Shown here: positions 1 through 64,000 of the stretch, piece by piece | Numbering within the stretch: the first letter of the stretch is position 1 | Layout: every line of letters starts with the position of its first letter | From: an uncultured delta proteobacterium | GTDB taxonomy: Bacteria > Myxococcota_A > Polyangia > Polyangiales > Houyiibacteriaceae | Assembly: GCA_963699755.1 (NCBI GenBank) | Contig: CAVOVB010000003.1 | Coordinates: 576,001-640,000 of the forward strand | Reading direction: 5' to 3' | Length of the DNA: 64,000 nucleotides | Position numbers and translations under genes: made by a program | Notes under the pieces: model-generated | What the model was told of the DNA's origin: nothing | Seen by the model: only the letters and a program-made list of their open reading frames with translations | The model's database searches: none

Positions 1-26
1 AAGCCACCGGCGGCAGCGAACCGCAG

Positions 27-1025
27 CTAGCCGAGGCGGATGCGGGGGTCGAGTGAGGCTACTGCAATGTCCGCCAAGAGATTGCCGACCTGGACCGCGA
101 TGCCGAACATCAAGACGACCGCCATGATCACCGGCGCGTCGAGCGACTCGATCGCCTCGATCGTGAGAAGCCCGAGACCCGGCCAGGCGAAGATCTTTTC
201 GGTGATGATCGCGCCGCCAACCAGGAACGGGAGGCTCAAGCCGATCAGGGTTGCGATGGGAAGCAGGGCGTTACGAATGGCGTGCTTGATGATCACCTGG
301 CGCAGCGGCATGCCCTTGGCTTTGGCTGTGCGCACGTGGTCGTGCCGCAGGGTCTCGATGAGCTCGCCGCGCATGACGCGCGCATAGGTCGCCGCGCCCG
401 CAATCGCGAGAACCAGGGCGGGCAGTAGGGCGTGATAAATGTGATCCACGGGATCGACGCCGTAGCCCCCGAAAGGGAACCAACCCAATAGGAACGCGAA
501 GAGTAGGAGCGCGATCGGGCCGGTGACGTAGGTGGGCAAGCTAATACCGACGAAGGTCGCAAACATAATCGCGGTATCAGACCAGCGGTTGCGTCGAAGG
601 GCTGCAAAGATCCCCGCGCTGAGCCCGATAAACAGCTCGAACAATACCGCGAGCGAAGCGAGAAGCAGCGTGCGTGGAAGACGATGGCCGATGACTCGGG
701 CCACCGATTCGTGGTGCGAGTACGATTCGCCGAGATCTCCTTGAAGGATGCCGCAGAAGCCGGGCGAGCCGTCCTCGCGATCGTACTTCGGCGAGTCCTT
801 GCGGATACAGGGCATCAGGCCGAGGTAGCTCATGAACTGCTCGGGGACCGGCCGGTCGAGGCCCTTTTTGGCTTTGAAGTCCGCGATTTGCTCGGCTCGG
901 GCCTGGGGTCCTAGGATGGTCACCGCTGGATCGCCCGCCACGAAGATCAAAAAGAAGACCAGGGTCACGACCGACATGATCACCAGCACGCCCCAGATGG
1001 CACGTTGCGCGACGAAACGCATCAT
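27..1025 (-). CDS. Peptide/nickel ABC transporter permease (DppB/OppB family)
   Basis: GDLGESY, RLPRTLLLA, EAA-like loop (VRTAKAKG...KHAIRNA), TEKIFAWPGLG, C-terminal LDPRIR. ATG at 1025 overlaps the upstream stop (ATGA). Confidence 0.92.
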   Translation of the reverse strand: MMRFVAQRAIWGVLVIMSVVTLVFFLIFVAGDPAVTILGPQARAEQIADFKAKKGLDRPVPEQFMSYLGLMPCIRKDSPKYDREDGSPGFCGILQGDLGESYSHHESVARVIGHRLPRTLLLASLAVLFELFIGLSAGIFAALRRNRWSDTAIMFATFVGISLPTYVTGPIALLLFAFLLGWFPFGGYGVDPVDHIYHALLPALVLAIAGAATYARVMRGELIETLRHDHVRTAKAKGMPLRQVIIKHAIRNALLPIATLIGLSLPFLVGGAIITEKIFAWPGLGLLTIEAIESLDAPVIMAVVLMFGIAVQVGNLLADIAVASLDPRIRLG

Positions 1026-2755
1026 GGCGCGGCCTCGTCTTGGTAGATCGCTTGACTGACGCGCTTCCTTGGCAGGTCTAGCCATACGTTTCGATATTCG
1101 TTGAGCCAGACCGGGTGAGGGCGGAAGCCCTTTACGTACGGTTGCCAGGCAAACATGTCGACCGGGTAATAGAGGAAGGCCCAGGGTGCGTCTCGGGCGA
1201 GGATCGCATTGGCTTTGGCGTAGAGCGCGAGCCTCAGCTCGCGGTCGACTTCGGCCCGCGCGCGGTCGAGGATCGCATCGAGCTCGTTGTTTCGGTAGAA
1301 GGATCGGTTCTCGGAGTTCTCTGGATGGATCGAACGGCTATGGAAGAGGATATCCATGAAGTTCGATGGGTCCGGGAAGTCTTGATGCCAGCCGGTGAAG
1401 GCGGCCTGGGCGACACGCGGCCTGCCGGTCTCCTTCAGATAAGTCGCGAACGAGACCATCTTCAAGTCCATCTCGATGCCGATGGCTTTGAGGTCTTGCT
1501 GAAAGAGCTGCGCGACCTGGACCTCGCCTTCTCCGCGCACCCAGAGGGTCACCGGCTGAGCTGGGCCGTCGGGGAGACCTGCCAAGCGCATTTGCTCCTT
1601 GGCTCGCTCGAGATCGAAGGTCTGCTTCTCTGGAAGCTCAGCATCGTACGGGGCGAGCATCGGTGGCAGGACCTGGCCAGCTGCGATGACTTGACCCGGG
1701 TCGAGCCGCTCTAGCTTCGAGCGGTCGATTGCGAAAGCGACGGCGCGTCGCACATGCACGTTGTCGAAGGGAGGTAGCTCGCAGTTTAGGCCCAGCGCGA
1801 AGACTGCAGCGCTCGGTGCCTCCGCTCGATAAGGCGCCCAGGGCTCCGATGCCCGGAGGAATAGCCGGTTCACTTTGCTCGGCCGGTAGATGATGTCGAG
1901 GTCACCATTGCGAAAGCGGGCGCTCGCCACGTCGGCTGAGATGTTTTCGAGAAAGATCATCCGATCGGGGCGCGCTTGGGGCGCCCAATATTGTTCGAAG
2001 CGTTCGAGGTCGACTTGAACGCCGCGCTCCCAGCCCGAGAACGCGAAGGGGCCCGCGCCGACCGGGTGACGTCCCACCGCATCGCGACCTTCGGCTTCTT
2101 CGAGCTTCTCGACATGTTCCTTGGCGAGCGGGTACGCAAAAGGCATGGCGAGCGCGTTTAGGAAAGTCTGGTCGGCTTCATCGAGACGAAACTCGATCGT
2201 TTTGTCATCGATCACGACGATCCCTTCGATGCGCTCGACTTCACCCTTGTGGTAGGCAGGCGCGCCGACGATCGATTTGTAGAACGGGTAGCCCGGTGAG
2301 CCGATCGCCTTGGAGAGCAATCGGTGCAGCGACCAAGAGATGTCATCGGCGAGGATTTCCCTGCCGTTGTGAAACTTGATGCCGTCGCGAAGCCTGAAAC
2401 GAAAGACTCGGCCCGCATTTGAGATCGCGGGCAGGTCAGCGGCGAGGCTCGGAATCATGTTCCCATCGTAGTCATAGTCGAGCAGGCCGTCGTAGAGCAA
2501 CCGGCACGCTGCGGTCGAAAGCGTGTCGTATGCGAAGTGTGGATCAAGGGTGTGAATGTTGCTGCCGGCTGAAAAGATCAGGGTTCCACCGGGCTGTGGC
2601 GTCTGGTGCCCGGCGCCGACGTAGCGTGGGCCGAGCGGGGCCTTTGGGAACCGCGCGACGACCCAGGCGATCAGGAGGATGGTGATAAGGAGCAGCATCG
2701 CGCCTCCGATCGAGCGCTGAGGGCTTCGCGGCTTAGTCCTTGGGATCGAACGCAT
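1022..2755 (-). CDS. Peptide ABC transporter substrate-binding protein (family 5, DppA/OppA-like)
   Basis: TLDPH...LLYDGLL, FRLRDGIKFHNG, PVGAGPF, VRRAVAFAIDR. N-terminal hydrophobic anchor. Start uncertain (2755 or about 2698). Confidence 0.9.
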   Translation of the reverse strand: MRSIPRTKPRSPQRSIGGAMLLLITILLIAWVVARFPKAPLGPRYVGAGHQTPQPGGTLIFSAGSNIHTLDPHFAYDTLSTAACRLLYDGLLDYDYDGNMIPSLAADLPAISNAGRVFRFRLRDGIKFHNGREILADDISWSLHRLLSKAIGSPGYPFYKSIVGAPAYHKGEVERIEGIVVIDDKTIEFRLDEADQTFLNALAMPFAYPLAKEHVEKLEEAEGRDAVGRHPVGAGPFAFSGWERGVQVDLERFEQYWAPQARPDRMIFLENISADVASARFRNGDLDIIYRPSKVNRLFLRASEPWAPYRAEAPSAAVFALGLNCELPPFDNVHVRRAVAFAIDRSKLERLDPGQVIAAGQVLPPMLAPYDAELPEKQTFDLERAKEQMRLAGLPDGPAQPVTLWVRGEGEVQVAQLFQQDLKAIGIEMDLKMVSFATYLKETGRPRVAQAAFTGWHQDFPDPSNFMDILFHSRSIHPENSENRSFYRNNELDAILDRARAEVDRELRLALYAKANAILARDAPWAFLYYPVDMFAWQPYVKGFRPHPVWLNEYRNVWLDLPRKRVSQAIYQDEAAP

Positions 2756-3587
2756 CTCGCAGCCCTTCTCCAAAGAGGTTGAAGCCAAACACAGCCATGC
2801 TGATCAGGACGGCCGGATAGAGGGTCAGCCGCGGGACGCCGAGGAGCAGCGACTGGCTGTCGTTGAGCATTGAGCCCCAGCTTGCGGTCGGCGGTCGAAC
2901 ACCGAGGCCAAGAAACGAGAGCGCGCTTTCCGCGATGATCATGCGAGCGACAAGAATCGTCGCGATAGCGATGATCGGACCGATGACGTTCGGAAGTACG
3001 TGTCGCGCAAGGATTCGGACGTGACGCAGGCCAAGGGCCCGGGCTGCCTGAATGTAGTCTAGCTCGCGTGCCTCCATCGTCTTGGCTCGCGTGACGCGTG
3101 CGAGGGTTGTCCACGAGAGCACGCCGAGCACAATGCAGATCGTCCAGATTCCCGGCGCATCCCAGACGCGTTGCATCACGATGGCGATCAAGAGAAAGGG
3201 CATCGAGAGGACGACGTCGACGAGCCGCATCAAAAACGTGTCAACTCGACCGCCGATGTAGCCCGACAAGAGGCCGAGGGCGACCCCGATCAGCACCGCC
3301 AGCGCGGTCGCGAGGTAGGCCACCAGCATCGAGACTCGGGCGCCGCTCAGAAGCCGGCTCAGCTCGTCCCGGGCGAGGACATCGCCCCCGAGCCAATGAC
3401 CCGGTACGACCCCTGGGCCGGCCGGAAGGCCGTTTGGCAGAAGAAGACTGTCGGTGAGCTGCTCCACCGGGTCGAATGGCGCCAACCAGGGCCCCAAGAG
3501 GCCTAGCGCGGTCACCGCGACGACCAGGACCAGGCCGACCAGAGCCCCCTTGTTCCGCCGAAATCGTCGAAACGCCCGTGAATCCAT
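2733..3587 (-). CDS. Peptide ABC transporter permease (DppC/OppC family)
   Basis: HWLGGDVLARD, YIQAARALG, HVLPNV, ESALSFLGLG, GEGLRDAFDP. Confidence 0.93.
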   Translation of the reverse strand: MDSRAFRRFRRNKGALVGLVLVVAVTALGLLGPWLAPFDPVEQLTDSLLLPNGLPAGPGVVPGHWLGGDVLARDELSRLLSGARVSMLVAYLATALAVLIGVALGLLSGYIGGRVDTFLMRLVDVVLSMPFLLIAIVMQRVWDAPGIWTICIVLGVLSWTTLARVTRAKTMEARELDYIQAARALGLRHVRILARHVLPNVIGPIIAIATILVARMIIAESALSFLGLGVRPPTASWGSMLNDSQSLLLGVPRLTLYPAVLISMAVFGFNLFGEGLRDAFDPKD

Positions 3588-3719
3588 GCGCTTGCACCGA
3601 GGTACTGGGTTCAGGGGATCCCGTCAATTTCCGCCCTCAAATCCGATCGCGAGGCTGACCAATCGATCCCAGATTACAGGTCTAATCGACCGGGGTTGAG
3701 CTATTTGGCCCTGAAAAGC

Positions 3720-3806
3720 TTGAAATTTCAAACTCTTGTAGGTTCATGCATTTTAGTGTTGACCAAATTATTTTGAATAGAATACATTCTCTATAAGTTA
3801 TTCAAA
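3720..3806 (+). promoter_or_regulatory. AT-rich divergent promoter region with palindromic operator-like sites
   Basis: TTGACC (3759-3764), 18 nt, TACATT (3783-3788). Palindromes TTGAAATTTCAA (3720-3731), AGAAT-AC-ATTCT (3779-3790) and TTTGAATA...TATTCAAA (3772-3779/3799-3806). Confidence 0.6.
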
Positions 3807-4366
3807 TGACTCTACCTAGGGGACACGAGCGGAGACATGGAGAATCGGAGGCCAGGACCTGGTCCGACGAGGAGCTCGAGGCGATCGAACGGGCGCACGC
3901 CGAAGGGATGAGCGTCCAGCAGATCGTCGAGACGTTCACCGCCCGTGGCTCCCGACTCACCGAAGCCACCTTCCGCAAGTACGTGCAGCTCGGCCTATTG
4001 CCGCGAAGCGTGCGGGTCGGTCGCAAGGGCAAGCACCGAGGCTCGCAGGGCCTCTATCCGGCGACTGCGGTTCGCCAAATCGATCACATCCGCCGCCTCA
4101 TGCATCAGGGGTTCACGATGGAGGAAATCCACAAGGAGTTCCTCTTCGTTCGTGGCGACATCGACGCACTGAGGCGGCAGCTCAAGCGTGTGTACCAGGC
4201 GATTGAAGACGCCGTGCACGAGCAAGAGCGCGAAGGCGCCAACGACGCGACGGTCGGCGATGCGCTCAACGATGTTCGCGAGCTCGGTTCAGAGCTCGTT
4301 CAGAAGCTCGAGGCTATCGAGCGGCGCCTGACGATGCGGGCCCGCATGGCGCGGGCAGCGGTCTAA
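3806..4366 (+). CDS. MerR-like HTH transcriptional regulator (myxobacterial type)
   Basis: [14 protein letters not shown]...GLY...[14 protein letters not shown] winged-HTH pattern, followed by a coiled-coil C-terminus. Confidence 0.75.
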
Positions 4367-4389
4367 GAGGTTTGAGGGGGAGAGGTGTC

Positions 4390-4917
4390 ATGAAGGACGC
4401 AGCAAGCGCAGACGTGGTCGACAGTGAAGCCAATCCGGACGAGGAGCGCGAATCACTCGCAGACGCGCTCGGCGAGCCGGGTTCAGAAGAGCGCCGGGGT
4501 CGTAGGAAGCGCCGTTCGCGCGCGCGCGCCAGGACGATTTCCATTCGCCGTTTGAGCAAGGCGGAGCTCAACCGCGGTAAGGAGCTCTATCCTGAATCCG
4601 ACTACTGGAAGCCGACGAGCCGCTCCGAGTGCAAGGAGATGGAGCGGCCGTGCCCCTTCGTCTCGTGCAAGTACCACCTGTACATCGACGTCCATCCGGT
4701 GCGTGGGTCGATCAAGCTCAACTTCCCCGACGTCGAGATCTGGGAGATGACCGAGACCTGCGCGCTCGATGTAGCCGACCGTGGCGGCATCACCCTCGAA
4801 GAGGTGGGCGAGATCATGAACCTCACGCGCGAGCGCGTTCGCCAGGTCGAGACGGCGGGGCTCGCTCGCCTTCAGGAATACCGCGACGTCGATCGTCTCA
4901 AAGACTACGTGACCTAA
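4390..4917 (+). CDS. Sigma-70 region-4-type HTH DNA-binding protein with Cys/His cluster
   Basis: C-terminal [20 protein letters not shown] is a sigma-4 [14 protein letters not shown] precedes it. No sigma regions 2/3. Confidence 0.8.
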
Positions 4918-4942
4918 AGGCCACTCCAACAACAGCAGGGGG

Positions 4943-4975
4943 AGGGTGCCGCCGATGGGCGGCACCCTTTTTATT
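4943..4975 (+). terminator. Rho-independent terminator
   Basis: AGGGTGCCGCC-GATG-GGCGGCACCCT perfect stem followed by a T-rich tract, just after the stop at 4917. Confidence 0.85.
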
Positions 4976-5289
4976 TAATTGAGCGAGTGCTCGGGTGGCT
5001 TCTTGGCCCAGATCGATTCCCAGCCGGTTCGATACCGATCGTTCGCTACCTTCGCGGGCCGCCCCGTTGGTGCGCGAGCCCCGTGTTGCACCTCGGCGTC
5101 GAAAAGCATCGGCGAATCCTCGCGCGGCTTGAGTCGGACGACTTCACCATGGATGGGTTTCCCGTCCTCGAGTGGACGGAGACGCCCAGCCTCGATTCCT
5201 TCGCCTCGCTGGCGAAGTACGTGATAACCATCCCCGTCGTCGGCCCTGCCATAGACAAACACGACGTCTTGAGGCTTCTGAGCGCTCAT
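4975..5289 (-). CDS. Small hypothetical protein
   Basis: 104 aa, ATG start, globular composition (DVVFVYG...EDGKPIHGEVVRLKPR...YRTGWESIW), converging on the terminator. Confidence 0.7.
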   Translation of the reverse strand: MSAQKPQDVVFVYGRADDGDGYHVLRQRGEGIEAGRLRPLEDGKPIHGEVVRLKPREDSPMLFDAEVQHGARAPTGRPAKVANDRYRTGWESIWAKKPPEHSLN

Positions 5290-5709
5290 GACCGATCAAT
5301 AAGTCCGCTTGCTGTCGAAGTCTAGTCCTCCTCGAGCTCTCTAATTTTCGGGCCTGGATGCCCCGTGCCTGCCTCTTTGAGGGCCGCACCTAACGAAAAT
5401 GATGCCAGTTGATCGCAAGGCGAGGTTTGGGAGCGTCGATTCTCGTCGAGGTGCCGAGCGCATGTAGTGGTAGCCCGGGCGGAGGGGAGGGGACGAGCTT
5501 CCTCGATGGACGGCTCTACATCGCCCTCCTCGCCGCCGGCAAGGTAGCGGGCCTGAGCGCGGATGATGACTGGGCAACCGCTGCTGTCGAAACCGCGCCG
5601 GCGATGGAATTGACTCCGGTTCCGGATCTTCAACGTCGATCTCGAGTCCTCTGAATAGGCGGCCGAGCACTTGTCAGTAGGGACTCCTTTTCGTACGGTG
5701 CGCGCCATC

Positions 5710-8037
5710 GTGAATCGGATAGCTTTCCTTTCGCTTGCCTGCCTGATCAGCGCCGCTCCGGCCTCGGCTCAGGATGCGGCCTGTCCGTCGGGCAACCTCA
5801 TTGCCGGCAAGTCACCCATCGCCCAGCCAGGCGTGACTCACCCGGAGCGCCTGACCGACGGGCTCGCCGCCCAGGAAGGCGACCCTTGGCAGAGCGAGCT
5901 CACCTCGGTGTTTGCCGACGTCCGCAGCCAGGTCGTCTATGATCTCGGTGCCACGACACGCGTCACCGCGGTCGATGTTCAGGGCGACAACAACGACGTG
6001 TACATCGTCGAGCTCTCGGACGATGCACAAAGCTTCAGAGCACTCTGGATGGCCGACCCCGCTCCGGGTGCAGGCATGCGACGAAGGGGCAGCCGGGGCC
6101 TCAGCGGGCAGGGCCGATACCTACGCATTCGCGCGCAGGGTGGGGACGGGTACTACAGCTTGAGCGAGGTGCTTGCCTTCTGTGAGCCGCCCGCCGCCTG
6201 GCCGCCCGCCGTCCAGGTGAAGAGCACCTCGAGTTGGTGGTGGAACAAGCTCCTCGAGAAGCGTGACCATCGGTATCGCTTGGCGGTCGCGGTACTCGGC
6301 TTGCTGTTTTTCATCGCGCTCTTTCGGATCGACGAAAGCAAGAAGGCCCTCTGGGGCGCATCGGCGCTCTCCGTCGCGATGCTCGGGATCTCGAGTTACC
6401 GGCTATACGGCGCGAGGCTCGCGCCCTGGTTTGCGGACTCGGGGGTCTATGCACTCGCGGTGCTGGTGCTGGGCTGGGCCGCCCGCGGCATCTGGCTTGC
6501 GAAGCAGCGCCAAGACGCCCGCCAGTGGTTGGTGCACGGCGCGCTTCTCTGGGTGATCGTCGCGAGCGCCACGGCCTGGGTAAACTTCGGGGTGTTTCAC
6601 ACCTCGAGAATCGTCCACTATTGGGATACCTTTCACTATTACGTCGGCTCCAAGTACTTTGAAGAGAACGAGTACGAGCGACTCTACCAATGCGTGCTCG
6701 CAGCTGACTACGAGGAACGCGGGGAAGCCGATCTCGGGAAGCGAAAGATCCGCGACCTGGTCGACAACCGCCTTCACTACGTCAGCAAAGACGACGCGCT
6801 TCGCTATCAGAAGACCTGCGCGGAGCACTTCTCGCCCGAACGCTGGGAGGCCTTTCGCTATGATGCGCGCGCGTTCCGCACGGTCATGGGGTCGGGCTGG
6901 TGGAAAGACATGTTGATGGATCACGGCTACAACGCGAGCCCGATCTCCAACATGGTGGCTGCGTTCCTGACGAACATCGGCTGGCAGGAGCAGGTTCCCA
7001 AGGTCTCGTCCAATCGAGTGGCACCCGAGGATCTGAAGACGTTTCGAAAACGGATACTCCGCTACACGATGATCGACCTAGCCCTCTACGCGGGTGCGTT
7101 TCTAATGATCTTTTGGGCCTTTGGACTCCGCGCGACCGCGCTCTCGGTGCTCGTCTGGGGGACCGGCTACCCCTGGGCATACTTCTGGACGGGCGGAAGC
7201 TTCGCGCGCGTCCCCTGGCTCTTCATGGCGGTTGCCGCCGTAGCGCTCTTGAAGCGCGGCTACCCGCTGTTGTCTGGCTTCGCGCTTTCGTGGAGCGCGC
7301 TCTTGCGTTTGTTCCCCGCGGCGCTCGCCGGAGGTCCGATCGCAGCAGTCGTCGATCGGTTCGTTCGTCGAAAGAAGATCGATCGCCCCTGGCTGGATTC
7401 GAGCGACAAGCGATTTATCGTCGGTGGCGTCCTCGGCCTGCTCGTGCTCTGTACGGCGAGCGTCGCGGTCAACGGGATGGACGCACACCCGCAGTTTCTC
7501 ACCAACACGTTGAAGCACAGCGAGACGCCGCTGACCAATCACATGGGGCTTCCGACGATTCTGTCATACAAGCCGAGCAAGGTCGGCCGTTTCACGAAGG
7601 ACGGGAGCCTCGAAGATCCTTGGGCCAAGTGGAAACAAGCGCGCAAGGAAACAAAGCACGACCGTCGCTGGCTTCACGGGCTCCTCCTGCTCGGCATGTT
7701 CGTCTTGCTTGCGCTTGCGGGCCGGCGGCTCGCACCATGGGCGGTGCTCGCCGGGAGCACGATCCTGATCATCGGCTTCTTCGAGCTGACATGTTACTAC
7801 TACAGCTTCGTCGTCGTGATGGCTCCGCTGGCGATCGAGCGCCTGCGTTATACGGTGGCGCTCGTCTTGATGGTCATCGCGGGGGTGATGCTGCAGTTCT
7901 TCATAGGCTGGTATGACGAGCAGTACATCTGGGAGACGGTCGCAGTACTCCTCGGGCTCAGTTACATCCTGGTCGACGTCGTGAAGGATCCGCTCCCCGA
8001 CGCTTCGCCCGCGTCAGCAGCCTATCGAACGGCGTAG
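5710..8037 (+). CDS. Polytopic membrane protein: N-terminal discoidin/F5-8C-like domain plus GT-C-like membrane domain
   Basis: Signal peptide (...APASAQD), GRYLRIRAQG...YSLSEV discoidin-like strand, many TM helices, HYWDTFHYYVGSKYF, DHGYNASP, LLRLFP. Confidence 0.65.
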   Translation: MNRIAFLSLACLISAAPASAQDAACPSGNLIAGKSPIAQPGVTHPERLTDGLAAQEGDPWQSELTSVFADVRSQVVYDLGATTRVTAVDVQGDNNDVYIVELSDDAQSFRALWMADPAPGAGMRRRGSRGLSGQGRYLRIRAQGGDGYYSLSEVLAFCEPPAAWPPAVQVKSTSSWWWNKLLEKRDHRYRLAVAVLGLLFFIALFRIDESKKALWGASALSVAMLGISSYRLYGARLAPWFADSGVYALAVLVLGWAARGIWLAKQRQDARQWLVHGALLWVIVASATAWVNFGVFHTSRIVHYWDTFHYYVGSKYFEENEYERLYQCVLAADYEERGEADLGKRKIRDLVDNRLHYVSKDDALRYQKTCAEHFSPERWEAFRYDARAFRTVMGSGWWKDMLMDHGYNASPISNMVAAFLTNIGWQEQVPKVSSNRVAPEDLKTFRKRILRYTMIDLALYAGAFLMIFWAFGLRATALSVLVWGTGYPWAYFWTGGSFARVPWLFMAVAAVALLKRGYPLLSGFALSWSALLRLFPAALAGGPIAAVVDRFVRRKKIDRPWLDSSDKRFIVGGVLGLLVLCTASVAVNGMDAHPQFLTNTLKHSETPLTNHMGLPTILSYKPSKVGRFTKDGSLEDPWAKWKQARKETKHDRRWLHGLLLLGMFVLLALAGRRLAPWAVLAGSTILIIGFFELTCYYYSFVVVMAPLAIERLRYTVALVLMVIAGVMLQFFIGWYDEQYIWETVAVLLGLSYILVDVVKDPLPDASPASAAYRTA

Positions 8038-8050
8038 CATGAAGTGCCGC

Positions 8051-8079
8051 TTGCAAGCCTTGGCGACCGGCCTTACCTT
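8051..8079 (+). promoter_or_regulatory. Sigma70-type promoter of rnpB
   Basis: TTGCAA, 17 nt, TACCTT, directly upstream of the RNase P RNA 5' end. Confidence 0.65.
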
Positions 8080-8085
8080 CAGTCC

Positions 8086-8467
8086 GTTAGACAGGTTCAC
8101 GTGATCGCTGGTGTGTATTTGCACACGGGAGGAAAGTCCGAGCTTCATAGGGCAGGATGCCAGGTAACGCCTGGTGGGGGCGACCCCGAGGAAAGTGCCA
8201 CAGAAAGCAAACCGCCTCGCCGCCGAAAGGCCGCGCGGTAAGGGTGAAAGGGTGAGGTAAGAGCTCACCGGGCCGGCGGTAACGTCGGTCGCATGGCAAA
8301 CCCCATCCGAAGCAAGACGAAATAGGGAGACGTCGAGGGTAGTCCCGCCCAAGTCTCCGGGTAGCGTCGCTCGAGGCCGATGGTGACATCGGTCCCAGAA
8401 GAATGACCACGACCCGCGGTTCGGCGACGAGCGCGGGCTACAGAACTCGGCTTACGAACCCTCTAAC
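8086..8467 (+). ncRNA. rnpB: RNase P RNA (bacterial type A)
   Basis: Universal motifs GAGGAAAGTCC, GGAAAGTGCCACAGAAA, GGTAAGAGCTCACC, GGCAAACCCC, ACAGAACTCGGCTTA. P1 pairing GTTAGA..GGTTC / GAACC.TCTAAC. Confidence 0.97.
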
Positions 8468-8505
8468 CACGGCGCCTCGCTCAGCGGGGCGCCGTGCTGT
8501 TTTTT
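8468..8505 (+). terminator. Terminator downstream of rnpB
   Basis: CACGGCGCCTCGC-TCA-GCGGGGCGCCGTG hairpin followed by GTTTTTT. Confidence 0.75.
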
Positions 8506-8564
8506 GGGGCCTTCTGCGTCGTTCGATTCGGCCGGAGTCGCCACGTGGCGGTACTCCGCTGCCG

Positions 8565-10412
8565 CTACGTCTTGCGAAGGGTAGGCTCGAGGACGATGCC
8601 GCGTTCCCGGGCGCGCTCGAGGGCTTCGGCGCGAGGCTGCTGGTAGTGGGCCGAGCCGAGATAGGCGAACAGGCGTCCGCTTGCCGGGATGACCATGTCT
8701 TCGGGGATCCATTCGACCGGCTCGCCGTCGGACCAACAGACCTCTCCGCGCTCCATTTTCCAGGCGGCTTCGGAGAGATCCATCGGCGCCAGCACCTCGC
8801 GAATCGCTTCGAATCGACCCTGGATCGCCGGATCGAGAAAGAAGGACTGGCCGCCCCCGATGAAGGCGATGTGGTAGCGCGAGGGGTGGTGCGCAAGCCC
8901 ATCGAGCGCGAGCCGCTGCGCGCCTTGGAAGAGCATGTGCATCGTTTCCTCGCCGACGCCGAGGCCCGGATGGTCCTGACCCGGCCATTGCGGCTGGCGC
9001 AACGAGAAGCTGGCGGTGGGGTTCTGGAGCATCATCCACTCGATGTAGAGCAGGCGAAGCTCGTCGGGCGGCTCGAGACCTTCGGGGGCCGGACGGGTGA
9101 GGCGGCGGAGCACTTGATCGACCAGAAGGTAGCGCTCGCCGTTCTTGCGCGCGTGCAGGGTGAGGTGCTGCCGCTCCGGATCGGTCGGGTCGACCTTCAG
9201 CTCGAGGTCCGTAAACCCGAGGCTTCGCACCCGGTCGGACAGCCCGTATTTTTCGAGTGCAAACTCGATGCCATGGCGCGAGTAGTAATCTAGAAGGCGC
9301 GTCGACTTGTTTCGAGGGCCCGCCAGGTCTCCCATCAGGTCGGCTTCGGTGAGCCGCCACTCGCCGCTTGGGCGCTGCAGGTCGTACGGGTCGAGCTGCT
9401 GAGCGATCTGCGCGTACTGCTCGTACAGGCTTCGTTGCGGCTCGCCGCTGACCTTAGCCTCGTCGACCAGCAGCCAGCGAATAAAATCGCTAGACGAGCT
9501 CCAGGCGTGGTCGCTATAGCCTCCGCCAAGGGTCACCACCACGGGGCAGTCATGCTTTCGCGCCAGCTCGATGACGAAGCGATCGCGTTCGAGCACGCCT
9601 TCCCGCGTGAGCCTGAAATCACCGAGGCGATCTCCTTCTAGGACATCGTTGCCCGCGACGTAGAAGATCAGGCCCGGCTTGATCGCGTCGAGAGATGGGG
9701 GGAGCGATTCGCGGAGCTGCTTCAAATACGTTTCGTCGTCGACCTTGGACGGAAGAAGAAATTGCTGGTCCGAAGCCGCCTCGATGTGGCTCCAAACCGA
9801 GCCGTGAATCGAATAGGTGAAGACCGTCTTGTCGTCTTCAAAGGCGACGATGTTGCCGTTGCCCTGGTGGTAGTCCAGGTCTACGATGGCGATCGGCTTA
9901 TCGAAGCCCTCGGCACGGAGGGATGCGATCGCGACAGCGATGTCGTTGTAGACACAGAATCCGGACCCGGACTCCGGCTCGGCGTGGTGAAAGCCGCCCC
10001 CGATGTTGAAGGCCACACGGTCGTTGCGCTGGATTGCCCAACGGGCAGCCTCGACGGTTCCTCCAACCTGGCGCCGCTGCCCGATCAGCACGGGATCGAC
10101 GTCGATGTCGTGGGCCTCGAGGCCAAAGATGCGCCCCAGGTATTCGGGTCGCGCCGTTTGCTCGAGATACGATTGGGAATGTGCCCTCGCGAGCTCCGCC
10201 AACGGGACCAGGGGGGCCGGGCGCACTTGCGTCGGACGGATAAGCCGCTCGGCGCCGAGCATGCCGAGGATCTTCTCGCCGCGCGCCACTTCGATCCCGG
10301 GAACACGTGCCGTCTCGACGAGCAAGTCGACCTTGTACTGCGGGTGGTACCAAAGGCCGACCTGGTCTCTGAGCCTCTTGTGAGCCTTTCGGCGTTGGAG
10401 CCACTTGGCCAT
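8565..10412 (-). CDS. Histone-deacetylase family amidohydrolase (AcuC/AphA-like) with a long C-terminal extension
   Basis: GGGFHHA, GFCVYND, DLDYHQGNG, GNDVLEGDRLG and GGGY motifs are all intact. Confidence 0.9.
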   Translation of the reverse strand: MAKWLQRRKAHKRLRDQVGLWYHPQYKVDLLVETARVPGIEVARGEKILGMLGAERLIRPTQVRPAPLVPLAELARAHSQSYLEQTARPEYLGRIFGLEAHDIDVDPVLIGQRRQVGGTVEAARWAIQRNDRVAFNIGGGFHHAEPESGSGFCVYNDIAVAIASLRAEGFDKPIAIVDLDYHQGNGNIVAFEDDKTVFTYSIHGSVWSHIEAASDQQFLLPSKVDDETYLKQLRESLPPSLDAIKPGLIFYVAGNDVLEGDRLGDFRLTREGVLERDRFVIELARKHDCPVVVTLGGGYSDHAWSSSSDFIRWLLVDEAKVSGEPQRSLYEQYAQIAQQLDPYDLQRPSGEWRLTEADLMGDLAGPRNKSTRLLDYYSRHGIEFALEKYGLSDRVRSLGFTDLELKVDPTDPERQHLTLHARKNGERYLLVDQVLRRLTRPAPEGLEPPDELRLLYIEWMMLQNPTASFSLRQPQWPGQDHPGLGVGEETMHMLFQGAQRLALDGLAHHPSRYHIAFIGGGQSFFLDPAIQGRFEAIREVLAPMDLSEAAWKMERGEVCWSDGEPVEWIPEDMVIPASGRLFAYLGSAHYQQPRAEALERARERGIVLEPTLRKT

Positions 10413-10417
10413 CGGGT

Positions 10418-12169
10418 TTACACCGAGATGGAGCCCTTGCGGAAGTCGGTGGCGGCGATGTGCACGTTGATGACGACCGGCCTGCCGGAGGCAGCGTGCG
10501 ACTTCGCTTCGTCCAAGGTCTCGTCGATGCGTGTGGGGTCATCGAGGAGAAGGCCCACTGCGCCATAACCTCGCCCAACTTCGTGGTACGCGGTCCGCTT
10601 GAGCACCGTGCCAACGTCCGTGCCAAGCATGGGGACTTGCTCTCGGGCGATCTGCGACCAGGACCCGTCGGTCCCGATGACCGCGATAGGCGCTAACCCG
10701 TGCCTCACGCAGGTGTCGATCTCGGCGAGGCTATACGCACTGGAACCGTCGCCGTAGATCAGCCAGACCTCTTTTCCGGGACGCACCAAGGACGCCCCCA
10801 CCGCGAAGCCACCGCCGACACCGAGTGTCCCGAAGACGCCGGGGTCTAGCCACGACAAGGGCTTGCGCGGCCGCAAGATGTAGGACGCCGTCGCGACGAA
10901 ATCTCCGCCATCGACGACGAGCACCGCATCTTGAGCCATTTTCTCTTCGATGCGTAAGAAGAGCTGGAGCGGGTTGACGAGCTCCGAGGGCGCTTTTGCC
11001 TGCTCGCCAATCTCCTCGTCGCGCGCGACCTCGCGGCCCCGGAGGGTGTCGAACCAATCGGTCCAGGGGCCGAGCCCTCCGCCAACCGCGTTGGCGAGCG
11101 CTCGCAGAAACTCACCGGCATGCATGTGCACGGGTATCTCTGGGCGTCGATTCTTGCGCATCTCGCTCGCGCTGAGGTTCGCAGCGACCAGGGTCGCCCG
11201 GCTCGAAATGCTCCGCCCGTATCCCATGCGGAAATCGAAGGGGAAGCCTGCGACGATGACGAGGTCGGCTTCCTTGAGCGCCGCGGTGCGTTTGTGCCGG
11301 AACTGAATGTCGCTGTGCTGGCCGAGCAGGCCGCGCGCCATGCCGCCGAGCCAGGTGGGGACGCCCAGGGTGTTGACTGCATCGGCGATTGGTTCGGCGG
11401 AGCCTCGATTGACGAGCGCCTGACTTCCAATGACCAAAGCTGGCCGCTCGGCCCTGCGAAGCAGCGAAGCGACCTTGCCGATGTGCTGGCTCCGGTGGCT
11501 CGGCTTTGGAGGAAGGGATTCGCGCGCCGGCGGGATGAGGCTCACGTGGGGCTGGTGGAACTGACGGTACAAATGGCCGCGCATGAAGAGCTCGAGCGCT
11601 TTCGAGCTGAGGTTCTTGCCCTCCTTGACGCCGCTCTCCTTCATGAACATCTCCCGAACCATCTCTTCGGGGTAGAGCACGTCGATGGGCACTTCGATGA
11701 AGACGGGACCGGGAACGCTGTCTTGCGCCAGATCCAAGGCCTTTTCGACTATCGGAGCGATGCTGTTGACCTTTCTAATGGACACGGCCCACTTGGTGAT
11801 CGGCTCCATGAGCGAAATTTGGTCGATGTCTTGAAGTGCGCCGCGACCCTTGAGCAGGGTCGCCGCCGCGCCGCCGAAGACTAGAATCGGCGATTGTGCG
11901 AGCTGGGCGTTTTTGACGGCGGTGATGGTGTTCGTCACGCCAGGCCCAGCGGTCACCGCTGCGACGCCGGGAACGCCGGTCATGCGCGCGACCGCATCGG
12001 CCGCGAACACCGCGTTGACCTCGTCGCGTACGTCGACCACCTTGATGCCGTTGGCCTCCGCGCCCACGAGGATGGGGGAGATGTGCCCACCGCAGAGGGT
12101 GAACAACTGCTTCACGCCGCGCGATGCGAGAATCCTGCCAATTACCGCGCCGCCATCGTCTGCCATCAC
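10418..12169 (-). CDS. ThDP-dependent acetolactate-synthase-like enzyme (ILVBL / 2-hydroxyacyl-CoA lyase-like)
   Basis: [53 protein letters not shown] ThDP-binding motif. Confidence 0.88.
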
Positions 12170-12564
12170 TCGCTCCCAACTCCCTCGAGCACGTGTCGCT
12201 CGAGCACGAAACAGGTGAAGGTTCCTTCGAACACCTTCTCGGAGCGCACCGCGACTTCCACGCGGACCTCGCGCTTCCGGCCCCCTGTGTCAAGGCTTTG
12301 AGCGCTCGCGAGCAGTCGATCACCAGCCCGAACCGGCTTGAGAAAACGGGTCTCGGCGGCTCCGAGAACCACGTTCGGATCGTTCACCGCCAGCATTGCC
12401 GCGTAGTCGGCCAGCCCGAAAACGAAGCCGCCGTGGACCAGGCCATGAGCGTCGACCGCCATCGCAGCACTGGTGCTGAGGGCGACGCGGGCGGAGCCTT
12501 CGCCGAGCGCGAGCAAAGTGCCGCATAAGGCGGGATCCGCCTGAAGATGGGTCCTCGGCTTCAT
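12166..12564 (-). CDS. PaaI-family hotdog thioesterase
   Basis: [27 protein letters not shown]. Stop overlaps the start of the ThDP enzyme gene. Confidence 0.88.
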
Positions 12565-12694
12565 GGATCCGCACGATTACACGAGCTGGGGGTCGAGAAA
12601 AGCGGGATAGGGCCCAAAGAGGGCCTTTACCGCTTGCCGATTCGGCGATCGGGTGTCTAATAGGTGACTAAATCACGGTGAGACGGAGGGTCAT

Positions 12695-12949
12695 GTGAAC
12701 GAGCTTGCGCGTTACCTCATGGAAAACGCTTACATCGACTTCCAGGGCGGAATTACGATCGAAGAAGTCCGGAAATTCTTACGCGACGAAGACAGCCGCG
12801 AGTCCCGAGCCCTGCTTTCCAGGCTGATCGAGGACAACGGCTTGGACGACCTGATGGTGACCATCGCGGATTGCCTCAAGGAATACATCCGAACCGGCAT
12901 CAACGAGGACATTGTTCGGGCGCAGCTCACCTCCTACAGCGAGTCGTAG
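12695..12949 (+). CDS. Small acidic helical hypothetical protein
   Basis: GTG start preceded by GGAGG, 84 aa, GC3-biased codons. Confidence 0.8.
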   Translation: MNELARYLMENAYIDFQGGITIEEVRKFLRDEDSRESRALLSRLIEDNGLDDLMVTIADCLKEYIRTGINEDIVRAQLTSYSES

Positions 12950-12992
12950 GACCAGGGCGTCAGTCCGAATCTCTGCTAGGATCGGCTTGTTT

Positions 12993-13883
12993 ATGCGCTG
13001 GATTGTACTGTGCGTCTCCTTGGCTTTCGCGTTACTCGCCTGCGAGCGCTCGACCGAAGCCGACAGCAGCCCGAAACAGGCTTCACCTGAGGTCAAACCC
13101 GCTGCGGGTGCTACGAGGGAACCGATTCGGAGCCTGCCGCAGGTCGATACGAGCGCCCTCGACGACTTCACCAAAGGCATCTGGATCGACATGATCAACG
13201 AGCTCCTCTCGCCCTGCGGTGAGCCGGTGAGCGTGGCCCGCTGCGTCTCCGAGAGCCGCAAGTGCGACAAGTGTGTCCAGGCAGCCAGGTACGTTGCACG
13301 TCTGGTGAACGACGGGTACTCGCGAGACGAGCTCCGCGACATCTACCGCGTTCGCTACGGCGACGACACCAGGGTCGAGAAACTCACGGCGCACGATTCG
13401 CCGCTCCGTGGGTCTCCGATGGCGCAGGTGACGATCTACGAGTTCAGCGACTTTCAGTGCCCTCACTGCAAGATGACCGCACCGTACCTCAAGAAGATCG
13501 TCGAGGAATCGAACGGCAAGGTGAAATTGGTGTTCAAGCAGTATCCCTTGCCTGGACACCCGAAAGCGCGCGATGCATCGAAGGCGGCGATTGCGGCGGA
13601 GAAGCAGGGCAAATTCTGGGAGATGCACGACCTACTCTTCGAGCATCAGGACGATCTGCAGACCGCCAACCTCAATGATTATGCGAAGCTGCTCGGTCTC
13701 GATGTGAAGCGGTTCAATGCGGATATGCAGTCCAAAGAGACCGAAACGAAGATCGAAGCAGACATCGCCGAAGGGCGTGCGGCTGGCGTGGATTCGACCC
13801 CGTCGATCTACGTGAACAATCGGCGCTACGTGTTTCCGGCGGATCAGCTTGGCGCTTATGTGCGCGAAGAGCTCGACCAGTGA
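12993..13883 (+). CDS. DsbA-family thioredoxin-fold lipoprotein
   Basis: Lipobox LLAC, EFSDFQCPHC, GKFWEMHDLLF, GVDSTPS (cis-Pro loop). Confidence 0.88.
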   Translation: MRWIVLCVSLAFALLACERSTEADSSPKQASPEVKPAAGATREPIRSLPQVDTSALDDFTKGIWIDMINELLSPCGEPVSVARCVSESRKCDKCVQAARYVARLVNDGYSRDELRDIYRVRYGDDTRVEKLTAHDSPLRGSPMAQVTIYEFSDFQCPHCKMTAPYLKKIVEESNGKVKLVFKQYPLPGHPKARDASKAAIAAEKQGKFWEMHDLLFEHQDDLQTANLNDYAKLLGLDVKRFNADMQSKETETKIEADIAEGRAAGVDSTPSIYVNNRRYVFPADQLGAYVREELDQ

Positions 13884-13914
13884 TTCGCCGTCTCGGCGTT
13901 CGCGTCGAAGCGGA

Positions 13915-14418
13915 ATGAAGACGTTGCTCTGCGGCTGCGTGGCGGCTCTCCTCGTCGCGTCGAACGCCAGCGCGCTCGTATCGGGCGAACCGCCGCCCCG
14001 GATCGACCTGCCCGATCAACATGGGGAGACGGTCGCGCTGAGCGCGCTCACGGGAAAGGTCGTGCTGATCGATTTCTGGGCGTCCTGGTGTGGGCCTTGT
14101 AAGAAAGAGATGCCCGTCCTCGAAGCGCTACAAGAGAAGTACGCCGCCGAGGGCTTGGTGATTGTCGGCATCAACATCGACAACAGCTCGAAGAAGATGA
14201 ACAAGTTCTTGAGGGGCGTGCGGGTGAGCTTTCGAATCGTGCACGACCGCAAGCTCGCCGTAGCGAGCCGGTACGAGCCCGCAACGATGCCGACCTCCTA
14301 CTTCGTCGGAAGGGACGGGACGCTTCGGTATGTGCATGAAGGGTTTCGGGAGCAGGACGCTGAGGAATTGGAAGAGCGGGTGAAGGCGTTGCTAGCGGAG
14401 ACTGGTGGAACCGACTGA
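13915..14418 (+). CDS. TlpA/ResA-family thiol-disulfide oxidoreductase
   Basis: Signal peptide, GKVVLIDFWASWCGPCKKEMP, TMPTSY. Confidence 0.9.
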   Translation: MKTLLCGCVAALLVASNASALVSGEPPPRIDLPDQHGETVALSALTGKVVLIDFWASWCGPCKKEMPVLEALQEKYAAEGLVIVGINIDNSSKKMNKFLRGVRVSFRIVHDRKLAVASRYEPATMPTSYFVGRDGTLRYVHEGFREQDAEELEERVKALLAETGGTD

Positions 14419-14460
14419 TGAAGCGGGGCGCGAAAAAACGCGTCCCGATTGTATCGACGA

Positions 14461-15789
14461 CTAGCGTTTGACGGCTGCCGCGTTCGGCATCGAGGCGCCT
14501 CTGGCCACGAAGGCGCTCAGTTGTTGGGTGATGTAGTCGACGACTTCGCAGTCGGCCTCGGTAAACATGCCGCGGAGGGCGCCGTTGGCGAGTTGGAGGA
14601 CGCCGAACATGCGGCCTCGGTGGATCAGCGGGCGGTACAAGAGTGCGCGGACGTCTAGGCCGGGGACGCCGTCGATGTTCTCGTCGTAGCGTGGGTCGGC
14701 GGCAGCGTCGGCGAGAACCAAAACGGCGTGCTCGGCGAGCTCGCTTGCCGCGGCGAGGATGCCGGAGGAGCAAGGGATCCCCTGGCCGTGTCGTGCCTTC
14801 GCGCCCGCACCGCGTGCGGCGACGATACGGAACTGATCGGTGTTGATATCGAAGAGGAATGCTGCCGTTGCCTCCGAGGGAACCAGCTCTTCCAGGAGGT
14901 GCACGGCGAACTCCAACGCCTCGGCTCGGGTCTTCATGAATAGAAGGTCGTGGCAGGCCTCGAAGGCGATTGCGAGCCGGTCTTCGGTGGGTGGCGGGGG
15001 CACGCTGCTGACCCTGGGCGCTTCCGAATGCCCCGTTTCGTCATCCCGGGTTTCATCTTCGAGCGGGAACTCGATGTCGATGCTCTCGTTCCAGTCTTTC
15101 CACTCGAGACGCACCACGGGGGGCCTTTCCGGAACGCTCTTCCAGATGTGGTCGAAGAGCTCGATGCGAACGAACTTGGCGCCGCGCTCTTTGGCGATTT
15201 CTTTCTGAAGGTCGCGCAAGAGCTTGATGGCGAGCTTCTCACCCGTCCCGGTTTCAAAGGACACTGGCACGGCGTACATGCGCTCCCGGAAATGAATCGG
15301 GCTCGCGCTCGTGGGCTCTTCGTCACGAGAGCCCAAGAGGATCAGCTTGTTCTCGACCGTAGCCGGTGGTGGGCTCGTCGGTCGCGGCGCGCTCGGTCGG
15401 CGAGATCGGATGGGCGCTGGTGCGGGCGGGGGAGTCTCTTTGAGCAACGGGTCGTACCCTGTCCTGGGTTGGAGCGGGAGGGGGTCGCCCGAGACCGAGC
15501 GAGCTCTACTAAAAACGGTCGCTGCCGCATCGGTGAGGCCCGTCGCCGCGCCGGGTGTGGCGACGGGAAGGACTTGATAGCGCCTACGCTCACGTCCGTC
15601 CTGGATCGTGACCGTGCCGTTGGGGTTCACGTTGCAGCTCGCTCCCGCAGGAACACCTCCTGATTCGCCGATCTCAGCCCGACCTTTCTGAAGCGCGCCG
15701 GGCCAGGTGGCTGCCTCGACGGTTCCAAGGAACAACGGCTCCGGTGCGCCGAGCCGACTGATTTCGACTTTCCAATACTTCGTAGCCAC
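14461..15789 (-). CDS. GAF-domain protein with Pro-rich linker
   Basis: C-terminal GAF (DAAADPRYDENIDG...RALLYRPL...GVLQLAN...FTEAD). GTG start. Confidence 0.8.
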   Translation of the reverse strand: MATKYWKVEISRLGAPEPLFLGTVEAATWPGALQKGRAEIGESGGVPAGASCNVNPNGTVTIQDGRERRRYQVLPVATPGAATGLTDAAATVFSRARSVSGDPLPLQPRTGYDPLLKETPPPAPAPIRSRRPSAPRPTSPPPATVENKLILLGSRDEEPTSASPIHFRERMYAVPVSFETGTGEKLAIKLLRDLQKEIAKERGAKFVRIELFDHIWKSVPERPPVVRLEWKDWNESIDIEFPLEDETRDDETGHSEAPRVSSVPPPPTEDRLAIAFEACHDLLFMKTRAEALEFAVHLLEELVPSEATAAFLFDINTDQFRIVAARGAGAKARHGQGIPCSSGILAAASELAEHAVLVLADAAADPRYDENIDGVPGLDVRALLYRPLIHRGRMFGVLQLANGALRGMFTEADCEVVDYITQQLSAFVARGASMPNAAAVKR

Positions 15790-15885
15790 GTGGTCCCGCT
15801 GGTGCGGACTCTATGATAGCCGGGATCGCCAGCGAAGTCGCATCTCCGGCTGGCGCTGTCCGCACGGCCAGGTTAGGAACCGCCC

Positions 15886-16563
15886 GTGTGGATCCTAGTG
15901 ATCGGCCGCGAGGGGCTCGAAGAGCGCGAGGGCAGCGCAGTGGCATGCCTTCACGAGCTCGGTTGCGATGTCCAGACAGCCAACCTCTGGGATCGGCTGG
16001 ATACCGACGAGCTGGTGCAGAGGCCGCCCACCGTCGTTCTCATCGAGGCCGGAGACGAAGGGAATGCCGGCCGTGCGGCGCTGGTCCGGGTGCGGTCCGC
16101 CGAGCCGCTCCAGGAGGTGCCCGTCATCATCGGCGTCACCACGAACGCCATCTCGCGCCTCGACGCCGGCGACGGCTTCGACGACTTCGTGCTGATGCCC
16201 TACGTGCCGGCGGAGCTCTACATGCGCATTCGGCGCGTGGAGTGGAACCGCAGTGATTTCGCGCAGCAGGAGCGAATCAAGATGGGACCACTCTGCATCG
16301 ATCTGGCCGCGCACGAAGTCACCGTCGACGGTCGGAATCGCCAGCTGACCCATCAGGAGTTCGCGCTCCTGAGCTTCCTCTGCCAGAACCGCGGCCGCGT
16401 GTTTTCCCGGCGGCAGCTCCTCGAACGGGTTTGGGGCGTCGACTACTATGGGAGCAGTCGCACCGTCGACATCCACGTGCGGCGTCTTCGCATGAAGCTC
16501 GGCCAGTGCGTGAACAATCTCGAGACGGTCCGTGGCGTCGGCTACAAGATGAAGGAGCCTTGA
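15886..16563 (+). CDS. OmpR/PhoB-family winged-helix regulator with atypical receiver domain
   Basis: LTHQEFALL, VFSRRQLLERVWG, RTVDIHVRRLRMKL, ETVRGVGY. Confidence 0.9.
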   Translation: MWILVIGREGLEEREGSAVACLHELGCDVQTANLWDRLDTDELVQRPPTVVLIEAGDEGNAGRAALVRVRSAEPLQEVPVIIGVTTNAISRLDAGDGFDDFVLMPYVPAELYMRIRRVEWNRSDFAQQERIKMGPLCIDLAAHEVTVDGRNRQLTHQEFALLSFLCQNRGRVFSRRQLLERVWGVDYYGSSRTVDIHVRRLRMKLGQCVNNLETVRGVGYKMKEP

Positions 16564-17579
16564 TGCTTCCGCCGCTTGCGATTTCGACAGGTGATCCGGC
16601 AGGTGTCGGCCCTGTTGTGACAGCCGCGGCGCTGGCCAGAGCTCTGGGTATCGACCGCGCGCTGGTCTACGGCGACGCGGCCTGGATGGAGCGCGCGTTT
16701 CATCGCTATGGCTTCGAGGCGCTGAGGCGAATCGAGCCGGCCGAGGCGAGGAGCTTGAAACCTGGCGAAGTTGGGCTTGTGCATGTGGCGAATTGGCCAC
16801 TGACGATGGTGCAGGCGAGGGCGCCCACCATCGACGGTGGCGCTGTGCAGCGCGAAGCGCTCGAGTGGGCCTGTGATGCCTGCATCGACGGGACGGCGCG
16901 CGCCATCGTGACCGGCCCGGTCAGCAAGGAAGCGGTGAGCCTTTCGGGCGTGTCGTTTCGGGGGCAGACGGAGCATCTCGCGCGGCATGCCGGCGTGCAC
17001 GTCGAGAACGTGACCATGATGTTCCTCGGCCCGCGCCTCAAGGTCGCGCTCGTTGCGACGCACTGGCCGATCAAGCGTGTGCCCTCGACGGTGACACGCG
17101 AGCACATCGAGCGCACCGTCCGGCACTTGACCGCTGCGCTCTCGCGCTGGTCCCCGGATGCCAAGCCACTGCGGATCGAGGTCTCCGGGCTCAATCCACA
17201 TGCCGGGGAGGGCGGCCTGCTGGGGACGGAAGAAGAGACCATCATCGGACCCACGCTCGATGCGCTTCGAGAGGAAGAGCCCTATTCGGGGGGCGAGATT
17301 GAGCTCCTCGGACCGACGCCGGCCGAAGCGGCGTTTCGCTACGCGGCCGATGGGCGCGCGCACGGCGTCGTGGCAATGTTTCACGACCAGGCGACCATTC
17401 CGTCCAAGCTCCTCGACTGGGGAGAAGCGGTGAATGTGACCTGGGGCTTGCCATTCGTGCGGACCAGCGTCGACCACGGCGTTGCCTATGATGCCGCAGC
17501 GGCTGGCAAAGCGTCCGAGAGTGGCATGGTCGCGGCGATTCGGGCGGCGCAACGCCTGACCGGCGAGCCAGAGGGATGA
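16563..17579 (+). CDS. pdxA: 4-hydroxythreonine-4-phosphate dehydrogenase
   Basis: [46 protein letters not shown]. Confidence 0.93.
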
Positions 17580-20338
17580 CAGCAGCCATCGTCATTCGAG
17601 GAGCCCGCGAGCACAATCTGAAGAACGTCACAGTGAGCCTCCCGCGAGAGCGGCTGACGGTCGTCACGGGGCCGAGCGGGAGTGGCAAGTCCAGCCTGGT
17701 CTTCGATACGCTGTACGCCGAGGGCCAGCGCCGGTACGTCGAGTCGCTCAGCGGCCACGCGCGGCGCGTGCTCACCAAGTTGCGGCGCCCAGACGTCGAT
17801 GTCATCGAGGGTCTTTGCCCTGCGATCGCGGTTCGTGAACGGGCCCCTTCGCGTAACCCTCGCTCGACGGTCGGCACGCTCACCGAAATCAACGACTACA
17901 TGCGGGTCCTGTTCGCCACGGTTGGGGAGGTTCACTGCCCTGTGTGCGGCGAACGACTGAGCGCGCATTCGGTCGCGCAGGTCGTGCAGTTTGCCTTGCA
18001 GCTTCCTGAAGGCACACGCTTTGCGGTCCAGGCGCCGGTCGTGCGGCCGGGGGCGGCCATCCCGAAAGAGCTCGTCGGCGAGTTGCGGGCCAAGGGCTTC
18101 GTTCGCCTCCGCGTCGACGATGCACTGGTCGATTTGGCGGACCTGGGCAGGCTTCGCGCTGGGGCATCGGTCGACGTGGTCATCGACAGGCTGTCGGTTC
18201 GAGAAGGGATCGGCTCGCGTCTCGCGGAAGCCGTCGAGCTCGCCTACCAGTTGAGCGACGGTGTGGTGGAGCTTCGCCAGCAGGCGGGTGCGCGTCATCG
18301 GTTTTCGGAAAACTACGTTTGCTTCGAAGGGCACGCTTCGATTCCGCAAGTCGGTCCGCGGCTCTTTTCGTTCAACACGCCGCTCGGCGCCTGCGCGACC
18401 TGCGACGGTCTTGGGCTGACGCGGAGCTTCACCGCGGAGTTGGCCATCACGGACCCTCTCCTTTCATTGAGGCGCGGCGCCGTGACCGCCTGGGGGAAAC
18501 CGGACCTCGCGTACTACCGGTCGATGCTCGAGAAGATCGGTGCGGCCGGTATCGAGCTCGACACGCCCTTCGAGAGGCTCTCGAAGAAACAGCGACGGGT
18601 CGCCCTCGAAGGCGGCGCAGGGTTCGAAGGGATTTTGCCGGGCCTCGAACGGCGCGCGCACGAGTATGCGCGTCGCAAGCTCGCCGAAGGCGGTGATGAG
18701 GAACGCGTGCTCGAGTTTCTCGACGAAGAGCTCGGGCAGTTCGCGAAAATGGAGGTCTGTCCCGAGTGCAAAGGCTCGCGCTTGAACCAGAACGCACGCT
18801 CGGTTCGCATCGGGGGGCGCGCGATAGACGAGGTGAGCTCGTTGAGCCTCGGTGCGCTCGAGGCTTGGCTCGATGGGGTTCGGGTTTCCTCGGAGCGCGA
18901 AGCCGCGGTGCGACCCTTGCTGCAGTCGGTCAGCGACCGCCTCGCGTTTCTTCAGCGGGTGGGCCTCGGCTATTTGAGCCTCGACCGAAGCGCCGGGACC
19001 CTTTCCGCGGGCGAATCGCAGCGCGTCCACCTCGCGACTCAGCTTGGCGCGCGATTGTCTGGGGTGCTCTACGTGCTCGACGAGCCGACCGCCGGTCTGC
19101 ACCCCGCCGATGCTGCGCAACTGTTGGGCACCCTCGGTGAGCTTCGCGACCTCGGCAACACCTTGGTGGTCGTCGAGCACGACGAGCAAACCATGCGCGC
19201 CGCCGAGCACATGGTCGAAATGGGGCCGGGCGCCGGCGAGCTCGGCGGAGAGTTGGTTGCCGAGGGCAGTGTCGCGGAGATCGTCGCCAACGAGGACTCG
19301 TTGACCGGCGCCTATTTGTCGGGCCGCCGCACGGTGGAAGTGCCTACGCGACGGCGCGCTGGGGTCGGCTCGCTCGGCCTTCGGGTCTCAGCGCTTCACA
19401 ACCTGCGAGACGTACGGGCGGAGTTTCCTTTGCGCTCTCTGTGCTGTGTCACCGGCGTAAGCGGGAGCGGCAAGAGCTCGCTTGTGGTGGATGCGCTCCT
19501 TCCAGCTGCCCGGGCGCAGCTCGGACTGACCGCGGAAGTGCTCCCGGGGGTGTCGGTGGAAGGAGGGCAGGGACTCGAGCGGGTGTCGTTCGTCGATGCC
19601 ACGCCGATCGGCCGGAGCGCTCGCTCGAACCCCGCCACTTATCTCGGTTTGCTCGGGCCGCTTCGAGAGCTCTTCGCTGGGGTGCCCGAGGCGCGCGCGC
19701 GAGGCTACCGAGCCGGCCGCTTCAGCTTCAACGTCAGGGGCGGGCGCTGCGAGGCCTGCAAGGGTGAAGGTGTTCAGCGCATCACCATGCAGCTCCTTCC
19801 CGACGCCGAAGTCGAGTGTGAAGTCTGCGGTGGGCGTCGATACAACGACGAGACGCTGAAGATCCGCTATCGCGGATTGAACATCGCCGAGGTGCTCTCG
19901 CTCCCTGTCGAAGCCGCGTACGACCTGTTCGAAGCGGTGCCCGCCGTGCGCGCTCGCCTCGAAGCGTTGCGGCGCGTGGGTCTCGGCTACCTCGAGCTGG
20001 GCCGCCGCTCGACGACGCTGAGCAGCGGCGAGGCCCAGCGCATCAAGCTGGCCCGAGACCTCGCGCAGCCGGCTCGCAAACCGACGCTCTACGTCTTCGA
20101 CGAGCCCACGCGCGGGCTACACTTCGTCGACGTGGAGCAGTTGATTCGAATCCTGCACCAGCTCGTCGACGACGGTCACACGATCATCGCCGTCGAGCAT
20201 CAGCTCGACGTCATTCGAAACGCGGACTTCGTCCTCGACCTGGGGCCCGGGTCGGGACCGGATGGGGGAAAGGTCGTTGCCGCGGGGACGCCGGAGGAGG
20301 TGAGGGCGAGTCGGACTGTAACTGGAGGGTTCATTTAG
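17576..20338 (+). CDS. uvrA: Excinuclease ABC subunit A (divergent UvrA)
   Basis: [36 protein letters not shown], Zn-finger CxxC pairs, second Walker [15 protein letters not shown]. Confidence 0.88.
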
Positions 20339-20582
20339 GCGGGCCCAGTGTCAGTGTGAGTGCCGGCGCGAGCGTTCGGCGGTAGGTCAGGTCAATCGAT
20401 AGGGACTTCACACCGCCGCCGTCATCGCGCTTCGCCTCGTCAACTTCGGTCGTGCTGATCTGGGTCCCACCAGGGGCGATTCGAGCCCGGCTTCGCTGAG
20501 ACCCGAGCGAACGGAGGGCGAGGGTGTGACCGGTCCCTCTTGCCTGGGCCCCGTTCCAAGCGCAGCATCGTGCCTGGAACCG

Positions 20583-22094
20583 ATGGACATCACTGCCTCC
20601 CGTGCCTCCTTGGACAGCGCCCACGCCACGGCGGTCCCGCCAGGCTCGTTCGAGCCGCGCAATCACTTCTATACGCGCGTCCTCAACGCGCAGATCCATC
20701 CGATGGTGTCGTTCTTTCTGCGGATGTCGAATCGTCGAATCGTCAATCGCTACTGTCACCTGAATCCGAGAGTCGATCGGGATTTCCTCGAGGAGGTCCT
20801 CAACTACACGCCGAAGCACTTCAGGTGGGCCGGTGCCGACCTCTTCTGTACGACGACTGCCGCAGGGAACCGGCGGCTCGTCGTCGTAGAGACCAACTCC
20901 TGCCCGTCGGGCAACAAGTCGATGCCGCTCCTCTCCGACGACGACGAGCAAGGCGGGTATCGCAAGCTCATCGAAACCGCATTCCTTCCTCTCATTGGGA
21001 AGCCGAAGGCTGCCTCAGGAGACTTGGCAGTTCTCTTCGATAAGAACTACATGGAAGCCTCCGGCTACGCGGCCGTCATTGCCGATCTGAGCAACGAGAA
21101 TGTCTTCTTGACCCCGTTCCCAGACGGAACCGAAGACCCGCCGGCTCGGTTCAGCGATGGCCTGCTCGAAATCAGAGATGGCGACGGCCAGTGGCGGCCC
21201 ATTCGCGCGGCGTTTCGCTATGTCACCCAGAAACCGTGGAATCGGATTCCGATTCGAACGCGCACCCGCATTCTGAACCCCGTCGTGACCTGTCTTTCTG
21301 GAGGGCGAAACAAGCTGGTCGCCATGAAAGCCTACGACATCTACAACGCCGAGTTAGAGCCGTCGGGTCTTCAGATCCGAACCCCGCAGACCATTGGTGA
21401 CGTCACCAAGCAGCAAGTGCCCCTCTGGGTCCAGCGGTTTGGCGGGCAGGCCGTCGTCAAGGTGCCCTACAGCAACGCTGGCCAGGGTGTCTTCACGATC
21501 GTCGACCAAAGTGAGCTCGACCGGTTCATGGAAACAGAGCACAGCTACGACCGTTACGTGGTGCAGAGCCTGATCGGAAACTACGTGTGGAGCTCGGTCG
21601 AGCGGGCCGGTCGCTTCTACCACGTTGGCACGATTCCCGATCGACGTGGCGACATTTATGTCGCCGACCTGAGAATCATGGTCTGCGGCGGCGTCGACGG
21701 ATTTCGACCTCTCGCGGTGTACGCGCGTCGTTCGAGAAAGCCACTGCCCACGATGCTCGAGGCGGGCGAGTCTTCCTGGGACGTGCTCGGCACCAATCTC
21801 TCGGAACGCCAGCCCGATGGCTCTTGGGCAGCATCGACCGAGCGTCTTCTACTGATGGACCGACGCGACTTCAACACGATCGGCGTTGGCGCCGACGACC
21901 TCATCGAGGCGTACATCCAGACCGTTTTGGCATCGGTCGCCATCGACAAGATGACCGCAAGGCTCGTCACGCAGAAAGGAAGCTTGCGGCGGAGCTTGTT
22001 TCGTTCGCTCGACGACGACCCAGTGCTTCTCGAGGAGATCAAGCGCGGTGCCCGAGGCGGACGGGCCATCGCGGCGGACTTGCCCCGCCCGTGA
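20583..22094 (+). CDS. Uncharacterised ATP-grasp-like ligase
   Basis: GGRNKLVA, AVVKVPYSNAGQGV, YVVQSLI, DLRIMV and VETNS resemble ATP-grasp elements. The E-x-N motif lies N-terminally, suggesting circular permutation. Confidence 0.6.
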   Translation: MDITASRASLDSAHATAVPPGSFEPRNHFYTRVLNAQIHPMVSFFLRMSNRRIVNRYCHLNPRVDRDFLEEVLNYTPKHFRWAGADLFCTTTAAGNRRLVVVETNSCPSGNKSMPLLSDDDEQGGYRKLIETAFLPLIGKPKAASGDLAVLFDKNYMEASGYAAVIADLSNENVFLTPFPDGTEDPPARFSDGLLEIRDGDGQWRPIRAAFRYVTQKPWNRIPIRTRTRILNPVVTCLSGGRNKLVAMKAYDIYNAELEPSGLQIRTPQTIGDVTKQQVPLWVQRFGGQAVVKVPYSNAGQGVFTIVDQSELDRFMETEHSYDRYVVQSLIGNYVWSSVERAGRFYHVGTIPDRRGDIYVADLRIMVCGGVDGFRPLAVYARRSRKPLPTMLEAGESSWDVLGTNLSERQPDGSWAASTERLLLMDRRDFNTIGVGADDLIEAYIQTVLASVAIDKMTARLVTQKGSLRRSLFRSLDDDPVLLEEIKRGARGGRAIAADLPRP

Positions 22095-22097
22095 GCC

Positions 22098-23078
22098 TCA
22101 GGCCAGTCGCTCGAAGGCCGCAAGCACGGCGCTTCCGAAATCGTGGCCGTAGATGCGCTCGCTCGGGTAGAGCCCCCCGGGGCTGAATACATTGAGCTCG
22201 AGAATCTGCCCCCCAACGAAATCGACCCCCACATGGACGAGGCCTTCGCGGAGCAAATAGGGCGCAATGTCCGCGACCGCTTCGCGCATCTCTGCGCTGA
22301 CCGCCACCGCTTCTGCCTTCCCTCCCGCGTGTAGGTTGCTGCGAAAGTCATCCCGATGGGGAATCCGCGCAATCGCTGCGGCATCGCCGTCTAGCTCGAG
22401 GATCTGACCCTCCACGACGGTCACCCGGACGTCCCCGCGCTCTGCACCCGCTACGAACTCCTGCACCATGGCGTACCCTTGACGCAGCACCACATCGACG
22501 ATCTGTTTCCTGTTCAGTCGCGACCCGCCCGCCTCCAGCACGAAGACGTCCCGTCCGCGGGTTCCGTCGAGCGGCTTGATGACCGCCCGGTCCGATTCTC
22601 GTTCGACGAAGCGGTCGATCTGCGAGGGGTCGCGCGTCACCAGGGTTCGCGGCATGTATTTCGCCGGCAGGTCGAGCAACGAGAGCTTGGTGAGTGCGCG
22701 GGAAAGCCCCCGAGGGCTGTTGATGACTCGAGCTCCCCGTTCCTCCAAGCGCTCGAGCAGCCGGAGCGCCGCGATCTGCGTTGCGCGGCGCGACTCGTCT
22801 CTGCCGGGATTCGTGCGGATGATGCACAGGTCGTGCTCGTCGAGCGCTGTGCGCACCGTGCGGTTCTCCGAGAGCTGGCGAACCACCGTCGCAGGGTCGC
22901 CTCCGCTCAGGCTGCACGCGGTCGCGAGAAGCGCACCATCCTGGCTCGAGGTCAAGTCTCCGACGCCGCAGACGGAGACTTCGTGCCCCCGCCGCAGCGC
23001 GGCACTGATGAGGAGCGTCGTGGTTTGCTCGATGCTCGGCTCCCTCCGGTCGTTCACGACAAATGCGACGCGCATCAA
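22098..23078 (-). CDS. Glutathione-synthetase-like (GshB/RimK clan) ATP-grasp ligase
   Basis: IRTNPG, VINSPRGL, PRTLVTRD, IKPLDGTRGRDV, QEFV..GDVRV, DFRSNLHAGG, GVDFVG..ELNVFSPGG. Confidence 0.85.
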   Translation of the reverse strand: MMRVAFVVNDRREPSIEQTTTLLISAALRRGHEVSVCGVGDLTSSQDGALLATACSLSGGDPATVVRQLSENRTVRTALDEHDLCIIRTNPGRDESRRATQIAALRLLERLEERGARVINSPRGLSRALTKLSLLDLPAKYMPRTLVTRDPSQIDRFVERESDRAVIKPLDGTRGRDVFVLEAGGSRLNRKQIVDVVLRQGYAMVQEFVAGAERGDVRVTVVEGQILELDGDAAAIARIPHRDDFRSNLHAGGKAEAVAVSAEMREAVADIAPYLLREGLVHVGVDFVGGQILELNVFSPGGLYPSERIYGHDFGSAVLAAFERLA

Positions 23079-24163
23079 GCCTGGACCTCGAGCTTGGAAA
23101 GACCGGGGCCGCGGCGGTGGAAGTCATGCTCCGCGGCTGCGACCGCTCCCAGATGAAGAATGCGCGCCCCGGTTTGCCCAACCGGGTTGACGCTCTTGCC
23201 GATCACGACTCCGTCTGCTGGGGCGCTGTACTCGCGGATGATATCACCAAACGCATTTCGCAGTACCGCCACCCGTTGATCCTTGCGTACCGTGTCCATC
23301 GGCCCGGGCAAGACTTCGAGGAGGCCACCGCGATCGGTGTACATCCAACCAGAGTGCTCGCACAGCACCGGCTCGGCGCCCTCAGCCACCGGGCGGCGGG
23401 GCAGCATCCCGGCTGCAGCAAGCACACTGCGAAGCCCGGTCCGCGAAGAACGGATGTAGTTCGGCTGAAATCGCTGAGGGTCGCCGATTTCGAGCGTGAT
23501 GGAGGGAATGCCGAGGTCCATCGCAGCCCCGCGGAGCGTGTAATCGGACGCGGGGTTGTGCACTATGATCTGCGGCCGCTGCAGATACGCCATCGTCGCC
23601 GTCGCGGAGTGCGTCATGTCGGCTCGCACGTACACGCAATTGACCCGACCGAAGCTCGCGGTGTGTAAATCGACGAGGAAGTCAAAGCGGTTGACGATGC
23701 GATCGAGGATCCGGTGCGCGTAGACCTCAGCGACGTTGCCGTCCTCGCGCCCCGGAAACATGTGGTTCAGATCGGCGCCGTCGACGAACTCGCGTTGGTG
23801 CCTGTGAAGCCCAGGGACGTTGACCACGGCCACCGCCACCACCGTGCCGCTGAGCTGGCGGGGATGGATGTGATGCATGAGGTCGTGAATCACTCGGATT
23901 CCGTTGAGCTCATTGCCATGAACGGCGGCGGTCAGTCCGAAGACGGGCCCGTCACGCTTTCCGCGCGCGACAAGGACGGGAAGCAAGATGTCCTGGGCCA
24001 AGCCATTGGCCACCAGATCGACATAGAGGCGAGAGAGCCGGCCGCGCGGAAACTCGTCGATCACGAGCTCGCGGTGGCGATGAATTTCGCCAGGCACCCC
24101 ATTGCGCATGTCACCTTCCATACTTCCTGCCCGGACTCTGACACTCACCCTCATGCCGCGCAC
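23075..24163 (-). CDS. Succinylglutamate desuccinylase / aspartoacylase (AstE/AspA, M14-like) family protein
   Basis: AAVHGNELNG, DLNHMFPG, VDLHT, ITLEIG and a C-terminal barrel domain. Start uncertain. Confidence 0.88.
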   Translation of the reverse strand: MRGMRVSVRVRAGSMEGDMRNGVPGEIHRHRELVIDEFPRGRLSRLYVDLVANGLAQDILLPVLVARGKRDGPVFGLTAAVHGNELNGIRVIHDLMHHIHPRQLSGTVVAVAVVNVPGLHRHQREFVDGADLNHMFPGREDGNVAEVYAHRILDRIVNRFDFLVDLHTASFGRVNCVYVRADMTHSATATMAYLQRPQIIVHNPASDYTLRGAAMDLGIPSITLEIGDPQRFQPNYIRSSRTGLRSVLAAAGMLPRRPVAEGAEPVLCEHSGWMYTDRGGLLEVLPGPMDTVRKDQRVAVLRNAFGDIIREYSAPADGVVIGKSVNPVGQTGARILHLGAVAAAEHDFHRRGPGLSKLEVQA

Positions 24164-24298
24164 ATGGGCGGATACGGCATCCTAGACGAAGCCGGTCGAA
24201 AAAAGGGTTGCTCCATCCGTGAAACGGGGAGACGGTCGGCCTGACTCTCGCGATTTCCGCCCCCGCGGAAGGCTCGCGACCGACATCAGAGGAAGGCT

Positions 24299-25576
24299 AT
24301 GACCCAGAAAGCAACACTCGCATACGGCGACGAGATCTACGAGATGGCCCTCGTCGAAGGCACCTATCACGAGCAGGCGTTCGACATTCGAACCCTGCGG
24401 AAGGACACCGGGCTGATCACGCTCGACTCCGGGTACATGAACACCGGGGCGACGACGAGCCAGATCACCTACATCAACGGCGAAGAAGGCATTCTGCTTT
24501 ACCGCGGCTACCCCATCGAGCAGTTGGCCGAAGCATCCACCTTCGTCGAGACCAGCTACCTGCTCATCTACGGAGAGCTTCCAACGCCAGCGCAGCTCAG
24601 GGAGTTTTCGACTCTGCTCACCTATCACAGCATGTTGCACGAAGACATGCGCCATTTCTTCGATGGCTTCCCATCGAGCGCGCATCCCATGGCGGTCCTC
24701 TCCTCGATGGTGAGCGCGCTTTCAGCGTACTATCCGGACAGCCTCGAGCCCGATACCCAAAACGAGCATCACATCGCGCGGGTCCTTTCGAAGGTGCGCA
24801 CGATCGCGGCGTTCAGCTATCAGAAACAGCAGGGGAGACCGGTGGCCTATCCACGTAACGAGCTCAAGTACTGCGCGAACTTCCTCCACATGATGTTCTC
24901 GCACCCCGCCGAGCCCACCTACGATCCGGACCCTGCGCTGGTGAAGGCCTTGAACGTCCTCTTGATCTTGCATGCCGACCACGAGCAGAACTGCTCCACT
25001 TCCACGGTTCGCCTCGTGGGCTCGAGCCGCGCAAATCTCTACGCCGCGATCAGTGCGGGAATATCTGCTCTCTGGGGTCCGCTTCACGGCGGGGCCAATC
25101 AAGCGGTGATCGAGATGCTCCAGGAGATCAGGAATGAAGGCGGCAGTCCGAAGGCCTTCATGCAGCAGGTGAAGAATCGAGAGCGCCGACTGATGGGCTT
25201 CGGACACCGGGTTTACAAGAACTTCGATCCGCGCGCGACCATCCTCAAGAAGTACGCAGACCAGTTGCTCGGGCATTTGAACATCGAAGACGAGCTCTTC
25301 GACATCGCTAGAGAGTTGGAAGCGGTGGCCCTGTCCGATGAGTACTTCATCGAGCGGAAACTCTATCCGAACGTCGATTTCTATAGCGGCGTTCTGTATC
25401 GCGCGATGGGTATCCCCACCGACATGTTCACCGTGCTGTTTACGCTGGGGCGACTTCCAGGCTGGATTGCCCACTGGAAAGAGATGATGGAGGATCCGAA
25501 TCTACGTATCGGCCGGCCACGCCAGATCTACATGGGTCCCAAGAGCCGGGACTACGTCCCGATCGCCGAGCGCTGA
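24299..25576 (+). CDS. gltA: Type II citrate synthase
   Basis: GILLYRGYPIEQL, LHADHEQNCSTS, LWGPLHGGANQ, LMGFGHRVYKNFDPRA, YPNVDFYSG. Confidence 0.97.
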   Translation: MTQKATLAYGDEIYEMALVEGTYHEQAFDIRTLRKDTGLITLDSGYMNTGATTSQITYINGEEGILLYRGYPIEQLAEASTFVETSYLLIYGELPTPAQLREFSTLLTYHSMLHEDMRHFFDGFPSSAHPMAVLSSMVSALSAYYPDSLEPDTQNEHHIARVLSKVRTIAAFSYQKQQGRPVAYPRNELKYCANFLHMMFSHPAEPTYDPDPALVKALNVLLILHADHEQNCSTSTVRLVGSSRANLYAAISAGISALWGPLHGGANQAVIEMLQEIRNEGGSPKAFMQQVKNRERRLMGFGHRVYKNFDPRATILKKYADQLLGHLNIEDELFDIARELEAVALSDEYFIERKLYPNVDFYSGVLYRAMGIPTDMFTVLFTLGRLPGWIAHWKEMMEDPNLRIGRPRQIYMGPKSRDYVPIAER

Positions 25577-25707
25577 AGGTCCGGCGCAGCGGGTGAATTC
25601 CCAAGGGTGCTAGGTCGCCCCATTTTCAGCTCCGTTGGGATGGCCTCATCTTCCTTTTCCCGATTGCACGCGGGACATGCCGAGCCTAGACCATCCTGGG
25701 CTGAATA

Positions 25708-26736
25708 GTGGTCCAGAGGGGAACGCGGGCGATGAAATCCTTACGACTCTATGTGCTGGTTTTCGTGCTGACCGCCGACGTCATCGCGTGTGACCCGAGC
25801 GGTGAAGACGGCGATCAAAACGGTTTGGCCGGTGTCTCTTTCACGGAATCAAACGCAGCGGACTTGGGGGGCATTGCGGTCTCAGCGATCGAGGTCTTTC
25901 CGATTGTAAGCTCGGCGTATCAGGCGATTGTCGACGCGATCGAGATGCAAAATCCTATAGACGCCTCTTCGAGCACGAAGACCCTCGCCGACCTCGGCGA
26001 TATCGGTTTGTGCTCGTCTGGCCAATCCAAGCTCCGTTGGAATGACTCGGATGACGATGGCGTGCTCTCTGCCGGGGACACCACAGCGCTCGAATGGGTG
26101 GACTGCAACGACGAGATCACCGGAACGCTTGGCTTCAGCTTTCTAGCAGTTGCCTATGCATTGACCGTAGCCGATGTCGATCTGGCCGTCACCGTCGACA
26201 ACGGCCTCGACGCTCAGTCCCCGCCGCTCGTTCTCGAAGGCCGCTTCCGGGGCGAGATCAATGGAATCCCGGGCACCCCGGACACCCCGGAGTCCGCCAT
26301 CGCGCGGTATCTGGTGGTGGACCAAACTGATCCCTCGCTTGGCCTCACCACCGAAGCCGACGGCCAAGGTCAGTATGCCCTGGGCTGCTTCAATCTTTAC
26401 TTCACCATCGAGCTCGAACGAGGCAGCTACACCCTTGCAGAGCCCTTCGGCGTCTTCGGCCTCCCGGATTCTCGCATCATGACCATGCGCGCCTTTGCGC
26501 TGCCGCCCTTGGATTTCAAGAACGGCGACTATCCGACGAGCGGCGCAATCGGCCTTTTCGCGGAATCGGGAGCCACCCCCTGCACCGCCTTGGGTGTCGG
26601 TCCCGAAGGAGTGGATTCCAATGGGTCATTCACCACTGTGACGGCAACGACAGGAGGGGATGTCGTGCTGGAAGGCGAGACGCCGTCCGGAACGCCGTTC
26701 ACGGTGGAGACGACTTGGGTCGAGCTCCGCCGGTGA
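25708..26736 (+). CDS. Secreted / lipoprotein-like hypothetical protein
   Basis: Hydrophobic N-terminus ending VIAC. Acidic, Gly/Ser/Thr-rich body with a DSDDDG Ca-binding-like loop. Start may be 25732. Confidence 0.6.
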   Translation: MVQRGTRAMKSLRLYVLVFVLTADVIACDPSGEDGDQNGLAGVSFTESNAADLGGIAVSAIEVFPIVSSAYQAIVDAIEMQNPIDASSSTKTLADLGDIGLCSSGQSKLRWNDSDDDGVLSAGDTTALEWVDCNDEITGTLGFSFLAVAYALTVADVDLAVTVDNGLDAQSPPLVLEGRFRGEINGIPGTPDTPESAIARYLVVDQTDPSLGLTTEADGQGQYALGCFNLYFTIELERGSYTLAEPFGVFGLPDSRIMTMRAFALPPLDFKNGDYPTSGAIGLFAESGATPCTALGVGPEGVDSNGSFTTVTATTGGDVVLEGETPSGTPFTVETTWVELRR

Positions 26737-26823
26737 TCAGAAACTTGTTTGCGTACCGGCTCGTATCGGAGCGTCCGAGCTCATCACCCGAGCGAGGGGC
26801 CGACCCCAGTTCCGGGGCGACTC

Positions 26824-28140
26824 TCACCCACTGGCATCGAGCGAGCGGCTGAAGGCGTCGCCGACGGTCACGCAGGCCTCGCGCACTTCGAGCTCCCCGC
26901 CGACCAGAATCGCCAGAGGGTTCACTTCGACAGCTTCGATCTGGTCCTGCCACTGGTGAACAAACGCAGCGAGGCGCATCAGGACATCGCCTATGGCGCT
27001 GACGGCCCGAGTGCGCTCGTGCGGCGTGCCCGACAAGAGCAGCGAGCTTCCTCGAAGCCGAAGCAAGACCCGCTCGAGAGCCCTGGGTGTTGCGGGAAGA
27101 ACGGTTTGCGTAGTGTCTGCCGATGCCCTGCCATGCGGGTCTGCGAAGCCGATCTCGGCCAAGACCGGGCCGGAAGCCAGCGGCTCCATGCGAACGCGGA
27201 GTAGGGTGCGCGCCATCGTCGCTGCACTGACCGTGACGCCGAGCAGCCTCGCGCCCGCCGAGCGGTTCTTGGCCACGGCCATGATCTGACGAAACGCATC
27301 GCGCGCCTGCCCGGCCGAATAGACCTCCGCCGCCAAGTCCGGGTGGTCCCAGAGCCTGAGATCGGGCGATGCCAGCGCGACACGTACCGGAAAGCCGATG
27401 CGCGCGGCTTCCGATGCCGCGCGTGATGGCGTCGCGCAGAGCTCTTCGATCGGCAGCGGGACGTCGTACGGACCAAGGGCCGCCTTGCTCGCCGGATCGG
27501 AGAGCGCTCGTTGGGGCCCGAGGATCACGGCGAGCACCGACTCGGCTTCGACCCCTTCGACCATCGGAACCTTGGGACGCGAAGGGTCCTGCGACGCGCG
27601 CATGGCCCGGAGCGCTGCTGCCAGGTCCGGCGGGGAGCCGATCGGCCTGCTCGCTCCACCATCGGTCTGGTGTGCGATGAGTCCATCATCGATGCGCACG
27701 AAGCGGCCGTCGCTCCGGTGCCCGACACTTTCCCCCAGCCTCACCCGATCGACCGTAGGCAGCTCTTTGGTCGTCGCAGCCCAGGGACGTTCGGTGCCGA
27801 GCTCCAGCAACGCAGCCACCGCCACCAGGGGGCCGGTCTCACTCACGGCAGGCAGGCCGAGGTCGTGCAGCAAGCCGAGCGGCTGAGGTCCGATGACCGC
27901 GACCGGGATCTTCAGCTTCCGGGTGCGCATCGCCTCCGCCAAGCGCACCGCCGCGTCCGCCGACAAAGGCGCCTGCACCGCGATCCCGGCGAAACCCCCG
28001 GCGCTTAGCGTTTGGACCGCGGCTTCCCAAGGCCGCTCGCAGACCTCCGGCGCCAATGGCAGACCAATCCGGCCGGCGCCGCGCGCCAGATCGACCGCCA
28101 GCTCCGGGCAGTCACAGAAAATGCTCCACGCCTTTTGCAT
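26824..28140 (-). CDS. Acetate-CoA ligase (ADP-forming) beta-like ATP-grasp domain protein, divergent
   Basis: SKAALGPYDVP, AARIGFPVRV, GPVLAEIG, IEAVEVNPL resemble the ACD ATP-grasp domain. The N-terminal part is degenerate. Confidence 0.65.
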   Translation of the reverse strand: MQKAWSIFCDCPELAVDLARGAGRIGLPLAPEVCERPWEAAVQTLSAGGFAGIAVQAPLSADAAVRLAEAMRTRKLKIPVAVIGPQPLGLLHDLGLPAVSETGPLVAVAALLELGTERPWAATTKELPTVDRVRLGESVGHRSDGRFVRIDDGLIAHQTDGGASRPIGSPPDLAAALRAMRASQDPSRPKVPMVEGVEAESVLAVILGPQRALSDPASKAALGPYDVPLPIEELCATPSRAASEAARIGFPVRVALASPDLRLWDHPDLAAEVYSAGQARDAFRQIMAVAKNRSAGARLLGVTVSAATMARTLLRVRMEPLASGPVLAEIGFADPHGRASADTTQTVLPATPRALERVLLRLRGSSLLLSGTPHERTRAVSAIGDVLMRLAAFVHQWQDQIEAVEVNPLAILVGGELEVREACVTVGDAFSRSLDASG

Positions 28141-28278
28141 CGCCGTCCGCCGAAGGATACCCTTGCGCGGGGTTCACGCCCACTTCCTAGAATCCGGACC
28201 CTACCTAGAATTCCGCTGCGTAGTCTTAGGGCTCGATTCCAAACATCGGATCGGTTCTAGATTTGCAGCGACGCGAGC

Positions 28279-28306
28279 TTGACGCCTCGAACAGCACGGT
28301 GATAAT
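28279..28306 (+). promoter_or_regulatory. Putative sigma70 promoter
   Basis: TTGACG, 16 nt, GATAAT, upstream of the CDS at 28385. Confidence 0.55.
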
Positions 28307-28384
28307 CCGGGCTCGGTCGGTCTAACCCCGCATGATCAAAAGGGGGAATCGGCCGCTGGGGGTCATTCTGAGGAAAGTCGCGAC

Positions 28385-29845
28385 ATGCGTCTGAAGCTGA
28401 TTGCGGGCAATCTCGTGATCGTATTGCTGGTTGGCTTGGGCTCGTACCTCGTGGTGCATACCCAGCTCCGTGTCGAGCTCTCGAGGCGGCTCGAGGACAG
28501 TATCGGCGACGATTCCGAGCTTTTTGCGAGGTCTTGGCGGGCAGACGGGGCGCGCCTGGCTGAAGGGGTGGGGAACCGCGCGAACAGCAACTCCGTGCGG
28601 AATGTCTTCAGTGCACTCGGGGAAGCCAACCGGCGGCGGCGTGCATTCGAGGCTGCGCAAGAAGTCTCCAAGTGGTTCCAAGATCCAGCGCGCGGGCGGG
28701 GCGAGCGGCCACACATCGTGGCGGTCATCGACGAGACCGGCCGAGTCATCGCCCGGGACACCGACCGCAATCGCATGTTCGGCGAGCCGCTGCTCAATCG
28801 GGTTCCCGTCTTGCGTCGGGTCCTCGATCGCGGCGCTTCGCGATACGGGGTCTGGAAGTTCGAGGACAAGCTGCTGCAAGTTGGGGTCTCGGCCGTGCGT
28901 AACGACCAGGGCAGCGTCGTCGGTGCGCTCCTCGTCGGATACGACCTCTCCAATGGCTTCGCGCAGCAAGAAGCGAGGCTGGTCGGCCACGACCTGCTCT
29001 TCGTCACGAGCGACGGGATTTACAGCACCTCGACCTCCGTCGATGTACGCGACGCGCTCCAAGATGCGCTCTATGCGCCGCCACTCGACAACGGCACCAT
29101 CGCCGCCCTGCAGGGGAAGCCGACCCAGCCTTGGACGGCGACGCTTGCGGGAGACCAATACGTTGGAGTGACCGCTGCGCTGCCGATGGCACGCGGCGTC
29201 GAGGCCGCCTATGTCGTCTTGGCCGATCACGCCAAGCATACCGCGCTCGCCGGCGTCGCCGACATGATCCTCTGGCTCACGCTCTTGGGCGTCCTCGGCG
29301 TGGCGATCTATGGATACATCATCGCCAACAGTCTGATGGATCCCATCGAGCAGATGGAAGACGACATCCTCGCGGTCATCAACGGCCGGGGCGATGTTCG
29401 GCTAGACGTGGACACGCCCGAGCTCGGCGGCCTTTCGTATCGAGTCAACCAGCTCATCAATTTCTTCACAGGCGTCGCCGAAGAAGACGAAGAGGGACGG
29501 GCGGTCACGAGCAGCGGCGGATGGGAGTCGGTGAGCATCTCGAGTCCCGGGGGCTCCACGCGTTCGAGCTCCGCGGCGCCGGGCGCGGCTGAAGCCGAGG
29601 ACCCAGAGGCCGCGGCCCTGGCGGCGATTCCAGAGGGTGAATACTACGCTCGGCTCTACCGGGAGTACGTCGCTGCAAAACAATCGGCTGGCGAGGATGT
29701 CTCGAGCATCCCCGAAGCGCGTTTCATCGAGCGGATCAAGGGCAACGCCGAGCACCTCACGAAGAAGCATGGGGCGCAAATGGTTCGCTTCAAGGTCGAG
29801 GTCATCGGCAGCCAGGTAAATCTCAAGCCGGTGGTCATCCACTAG
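28385..29845 (+). CDS. Membrane sensor-like protein: TM-Cache-like-TM-HAMP plus MXAN_5187-type C-terminal domain
   Basis: Two TM helices, HAMP-like DPIEQME...ELGGLSYRVNQL, C-terminal LYREYVAAKQSAGE...VRFKVEV..QVNLKP. Confidence 0.75.
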   Translation: MRLKLIAGNLVIVLLVGLGSYLVVHTQLRVELSRRLEDSIGDDSELFARSWRADGARLAEGVGNRANSNSVRNVFSALGEANRRRRAFEAAQEVSKWFQDPARGRGERPHIVAVIDETGRVIARDTDRNRMFGEPLLNRVPVLRRVLDRGASRYGVWKFEDKLLQVGVSAVRNDQGSVVGALLVGYDLSNGFAQQEARLVGHDLLFVTSDGIYSTSTSVDVRDALQDALYAPPLDNGTIAALQGKPTQPWTATLAGDQYVGVTAALPMARGVEAAYVVLADHAKHTALAGVADMILWLTLLGVLGVAIYGYIIANSLMDPIEQMEDDILAVINGRGDVRLDVDTPELGGLSYRVNQLINFFTGVAEEDEEGRAVTSSGGWESVSISSPGGSTRSSSAAPGAAEAEDPEAAALAAIPEGEYYARLYREYVAAKQSAGEDVSSIPEARFIERIKGNAEHLTKKHGAQMVRFKVEVIGSQVNLKPVVIH

Positions 29846-29916
29846 GCCAGGGCGATTGCTTTCCGGACCTCCTCTCGTTGCACCGTCGGCCCGATCGGCC
29901 TAGTTGTTCTCGCGTC

Positions 29917-30633
29917 ATGGGGCTTTTCGATGTGTTCAAGGGAGGTGGCGGCGGGCTGAGCAAGCACGTCGCACGCGTGGCGAACAAGCGTGCGCAGACG
30001 CATGAACGTAGGGAATCGATTCAGGTGCTCGCAAGCGATGGGTCGGACGAGGCGATCCGCGGGCTGTTGACGCGGTTCAGCATCCGCGTCGACCCGAGCA
30101 TCACCGACGGCGAGGAGAAAAACGCCGCGTTCCAAGGCGTCGTCCAACAGGGCGAAGCAGCGCTCGAACCGGTACGCGATTTCCTGCGTTCGTCCGAAAC
30201 CCTGGCCTGGCCGCTCAAGATCCTCCGAGAGATCCAGACCGAAGAGGCCGTCACGACGACCCTGCTCGAGCTTCTCTCGAAGATGGACACCGAATACGAG
30301 CGCGACCCTCAGAAGAAAATCGACCTCATCGCCAGCTTCGAGGAGCACAAAGACCCACGCATCGTCGAAGCCGTGACCCGCTTCCTCGAAGACATGAATG
30401 AAACCGTCCGATTCCACGCCGCCGGCGCCATCCTCGCCCAAGACGAAGCCGAAGCAGCGCTCGAACGGATGACACAGGCGTTTCTAGCTGAAGAAAGCGT
30501 GCGCGTCCGCATGCGCATGCTCGACGGCTATATCGAACGCGACTGGAAGCTCGCCGACGTGAGAGAAGAAGCCACCAAGAAGATGCCCACCGGGTACTCA
30601 CTTGGGAAGAAGGGCGAAGTTCGGAAGAAGTAG
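29917..30633 (+). CDS. HEAT-repeat protein
   Basis: MGLFD start, FLEDMNETVRFHAAGAI and ESVRVR helical repeats. Confidence 0.75.
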   Translation: MGLFDVFKGGGGGLSKHVARVANKRAQTHERRESIQVLASDGSDEAIRGLLTRFSIRVDPSITDGEEKNAAFQGVVQQGEAALEPVRDFLRSSETLAWPLKILREIQTEEAVTTTLLELLSKMDTEYERDPQKKIDLIASFEEHKDPRIVEAVTRFLEDMNETVRFHAAGAILAQDEAEAALERMTQAFLAEESVRVRMRMLDGYIERDWKLADVREEATKKMPTGYSLGKKGEVRKK

Positions 30634-30842
30634 AGCCTGGACACTCCCAAGCCAGCAGGCGGCAGCGCGAGCCCGCAGGGCGAAGCCCGGCGCAACGCGC
30701 CGGCAAGGCGAAGCGGAGCGACCGCCGCTCCAGGGAGGATTAAGAAGAGATGTAGTGGCTGTCCCCCGCACCGACGTGGTCGATCTAGGATCGCCACAAA
30801 ACAAACACGTGGTCTACGCCACAGTGCGAAAGGACAGCCACC

Positions 30843-31868
30843 ATGCAGCACATTGCCATCGATCTAGGACGACGCGAAAGCCAAATCTGTGTCCGCGACG
30901 AGAGCGGACAGATCTTGGAGGAAGCCCGGCACAGCACCAGCGAGCTGCGGTCGTACTTGAGCCGACGCCCGATGGGCTCTCGGGTCTTGGTGGAGAGCTC
31001 GGCCGAGGCCTTTACGGTCGCCGATTGGGCTTCGGAGCTCGGACACGAGCCCCGGGTCGTTCCCTCCATCTTGGTGCCGGCGCTCGGCGTGGGCGAGCGG
31101 GGCCTCAAAAACGACGTGCGCGATGCCCGCAAGCTCAGCGAGATGGACTGCCGGATGGAGGTGCCTTCGGTGCACATCCCCTCGGCCGAGCGCCGCGCGC
31201 ACCAAGCACGATTAACCGCCCGCGATGCGTTGGTGCGGGTGCGCACCAAGCTCATCAATACCGTTCGGAGCTTCGTGCGCATGCGCGCGATTGCCCCGAT
31301 TCGTGCGACACCGCCGACCTTGCCGCGTGCGGTGCGGGCGACCCTTCTCGGCACGCCCGAGGGCGTGCCGGACTATCTGGAGGCCTTGCTCCAAAGCCTC
31401 GAGCACCTCAATGCGCAGATTCAGCAGGCCGACCCCGCGCTACGCGAGGTGGCGCATGGCGAGCCGGTGTGCCGACTGCTGATGACCATGCCAGGGGTGG
31501 GACCGGTGACCGCGCTGAGCTTCGTCAGTGCGATCGACGATGTCACGCGCTTCGAAGATGCGAGCCGCTTGACGTCGTACTTGGGGCTGGTGCCCGGAGA
31601 GCGCACGACTGGCTTCAGGACGCGCCGCACGGCGATGACCAAGGCAGGACCGAGTCGGGTGCGCTGGACGCTGACGCAGGCAGCCTGGACGCTGGTGCGT
31701 GTGCAGCCCGACTCGCCGCTCGGGCAATGGTACGAGCAAGTGAGCAAGCGCCGCGGCAAGAAGATCGCCATCAGCGGCTTGAGCCGTCGGATGGCGGCGA
31801 TCTTGTACGCGATGTGGCGAGAGCAACGGCCGTACGACGCGACGCGCGCGGCCTCTCGGCAGCGCTAA
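30843..31868 (+). CDS. IS110-family DEDD transposase / recombinase
   Basis: IAIDLG (D), LVESS (E), KNDVRDA (D,D), LMTMPGVGPVTA, SYLGLVPGERTTG, KKIAISGLSRRMA. Confidence 0.95.
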   Translation: MQHIAIDLGRRESQICVRDESGQILEEARHSTSELRSYLSRRPMGSRVLVESSAEAFTVADWASELGHEPRVVPSILVPALGVGERGLKNDVRDARKLSEMDCRMEVPSVHIPSAERRAHQARLTARDALVRVRTKLINTVRSFVRMRAIAPIRATPPTLPRAVRATLLGTPEGVPDYLEALLQSLEHLNAQIQQADPALREVAHGEPVCRLLMTMPGVGPVTALSFVSAIDDVTRFEDASRLTSYLGLVPGERTTGFRTRRTAMTKAGPSRVRWTLTQAAWTLVRVQPDSPLGQWYEQVSKRRGKKIAISGLSRRMAAILYAMWREQRPYDATRAASRQR

Positions 31869-31879
31869 GCAAGCCCCAA

Positions 31880-32036
31880 CAGCTCTGGTCTGCGCGGCAG
31901 ACCGCCGGACCGCACCTCTGTCCGGAGACGAAGACCACGGCCCCACCTGTGTGCCTCGAGCACCGGCTTACGAATGTGGCTCGTCGACGGACCTTCTCCT
32001 GTGCCTCGAGCACGCATAGTCGATTGCGCCAGAGCG
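31880..32036 (+). ncRNA. Candidate bridge RNA / seekRNA of the IS
   Basis: Closing stem GCTCTGG(31882-88)/CCAGAGC(32029-35), two 5' hairpins, and two 50-nt-periodic loop units whose variable segments match the IS ends and flanks. Confidence 0.75.
31937..32028 (+). repeat. Two-copy 50-nt tandem unit ACGG-N9-T-GTGCCTCGAGCAC-N7-CGAWTGYG
   Basis: GTGCCTCGAGCAC occurs at 31951-31963 and 32001-32013 with conserved flanking motifs at identical offsets. Confidence 0.9.
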
Positions 32037-32276
32037 AGGTCCCGGCCCAAGCCCGCAACCCCATCTCTCTCCCGGACCCGGGTGCCCGGACACGTCTGTG
32101 CTGGACAGCAAGGCCACTACATAGTCGGGTGGGGGTGGGTGGGCGGTGCAACCAAACTTCACCAGCCCCCAAGCCAAGCAACCCCCCCACATCACATCCG
32201 CCGCAGCTTCCTCGAGCAGCGTCGCAGCTGTCGCGTCTTTTTTCGCGTCCCGGTACGTCCCCGTTCGGGATTGCGC

Positions 32277-33176
32277 TCAGTCGGTGGTCTTCATCTTCGG
32301 TGGCAACACGAAGATCAGCCCGACGGTGAACATGCTGTTGAACTGCCTCAGGCGGTCGGCGCTGTCGATCTGTCCGTCGTCGTTGTTGTCGGTGCCGCTG
32401 GTGTTGTACTTGAAGGGGATGCCTCGCCAGCGGAGGGCGATCCCTAGGAAGTCGCGGAAGAAAGCGTTAAACGAGACTCCGAAGGAGGGTGCGATGACCG
32501 TACGGCTGGAGCGGGCCTGCTGGCTGTCGAGACAGCCGGGATCTTGCGGGGTGCTGGCCCCGAGCGGCACGCAGTACTGCGGCGTGGTTAGCGAGTCACG
32601 CCGGATTTCGGTATCGGCTCGCTCCTCAACGCCCACGAACGCCGCACCCACGAAGAAGTCGAGGTCCGCGTCGAAGAAGACCTTCTGGAACATCGCGAGC
32701 TTCCCGCGGAAGGGCATGAAGTGAGCCTCCACACCAGACCACCAGTTCAAGCGAGCGATCTGATCGGGGTAGCTCTCACGGCTTGGCAGGTCCAAGCGGT
32801 TCGCATCTCGCGTGACGCCCTTCGCCTGAATCTCCTTGGTCAGGTTGGTGTCGAGCTTCCCGACCGAGTACCCGCCCCAGCCGCCGATGCCGAACCAGTC
32901 CACGAAGTGGAAGCGAAGCTCGCCTCCAACGATCAGCGAGCGAGCGTATTCGTCACCGATCGTGAACGCGAAGAACGGCTCGACGTGCAAGCGGTTCTTG
33001 CGCCAGAGCCTGAGCTTCTTCACCGCATCGGCCCCGGCCAGCGGTCCGCTTACGTGTACGTCCTGAGCGCTCGCCGTGCCCGCGCCCTCGCGCAGGCCGT
33101 CGCCGAGGACGAGGCAGAGCGCCAGAGCCGCCCAGATGGCGATTCGCAAAAGCGTCTGATGTGCGAGCTTCATCAT
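32277..33176 (-). CDS. Myxobacterial outer-membrane beta-barrel protein (gliding GltA-like)
   Basis: Signal peptide, amphipathic beta strands, PFRGKLAMF and C-terminal GLIFVLP. Paralogue of the adjacent gene, near the glt cluster. Confidence 0.75.
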   Translation of the reverse strand: MMKLAHQTLLRIAIWAALALCLVLGDGLREGAGTASAQDVHVSGPLAGADAVKKLRLWRKNRLHVEPFFAFTIGDEYARSLIVGGELRFHFVDWFGIGGWGGYSVGKLDTNLTKEIQAKGVTRDANRLDLPSRESYPDQIARLNWWSGVEAHFMPFRGKLAMFQKVFFDADLDFFVGAAFVGVEERADTEIRRDSLTTPQYCVPLGASTPQDPGCLDSQQARSSRTVIAPSFGVSFNAFFRDFLGIALRWRGIPFKYNTSGTDNNDDGQIDSADRLRQFNSMFTVGLIFVLPPKMKTTD

Positions 33177-34072
33177 TTCGGTAGCCGGTACTCGAACTTA
33201 ATCGGTAGGAAGAGGGTGAAGCCGATCTGGATCGACGTGTTTGCAACGAACGACGAACCCGATTGAAGCCAGGTGGACGAATCGCTGCGCCCGGCCCCCG
33301 GAGCCACTTGGGTATTTTCGAATTGATCGGGCCACATGTAGGCCCTGAACTCGGTGAAAAAAGTGAGGTATCGCGTGAGGAAGATGCGGAGACCTGCGCC
33401 GACGTTGAATGCGACGTTGGTTTGCCAATCGAAGCTACGGTTCGTATCGAACACGGGGATTGGTTGCGTCCGCATCAGCCCGACCCCGCCGATGAGATAC
33501 GCATCCCATTGGAAGATCTTCTTACGGACCTTGAATTTCCCGTAGAAGGGCACGTAGGTAAAATTCACCCAGAGCCCGAACTGCCAATCGTTGATCGGGA
33601 CACTCAGCCGAAACTGGTCCTGAATCCGGGGTACGAAGCTCGTGTTTCGCTCGAGCGGGTTAGAGCCCCAGTCGTACCAAATGAAGTTCGCGCCGACCGC
33701 CAGGACGTTGGTGAACCAGTAGTTGACCGCGAAGCCCAAGCCATAGTGCTTGAGGTACGGATCATTGAGCGTGAATGCGGCCGACGGCGCAAGCTCGAGG
33801 CGCTTCAAGCGAAGCGCGTAGATTTGTTGCACCGCGTAGATCTCCTCGGCCGTCTCCTCGCGCTGAGGCGCGGGCTCGGTCGGACCGGAGTCGGTCTCGT
33901 CCCCTGCCGCGAGCTCTTCGATGAGATCCCCTTGGCTCTTCGACTCCTTGGCCGGCTTGGCATTCTCCTCTTCGACCTCGTCGAGGGAGAACTCCATCTG
34001 GGCCTGGGCGGCCATCGGAAACGCCATCAGGAGCGCCGCGATGAGTAGCGCAATCCCCCCAAAATCTCGCAT
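33173..34072 (-). CDS. Myxobacterial outer-membrane beta-barrel protein (gliding GltB-like)
   Basis: IYAVQQIYALR..RLELAP..TLNDPY, YVPFYGKF, FLPIKFEYRLPK. Confidence 0.78.
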   Translation of the reverse strand: MRDFGGIALLIAALLMAFPMAAQAQMEFSLDEVEEENAKPAKESKSQGDLIEELAAGDETDSGPTEPAPQREETAEEIYAVQQIYALRLKRLELAPSAAFTLNDPYLKHYGLGFAVNYWFTNVLAVGANFIWYDWGSNPLERNTSFVPRIQDQFRLSVPINDWQFGLWVNFTYVPFYGKFKVRKKIFQWDAYLIGGVGLMRTQPIPVFDTNRSFDWQTNVAFNVGAGLRIFLTRYLTFFTEFRAYMWPDQFENTQVAPGAGRSDSSTWLQSGSSFVANTSIQIGFTLFLPIKFEYRLPK

Positions 34073-34239
34073 CGGCCTCTGGCCTTCCCCCCTGAGCACC
34101 CCGGCCCCCACCGTGGCAACTCTCTGAAATCACGTAGTAACTGTCCGACTTCAACCGAACGACAAGACTATATCACGGTGAATATCGCACTACCAAATCC
34201 GCTCGCCATTTTCGACGGATTTGTGGTGGCCGCCTGCTC

Positions 34240-35499
34240 TTAGCCGAGGCTCTGGGCCTCATCGCCAGGCTCGAGGGCCTCCGGAGACTCGAAAAGCGCC
34301 TGCAAGAAGGCATCGGCGTCGAAGGGCTTCAGATCTTCGACCTTCTCGCCGATCCCGATGAACTCGATCGGCACCTGATGTTGGTCGACGATTCCGAGAA
34401 TCACGCCACCCTTGGCCGTCCCGTCGAGCTTGGTCAGCACGATGCCGCTCAGGGGTAAGGCTTCCTTGAAGAGCTGAGCTTGCTGAATCGCGTTTTGGCC
34501 GGTCGTCGCGTCGAGCACCAGTAAGACGTGATCCGCCGAACGGCCGAGGGCTTTCTCGACGGTGCGTCCGAGCTTCTTGAGCTCATCCATGAGCGGGACC
34601 TTCGTGTGAAGTCGTCCCGCAGTGTCAGCGATCACGAGATCGATGCCGCCGTCTGTCGCCTTCTGAATCGCGTCGAAGATCACCGAGCCGGGATCGGCGC
34701 GGTCCTTACCCTTGACGACGTCGCAGCCGACCCGTCGGCCCCAAACCTCGAGCTGCGTCACCGCGGCAGCGCGGAAGGTGTCCCCTGCGGCTAGGAGCAC
34801 GCTCTTGCCTTGACGGTCGAACCGACTCGCCAACTTTCCGATTGTGGTCGTCTTCCCGACTCCGTTGACGCCGACGACCAAAATCACCGTTGGCGTTGCG
34901 TCGATCGCGAGCCCTTGGCCGCTCGTCGCGAGGATGCTTCGAGCCTCTTCGCGAATCGCGGCCCAGGCATCGTCCGAGCTGGAGAGTTGACCGGCGTCCA
35001 TCTGCGCGCGAAGGGCTTGGAGCACGCGCTCTGTCGTGTGCACGCCGACGTCTGCAGTGATCAGGACTTCTTCCACCTCGTCGAGGATCGAAGTGTCGAG
35101 CTCGCGGCCGCGCCGAAACACGCCAGCGAGGCGCGAAATCAAATTGCCGCGGGTCGACTTGAGCCCGCTACGGAACGCTCCGAGATCGACGGGAGGCGGC
35201 GGAGGCGTAACCCGCTCCTCGGGGACTGGGGCGGGGGCCGCCGGGGGCTGTGGCGGGCCCGGCACGAGGTCCTCGATCCGAAGCGCCTCGGTCGGTTCGG
35301 GCTCCGCTTCCGGAGCCGCCTCGAGGCGGATCTTTGGGCGCTCTTCTTCGAGCGCTTCGGGCCGAGGCTCCTCCGGAAGCGCGTGCTTCCTTCGGCCCCG
35401 CATGAAACCGATGATGATGCCGATGAGGATCAACCCGGCCACCGCTGCAATTACCGCGAGCGTTGTCGGGTCGTTCAGATCTAGTTGTAGTGACTCCAT
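34240..35499 (-). CDS. ftsY: Signal recognition particle receptor FtsY
   Basis: GVNGVGKTTTIGK, GDTFRAAA, DTAGRLHTK, LDATTGQNA, TKLDGTAKGG. Confidence 0.97.
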   Translation of the reverse strand: MESLQLDLNDPTTLAVIAAVAGLILIGIIIGFMRGRRKHALPEEPRPEALEEERPKIRLEAAPEAEPEPTEALRIEDLVPGPPQPPAAPAPVPEERVTPPPPPVDLGAFRSGLKSTRGNLISRLAGVFRRGRELDTSILDEVEEVLITADVGVHTTERVLQALRAQMDAGQLSSSDDAWAAIREEARSILATSGQGLAIDATPTVILVVGVNGVGKTTTIGKLASRFDRQGKSVLLAAGDTFRAAAVTQLEVWGRRVGCDVVKGKDRADPGSVIFDAIQKATDGGIDLVIADTAGRLHTKVPLMDELKKLGRTVEKALGRSADHVLLVLDATTGQNAIQQAQLFKEALPLSGIVLTKLDGTAKGGVILGIVDQHQVPIEFIGIGEKVEDLKPFDADAFLQALFESPEALEPGDEAQSLG

Positions 35500-35570
35500 T
35501 CGACCTCTGTCAGCCCCCGATGGCCCTTGGGACCGCCGCAATATAGAGACGCCTGCACCGGGCAGTCAAC

Positions 35571-36473
35571 GTGGCCGCCTCGTCGAATCGCTTGCGGTCG
35601 CGCTTCGCGAGCTGTGATACTGAAAATGCAGGGGAAGGGCGAAGGCTGTTGAAGGGGCACATTGGCCGATGGCATCGGTGGCGAGCGCTCGCGCTGGCCG
35701 CTTTCCTCATCGCGAGCACGGCGCAAGCCGATGGCCGCGACGAATACCTCGTACACTTGCTTCGCGACTCGCCAGCCTTTCGTGTTCGGGCGCAGGCCGC
35801 CTTATCGCTTGGTCAGTTGGAGCGGACCCGCCGCTCTGTCGTGGCGCTCGAGCGGGCGGTTCAGGACAAGCATCCAGCAGTGCGCGTATCGGCGATCTCC
35901 TCTCTGCGCCGACTGCAGGCCAAGGAGTCGCTGCCGGTGGTCGAGAAGGCGATGAGGGACGGGAACAAGTCCGTGCGACGTGCCGCCGTCGAAGCCGCGG
36001 CCGCGCTCAGCGCGGTGGGCGAGCGAGAACGGGGGCCAGGCCGCACCGAGTACTTGGTGGCGGTCGGGATGCCAGGCGCCAAAGCAGAGCGGGTCTCCCG
36101 ACAGATGCTCTTCGACGCACGGATCTTCCTGTCCGAACAGCTACTCACGCTCAACGGGGTCGAGCTCGCCCCCGATGACCTGACCCCGGCCGATGCAAAA
36201 CGCGAAATCGCCCAGCGACGGCTACACGGGTATCACTTGGAGAGCTCGATCGTCACCCTCGAGCCCAAGGGGGCCGGCGTGCGCGCGGTGGTTTCCATCA
36301 TCGTGCTGACGTACCCAGGGCGCGACATGCGCGGGATGTTACGCGGCGCAGCTACGGCGACCGGCCGGTACAGCGACGAAACAGTCGAGCAGGCAGTTCA
36401 TGGCGCCTTCGTGAGCGCGCTGCGGCGCCTGCCCACTCTGCTCGAGGCAGCGAAATCGCAGGGAAGCCTTTGA
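35571..36473 (+). CDS. Exported HEAT-repeat protein
   Basis: Signal-like ALALAAFLIASTAQA, FRVRAQAALSLG, DKHPAVRVSA, DGNKSVRRAA. True start is probably downstream (about 35649). Confidence 0.7.
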   Translation: MAASSNRLRSRFASCDTENAGEGRRLLKGHIGRWHRWRALALAAFLIASTAQADGRDEYLVHLLRDSPAFRVRAQAALSLGQLERTRRSVVALERAVQDKHPAVRVSAISSLRRLQAKESLPVVEKAMRDGNKSVRRAAVEAAAALSAVGERERGPGRTEYLVAVGMPGAKAERVSRQMLFDARIFLSEQLLTLNGVELAPDDLTPADAKREIAQRRLHGYHLESSIVTLEPKGAGVRAVVSIIVLTYPGRDMRGMLRGAATATGRYSDETVEQAVHGAFVSALRRLPTLLEAAKSQGSL

Positions 36474-36499
36474 CTGATGGAGAACGATGGGCGTAGGAA

Positions 36500-37099
36500 G
36501 TGAGAAACGCGATGGCTGACAAGAAACAACGCAAGCTGCGAAACTACCTGCTCGATCGGCGTTTTCAGCTGAAGTATACGGGTATGGTCCTGCTGGTCAC
36601 GGTGTCGGTCGCCAGCGCGCTCGGGTTCGTGGCGTACCGCTTATCGCAGCGCCAGACCGAGGCCCTGACAGCGCAAATCGCCGCGCAGCCCGATCTCGAT
36701 CCACAGACCGCGAACGACCTCGAGCAGTTCGCCAAGCAGGAAGACCGAAAGATTCGCAACGCCATCGTCTTGGGCGTGCTCGTTCTGACCGTCGTTCTCG
36801 GGCTCACCGGCATCGTCGTGACCCATCGAGTGGTGGGGCCCACCTACCGGATGAGGCGACTCTTCGCGCACGTCGGCAAGGGCCGCTTGGAGATCAACAC
36901 CGGCATCCGAAAAGGCGACGAGCTTCAAGAGCTCTTTCGCTCCTTCGCCGAGATGGTGGAGTCGCTGCGCGACCAGCGGTCTGAAGAGATCGAGCAGCTC
37001 GAGCAGACCTTGATCAAGATGGAAGCGGCTGGCGTCCAATCGGCCTACATCACGGAGCTCCGCGCGGTCATCGAACGCATTCGTAAGACAGTCGATTAG
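36500..37099 (+). CDS. Two-TM HAMP-domain membrane protein
   Basis: RNYLLDRRFQLKY, two TM helices, THRVVGP...IRKGDELQELFRSFAEMV. Confidence 0.8.
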   Translation: MRNAMADKKQRKLRNYLLDRRFQLKYTGMVLLVTVSVASALGFVAYRLSQRQTEALTAQIAAQPDLDPQTANDLEQFAKQEDRKIRNAIVLGVLVLTVVLGLTGIVVTHRVVGPTYRMRRLFAHVGKGRLEINTGIRKGDELQELFRSFAEMVESLRDQRSEEIEQLEQTLIKMEAAGVQSAYITELRAVIERIRKTVD

Positions 37100-37335
37100 C
37101 GATCGGGGCGCTTTTTCGCGCCCCTCCGTACGGTGACATTTCGAACCGCGTTCCTCCGCACGGAGATAGGACCAAGCACCTCCCCCAACATCCGCGGCAG
37201 CACGAGCCGTTCGACGCCGCCCCGTGTCGCGCTTTTTCAGCGCCCCGGTCTGCCCGCCGCGAGCTATCTCACGCTGCACGACTGGGCCTTTGGGATCTCT
37301 TCGGAGTCCGCTAGAGTCGCGGGGCGGAGGTGGTC

Positions 37336-37872
37336 ATGCGGGCTCTGAAAGTGGCGGTGTTGGTTGTGCTTGGTCTCGTCGTTCTGGTGCTGGGCATTGG
37401 CGCTCTTCTTCCAAAGGATTTCCGCGTGGAGCGATCGATCGAGATCGGTGCTCCCCCGGAGGTCGTTTTCGATCACGTGAGCTCCCTCCGAAAATGGGAG
37501 GCCTGGTCGCCCTGGATTGCGCGGGACCCTTCGATCAAGAACGAGTTCACGGGGCCCGAGGCCGGAGTGGGTTCCACGGTGACCTGGACGAGCGAGAAGT
37601 CGGGCGACGGCACGCAGACCATCACCCTGAGCGAGCGTCCGACGCGAATCGAAATGAAGCTCGACTTCGGCGAGATGGGACAGCCGACTGCGGATTGGAC
37701 GTTTGTGCCGAAGGGCGACGGGGTTCGTGTGACCTGGGGCCTGAGCGGAACGGCAGCCGGCCCGCTTGGCGGGTACTTCGCCAAGATGATGGATGGCTGG
37801 GTCGGGGCAGACTACGAGGACGGCCTTGCTCGCTTGAAGAAAGTCGCCGAGTCACTTCCAGTCGGCGAGTAG
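37336..37872 (+). CDS. SRPBCC / polyketide-cyclase family protein
   Basis: VERSIEIGAPPEVVF, WEAWSPW, VRVTW, YEDGLARLK. Confidence 0.88.
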   Translation: MRALKVAVLVVLGLVVLVLGIGALLPKDFRVERSIEIGAPPEVVFDHVSSLRKWEAWSPWIARDPSIKNEFTGPEAGVGSTVTWTSEKSGDGTQTITLSERPTRIEMKLDFGEMGQPTADWTFVPKGDGVRVTWGLSGTAAGPLGGYFAKMMDGWVGADYEDGLARLKKVAESLPVGE

Positions 37873-38141
37873 CCACGCACGATGCTTGTCTCGCATTCAT
37901 CGCAGCGGCGCTGCTCTTGCTTGCGGCTTGCCAGAGCATGCCGAACCCGAACGACCCGGAACGACAGAAGGGCATCGACGATTGCTGGAAGCAATGCGGG
38001 AGCGGAACCCCGAAACCCGACCTATCCGCCCGCGCCTAGCGAGCAGACCGACATTCGGACGCCGTGCGAGCGGAGGTGCCACGGGATCCCGTAGTAGCGC
38101 CAGTGTCAGCGCGAGTGCGAGTGCCAGTGACCGCGAACGGG

Positions 38142-38516
38142 CTAGACGTGTCGGAAAGGGAACGAGACGTTTTCATAGTACTCGATCCGTGCTTTCCCCT
38201 CGCTCGCGTCGAACACCACTGCTGCGGCGTCGATGCGAGCGTGGACGCGGCCTAGCGTTTGCTGGCGCAACCAGATTGCAGTCGCGCGCCTCACCCTGGC
38301 GAGCTTCTTTGCGCTGATCGTCTCCGCGGGAAACACCGGCCGTGCGCTCGAACGCGATCGCACCTCGCACACGACCAGGAGCGCGCCGCGCCTGGCGATG
38401 ACGTCCAGCTCCAATCGGCCGACGCGGACGTTGCGTCCGCAGATTTCGAAACCGCGTTCTTCGAGCAAGGACGCGATCAGCTCTTCGCCGTGGCGCGCCA
38501 GCTCCGGTCTACTAAC
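38142..38516 (-). CDS. yraN: YraN family (UPF0102) endonuclease-like protein
   Basis: GEELIASLLEERGFEICGRNVR..ELDVIA...VCEVRSR...RIDAAAV. Start codon unclear. Confidence 0.82.
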   Translation of the reverse strand, partial: VSRPELARHGEELIASLLEERGFEICGRNVRVGRLELDVIARRGALLVVCEVRSRSSARPVFPAETISAKKLARVRRATAIWLRQQTLGRVHARIDAAAVVFDASEGKARIEYYENVSFPFRHV

Positions 38517-38970
38517 CCTCGGTGAGCGGATCGCGGATGCAGTAGCTTCCGACGACGCCCGGGCCGCCCGTCTCGAGAACCTCTTCGCAGATGAAGCCAC
38601 CTGGGCATTCGCAAGTTGGCAACCCGCTTTGTGCGGGCGCGCCGCAGCGGCACGAGCAGTAGACCTGGCGCTCGACCTCACTTTCGCTGACGCAGGTCGT
38701 GGGTTCGCCTTCGACATCCCTTGGGCAGGGGGGGTCGTCTTCTTGGAGGTTGTTCGGGTCACCCATCAGTCCTCGGACGAGACAGACCCGCGTTGCGCAC
38801 TGCACTGAGCTCGTCTCGAGATAGGTCTCCGAGGCCAAGAATCCGCCAACGGGCACCTGCTCCGGCGAGCATGGCTCACCCACCGCGCTGTTCGAACAGC
38901 CGGTCCCAACCGCCATGAGCAGCGAGAACGCCACAAACCCCATCAATTCAAGCCATCTTCCACACATCAC
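38512..38970 (-). CDS. gltK: Cys-rich gliding lipoprotein GltK/CglC-like
   Basis: Lipobox GTGC, VGEPC, ETSSVQCATRVCLV, YCSCRC. Divergent from gltC. Confidence 0.7.
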   Translation of the reverse strand: MMCGRWLELMGFVAFSLLMAVGTGCSNSAVGEPCSPEQVPVGGFLASETYLETSSVQCATRVCLVRGLMGDPNNLQEDDPPCPRDVEGEPTTCVSESEVERQVYCSCRCGAPAQSGLPTCECPGGFICEEVLETGGPGVVGSYCIRDPLTEG

Positions 38971-39164
38971 GCCCCCCTAAGAAGCCCCCGGCCATCTACA
39001 GCATAACGGCAATAAGAGATCGTACCCAAACTTCCCCGGCCGTCCGGGGTCAAAAACTTGAGACGCAGCCAGGACCGACGCCTCTGCCTGAATTTGTCAG
39101 CTCCATGAGCAGGTTTCCACTATCAATTGCAGTCAGCCCACCAAAAGCCCAATGGCGCTATACC

Positions 39165-39194
39165 TTGACGACCCCTTCAGCTGGTTTCTATGAT
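39165..39194 (+). promoter_or_regulatory. Putative sigma70 promoter of the gltC-G operon
   Basis: TTGACG, 18 nt, TATGAT. Confidence 0.6.
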
Positions 39195-39289
39195 GGATCG
39201 GGAGCGTGCCGGAAGGGGTCGGTTTCGTTCGAATTTTGGGGGACAGGGGGAAACTTGGAAAACCAAGGTTCCGCACGAAGGAGCGCTTT

Positions 39290-40924
39290 ATGAAGGGGAT
39301 CCGCTTGTTGGCGGTGCCTGTGTTGATCTGCGGTCTTGGGTTGCCCAAGTCCGTGGGGGCCCAGGACATGAGCTTCGGGCTCGAAGAAACCGGGCAGAGC
39401 CGTGCGCCGGTCAAGCGAGGCAAGCCGTCCGAGCTGCTCGCCGAGGCGCAGAGCGCATTCGATGGCAGAAAGTACGAACCCGCTGCGATCGGTTTCGAGA
39501 AGGTAGCGGCCGGCAAGTCCAAGGACGACCGAGGCAACCGTCAGCACGCGCAGTTCCTCTTGGGTCAGTCGCTCTTCCAACTGGGCTTCTACCAGTCCTC
39601 GCTCACCGTGTTCGACGAGATCAGCGCCCAGGGGCCGGCCCACCTATACTTCGGCGAGACGCTCGAGTGGCTCGGCCTCTTGGCGTCGAAGCTTCCAGAG
39701 TCGTCGGGGATCATCGAGAAAGTCGGCCGCTACGGCATCGGCGCACTCGACCAGTTCAAAGAGACAGACCGCGCGCTCTACAACCAGCTTCTCTACTTGA
39801 TGGGCCGTCACCTGTACGAACAGGCTTCGTTCCGGCAGGCCATCGACGTCTTTCAAGAAGTCGACCCCAAGTCGGCGCAGTACAGCTACGCAAAGTTCTT
39901 CGAAGGCATTTCGTTCATCCGGATGCGCAAGTCGCGCCCCGCCATTGCGTCGTTCCGCGCGATTCTCGATGCGATCGATGCCGGCGATGTCAAGGGCGTC
40001 GACGAAGACCGGATGCGAAACCTCGCCTGGATTTCTCTGGCTCGTGTCTACTACACGGCTGCGAACCAGGGGAAGGGCGGCCAGATCGACGGCACCCTGC
40101 TCGGTCAGTCGGTCGAGTCCTGGACTAAGATCGACCAGTCGAGCGAGTACTGGCTCGATTCGCTCTTCGAGTCATCCTGGGCGTTTTTCTTGGCGGACGA
40201 GTACTCCCGCGCGCTCGGCAACGTGCACACCCTCTACTCGCCATACTTCGAAAATGCGTTCTACCCCGAGGCGCTCGTCTTGAAGGCGGTTACCTTCTTC
40301 GTGAACTGCCAGGTCGACAACGCCGAAGCCACGGTGGCGAAGTTCCATGACCAGTACGATCCGGTCAAGAAGGAGCTCGACTCGGTGCTTGCGAAGCACC
40401 AGGACAACGCCAGCTTCTTCGAGTTTCTGAAGAAGGTGCAGAACGGCGAAGCAGACCTTTCGCTTCGTGTCCGTCCGATCGTGTCGACGGCATTGAGCGA
40501 CCGCACCGTCCTTCAGCACCTCGAGTACGTGTCCTTGCTCGACAAGGAAGAAGCGCGGCTCGCCAAGTCGGATGAGAAGTTCGCAGGCTCGCCCGTCGGT
40601 GAAAAGATCCTCGAGGACGTTTCCCTGGCAAAGGCATTCGGGGTGGATCAAGCAGGTGACCTCGCGCGTGGCCGATACAAGCGGCTGATTCGCGAGCTTC
40701 AAGATCTCAGCAACCAGGTCGACACCGTGGAGCTCGAAATCGCGACCTTTCGTCGCGGTCAAATCGACCAGGAGCTCCAACAGCAAATGTCGCTCGCCAA
40801 GCAGTCGAGAGGTGGCGACGTAAACGTGGACGAAGAACATCAGCTCTGGCCGTTCAACGGCGAGTGGTGGCGGGATGAGCTCGGGTTCTATCGACAGCAG
40901 GTGACCAACCTATGTACACGCTAG
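39290..40924 (+). CDS. gltC: TPR gliding motility protein GltC-like
   Basis: Signal peptide, TPRs, WLDSLFESSWA...ALGNVHTL, C-terminal WPFNGEWWRDELGFY...C. SD AAGGAG. Confidence 0.8.
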   Translation: MKGIRLLAVPVLICGLGLPKSVGAQDMSFGLEETGQSRAPVKRGKPSELLAEAQSAFDGRKYEPAAIGFEKVAAGKSKDDRGNRQHAQFLLGQSLFQLGFYQSSLTVFDEISAQGPAHLYFGETLEWLGLLASKLPESSGIIEKVGRYGIGALDQFKETDRALYNQLLYLMGRHLYEQASFRQAIDVFQEVDPKSAQYSYAKFFEGISFIRMRKSRPAIASFRAILDAIDAGDVKGVDEDRMRNLAWISLARVYYTAANQGKGGQIDGTLLGQSVESWTKIDQSSEYWLDSLFESSWAFFLADEYSRALGNVHTLYSPYFENAFYPEALVLKAVTFFVNCQVDNAEATVAKFHDQYDPVKKELDSVLAKHQDNASFFEFLKKVQNGEADLSLRVRPIVSTALSDRTVLQHLEYVSLLDKEEARLAKSDEKFAGSPVGEKILEDVSLAKAFGVDQAGDLARGRYKRLIRELQDLSNQVDTVELEIATFRRGQIDQELQQQMSLAKQSRGGDVNVDEEHQLWPFNGEWWRDELGFYRQQVTNLCTR

Positions 40925-43900
40925 CGAAATCAAAGTACGCGACGAGCTTCCTTTGCGGGTTGCTCGCGATGGCCATTGGGGGCGAGGCAGCAGCGGAGCA
41001 AGCGCCGATGAGCACCGCCCCTATGTGCATTCCGGAAAGCACGGAGCGAGAGATCGCCGCCTGTCCCGATGGTGCGAAGAAGTCGGCTGCGAAGGAAGGC
41101 GGCAGGGCGCCCGTCTCGCGGATGAAGGCCACGGAGCCGAAGAAGCGAGCGCCACAAGGGGCGACTGGCCCGTCGCTTCAGATCGACATGAGCACTCGGC
41201 TGGGTCGAGAGCAGACGCGCGCTAGGGCAGAGAGCTTGCTGGAGAAAGAAATCGCGATCCTCCAGCGCCTCGTAAAGAACAGCGACGAGGACGACCCTCG
41301 ACGGCCCGAAGTTCTCTTGCGTCTCGCGGAGACGCAGTTCGAGATGCAAATCGCGAAGAATGCAAAGGTTCGATCCTTCGACGACCCGGTCTACGAGGCA
41401 TGCACGCGCGACGACGACAAGGCTCGCTGTAAGCAGGCGGTTGACGGGCAGAAGGCGGCTAAGGCCGAGCTCGACAAGATACGCGAGGACAGCATACGCA
41501 CCTACGCCACGCTCGTTCGCGACCATCCGAACTTCGAGCGGATGGACGAGGTCCTGTTTTCGTTGGCCTTTGCGCTCCAAGAGCTCGATCAGTTCGAGAA
41601 GGCGCGTTCGGTCTACCGACGCCTGATCAAGGATTTTCCGAAGAGCCGCTTCGTGCCAAACGCCTATCTCTCCTTCGCCGAGTACTACTTCAACGAGAGC
41701 GACATGGAGTCCGCGGTCAAGTTCTACCGCAAGGTGCTCGAGTTCCCGCCCAAGGAGAATGCGGTCTATGGCTACGCGCTCTACAAGGTCGCCTGGGTGG
41801 AATACAATCGGGAGCGCTACAGGCAATCCTTGCAGGGCTTCGTGGACATTCTCGAGTTTGCCCGCACCAGCAAGTACGCCAATGACGCCAAGAATCTGGC
41901 GAGGCAGGCCCGAAAAGACCTCGTACTTCCGTATTCCAGGTACGGCTCGCCAGGGAAGGCGCTCGACTTCTTCCGTCGATACGCGAAAGACGACGCCCAG
42001 GCCCACGAGATGCTAGAGCATCTGGCCAACCTTTATTTCGATACCGGCCAATGGCCCCAGGCGATTACCGTCTACCACAAGCTCATGGCCGATACGCCGC
42101 GCAGCAACTCGCTCTGCGACTGGCAAACCAAAGTCACCGGCGCGGTGATTTCGTCGAGGGGCAAGGACGAGCAAATCGTCGAGCTCAAGCGCCTCGTCGA
42201 CGTCTATCGAACGTTTACCAAGGGTGGTAAGCCGGCCGACAAGGTCGAGCAGTGCAAGGTCGAGACAGCCACCACCATGCTCTGGCTCGGAACTTCCTGG
42301 CACCGGGAGGCGATTGGTACCGACGCCGCCCCTGGCACCAAGGACAAAAAGACCATGTCGCAAGCTGCGGTGCTCTATCGGACACTGCTCAAAGAGTTCC
42401 CCGACATGGAAGAGATGGAGTTCGCGAACATCGACAAGCGCGACTGGCCGAGCAACTACAAGATTTCGTACTTCTACGCGGAGCTCCTTTGGAAGATGGA
42501 GGAGTGGGGGCAGTGTGGGCCCGCATTTGACCACGTCGTCGAGCTCAACCCGCAGGGCGAGTTCACGAGCGACGCCGCCTACGCCGCCGTGCTTTGCTAC
42601 AACAACCTCTACCAGCAGCAATACGTGCCGCGCGAGACGGAAACCCGATTCGTCAGCAAGAGCAATCAGAGGGCAATCAAGAACGCCAAGGCCCAGCCGG
42701 AGAACAAGTTCGGGAAGAAGAAGCTCACGCCTCTTCAAGAGGGCATGCTCGAGGCCTTCAATCGTTACGTTTGCTACGTCGACAAGGCCGAAGATCTATC
42801 GACCATCAAGTATCGTCGCGCCCGCATCTACTACGAGGCTAACCGCTTCGAAGAGGCTGCGGTGCTCTTCCGCGACATCGCGTTCAATCACAAGGACAGC
42901 GAGCTCGCGGAGTACGCTGCGAATCTGTATCTCGATTGCCTCAACGTCCTGGGGACTCAGATACCCGAGCCGCGAGTCGCCTGCGTGCAGGAGCTGAGCG
43001 CGTCGATTGACCCGATGTCGGCGTCGTACTGCGGAACCGAGCAGCTCAGCGAGCAGCACCCGGACTTGTGCGGGACGCTCGGCACTCTGCAGTGTCAGGT
43101 TCGCCGCAAGGAAGCGGAAACCTATCAGAAGACCCAGCAGTTCAAGAAAGCCGCCTCGACCTACGTTCGAATCTTCCGGCGCCACGAGGAGTGCGGCGAG
43201 ATGGACGAGATGCTCTACAACGCTGCGATCAACTTCGAGGCAGCGCACTTGCTCGGCCGCGCAATCCAGGTGCGAACCGTGCTGATCGAGCGCTACCCGG
43301 AGAGCCCGCTCTCGAAGAAGGCGGTGTACCTGATCGGCCAGAACTTCCAGGCGCTCGCGTACTATGAGCAGGCCGCGAAGTACTACGAGCAGTTCGCCAG
43401 GAAGTTCCCCGGCGAGGACGGTACGAAGTGCACTGCCGCAGAGAAGCAGGACCGCACCTGTCCGAACGCCATCGAAGGCTTGGAGCAGGCGACCTTCTTC
43501 CGCATCGGCCTCGGAGACGACAAGACGGCGATGGAGGACTCTGATCTATTCGCCCGCAATTACAAGCGGAAGCTGCCGCGTCAGACTTCGCAGGTCATGT
43601 TCTCGATCGGCTCGATCTACGAGCGCCAGAGCCGCTGGCCCCAGGTCATCTCGCACTATAAGGAGTATCTGGGCACATACGGCAAGGTCGGGATGCCCAA
43701 TCAGCTCATTCAGGCCAACACGGCCATAGGGCGGGCGTTTTGGGAGCTCAACAAAAAGGCCGAAGCACGGAAGTACTTCCAAGACGCGGTCAAGGGCTGG
43801 ACCTCGGGCGCCCCGAAACGAATCCGCGCGCTCAAGGACACCTCGAACGAGAACAAGATTCTCTATCTCCGTGAAGCGCTCGATAGCGCCGCGGAGTCTC

Positions 43901-44529
43901 AGTTCTACCTGTCGGAATTTGGATTCGCCGATTTCCAGAAGGTTGCGTTTCCGCAATATCGCGGAGGCAAGAGCCTGGCCAAAGTGAAGAAATGGTCCGA
44001 CACGGAGTTCAAGAAGTGGGTGACCCGCAAGCAGAGCGCGCTCCGAGCAGCCGAGGCGGATTACGCAAACGTCGCCAAGATGACCGCTAGCGTCGATGGT
44101 GTTGAGATGAAGTCGGCGCCCTGGCAGATCGCAGCCGCGTCGCGGACCGGCGAAATGTACCGGAGCTTCGTGGACGAGTTCCGCGACGCACCGATTCCAC
44201 GCGAAATCGAGAACGATCCAGGGCTGTTCGACATCTACGTAGGGGCCCTCGACGACGTCTCGGAGCCGCTTCAGCGCCAAGCGATAGACAAGTTCGAGTT
44301 CTGCTTGAAGACGGCAACGCAAGTCCGCTGGTTCAACAAGTGGTCGCGCAGCTGTGAGCAGGAGCTCAACGGGCTCAATCCATCGAAGTACCCGATTGCG
44401 GCCGAGCTTCGAGGCGAGCCCAACTACGTCAAAGCCACCGTCGGGGATCCGGGCGCCGTGGATCTCGGAGCGATCTATCAGCAACGGCTGGATGTGAAGG
44501 ATGCGGTCGCCAAGAGGGAGGAACCCTGA
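40912..44529 (+). CDS. gltD: Large periplasmic TPR gliding protein GltD (AgmU)-like
   Basis: 1205 aa TPR protein with signal peptide, located between gltC and gltE. Confidence 0.8.
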   Translation: MYTLAKSKYATSFLCGLLAMAIGGEAAAEQAPMSTAPMCIPESTEREIAACPDGAKKSAAKEGGRAPVSRMKATEPKKRAPQGATGPSLQIDMSTRLGREQTRARAESLLEKEIAILQRLVKNSDEDDPRRPEVLLRLAETQFEMQIAKNAKVRSFDDPVYEACTRDDDKARCKQAVDGQKAAKAELDKIREDSIRTYATLVRDHPNFERMDEVLFSLAFALQELDQFEKARSVYRRLIKDFPKSRFVPNAYLSFAEYYFNESDMESAVKFYRKVLEFPPKENAVYGYALYKVAWVEYNRERYRQSLQGFVDILEFARTSKYANDAKNLARQARKDLVLPYSRYGSPGKALDFFRRYAKDDAQAHEMLEHLANLYFDTGQWPQAITVYHKLMADTPRSNSLCDWQTKVTGAVISSRGKDEQIVELKRLVDVYRTFTKGGKPADKVEQCKVETATTMLWLGTSWHREAIGTDAAPGTKDKKTMSQAAVLYRTLLKEFPDMEEMEFANIDKRDWPSNYKISYFYAELLWKMEEWGQCGPAFDHVVELNPQGEFTSDAAYAAVLCYNNLYQQQYVPRETETRFVSKSNQRAIKNAKAQPENKFGKKKLTPLQEGMLEAFNRYVCYVDKAEDLSTIKYRRARIYYEANRFEEAAVLFRDIAFNHKDSELAEYAANLYLDCLNVLGTQIPEPRVACVQELSASIDPMSASYCGTEQLSEQHPDLCGTLGTLQCQVRRKEAETYQKTQQFKKAASTYVRIFRRHEECGEMDEMLYNAAINFEAAHLLGRAIQVRTVLIERYPESPLSKKAVYLIGQNFQALAYYEQAAKYYEQFARKFPGEDGTKCTAAEKQDRTCPNAIEGLEQATFFRIGLGDDKTAMEDSDLFARNYKRKLPRQTSQVMFSIGSIYERQSRWPQVISHYKEYLGTYGKVGMPNQLIQANTAIGRAFWELNKKAEARKYFQDAVKGWTSGAPKRIRALKDTSNENKILYLREALDSAAESQFYLSEFGFADFQKVAFPQYRGGKSLAKVKKWSDTEFKKWVTRKQSALRAAEADYANVAKMTASVDGVEMKSAPWQIAAASRTGEMYRSFVDEFRDAPIPREIENDPGLFDIYVGALDDVSEPLQRQAIDKFEFCLKTATQVRWFNKWSRSCEQELNGLNPSKYPIAAELRGEPNYVKATVGDPGAVDLGAIYQQRLDVKDAVAKREEP

Positions 44530-45806
44530 TGCGAAGTCAGAAGGTAACGTTCATGGCCATCGCGCTGATCGTGGGCTGCGGCGGCGAGAGCACGAGCTCG
44601 AAGAAGGTAAGCACACCGCCCGCAGACGTCGCGCGAACCGCAGGCGGCGAAGCGATCACGACCGCAGACGGAAATGCCGTGAGCAAGAAGGCGCACAGCA
44701 AGTGGGAGTCGGCCCTGGAGGAGTTCGATGCCAACGAGAAGAGCGGCTGGAATTCGGCCAAGTGCAGCTCATCGTCGAAGTCGTTCCAGAACGCCGCCGA
44801 TGCGCAGGGCGGGGGCTTTGCCGAGGCGGACTACATGGCTGGGCTCGCTCTGTCACGCTGCGGTGACTCCGATGCGTACAGTCACTATGAAGCGGCGCTC
44901 GAGGTCGATCCGAACTTCTGCAAGGCGAGAGTGGCTCTGGGCCTTCGAGACCTCGAAAGCGGCCGGACGTCGCAGGCGAAGTCTGCCTTCGAGCGATCGA
45001 TCAAAGACGATCCCCAGTGCACCTCCGGCTACACCAACCTCGCGATCGTGCAGCGTTCGGAAGGCGAGAGCGAAGAGGCGCTCAAGAACCTCCGGCGCGC
45101 CCTGGCGATTGAGTCCGACTATTTGTCCGCCTTCAATCAGATGGCGCTCCTGCACTACGACCGCGGCCGCAAGGGGAATGCGGCCGAGCTCGACCTCGCC
45201 GAGGTCGTCTGCCGTCAGGCGCAGATGCTCGATGCTGACTACGCGCCCATTTACAACACTTGGGGCCTGATCAAGGTGTACAAAGGCGATGTCATTTCTG
45301 CGCTTCGCTTCTTCCAGAAGGCCATCACGCTCGATCCCGACCTCTTCGAAGCGCAGATGAACTTCGGTGAGGTCACCATTTCCTTCCGCGGATACGAGGA
45401 CGGTCGCCAGGCGTTCGCCCGGGCGGTCGAGCTTGAGCCAAACAACTACGAAGCGGTCATCGGCTTGGGCACCGCCTTGCGCGGACTCGATCGGTTCGCC
45501 GAAGCCGAGGCGCAATACGAGCGCGCCAAGCAACTCGATGCCAATCGACCCGAAGCGTACTTCAACCTCGGCGTCCTCTATCAGGACTACATGTCGGGCT
45601 CTGTCGCTGATCTCAAGAAGGCGAAGGGTTACTTCGGCGAGTTCCTGAAGCGGGCAGGCAAGGAAGCAGAATTCCGTTCGAGCGTGCAGGACGTGAGCAA
45701 TCGCTGCGCGCCGAAGTCCGGCAAGAGCCGCGGCGCAACCAAGTGCAGGCCGGGGCGCATCCAGAACATCGACATCTCGGTGGAAGCCATGCAGATCGCG
45801 GGTTGA
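44529..45806 (+). CDS. gltE: TPR lipoprotein GltE (AglT)-like
   Basis: Lipobox IVGC, TPRs (YNTWGL, EAQMNFG, AYFNLGVLY). Confidence 0.78.
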   Translation: MRSQKVTFMAIALIVGCGGESTSSKKVSTPPADVARTAGGEAITTADGNAVSKKAHSKWESALEEFDANEKSGWNSAKCSSSSKSFQNAADAQGGGFAEADYMAGLALSRCGDSDAYSHYEAALEVDPNFCKARVALGLRDLESGRTSQAKSAFERSIKDDPQCTSGYTNLAIVQRSEGESEEALKNLRRALAIESDYLSAFNQMALLHYDRGRKGNAAELDLAEVVCRQAQMLDADYAPIYNTWGLIKVYKGDVISALRFFQKAITLDPDLFEAQMNFGEVTISFRGYEDGRQAFARAVELEPNNYEAVIGLGTALRGLDRFAEAEAQYERAKQLDANRPEAYFNLGVLYQDYMSGSVADLKKAKGYFGEFLKRAGKEAEFRSSVQDVSNRCAPKSGKSRGATKCRPGRIQNIDISVEAMQIAG

Positions 45807-45815
45807 GGACGAATC

Positions 45816-46085
45816 ATGAAACGAATCATTTCGAGTTTTATCTCACAAGTGCTTGTTTTCATTGCGCTAAATTCAGCGATGTTCCTACTCGCTGGGACGG
45901 TGCAGGCCCAGGACACACCGAGCCCGGAGACGACCTACGACTTCGATGACGACCTGGTGACCGGCGACCTGGTGCGACCTGACGGCGAGCAATTGATCGT
46001 GCGACGCCGCGGGCGTCGGGCGTCTCTAATTCAGATTCGAGAGCATTTTATTCCCGAGATGCTGAAATCTGTGGAAGATTTGTAA
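45816..46085 (+). CDS. gltF: Small gliding protein GltF (CglF)
   Basis: Signal peptide plus YDFDDDLVTGDLVRPDG...SLIQIREHFIPEMLKSVEDL. Confidence 0.88.
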   Translation: MKRIISSFISQVLVFIALNSAMFLLAGTVQAQDTPSPETTYDFDDDLVTGDLVRPDGEQLIVRRRGRRASLIQIREHFIPEMLKSVEDL

Positions 46086-46097
46086 TGGGGGATCCGG

Positions 46098-48128
46098 GTG
46101 AGTGAGTCGAGCCACAATACGTCGGTCGCGTTTTCCGTCTACGACGGAGACGAGTTGCTCAGCACTGAGACGCTGAGCCAAGAGATCATCAAGATCGGTC
46201 GTCTCCAGACGAGCGATGTTCGCCTCGATGACGACAAGGTCAGCCGCATGCATGCGGTCATCGAGGTCACGGGTCCGGGCGAGGTGTTCATCATCGACCT
46301 CGGTTCAGCGTCGGGCACGCTCGTCAATGGCGAGAAGATCAACAAACGCAAGCTGCAGACCGGCGACGAGATTCAAATCGGCAAGAAGCGGCTGCACGTG
46401 GACATCATCACCGGGAGGGTGGCGGTGGCCTCGCGCCCGCCGGTTGCAATGGCCGCCGGCGGCGGGCGTGCAACACCGGTCGTCGACGAACGCGCGATGA
46501 GGACGATGCTCGACGAAGAGTCGGAGCCCAGGGTCAAAGCGGTCGCCAAGAAGGCGAGCGAAGAGCCAGAAGAGTCGGGGCCGAAGTTCAATCCCTTCGA
46601 GGTGGGTGCGAAACGCTTTTCGAAGACACCGTTCGCGAATACCGTCGGCGAAGATGGACCCGAGTTTGGCCTGGTGGCGACCGCGCCCGCGGTTCCGAGC
46701 CACGAAATCGAAACCGACGAGCGCGCGATCGAGGTTTCCATCCTCTGGGGTGACCGCAGCGTCTTGAACGTCGACTACCTGACACCGCCGCGCGATTACT
46801 ATGTGGGCGAGCCTGACGTTGACGAGGTCGACTTCGTGCTCGGTCACGACGCCATCGGCGTCGACCGGATGCCGCTCTGCATCGCAGCCGGCGCGGGCGT
46901 CACGGCGATCGTCCCTTCTGACGCGAAGGGCGAGTTCGCGATTGGCGATAAGACCCGCTCCTTCGACCTGATGCGCGGCCAGGGTGATTTTCAGCCGAGC
47001 TCCACCATGGCGGGGGCCCTGGAGTTCCCGGTACCCGAAGGTGGCACGGTTCGCATGAAGCACCGGAACTTTACCTTCATCATCAAAGACGTGAAGGCCG
47101 GCAAGAAGGTCGCGGGACACGCGAAGATGGACATCCGTCCGATGATCTACGTCGCCGGTGCGGCGCTCTTCGCGAGCCTCGTCTTGACGATGTTCTACTT
47201 CCAGCCGCCGCGTCCGCGAGGGCTTTCTTCGGATCTCTTGGCGACAGATTCGCGCTTGATTCAGTTTCTCATGGAGCCCGAAGAGCTCGAAGAGCCAGAG
47301 CCCGAGTGGCTCAATGGTGATGACTCGCAAGGTGGCGGCACCGGTAAGGCCCACGAGGGCGAGCAAGGTCAGATGGGCGACGAAAAAGCCGAAAAGACCA
47401 AGAACAAGTACGGCATTCAGGGGCCGGAAGACAATCCCGACCCCGTCATGGCTCGTCAGCAGGCCGAAGAAAACGCACGGACTGCAGGCATCATCGGGAC
47501 GCTCGCGTCGATGCAAGGCTCGTTCAATGCACCGACCTCACCTTATGGCGCGGACTTCGCGCTCGGCAATGACCCGACCAGCGCACTCGGCGCGATGACC
47601 GGCAACGACATCGGTCAGAACTTCGGATTCGGTGGCCTCGGTCTTCGAGGCACCGGTCGCGGTGGCGGTGGGCTCGGCCAGGGCACCATCGGAATGGGCA
47701 ACTTCGGCACGATCGGTCGCGGTGGCGGCCGAGGTGACGGCGAGGGCGGCTACGGGAGCGGCGTTGGCGGGTTCCGCGGACGCTCGGCTGGTGTGCCTCA
47801 GGTTCGCAGCGGCGGTGCCGAGGTTCGAGGCTCGCTGTCAAAGGAAGTTATTCGGCGCGTGGTGCGACGTCACATCAACGAGGTGAAGTTCTGCTACGAG
47901 CAGCAGCTCAACGCGCGACCCGATCTGTCCGGTCGTGTGACGACGAAGTTCGTCATCTCGCCCACCGGCTCGGTCCAGTCGGCGATGGTAGGCAGCTCGA
48001 GCTTGCGAAACGAAGCGGTCGAGAGTTGCATCGTGAGCGCGGTTCGAAGGTGGACCTTCCCAGCGCCCGATGGAGGCGGCGTTGTGGTCGTGAACTATCC
48101 CTTCCTGCTCGACGCAGCGGGCCAGTGA
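46098..48128 (+). CDS. gltG: GltG (PglI): FHA domain, TM helix, Gly-rich linker, TonB-C-like domain
   Basis: FHA (KIGR, VSRMHA, DLGSASGTLVNG) and C-terminal IRRVVRRHINEVKFCYE...WTFPAP..VNYPF. Confidence 0.88.
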   Translation: MSESSHNTSVAFSVYDGDELLSTETLSQEIIKIGRLQTSDVRLDDDKVSRMHAVIEVTGPGEVFIIDLGSASGTLVNGEKINKRKLQTGDEIQIGKKRLHVDIITGRVAVASRPPVAMAAGGGRATPVVDERAMRTMLDEESEPRVKAVAKKASEEPEESGPKFNPFEVGAKRFSKTPFANTVGEDGPEFGLVATAPAVPSHEIETDERAIEVSILWGDRSVLNVDYLTPPRDYYVGEPDVDEVDFVLGHDAIGVDRMPLCIAAGAGVTAIVPSDAKGEFAIGDKTRSFDLMRGQGDFQPSSTMAGALEFPVPEGGTVRMKHRNFTFIIKDVKAGKKVAGHAKMDIRPMIYVAGAALFASLVLTMFYFQPPRPRGLSSDLLATDSRLIQFLMEPEELEEPEPEWLNGDDSQGGGTGKAHEGEQGQMGDEKAEKTKNKYGIQGPEDNPDPVMARQQAEENARTAGIIGTLASMQGSFNAPTSPYGADFALGNDPTSALGAMTGNDIGQNFGFGGLGLRGTGRGGGGLGQGTIGMGNFGTIGRGGGRGDGEGGYGSGVGGFRGRSAGVPQVRSGGAEVRGSLSKEVIRRVVRRHINEVKFCYEQQLNARPDLSGRVTTKFVISPTGSVQSAMVGSSSLRNEAVESCIVSAVRRWTFPAPDGGGVVVVNYPFLLDAAGQ

Positions 48129-48337
48129 TCGCCCCGCCAGAGAGCAAAGAAGCGAGATTTCCCGCCGATATCCCTTCTTTCCAGGGCCTGCGCCCACGTA
48201 CAGCGCGGCGCTCCTGGTCTGAAACTGGCCAAAAAGCATGAAACAGCTGAAAAAAGAGCTGTGTTTACGGTTGTTCGCGACCAGACAAATGCTGTAGGAT
48301 TGAAGTGCTTGTGAATTTCCAAGCCTAGGAGGCAAGC

Positions 48338-49207
48338 ATGCGAGCTCAGATGTTCGGGTTTGTGATGGTGGGACTAGTCCTGATGGGCGGCAATTGTTCG
48401 CGCGCTCGCGTCGAGTCGATGAACGAGATGAATGCCGGGGTGGAGCTCGCTCAGATGAAGCGGTTCAACGAAGCCGCGCAGAGCCTCGAGAAGGCGACGG
48501 TCCTCGATCCGACCAACCATCAGGCGTACTTCAATCTCGCAATCGTGCAGATCGAGTTGCGCTCATTCTCCGCAGCCCGCGAAGCGCTCGAGCGAGCCAT
48601 CATCGCGAAACCCGACGCCGCGGGCTACCACGAAAAGCTCGGCACCGTGCTGATCGAGCTCAAGGACTGGAAGGGGGCCCAAGCCGCGCTCACGAAGTCG
48701 CTCGAGCTAGACCCTTCGCTGTTCAAGGCGCACTTCAAGCTCGGGCGCTGCAGCGAGGAGCTCGACGACCCCCAGAATGCGCTCTACCAGTATACGGACG
48801 CGATCAAGACCGGTCCTCGGTTCCTCCCCGCGTACTCCGCGCTTGGCCGGCTCTACGCCGACCTCCGCTACCCGGAGCAGGCCGCTCAAGTCTTGACCGA
48901 AGCGCTCAAAGTGGCGATGCCCGGAACTGAAGAGGAGGCGAACATCCATCACCTCCTAGGCACGGTCTACCAGCAGCAACGCAAGTACGACGAGGCGATT
49001 GCGCAGTTTCAGTCGGCGCTCGGGATCGTCCCGGGGATGAGTGACGCCTTGTTTTCGCTCGGTTGGACCTACGCCCTTCAGGGCAACGACGAGGAAGCGA
49101 AACGCTACCTCGACAAATACGTGATGATGGCGGGTGCAGACGCTCCCGAACACTACCTCAAAGCTGCGCGAGACCGTCTCGCTGAGTTGAGAACCGAATC
49201 GCCGTAG
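48338..49207 (+). CDS. TPR-repeat (lipo)protein
   Basis: SD AGGAGG, hydrophobic N-terminus ending GGNC, several TPRs. Confidence 0.85.
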   Translation: MRAQMFGFVMVGLVLMGGNCSRARVESMNEMNAGVELAQMKRFNEAAQSLEKATVLDPTNHQAYFNLAIVQIELRSFSAAREALERAIIAKPDAAGYHEKLGTVLIELKDWKGAQAALTKSLELDPSLFKAHFKLGRCSEELDDPQNALYQYTDAIKTGPRFLPAYSALGRLYADLRYPEQAAQVLTEALKVAMPGTEEEANIHHLLGTVYQQQRKYDEAIAQFQSALGIVPGMSDALFSLGWTYALQGNDEEAKRYLDKYVMMAGADAPEHYLKAARDRLAELRTESP

Positions 49208-49222
49208 GGGGGCTTAGGCAAG

Positions 49223-52200
49223 ATGTCGGAAGAACAATCGGGGGATGAAGTCCGCGAGCTGACAGCGGCCGAAGAGGCCGAGCTCGAAAAGCTCGACGAC
49301 GCGATCGCGAAGTTCGAGGAACAGAAGCGTTGGTCGGACATGATCCGGTCCATTCTGAAGAAGGCGGAGCTGGTCCAAGCGCCGGCGCAGAAGGCTGAGC
49401 TCTTCCGCCAGGGGGGGGCACTCTATCTCGAACGATCGAGCAACCAGGCCGAGGCGATCAAGTGCTTCGAGCAGGTACTAGAGCTCGAGCCGCAGGACAG
49501 CGATGCGATCGAGCGTCTCAAGGCAATGTACGAGAAGCGCCGCGATTGGGAGAAGCTCATTCGGACCATGCAGCGAGAGGTCGAGCTTCTCTCCGAAGAC
49601 GACCAGCTGCTTCGCTATAGCGAGATGGCCGATCTCGCGACCCAACGCCTACGCAAGCCAGAAGTCTGTATAGAGCTCTGGCAGAAGGTGCTCGAGAACG
49701 ACCCGGAGAACCCGAATGCACTGAACAATCTCGCGCAGCTCTATGAACGCGCGCGCGAATGGGAGCCGCTCGCCGAGGTTTTAGAAACCCTGGTGGACAG
49801 CGAGACGGACGTCGCCTCGATGAAGCAGCAGCTCCAAAAGCTCGGGATGATTTACGCCGACAAGATCGGCAACGACGAGGGAGCCATCGGCGCCTTCAAG
49901 AAGCTGCTCGACCTCGATCCATCCGATCGCCGTGCGCAGGAACAGCTCAAGCGACGCTACGTTTCACTCGGCGCCTGGGACGAGTTAGAGACCTTCTACG
50001 CGGCCAACGAGAAGTGGGACGAGCTGATTCGCATCGTCGAACGGCAGGCCGAAGCCGAGGAGACCAGCGCCGAGGAGCGCATTCCGCTCCTGTTTAGGGC
50101 AGCACGGCTCTGGGAAGACAAAAAGGGCAAAGCCGATCGGGCCGCCCGCGTGTACGAGAAGATCCTCGCCGCAGACCCGGACAACGTTCAAGCTGCCGAG
50201 GCGCTGACGCCGATCTACCAAGAGGCGCACGACGCGCGGAAACTGGTTTCGGTTCTCGAAGTGCGCTTTGCGCATGCCGAGAGCGGCGAGTCGAAGATCG
50301 AGCTTCTCCGCCAGATCGGACACGTGTTTGAAGAGCGCCTGAGGCAGCCCGAAGTGGCGTTCGAACGCTACCTCGAAGCGTTCTCGCTTGCACCGACGCA
50401 CGACGAGGCGCGTGTCGACGTCGAGCGTCTGGCCGAACAGATGAGCGGCTGGGACCGATTAGTGTCCGGTTTCGAGTCGGCGATCGACGCGGTGTCCGAT
50501 CCGCATCAAGCCGTTCCGATTCGACTGAGCTACGGGCAAACTTTGACTCAGCTCAATCGAATCGACGAGGCCATCGACCAGTACGAGCTCGTCTATGGGG
50601 CCGAGAGTGACAATCTCGATGCGATCGGCGCGCTCTCGGACTTGTACGTTCGAACCGAGCGATTCCGTGATCTGCTGGACATCTATGGCCGCCAGATCGA
50701 GCTGGAAGAGGATCCGGATGCCCGGCTGGAAATCACGTATCGCCGCGCGCGGCTATATGCGGAGGCGCTGAACGATCGTGACAAGGCGATCGATGCTTTC
50801 GAGGGCATCATCGACGAGTACGGCGTCGAGCAAAGCGACGCCTCTCGGGAGCTCGAGCAGCTCTACGAGGCAGAGTCGCGCTGGCAGGACCAAGCGCAGC
50901 TCCTCGAGCGCTGCATCGAAGCCGGACCGGAGACTCAGGAAGAGCTGGCGGCGCTCACGTTCCGACTAGGCCGCGTTTGCGAGTCAAAGCTGGACGACAA
51001 GGCGCGCTCGGTGGATCTCTATCGCGAGGTGCTCTCGCTCCTCGCAGAGCACGAGGGCGCGAAGGGCAGGCTCGAGCAACTGCTCGATGACCCGGAAGTG
51101 GCCGCGGAGGCTTCGCGCGTTCTCGAGCCCGTCTACGAAATGAGCGAGGACTGGGGGCCGTACGTCCACGCGCTTCGGGTTCAGCACGGATTCAGCAGCG
51201 TGCCTCGCGAAAGGTTGCAGCTGCTGACGCGTGTCGCCGACACGTACTTCCAGCACATCGGCGATTCAGATCGGGGGTTTGCCTCGCTCTGCGAAGCGTT
51301 CCGCGAGGTGCCATCGGACACGGCAACCCTGCAGCGACTCGAGATGCTCGCGAGCGAGCACGACTCCTTCGAGTCTGTCGCAAAGCTCACCGGCGATCTC
51401 GCAGCCACCGTGGAAGACCCTTCTCTGAGTCGGTCGCTTTGGATCAAGACGGCGCAGATTCACGATTCGCAGCTCGAGAACCAGGAAGCGGCCGTTTCGG
51501 CGTATCGCAAAGTCCTCGAGGCCGACCCCGGGGACTTTGAAGTTCTCGACCTGCTGGATGCGGTCTACCGAGGCGCCCAGCGATGGCCTGAGCTCGTTGG
51601 CGTTCTCCGCGCCCGCGCCGAGGCACATGTGGACCCCGATGAAAAGATTGCAGTGCTCGCCGAGATGTCGCGCATTCACGCAGACCTTCTCGAGGAGACC
51701 GACCAGGCGATTACGCTACAGAACGAAATCCTGGAGCTGGATCCGAGTAGCCGAGATGCCTTGAGTGCGCTCGACGGATTGCTTGCGCGACAAGGTCTTT
51801 GGAGCGACCTCGCCGACAACGTCGAGCGTCAGCTCTCCACGACCGATGACCAGGGCGAACAGACGGCGCTTCTCCTTCGCCTCGCGGAAATACGTGAAGA
51901 GCGAATGGGCTCGACCGAATCCGCTATCGAGATCTACCGTGACGTGCTCGCCAACGACGCCAGCAATCCAGCCGCACTGGGCGCGCTAGAGCGCCTGCTC
52001 GAGTCCTCGGAGCACCAGGCGACGGTCGCCGACATCCTCGAACCCATCTACAAGGACGGCGGGGCATCCGCCCGGCTCGTCGAGGTCTACGAGATTCAAG
52101 CGCACCATGCGATCGCCCCAGAGCGACGCATCGAGCTCTTCCACGAGATCGCCAAGCTCAAGGAGTTTTCTCTGAGCGACTTGCACGGGGCTTTCGAGAG

Positions 52201-55200
52201 CTACGCGCGAGCGTTTCGCGAGGACGCGGGAGAGCCGAAGAGCCGAGCCGAGCTCGAGCGCCTCAGCGTGGCCATAGGCGCGTCTGACGCTCTAGCCGGC
52301 GTCTACGAAGAGGCCATCGCGTGTTCGGAGGACCGGGAGCTCGCAGTTGGGCTATTGCTCAGGGCCGCCGAGATCCGCGAAGAAGACCTCGGTCAGATCG
52401 ACCGTGCGATCGAGCACTACGAGAAGGTGCTCGAGCTCGACGAGGAGCATCGGCAATCGGCAGACGCGCTGGAGCGTATGTTTCAGCAAGCCGAGCGCTA
52501 CGAAGACCTGGCCGCGATCTACCGCCGCAAGGCCCAGATGCTGCCGTCGCCGACGGACAAACGAGAGCAGCTCGTGAAGGCCGCAGCGATCTACGAGGAT
52601 ATCCTCGAGCGGCCCATGGACGCGATCGCGGCGCACCAGGAGGTGCTCGAAGTCGACCCCGGCGACCTCCAGTCGCTCGACCGATTGATCGAGCTTCAGA
52701 CGCAGCTCGGCAAATGGACCTCCCTGCTCGAGACCTACGAGCGCAAGGCCGAGGTCGTCTCCGACCCCGATGCTCGAAAAGAGCTCTTCCTGGCGACCGG
52801 CCAGGTCTACGCGGGGCAGCTCGAGGATTTCGAGCAGGCGATCGACGCTTACCAGCGGGTCCTCGAAATCGATCCCGACGATCTTCGGGCTCTCTCTCAA
52901 CTCGATGGCTTGTACGAAAGCACAGCACAGTGGCGAGACCTGCTGCAGGTGCTCGAACGTCAGTCCGAGCTCACGGCAGACGAGGATGCGCGTAACGAGC
53001 TCCGCTTCCGCATCGGCGAGCTCTGGCGAACCCAGCTCGAGGACCCGACCCAGGCGATCGAGATCTATCGAGACATTCTGGCTGACACACCGGTCCATCA
53101 GCCGACGCTCGATGCGCTGACCGCGATGACCAAGGACGCGGTCGCGCCCTTGGCCGCGGCCGAGGCGCTCGAGCAGGTCTACCTCCAGGTCGGTGAATTC
53201 CGCAAGCTGGCCGAGGTCCGCGAGGCACAGATTCGGTTCACCGAAGACCCTTCGGAGCGGGTCGAAATGCTCCAGCAGCTGGCGGAGATCTACGAGCTTC
53301 AGCTCGACGATCCGCCCTCGGCATTCAACGCCTTCGTCCGTGCGCTTCCGCTCGACAACGGGAACGAGCTGACGCTTTCCTCGCTGGAGCGCCTCGCCGA
53401 GCAGACGAGCAGCTGGCATGAAGCGGCTTCACGTTATGATGCCGAAGTGCAGAAGATGAAAGATGAATTCCCGGAAGACGTCGTGCACCTCGCTAAGCGC
53501 TCGGCCGTGATCAACGAGGTGCAGTTGGACGATGTCGATGCCGCGATTTCCCGCTACCAGTTCGTCGTCGACATCGACCCTTCGGACGTGGCCGCCATCG
53601 AGGCCCTCGACCGGCTCTACGAGCAAACCGAGCGCTGGGACGAGCTTGCCGCGACGCTTCAAAAGGAAGCTGCGGTCGCCACGACGCCAGACGAAATCCT
53701 GAATCTGCAGTTCCGGACCGGGCAGGTTTACCAAAACCGACTGGGCAACATGGATTCTGCGATCGAGCAGTACCGGGACATCATCGCCGCCGCACCGGAG
53801 TATTCACCAGCCGTGTCGGCACTGGAGGACCTGTTCTCCCGCGGCGTCCAGCCCATGGCCATCGGCGAAGTGCTCGAGCCGCTTTACCGGATGCAGGGCA
53901 ACTGGGATCAGCTTCTCAACGTGCAAGCGGTGCAGGTGGAGCACCAGAGCGATCCGATCGAGCGTGTCATCATGATGCACCGGCTCGCAGAGATCGCCGA
54001 GAACAAGGCCGATGACCACGCGCGCGCATTCGAGTGGATGCAGAAGGCGCTACTCGAAGACCCGAGTCACGACCATTCGCTCGGAGAGGCTGAGCGCCTT
54101 TCGGCGATCGTCGATGGCTGGACCCAGCTGGCCACCACCTACGCCAACGGCATTGAGCACACCGGCGATCCGTTGAGCAAGGCGGAGCTCGGACGCCGTC
54201 TTGCCAAGGTGTACGAGAATCAGCTCCATGACACGGAGCGCGCCGAAGAGACCTACCGATTCGTGCTCGGCGTCGATGATCACGACGAAAAAGCCCTCGT
54301 GGCGCTCGATCGAATCTACTCTGAGCACGGAGCCTATCGAGCGCTCGCCCAGGTGCTTCGCAAGCGAATCGAAGGATCGAACAACGGTTCGGAGCTCCTC
54401 GACCTGCACTTCCGCTTGGGCACGGTCCTCGAGCAGCGACTCGGCTGCACGGAGGATGCCATCGAGGTCTTCAACAAGCTGCTCGACGATCACGACTCAG
54501 AGCATGCCGACGCGATTCGCGCTCTTCAGGGCATCTACGCCAACCTCGAACGTTGGCCCGAGCTTTTCGCCACCTTCGAAAAGGAGCTCAGCATTGCGCT
54601 TGGGGACTTGCAGCAGGCCGACATCTTTGCACGCATGGCTAAGCTCTGTTCAAACCGGCTCGGCGATGCGGAGAGGGCCATCGGCCTCTGGCAGCGAGTT
54701 CTCGACCTGCGCGGTGAAGATCCCGAAGCACTCAACGCCCTCGGCGACATCTACGCCGCTCAGGGCAACTGGCGCGACCTCGTCGACGTCCTCGAACGCG
54801 AGGCAGGGGTCGCCGACGACGACAGCTTCCGTATTCAGGTGTACTCCGACCTCGCGAGGGTCTGGCACGAGAAGCTCGGGCGCGAGCGTAACGCGATCGA
54901 GAATTGGGAGCGGGTCCTCGATATCGACGAGGGCAACACCTATGCGTTGTTCAGCATCGCAGAAATCCACAGGGAGAGCGGCCAGTCGCGTGAGCGTGCA
55001 GACACTTTGCAGCGGATCATCGACGTCGGCGCCGCGACTCTCGAAGACGCCGATCTCGTCACTGTTTACATGCAGCTCGGTCACATCTACGGCAGCGAGC
55101 TCCAGCAGCCGAGCGATGCCGTGGACGCGTATCGCAACGTACTGACGATCGATCCAGCCTTCTTCGAGGCCCTCGACGCGCTCGAGCTCATTCATCGGCA

Positions 55201-58200
55201 AGAGGGCGACTGGGAAGCCGCGATCGACGTGATGGAGCAGCGGGCGCAGGTGCTCGTCGAACCGCACGACAAGATTCGCCAGCTCATCGCGGTCACCGAG
55301 CTCTGGGAAGCCGAGGTCGGCCGCAAGGACGGCGGAGCGGGCGCCTTCGGCCGCATCCTGGAAATCGACCCGATGCACCAGTACGCGTTCTCCGAGCTGC
55401 AGTCGCTACACAAGGAGGCGGAGCGCTGGGACGAGCTGATCGACCTCTACGTCACCCGCATCGAAGCTACCGAGGATCGCGACGAGCGCATCGAGCTCTT
55501 GCGTGCGGCTGCACGGGTCTACGAGGAGAAGCTCGATGACCTCGAGCAGGCGTACCACACGCTCTACATCGCCTGGACGGAAGATTTTTCGAACACGAAC
55601 ACAGCGGTCGACCTGGAACGCGTCACCGCTGCGAGTGACCGTTGGAACGAGCTTCTGACCTCGGCGAATGCGGTCTTGCAGGAGGGGCAGGAGCCCGCCA
55701 CGCAAATCGCCATCTGTCTGTGTTGCGCCAAGTGGTACGGGCAGGAGCTCGGACACCCCGAGTACGCGATTCCGTATTACGAGCAGATTCGTGCGCTCGA
55801 TCCGAGCAACGCCAAGGCATGGTGGCAGCTTGGTGACCTCTACGAGACGACTCAGCAATGGGATAAGCTCGCCCAGGCGCTCGCCAAGCTCGTCGAGCTC
55901 ACCAACGACGACGAGGTCAAGGCGAACACCTACGTCCGAATGGGTGACCTGGCCGATGACCGCTTCGCGATGCGACAAGAGGCGGAGGACTACTATCGCC
56001 GGGCGCTGCACCTCCAAGAACGTCACGTCGGAGCCCTCGAAGCGCTGGAGCGCATCTATCGCGAAGAGGGACGCTCGAACAAGCTGCTCAACATCCTCGA
56101 GCGCAAGGCGGAGGCCGTCGAGGACGTCGACAGCATCGTCTCCGCGCTCTTGCAGGTCGCCGAGGCCTACGAAGAGCGATTCGACGACCGGAGGGCAGCG
56201 ATCGAGAACTATGAAAAGGCGTCCGAGCTCTCGCCTTCGGACCTCAGCGCGCTTCGAGGTCTTAGGCGCTTGTACGCTCAGGAGGGCCGCTACAAGGAGT
56301 TGATCGGAATCCTCGAGCGAGAGTACGAGGTCGTCGCGACCGAGCGCGAGCGCATCGAGATCCTGATGCGACTGGCCGACATGTGGCAGCAAGAGTTCCG
56401 CAAGCCCGACAACGCGGCAGATCGCCTGGAGCAGATCCTCGACATTGACCCGCTGCACGACGAAGCCCTTTGCCGGCTCGAGGAGCTCTATCGAGCGATG
56501 CAGCGCTGGGACGACTTGGTGCGCACCTATGACCGTCACGCGAGCGCGACGACCGATACCGAGCAGCGGGTTCGCATCTTCCGCGACCTCGGGCAGGTGT
56601 ACGCCTCGCACAAAGACGACGTCGAGATGGCGATCGACAGCTATCTCAACGCCCTCAATCTCGATGAGCAGGACCTCGTCAGCCTCCGAGCGCTGACGAA
56701 GCTCTTCGAGCGCAAGGCAGACTACGCCGCGGCGCTCGACACGATGGGCCAGCTCGTGGGGGTCGTGCCGGAGCCCGCCGAACAGGTTGCGCTCAAGCAC
56801 CGCATGGGCCGGATTCTCGACCAGGAGCTCGGCGACCGGGTCGCGGCGCTCGAGCAATTCCAGGCGGCGGTCGACCTCGACCCTGCACACCTGGCGTCGC
56901 TCGAAGCGATGCGAGGCATTCACGTCGACTCCGGCGACTGGATCGCGGCCGCAAAGACCTTGGGCCTGGAGATCGAGCACACCGAAAAGGACCGCATCCG
57001 GGCCGCGCGACTCATCGAGCTGGGCCGCATTCGGGCCGATCGGCTCGATGACGAGCCGGGCGCCGTGCAGGCTTTCGAAGCTGCGATGGCGGCCGATCCG
57101 GATAACGAGGACGCCCTGCTGCCGCTGGTCGATTTCTACGTGGCCCAGGAGCGTCACGAAGACGCATTCCCGCTGCTTCAAACGCTGGTGCAGCGCTGCG
57201 ACAAGTGCGACGACCACGAGAAGCATCGCCTGGCATCGACGCTCGGCGAAACCGCAACCAAGCTCGGCAACGCCGATGAGGCCGTCCGGGCGTATGAGCG
57301 GGCGTACCAGCTCGACAGCAACGATCCGGTCACGCTCAAGGGGCTGGCGGGCGCTTACTTTCAAGCGGAGCGCTGGGACGACGCGTTTAAGTACCACCAG
57401 TTGATTCTGGTCCAGCAGCGCGACGCGCTCGGCCGCGACGAGATCACGGAAGTCTTCTATCGGCTGGGCGTCATCAAGCGAGAGCAGGGCGAAGACAAGA
57501 AGGCGCGCAACATGTTCGACAAGGCGCTCGAGGAGGACACGCACTACGTGCCCGCACTCGAGGCGATGGTCGAGCTGCAAGCCGCCGAGGGCGACTGGGA
57601 TTCGGTGGTTCAGTACAAGAAGCGCATCCTCGATGTGGCCGACGATCCATCGGTGCGCGCGGCGCTCTTCGTCGAGGTCGGTGACCTCTGGCAGGAGAAG
57701 CTCGGGGATTCGGACGCGGCCGCAGAGGCGTACACCGAGTCGCTCGATGCCGAACCAGAGAACCACGTGGTGCTTCACAAGCTCTTAGTGGCCTATCAGG
57801 GTGCCGAGCGTTGGTCGGAGGCCATCGACGTGATCGAGCGCGTGGCTGAGATTGAGGAGCGCGACGAGGCCAAGGCCAAGTACATGTACACAATCGGCGT
57901 CATCCTCCGCGACAAGCTCGAGGACGAGGATGCGGCGCTCGAGCGCTTCAACGAGGCGCTCGACCTCGACAGCCAGCAGCTCAAGCCCTTCGAGGCGATC
58001 AACAAGCTGCTCAATCAGCGCAAAGACTGGAAGGCGCTCGAGCGGGCGTACCGGAAGATGCTTCACCGCATCATCAACGAGGGCAACACCGATCTCGAGC
58101 ACAACCTCTGGCACACGCTCGGCATCATCTACCGCGATCGTCAGCGTAACTTCGATGCTGCCGCGGAGTCATTCAGAATGGCCGCGGGGCTCAAGCCCGA

Positions 58201-59275
58201 CGATGCCGTGGAGCACCAGATCCTCGCTGAGCTCTACGCCACGATGCCGGACAAGACTTCGGAGGCCATCGCGGAGCACCAGTGGCTCCTCGCGTCCGAC
58301 CCGAACCGGCTCGATTCGTACACGGCCCTCTACAAGCTCTACTTCGATGCACGCGCCTACGACAAGGCCTGGTGCATCGCGCGAACTCTGTCCCACTTCA
58401 AGAAGGCGGACGCCGAGCAGCAGCAGTTCTACCAGCAGTACAAGCAGGACCGCGAGATCCAACCGAAGACGCGGCTCAGCAACGAGAACTGGGTCAAAGA
58501 CCTGATGCACGTCAACCAAGACATCTACATTTCCAAGATCATGGAGGTCATCGCCCCCGTGGTTCGTGCGTCGCTCGCCGTGCCAGACAAGAAGCTCAAT
58601 CTGAACAAGCGCAAGCCCGAAGACCTCGCCAACCCGAGCCTCGCACTCGCGCGGCAGTTCAAGTTGGCGCAGGACGTTCTCAACGTGACCATCCCCGTTC
58701 GTCTCTTCATCCAAAAAGAGCTTTCGGGCGCCCTTCGAGACGAGCCGCGAAGCAACCCGCCGGCGATCATCACTGGCTACACGCTTCTCTCCGGCTACCG
58801 TCCCATCGACCTCGCGTTCGTTTGCGGGCGTCATCTCACCTATTACCGCGGAGAGCACTTCATCCGGACGATGTACCAGTCGCACACCGAGCTCAAGACG
58901 CTCCTCCTGGCCGCCATGCGCGTGGTTGGGATGGGCGGTGGAGATGCTGCGGTGGAGGCCACCGCGAAGCAACTCGCCAAGTACATGGATCAGCCGCATC
59001 TCGACGTGCTCAAGCAGGTGGTTCGCAAGTTCGTCGATGCAGGCGGCCACGCGGACATCAAGCGATGGATGCAGGCTGTGGAGATCACCGCGCTTCGCGC
59101 TGGCCTGCTGCTATGTGACGACGTCGATACCGCGGTTCACATGACGCAGCAAATCGCATCCGAGTCCACGGCCGACCTCGCGCCACGGGAGAAGGTCAAA
59201 GAGATCGTGCTCTACAGCATCTCGGAGAGCTACTTCCGGCTCCGCGAGCAACTGGGCATCCAAATCAAGGTCTGA
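49223..59275 (+). CDS. gltI: Giant TPR protein GltI (AgmK)-like
   Basis: 3350 aa uninterrupted TPR-like repeats, no signal peptide, C-terminal RAGLLLCDD...SESYFRLREQLGI. Located at the end of the glt cluster. Confidence 0.8.
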   Translation: MSEEQSGDEVRELTAAEEAELEKLDDAIAKFEEQKRWSDMIRSILKKAELVQAPAQKAELFRQGGALYLERSSNQAEAIKCFEQVLELEPQDSDAIERLKAMYEKRRDWEKLIRTMQREVELLSEDDQLLRYSEMADLATQRLRKPEVCIELWQKVLENDPENPNALNNLAQLYERAREWEPLAEVLETLVDSETDVASMKQQLQKLGMIYADKIGNDEGAIGAFKKLLDLDPSDRRAQEQLKRRYVSLGAWDELETFYAANEKWDELIRIVERQAEAEETSAEERIPLLFRAARLWEDKKGKADRAARVYEKILAADPDNVQAAEALTPIYQEAHDARKLVSVLEVRFAHAESGESKIELLRQIGHVFEERLRQPEVAFERYLEAFSLAPTHDEARVDVERLAEQMSGWDRLVSGFESAIDAVSDPHQAVPIRLSYGQTLTQLNRIDEAIDQYELVYGAESDNLDAIGALSDLYVRTERFRDLLDIYGRQIELEEDPDARLEITYRRARLYAEALNDRDKAIDAFEGIIDEYGVEQSDASRELEQLYEAESRWQDQAQLLERCIEAGPETQEELAALTFRLGRVCESKLDDKARSVDLYREVLSLLAEHEGAKGRLEQLLDDPEVAAEASRVLEPVYEMSEDWGPYVHALRVQHGFSSVPRERLQLLTRVADTYFQHIGDSDRGFASLCEAFREVPSDTATLQRLEMLASEHDSFESVAKLTGDLAATVEDPSLSRSLWIKTAQIHDSQLENQEAAVSAYRKVLEADPGDFEVLDLLDAVYRGAQRWPELVGVLRARAEAHVDPDEKIAVLAEMSRIHADLLEETDQAITLQNEILELDPSSRDALSALDGLLARQGLWSDLADNVERQLSTTDDQGEQTALLLRLAEIREERMGSTESAIEIYRDVLANDASNPAALGALERLLESSEHQATVADILEPIYKDGGASARLVEVYEIQAHHAIAPERRIELFHEIAKLKEFSLSDLHGAFESYARAFREDAGEPKSRAELERLSVAIGASDALAGVYEEAIACSEDRELAVGLLLRAAEIREEDLGQIDRAIEHYEKVLELDEEHRQSADALERMFQQAERYEDLAAIYRRKAQMLPSPTDKREQLVKAAAIYEDILERPMDAIAAHQEVLEVDPGDLQSLDRLIELQTQLGKWTSLLETYERKAEVVSDPDARKELFLATGQVYAGQLEDFEQAIDAYQRVLEIDPDDLRALSQLDGLYESTAQWRDLLQVLERQSELTADEDARNELRFRIGELWRTQLEDPTQAIEIYRDILADTPVHQPTLDALTAMTKDAVAPLAAAEALEQVYLQVGEFRKLAEVREAQIRFTEDPSERVEMLQQLAEIYELQLDDPPSAFNAFVRALPLDNGNELTLSSLERLAEQTSSWHEAASRYDAEVQKMKDEFPEDVVHLAKRSAVINEVQLDDVDAAISRYQFVVDIDPSDVAAIEALDRLYEQTERWDELAATLQKEAAVATTPDEILNLQFRTGQVYQNRLGNMDSAIEQYRDIIAAAPEYSPAVSALEDLFSRGVQPMAIGEVLEPLYRMQGNWDQLLNVQAVQVEHQSDPIERVIMMHRLAEIAENKADDHARAFEWMQKALLEDPSHDHSLGEAERLSAIVDGWTQLATTYANGIEHTGDPLSKAELGRRLAKVYENQLHDTERAEETYRFVLGVDDHDEKALVALDRIYSEHGAYRALAQVLRKRIEGSNNGSELLDLHFRLGTVLEQRLGCTEDAIEVFNKLLDDHDSEHADAIRALQGIYANLERWPELFATFEKELSIALGDLQQADIFARMAKLCSNRLGDAERAIGLWQRVLDLRGEDPEALNALGDIYAAQGNWRDLVDVLEREAGVADDDSFRIQVYSDLARVWHEKLGRERNAIENWERVLDIDEGNTYALFSIAEIHRESGQSRERADTLQRIIDVGAATLEDADLVTVYMQLGHIYGSELQQPSDAVDAYRNVLTIDPAFFEALDALELIHRQEGDWEAAIDVMEQRAQVLVEPHDKIRQLIAVTELWEAEVGRKDGGAGAFGRILEIDPMHQYAFSELQSLHKEAERWDELIDLYVTRIEATEDRDERIELLRAAARVYEEKLDDLEQAYHTLYIAWTEDFSNTNTAVDLERVTAASDRWNELLTSANAVLQEGQEPATQIAICLCCAKWYGQELGHPEYAIPYYEQIRALDPSNAKAWWQLGDLYETTQQWDKLAQALAKLVELTNDDEVKANTYVRMGDLADDRFAMRQEAEDYYRRALHLQERHVGALEALERIYREEGRSNKLLNILERKAEAVEDVDSIVSALLQVAEAYEERFDDRRAAIENYEKASELSPSDLSALRGLRRLYAQEGRYKELIGILEREYEVVATERERIEILMRLADMWQQEFRKPDNAADRLEQILDIDPLHDEALCRLEELYRAMQRWDDLVRTYDRHASATTDTEQRVRIFRDLGQVYASHKDDVEMAIDSYLNALNLDEQDLVSLRALTKLFERKADYAAALDTMGQLVGVVPEPAEQVALKHRMGRILDQELGDRVAALEQFQAAVDLDPAHLASLEAMRGIHVDSGDWIAAAKTLGLEIEHTEKDRIRAARLIELGRIRADRLDDEPGAVQAFEAAMAADPDNEDALLPLVDFYVAQERHEDAFPLLQTLVQRCDKCDDHEKHRLASTLGETATKLGNADEAVRAYERAYQLDSNDPVTLKGLAGAYFQAERWDDAFKYHQLILVQQRDALGRDEITEVFYRLGVIKREQGEDKKARNMFDKALEEDTHYVPALEAMVELQAAEGDWDSVVQYKKRILDVADDPSVRAALFVEVGDLWQEKLGDSDAAAEAYTESLDAEPENHVVLHKLLVAYQGAERWSEAIDVIERVAEIEERDEAKAKYMYTIGVILRDKLEDEDAALERFNEALDLDSQQLKPFEAINKLLNQRKDWKALERAYRKMLHRIINEGNTDLEHNLWHTLGIIYRDRQRNFDAAAESFRMAAGLKPDDAVEHQILAELYATMPDKTSEAIAEHQWLLASDPNRLDSYTALYKLYFDARAYDKAWCIARTLSHFKKADAEQQQFYQQYKQDREIQPKTRLSNENWVKDLMHVNQDIYISKIMEVIAPVVRASLAVPDKKLNLNKRKPEDLANPSLALARQFKLAQDVLNVTIPVRLFIQKELSGALRDEPRSNPPAIITGYTLLSGYRPIDLAFVCGRHLTYYRGEHFIRTMYQSHTELKTLLLAAMRVVGMGGGDAAVEATAKQLAKYMDQPHLDVLKQVVRKFVDAGGHADIKRWMQAVEITALRAGLLLCDDVDTAVHMTQQIASESTADLAPREKVKEIVLYSISESYFRLREQLGIQIKV

Positions 59276-59331
59276 GCCAGTCCGACTCGGCCGAGCGTGC
59301 ATGGGGCCCCGTCATGTGACAGGGCTTGGGC

Positions 59332-59805
59332 ATGCTGGAGCTCGACCTCGACAGTGAAGCCGAGACGCTTTCTCTCGCACGGTCGCTGGCGGCGGTGCTC
59401 GAGGGCGGCGACGTGATCGGGCTCGAAGGAGGGCTCGGCGCTGGAAAGACGACCTTCACGCGGGCTGCGATCTACGGGCTCGGCGTGTCTGAGCAAACCG
59501 CCGTGACGAGCCCGACCTTTGCGCTCCTGCACCGGTATCAGGGACGGCTGCCGATCGCCCACGCCGACTTCTATCGGCTTGGCGATGAGGTCGAGCTCGA
59601 GGAGCTTGGCGTCGACGAGCTTCTGGAAGAGGGCGCCGTCCTTTTCGTCGAGTGGGGCCGGAAGTTTCCCGCAATGGCGGGGCGCATTGCGGTCTGGGTC
59701 GAGCTCGAGATCGTCTCGGACCGCGCTCGACGCGCTCGATTGTATCCGCATGGTGGGCGCGGCGACGCGATCATCGGCGCGGTTCGCAAGCGAGTAGGAA
59801 GCTAG
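59332..59805 (+). CDS. tsaE: tRNA threonylcarbamoyladenosine biosynthesis ATPase
   Basis: LEGGLGAGKTTF, VTSPTF, HADFYRL, VEW. Confidence 0.95.
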   Translation: MLELDLDSEAETLSLARSLAAVLEGGDVIGLEGGLGAGKTTFTRAAIYGLGVSEQTAVTSPTFALLHRYQGRLPIAHADFYRLGDEVELEELGVDELLEEGAVLFVEWGRKFPAMAGRIAVWVELEIVSDRARRARLYPHGGRGDAIIGAVRKRVGS

Positions 59806-59874
59806 GGAAATCCCGGTTGCGGGGTGCATAGGGCTCTGGTAAGCCCGCGCGAACGCCGAGGTTGAACCAACTCC

Positions 59875-62800
59875 ATGCCCCGCCGCGATGATATTGAAAG
59901 CGTCCTTCTGATTGGGTCGGGGCCGATCGTGATCGGACAGGCCTGCGAGTTCGACTACTCCGGCACCCAGGGCGCCAAGGCGCTCAAAGAAGAGGGTTAT
60001 CGGATCATCTTGGTCAACTCGAATCCTGCGACGATCATGACCGACCCGGAGTTCGCGGACCGGACCTACGTCGAACCGCTGACGCCTGAGATCCTCGAGT
60101 CGATCATCGAACGAGAAAAGCCGGACGCAGTCCTTCCGACACTTGGCGGGCAGACGGCGCTCAACCTCGCCTTGGCGCTGGCCGACCGAGGCGTTCTCGA
60201 GAAGCACGGTGTCGAGCTGATCGGCGCCAACGTCGACGCCATCCGTAAGGCCGAGGAGCGTGAGCTGTTCAAGGCCGCGATGGACAAGATCGGGCTTGCA
60301 AGCGCGCGCGCCGAAGTCGCCCGCACCCTCGAAGACGCCAACGCAGCGGCCGAGCGAATCGGTTTTCCAATCATTTTGCGACCATCGCTGACGATGGGCG
60401 GATCGGGCGGCGGCGTCGCCTACAACAAAGCCGAGTTCGAGGAGGCGATTCGTTGGGCTTTCCAGTGCAGCCCGATTCACGAGTGCTTGATCGAAGAGAG
60501 CCTGATCGGCTGGAAGGAATACGAGCTCGAGGTCATTAGGGACAACGCCGACAACTTCGGCGTGATTTGCACGATCGAGAACTTGGACCCCATGGGCGTG
60601 CACACCGGGGACTCGATCACGGTCGCTCCTGCCATGACGCTTACCGACCGCGAGTATCAGCGTCTTCGTGATGCGGCGCGCGCGATCATCACCGAGATCG
60701 GCGTCGAAACCGGCGGCTCGAACATCCAGTTCTCGGTCAACCCGGCCGACGGCCGCGTGATCGTCATCGAGATGAACCCTCGCGTCTCGCGTTCGAGCGC
60801 GCTCGCCTCGAAGGCTACGGGCTACCCGATCGCCAAGATCGCGGCCAAGCTCGCCGTCGGCTATCGGCTCGACGAGCTGCAAAACGACATCACCGGTACG
60901 AGTGCGGCCTTCGAGCCGACCATCGACTATGTCGTCACCAAGATCCCCCGCTTCGCCTTCGAGAAGTTCGCTGGCGCCGACCCGCGCCTCACCACGCAAA
61001 TGAAGTCGGTCGGAGAGGCGATGGCGATCGGCCGCACTTTCAAGGAGTCGGTCCAAAAGGCTGCGCGCTCCTTGGAGACGGGCAGGGACGGGCTGACGTC
61101 GCTTCTCAGCAAAGTCGACTATCGCGACCTCGCCGCGCAGGTGCGGCGGCTCGTCGAGACGGGCGAAGCGATCAACACCGCCAAGCCGATGCTGGGGGAC
61201 TTGCCCAAGGCTACCGAAGGCGAGCTCCGAGAATCGATTCTCGACCTCATTCGAACGCCTTTGGCCGACCGCCTTTGGTACCTCGCCGATGGCCTTCGGG
61301 TCGGGCTCAGCGTCGAAGAGCTTCACGGGGCGACGCAAATCGACGTTTGGTTCCTCGAACAGATGCGCCAGATCATCGCCTTCGAGCAGGATCTCAAAGA
61401 CTCGTCCGGTCAACCGGCGACTGAGACGCTGCTCCGCCGGGCGAAAGAGCTCGGCTTCAGCGACGGCCAAATCGCGGCCCTCCGAGGCGAGGCCGCTAGG
61501 GATGTTCGCGCGGCGCGCGCGACGCACGGCGTCGAACCGGTTTACTCACGCGTCGACACCTGCGCTGCCGAGTTCCCAGCACTCACCCCGTACATGTACT
61601 CGACCTGGGGCCGCGACAACGAGGCAAGGGCAGACAGCGACACGAGAAAGGTCATGATCCTCGGCGGCGGCCCCAACCGCATCGGCCAGGGGATCGAGTT
61701 CGACTACTGCTGTGTGCACGCCTCCTTCGCTCTCAAAGAAATGGGCTTCGAGACGATCATGGTGAACTGCAACCCGGAGACGGTGTCCACCGACTACGAC
61801 ACCTCGGACAAGCTCTACTTCGAGCCACTCACCTTCGAAGACGTCATGCACATCGTGGAGGTCGAAAAGCCCGACGGCATCATCGTCCAGTTCGGCGGCC
61901 AGACCCCCTTGAAGCTCGCGGTGCCCCTGTCTCGCGCAGGCGTTCCGATTCTCGGTACCTCGGCGGACGCGATCGACCGTGCCGAAGACCGGGAGCGCTT
62001 CGAAGAGCTGCTGACCAAGCTCGGCCTCGATCGACCGCGTGGCGGCATCGCCCACGGGACCAAGGACGCCTTCACGGTCGCCGAACGCATCGGGTTCCCT
62101 GTCGTCGTTCGCCCGAGCTATGTGCTGGGCGGGCGAGCAATGGAGATCGTCCACTCCCAGGAAGAGCTCGCGCGCTACATGACCGTCGCGCTCGAGGCAG
62201 TGGCCGATGCAGAGACCCAGACGATTCTCGTCGACGAGTTCTTGAAGGACGCGATCGAGGTCGATGTGGACTGCGTCTCCGATGGCAAACACGTCGTCAT
62301 CGGCGGCCTGCTCCAGCACATCGAAGAGGCGGGGATCCATTCGGGCGATTCCTCGATGGCGCTTCCGGCACACGCGCTTCCGCCAGACGTTCTCGCCACG
62401 CTTCGTGCCTCTACCCGTGCCCTCGCGCTGGAGCTCGGCGTGATCGGCCTGATGAACGTCCAGTTCGCGGTTCGTGGAAGCGCGGTGTACGTCATCGAGG
62501 TGAACCCGCGGGCCTCGCGCACGATTCCCTTCATCAGTAAGGCGATCGGCGTGCCCCTCGCCAAGATCGCCGCCAAGGTCATGGCCGGCTCGACGCTCCG
62601 GGAGCTCGGCTACACGCGTGAAGTCGTCCCCCAGCACATCGCCGTCAAGGAGTCGGTCTTTCCGTTCACCAAGTTCCCCGGCGTCGACACGATTCTCAGC
62701 CCGGAGATGCGCTCGACCGGCGAGGTGATGGGCATCGCCGACAACTTCCCCGACGCTTTCTACAAAGCGCTTCTCTCCGCGTACACAGAGCTTCCCGACG

Positions 62801-63234
62801 AGGGCAAGGTCTTCATCAGCGTCAAAGAGGACGACAAATCCGCTGCTGCGGAGGTGGCGCGCCGCCTAAAGGAGCTGGGCTTCGACATCGTTGCCACCAA
62901 AGGCACCCGAGAGGTGCTCGAACGCGCGGGGGTCGACGCGGAGAATGTCTTCAAGGTCGGCGAGGGGAGGCCGCACAGCGTCGATCTGCTCCGAAATGGT
63001 GAGATCGCCCTCGTGGTCAACACTACCGAAGGCGCCAAGGCGATTCGAGACAGCCGCTCGATGCGACGCCAAACCGTCTTGAGTGACGTGCCGTATTTCA
63101 CGACGATCGCCGCGGCCGTCGCCGCAGTGGATGCGATCGAAGCGCGGCGCTTCGGGCCGCTGGCGGTTTGCTCTCTGCAGGAGTACCATGCGCAGAACCG
63201 CGAGCTACCGACGCTCCCGCCTCTGAGGCGCTAG
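59875..63234 (+). CDS. carB: Carbamoyl-phosphate synthase large subunit
   Basis: MPRRDDI...[17 protein letters not shown], duplicated ATP-grasp, [20 protein letters not shown] domain. Confidence 0.98.
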
Positions 63235-63276
63235 CTTTGGGTTGCCTTAGTTCAGGGCAGACATTACGAGTATCGG

Positions 63277-63747
63277 ATGAATCGGGTTCCGATGACCCCA
63301 GAAGGGCACGCCGCCCTAAGCGCTGAGCTCAACGCCCTCAAAGCCGAGCGGCCCAAGATCTCTCAGGAGATCGGGATCGCCCGCGAGCATGGGGACCTCA
63401 AAGAAAACGCCGAGTACCACGCCGCGAAAGAAAAGCAGGGCATGTGCGAGGCGCGCATCGCCGAGATCGAAGACAAGCTCTCCCGCGCCGAGGTCATCGA
63501 CCCGTCGACCCTCGGTGGCAGCAGGGTGAAGTTTGGTGCGTTCGTCGAGCTCGAGGACATGGACAACGGCAAGGTCGTCACGTACCGCCTGGTCGGTGCC
63601 GACGAGTCCGACCTGAAGCAGGGTAAGATCTCGATCACCTCTCCGGTGGCGCGCGCGCTCGTGGGCAAGGAAGTCGGCGACGAGGTGGCGGTCCAGACTC
63701 CGGGCGGCGTCCGAAACTACGAAATCAGCGACGTTCGCTGGGATTGA
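63277..63747 (+). CDS. greA: Transcription elongation factor GreA
   Basis: [32 protein letters not shown]. Confidence 0.96.
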
Positions 63748-63779
63748 GTGAGCCTCGAACGGAGAGGCAGCGAGCGCTG

Positions 63780-64000
63780 GTGCCTAGACTGCTCGACCAT
63801 CCCGTCGAATCCTTGCCCGGCATAGGGCCGACGACCGGCGCACTCCTGCGTGCCCGTGGCTATGATTCAGTCGGCGACCTCTTGTGGCTTCTCCCACGGG
63901 GGTACGACGATCAACGAGAGCCCGTGCCGATTCACCGGCTTCGGGATGGTGTTTATGCGGTGGTCGAGGGGAGGGTCCGTCGGGCGCGCGCGTTTCCTCG
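63780..64000 (+). CDS. recG: ATP-dependent DNA helicase RecG, 5' part (runs off the window)
   Basis: Manual translation from GTG 63780: LDHPVESLPGIGP...RGYDSVGDLLWLLPRGYDD...AVVEGRV, typical of the RecG N-terminus. Confidence 0.75.
   Translation, partial: MPRLLDHPVESLPGIGPTTGALLRARGYDSVGDLLWLLPRGYDDQREPVPIHRLRDGVYAVVEGRVRRARAFP

Follow-up and report, generated by a model that had tools for sequence, protein, structure and literature searches.

The segment 30743..32125 of the window (the whole stretch of 64,000 nucleotides that was analysed; coordinates follow its numbering, and all features of the element lie on its forward strand) is very probably an intact-looking insertion sequence of the IS1111 type, whose 3' non-coding region is predicted to encode a bridge RNA (seekRNA) with unit 1 as the target loop and unit 2 as the donor site. 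Sequence comparison lends direct support to the limits of the element, to a conserved fold of the RNA, and to covariation of all four guide strands with the DNA that they would read. Transcription, binding by the recombinase, the circular intermediate, and the chemistry of strand exchange would follow by analogy with characterized systems. An RNA-guided IS110/IS1111 recombinase with a downstream RNA had already been proposed in an earlier note on this DNA, and the proposal is borne out by structural, guide-to-flank, and guide-to-end covariation in 20 relatives.

The ends of the element are fixed by 17 intact copies, in the same genome, of the REP-like repeat that it interrupts. Since the bases to the left of 30743 and to the right of 32125 are adjacent in these copies, the element spans exactly 30743–32125 (1383 bp), and it is present as a single copy in the genome. 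The interrupted repeat is about 120 nt long, with at least 17 intact copies in the genome. Its left half (30646..30742), which constitutes the left target half, ends in GGATTA and is 84–94% identical to about 20 genome copies; its right half (32126..32207), delineated by alignment of the repeat copies, constitutes the right target half and begins with CGGGTGGGG. The 17 empty sites read ...TA|CGGG..., with GGATTA before the insertion point in eight, GGACTA in seven, and GGAATA and GCGTGA in one each. Thus, the empty site GGATTA|CG, as reconstructed in the earlier note, is correct. Comparison with the same 17 copies revealed no duplicated base at the junctions. Two of the relatives described below occupy the identical place, in the same orientation, in the same repeat. 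The repeat itself consists of several small GC-rich hairpins, one of which, an internal one, displays compensatory changes between genome copies; an Rfam 15 scan of four intact repeat loci returned no meaningful family for it. In one RNA-library contig set the repeat reaches a very high summed depth, a value that is not interpretable.

The termini of the element comprise a 7-nt extension on the left, AGAAGAG (30743..30749), which covariation predicts to be bound by the 5' guide of unit 2, and a 3-nt extension on the right, AGT (32123..32125), as delimited by the empty-site reconstruction. Internal to these lie the subterminal inverted repeats ATGTAGTGGC (30750..30759) and GCCACTACAT (32113..32122), which match each other perfectly over 10 bp. 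All 20 relatives with a known left end begin with AGA, followed by four variable nucleotides and the subterminal repeat. This corresponds to the organization described for IS1111 elements, namely subterminal inverted repeats with 7-nt left and 3-nt right extensions (PMC11187229 section 4). As a side observation, the 7-mer CATCTCT at 32062–32068, 3' of the RNA scaffold, is complementary to 30747–53 at the left end, which may be due to chance.

The recombinase gene (30843..31868) codes for a protein of 341 aa with the Pfam domains PF01548 (E 2.9e-7) and PF02371 (E 2.4e-25), and scores 212 bits against the NCBIfam model NF033542, 'IS110 family RNA-guided transposase' (cutoff 140). Its best matches in the PDB are ISCro4 and IS621, with E of about 1e-10 (2.5e-10 for 8wt6). 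It is 23.8% identical, over 99% of its length, to an ISEc11-family protein, and plasmid-borne relatives reach at most 32% identity. The translation features GLVPGERTTG, an instance of the GL-P----S/TG motif of the IS1111 C-terminal domain, which has been described as an IS1111 feature (PMC11187229 section 6). The non-coding stretch downstream of the gene measures 257 nt vs 100 nt upstream; a longer non-coding region downstream is the IS1111 arrangement (PMC11187229 section 6; PMC11208160 section 12). Five defining features are thus found together: the DEDD (RuvC-like) N-terminal and PF02371 C-terminal domains along with the 330–350 aa size class; subterminal repeats of the 7–17 bp class with 7/3 extensions; the longer non-coding region downstream; the GL-P----S/TG motif; and site- and orientation-specific insertion without duplication. 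On these sequence features, the window element is assigned to the IS1111 group within the IS110 family.

Statistics computed on the single sequence were null. The z-scores of the fold were −0.66 for the whole 3' region, −1.65 for the span picked out in the earlier note, and −1.04 for 31913–32039, none of them above chance. Exact 6-, 7-, and 8-mers common to the element and either the empty site or the circle junction were not above 500 shuffles, which justifies the caution with which the earlier note had treated its short matches. An Rfam 15 scan of 30400–32500 gave no meaningful match and no family that fits the RNA. With these statistics null, the case must be made from relatives. Searching 401 genomes of the order with the protein recovered 41 with a match at E ≤ 1e-40, among them the window's own genome and an unpublished one, left out afterwards; a separate search of genome contigs for related loci gave 3 loci with 1 full-length relative, added to the set. 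We oriented 31 loci and compared their 3' regions. Of these, 21 with a recognisable scaffold and with recombinases 38–100% identical to that of the window element, namely this element and 20 relatives, were aligned (alignment A1). The ten loci outside A1 are L031, which has no RNA region, L033, in which unit 2 is disrupted, and L051 and L053–L059, which are too divergent for the anchors. Once the 20 homologues are compared, the signal from predicted guides and fold is far beyond chance.

A four-helix model of the RNA on A1, in which a closing helix (P1) is combined with two helices that make up the unit-1 arm and with the hairpin of unit 2, has 90.0% of its 419 cells paired, compared to only 28.7–41.4% when the helix partners are slid by 1–3 columns. 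Compensatory changes occur in 16 of the 20 scaffold pairs across the 21 elements, and none of 500 shuffles reached the observed scaffold scores. P1 is formed by CTCTGTC (31916..31922) and GCCAGAG (32028..32034), corresponding to A1 columns 2–8 and 145–151, and five of its seven pairs display compensatory changes; in the window element six of the seven pairs form, with one U.C mismatch. The earlier note had instead closed the structure with a 7-bp stem GCTCTGG/CCAGAGC. The two strings are indeed at 31882 and 32029, and the two accompanying hairpins at 31887–903 and 31905–25, but this stem is private to the window element and absent in L049, the closest relative still carrying the RNA, and the helix of the family is 31916–22/32028–34. 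The hairpins fared differently from each other: GGTCTGC-GCG-GCAGACC (31887..31903), which lies upstream of the scaffold, is kept in L049 with one compensatory change from U-A to C-G, whereas the hairpin at 31905–25 uses a strand of P1, is excluded by it, and is absent in L049. Given their absence from L049, the stem 31882/32029 and the hairpin 31905–25 were both rejected as family features.

RNAalifold proposed an alternative pairing of 31920–24 with 31988–92, whose UCC/GGA is invariant in 21/21 sequences; it closes the unit-1 arm and is also part of the minimum-energy fold of the window element. This pairing overlaps P1 by three bases. Since the covariation of P1 sits in its outer columns, P1 and UCC/GGA may coexist as a three-way junction. 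Within the closing helix, the 5' strand of the unit-1 arm (31927..31939), composed of GACGA, a bulge, and CCAC(G), pairs with 31976–79 and 31981–85, with compensatory changes in all 9 pairs. The 3' strand of the arm together with the invariant GAWT motif occupies 31973..31985, the G, A, and T being invariant columns in A1. A CGGA linker (31988..31991), with GGA invariant in 21/21, precedes the donor 5' guide. Unit 2 is capped by the hairpin GTGC-CTCGA-GCAC (32001..32013; A1 columns 115–118 with 127–130), for which 90.5% of the cells are paired and two pairs display compensatory changes. The unit-1 cap (31951..31963) is an exact copy of this hairpin. The account of this motif in the earlier note is accurate: GTGCCTCGAGCAC occurs at 31951–63 and again, 50 nt on, at 32001–13, and the identity extends to 14 nt with the preceding T. 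Beside the loop, the unit-1 arm further features a conserved UGA bulge and an invariant GAWU (A1 columns 18–20 and 83–86), which may be a kink-like protein-binding motif.

We built a covariance model, R1, from A1. On the window's genome it finds one site, the window RNA itself (E 6e-25), and it also finds sites beside recombinases that are only 34–38% identical. When run on 13 loci it matched 7, one of which is a training sequence, and L031 was without a match. On an ISEc11 locus it gave no match, the best score being 3.8 bits.

The guide strands of unit 1 flank its capping hairpin. The 3' guide, GGCTTA followed by CG (GGCTTACG, 31965..31972), carries the sense of the top strand GGATTA|CG, so it would pair with the bottom strand; in the window element it matches at 7/8 positions, with one C/A mismatch. 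The 5' guide CCCCACCTG (31941–49), which together with the following T spans 31941..31950, is complementary to the top strand of the target, A|CGGGTGGGG, with one G:U, amounting to 8/9 Watson–Crick pairs against its own flank. Both matches had been correctly described in the earlier note. The two overlap at the insertion point, the overlap in the window element being A|CG.

Across A1 these strands track the flanks of their own elements. For the 5' target guide, the 14 nt that follow the arm helix were reverse-complemented and set against the 9 nt with which the right flank begins, in 20 elements, L039 having been dropped as its flank is cut by a contig end. The mean match was 7.75/9 to the own flank vs 4.42 to the flanks of other elements, and a score of at least 8 was reached by 13/20 own pairs vs 4/380 cross pairs, two of these four being the window element with L049, which have a common target. 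For the 3' target guide, the register was fixed: the 6 nt that immediately precede the invariant CGAWT were set against the 6 nt that end the left flank, in 17 elements, four being dropped with left flanks missing or cut. Here, the mean match was 4.18/6 to the own flank and 1.57 to others, with 9/17 own pairs scoring at least 5. In both tests, none of 20,000 permutations reached the own-flank sum. The guides of L049 match CGGGTGGGG and the GGACTA variants of the same repeat perfectly. A relative in genome G185 is present as five identical 1617-bp copies (L036 and L061–L064); the right-flank 9-mer matched by the guide is the same in 5/5 of them, and the left flank is only loosely conserved, which suggests that the right target half dominates the choice of site. 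In a contig of an RNA library (run X17, at 30742), a variant of the repeat reads CAGGTGGGG after TA, a perfect complement of the 5' target guide of the window element; behind GGATTA, this variant has no copy in the window's own genome.

The 3' guide of unit 2, CATAGT followed by CG (CATAGTCG, 32015..32022), carries the sense of the right end (32120–25) and the first two bases of the flank (32126–27), the same string recurring at 32120–27. In 20/21 elements the 5-mer that precedes the invariant CGA is identical to the terminal 5 nt at the right end of the same element (15 ATAGT, 5 ATACT), and the remaining element has a single mismatch between this guide and its right end. The 5' guide, in the register supported by the family, lies at 31994..32000 and would pair with the left end AGAAGAG (30743–49). 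In the window element the pairs are 32000:30743, 31999:30744, 31997:30746, 31996:30747, and 31995:30748, with a C.A mismatch at 31998/30745 and a U.G wobble at 31994/30749. In the best register, base 1 of the left end faces the U that lies nine (sometimes ten) bases downstream of the invariant GGA. The earlier note had set CTTCT (31993–97) against AGAAG (30743–47). Both strings and their complementarity are present, but that register was rejected, with 41/100 Watson–Crick pairs over the family vs 60/100 for the register 3 nt away.

Position 4 of the left end, an A or a T, stands opposite a T or an A in 15/20 elements (8 A:T, 7 T:A). Over positions 4–7 of the left end, the unit-2 5' strand matches its own element at a mean of 2.65/4 and others at 1.79, a sum reached by none of 20,000 permutations; the choice between registers 9 and 10 was made separately for each pair, and the elements are related. 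Pairing of this strand is imperfect across the family (3–6 of 7), with a conserved mismatch opposite left-end position 3, and the covariation of the donor 5' guide is the weaker one. The strands of unit 2 thus correspond to both ends of the element, as those of a donor site should, though imperfectly at the left end. Unlike unit 1, whose site is an internal loop, unit 2 sits where P1, the unit-1 arm, and the hairpin belonging to unit 2 meet and is therefore a site in a three-way junction, which fits the remark of Durrant et al. that the donor nucleotides of IS1111 elements tend to sit in a multi-loop (PMC11208160 section 12). The earlier note had assigned unit 1 to the target and unit 2 to the donor and had anticipated that the guides would covary with flanks and ends in homologues. 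Such covariation was found in A1 (0/20,000 permutations), and the tracking of own flanks and own ends across relatives, along with a guide order that fits IS1111, upholds the assignment.

No core dinucleotide common to donor and target was found at the junctions of the 20–21 elements. The left end starts with AG in 20/20, and the right flank starts with CG in 13/21, the others being CA (three), TG (two), CC, GG, and GA; the swapped arrangement of donor and target cores occurs in no element. Hence, a common core read by all four guides, as in the IS621 model, is not seen here. In the 3' strand pattern guide-CG-AWTG, the dinucleotide of unit 1 is CG in 18/21 elements, AG in two, and TG in one, and that of unit 2 is CG in 21/21. 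As the unit-2 3' strand carries the right end plus CG and there is no common core, this donor strand spells the integrated right junction and not the circle junction. If the pattern reflects mechanism rather than scaffold, recombination in this clade might do without a core dinucleotide common to donor and target, strand exchange would depart from the IS621 model, and the RNA may be adapted to reading both the circle and, for excision, integrated junctions; we regard this as unlikely.

If it were true, the presence of one and the same hairpin in both loops would also point to loop caps that can be exchanged as modules. The guide-CG-AWTG 3' strand is the only likeness of the two units that extends across the family: the longest string common to both is 14 nt in the window element and 4–9 nt in the 20 relatives. 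Thus, the 'unusually symmetric loops' of the earlier note do contain a real repeat, but the exact copy of the hairpin is private to the window element. The simplest reading of its symmetry is a recent internal copy of the cap hairpin; as to the duplication that had been offered as its origin, an ancient event may or may not have taken place.

The proposed RNA is a bridge RNA or seekRNA of a published kind, a class known since 2024, to which it adds nothing categorical; the novelty implied in the earlier note does not hold, and the NCBI model already names the protein family an RNA-guided transposase. It resembles the seekRNAs of ISEc11, ISPa11, ISKpn4, and ISPst6 (Siddiquee et al. 2024, PMC11187229) in the location of the RNA downstream of the gene, the 7- and 3-nt extensions, the lack of target duplication, the guide order, the overlap of the matches at the insertion point, and a long form of about 150 nt. 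In the IS1111-type seekRNAs tested, the match to the top strand lies 5' of that to the bottom strand, and the order is reversed in the IS110-type (PMC11187229 sections 9, 12); a copy of ISEc11 has the same layout at L070 1818–27 and 1844–52, with the target taken from Table 1 of PMC13604230. A REP target is also that of ISPa11 (PMC11187229), and a right target half starting with CG is listed for ISPa11 and ISKpn4 in the same Table 1. The window element differs from ISEc11 in its recombinase, which is that far diverged from the ISEc11-family protein, and in its RNA, as R1 has no match to that of ISEc11. Since Rfam has no family for it and R1 misses the ISEc11 RNA, homology to an experimentally proven seekRNA can be read from layout only. 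Further, a donor-reading site is supported here by covariation, whereas PMC11187229 describes target matches only.

The likeness to the IS621 bridge RNA (Durrant et al. 2024, PMC11208160; 8WT6-9) lies in a single RNA with the target site 5' of the donor site, two guide strands per site reading opposite DNA strands, a REP-type natural target, and a recombinase of the DEDD + PF02371 type. Unlike in IS621, the window RNA is at the right end and not the left, the guide order within the loop is reversed, the donor site is in a three-way junction and not an internal loop, the subterminal repeats are long, and the donor AG and target CG provide no common core dinucleotide. In the location of the RNA and of the donor site it agrees with Durrant et al. 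(2024, PMC11208160), who predicted an RNA in the right end of 93% of the ISfinder IS1111 elements and placed the donor nucleotides in a multi-loop. The worth of the present data lies in the set itself: 21 natural elements that have one scaffold in common but differ in target, and in which all four guide strands are readable. Little is on record about donor sites within a three-way junction in elements of the IS1111 type, and the set could help define the guide code and core rules of the IS1111-type bridge recombinases, which are less studied than IS621.

Taken together, these features suggest how the system might operate. The 3' non-coding region would give rise to a bridge RNA of about 120–155 nt, folded as a three-way junction of the closing helix 31916–22/32028–34, the arm 31927–85, and the small hairpin 32001–13. 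The internal loop of the arm would be the target-binding loop, with 31941–50 pairing with the right target half CGGGTGGGG on its top strand, and 31965–72, with the sense of the left target half plus CG, pairing with the bottom strand. The junction strands beside the hairpin 32001–13 would form the donor-binding site, in which 31994–32000 pairs with the left end AGAAGAG and 32015–22 reads in the same sense as the right end CATAGT plus CG. If the system behaves like IS621 and ISEc11, the element would be excised by the recombinase as a circle, whose abutted ends would create a promoter, TGGACA-17 nt-TAGAAG, for transcription of the recombinase gene and of the RNA that follows it. Recombinase subunits would bind this RNA, which would then hold the circle junction and a copy of the repeat together for strand exchange.

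The promoter-like arrangement rests on a −35-like hexamer, TGGACA (32102..32107), situated 17 nt before T(32125)+AGAAG(30743–47), a putative −10 element that would form only in the circle junction. A TTGAC-type hexamer with at least 4/6 matches to the −35 consensus lies 17 (in some, 18) nt before T+AGAAG in the computed junctions of 19/22 relatives. A junction promoter has been described for the IS1111 family (PMC11187229 section 4), and the −35/−10 geometry of the window element would fit such a promoter of the circle junction. Six RNA-library runs contain small shares of the element. Among the contigs of three such runs, one is identical to 31750–31900 and the others are parts of the gene, with 31911–32081 uncovered; contigs of this kind cannot show the ends of an RNA, and their coverage speaks neither for nor against transcription. 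No end-to-end joints of the element were found among the contigs of these three runs.

Other explanations of the region have to be weighed against the bridge-RNA reading. The matches could be due to chance and the hairpins an ordinary terminator or REP-like structure behind the gene, a reading to which the shortness of the matches and the non-significant k-mer and fold statistics of the single sequence lend some color. The family-wide compensatory changes and the own-versus-other guide tests contradict it, there is no U-tract, and the positions of the guides are fixed within a conserved scaffold; we find it scarcely credible. Another alternative, in keeping with a short seekRNA model, retains guiding by unit 1 alone. 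The closing helix and unit 2 would then serve as a protein-binding scaffold or a processing signal, and recognition of the ends would rely on the subterminal inverted repeats and the target halves next to them instead of on pairing with the RNA. Indeed, Siddiquee et al. reported that an 82-nt RNA with target matches only was sufficient, and that the donor flanks had to match the target (PMC11187229 sections 10, 12). The near invariance of the unit-2 3' strand, with two variants among the 21 elements, and the imperfect pairing of its 5' strand (3–6 of 7) point the same way. Yet the ATAGT and ATACT variants follow the right end in 20/21 elements, and position 4 of the left end flips between A and T with its partner in 15/20, neither of which is predicted by a scaffold alone, making this alternative quite improbable.

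It is possible, if doubtful, that the element is a bridge-RNA insertion sequence by descent that has become an inactive relic with a non-functional RNA. It has remained single-copy although 7 identical empty sites are free in the genome, and the mismatches in its guides, the one in the closing helix, and the private alternative stem upstream would all be in line with decay; thus, the window element may be inactive. Against this, the gene has a full-length reading frame that can be aligned with those of the relatives from one end to the other, none of the scaffold helices has been lost, nor has either end or the promoter geometry, and the RNA-library contigs contain the repeat variant that matches the 5' guide perfectly. 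A decayed, RNA-less sister copy in another genome of the genus, lacking the RNA region and the right end, also bears on the relic reading, in its favor. This sister, L031 (G245, 1302–2511), is 84% identical in DNA and sits in the same place of the same repeat; its similarity stops at the equivalent of 31853, with the RNA region and right end deleted and the 3' end of the gene fused to the right half of the repeat. A second IS110-family gene is present in the genome that carries the bridge-RNA element, outside the window (G000:C7:11383-12393, − strand); it is 37% identical and has one in-frame TGA.
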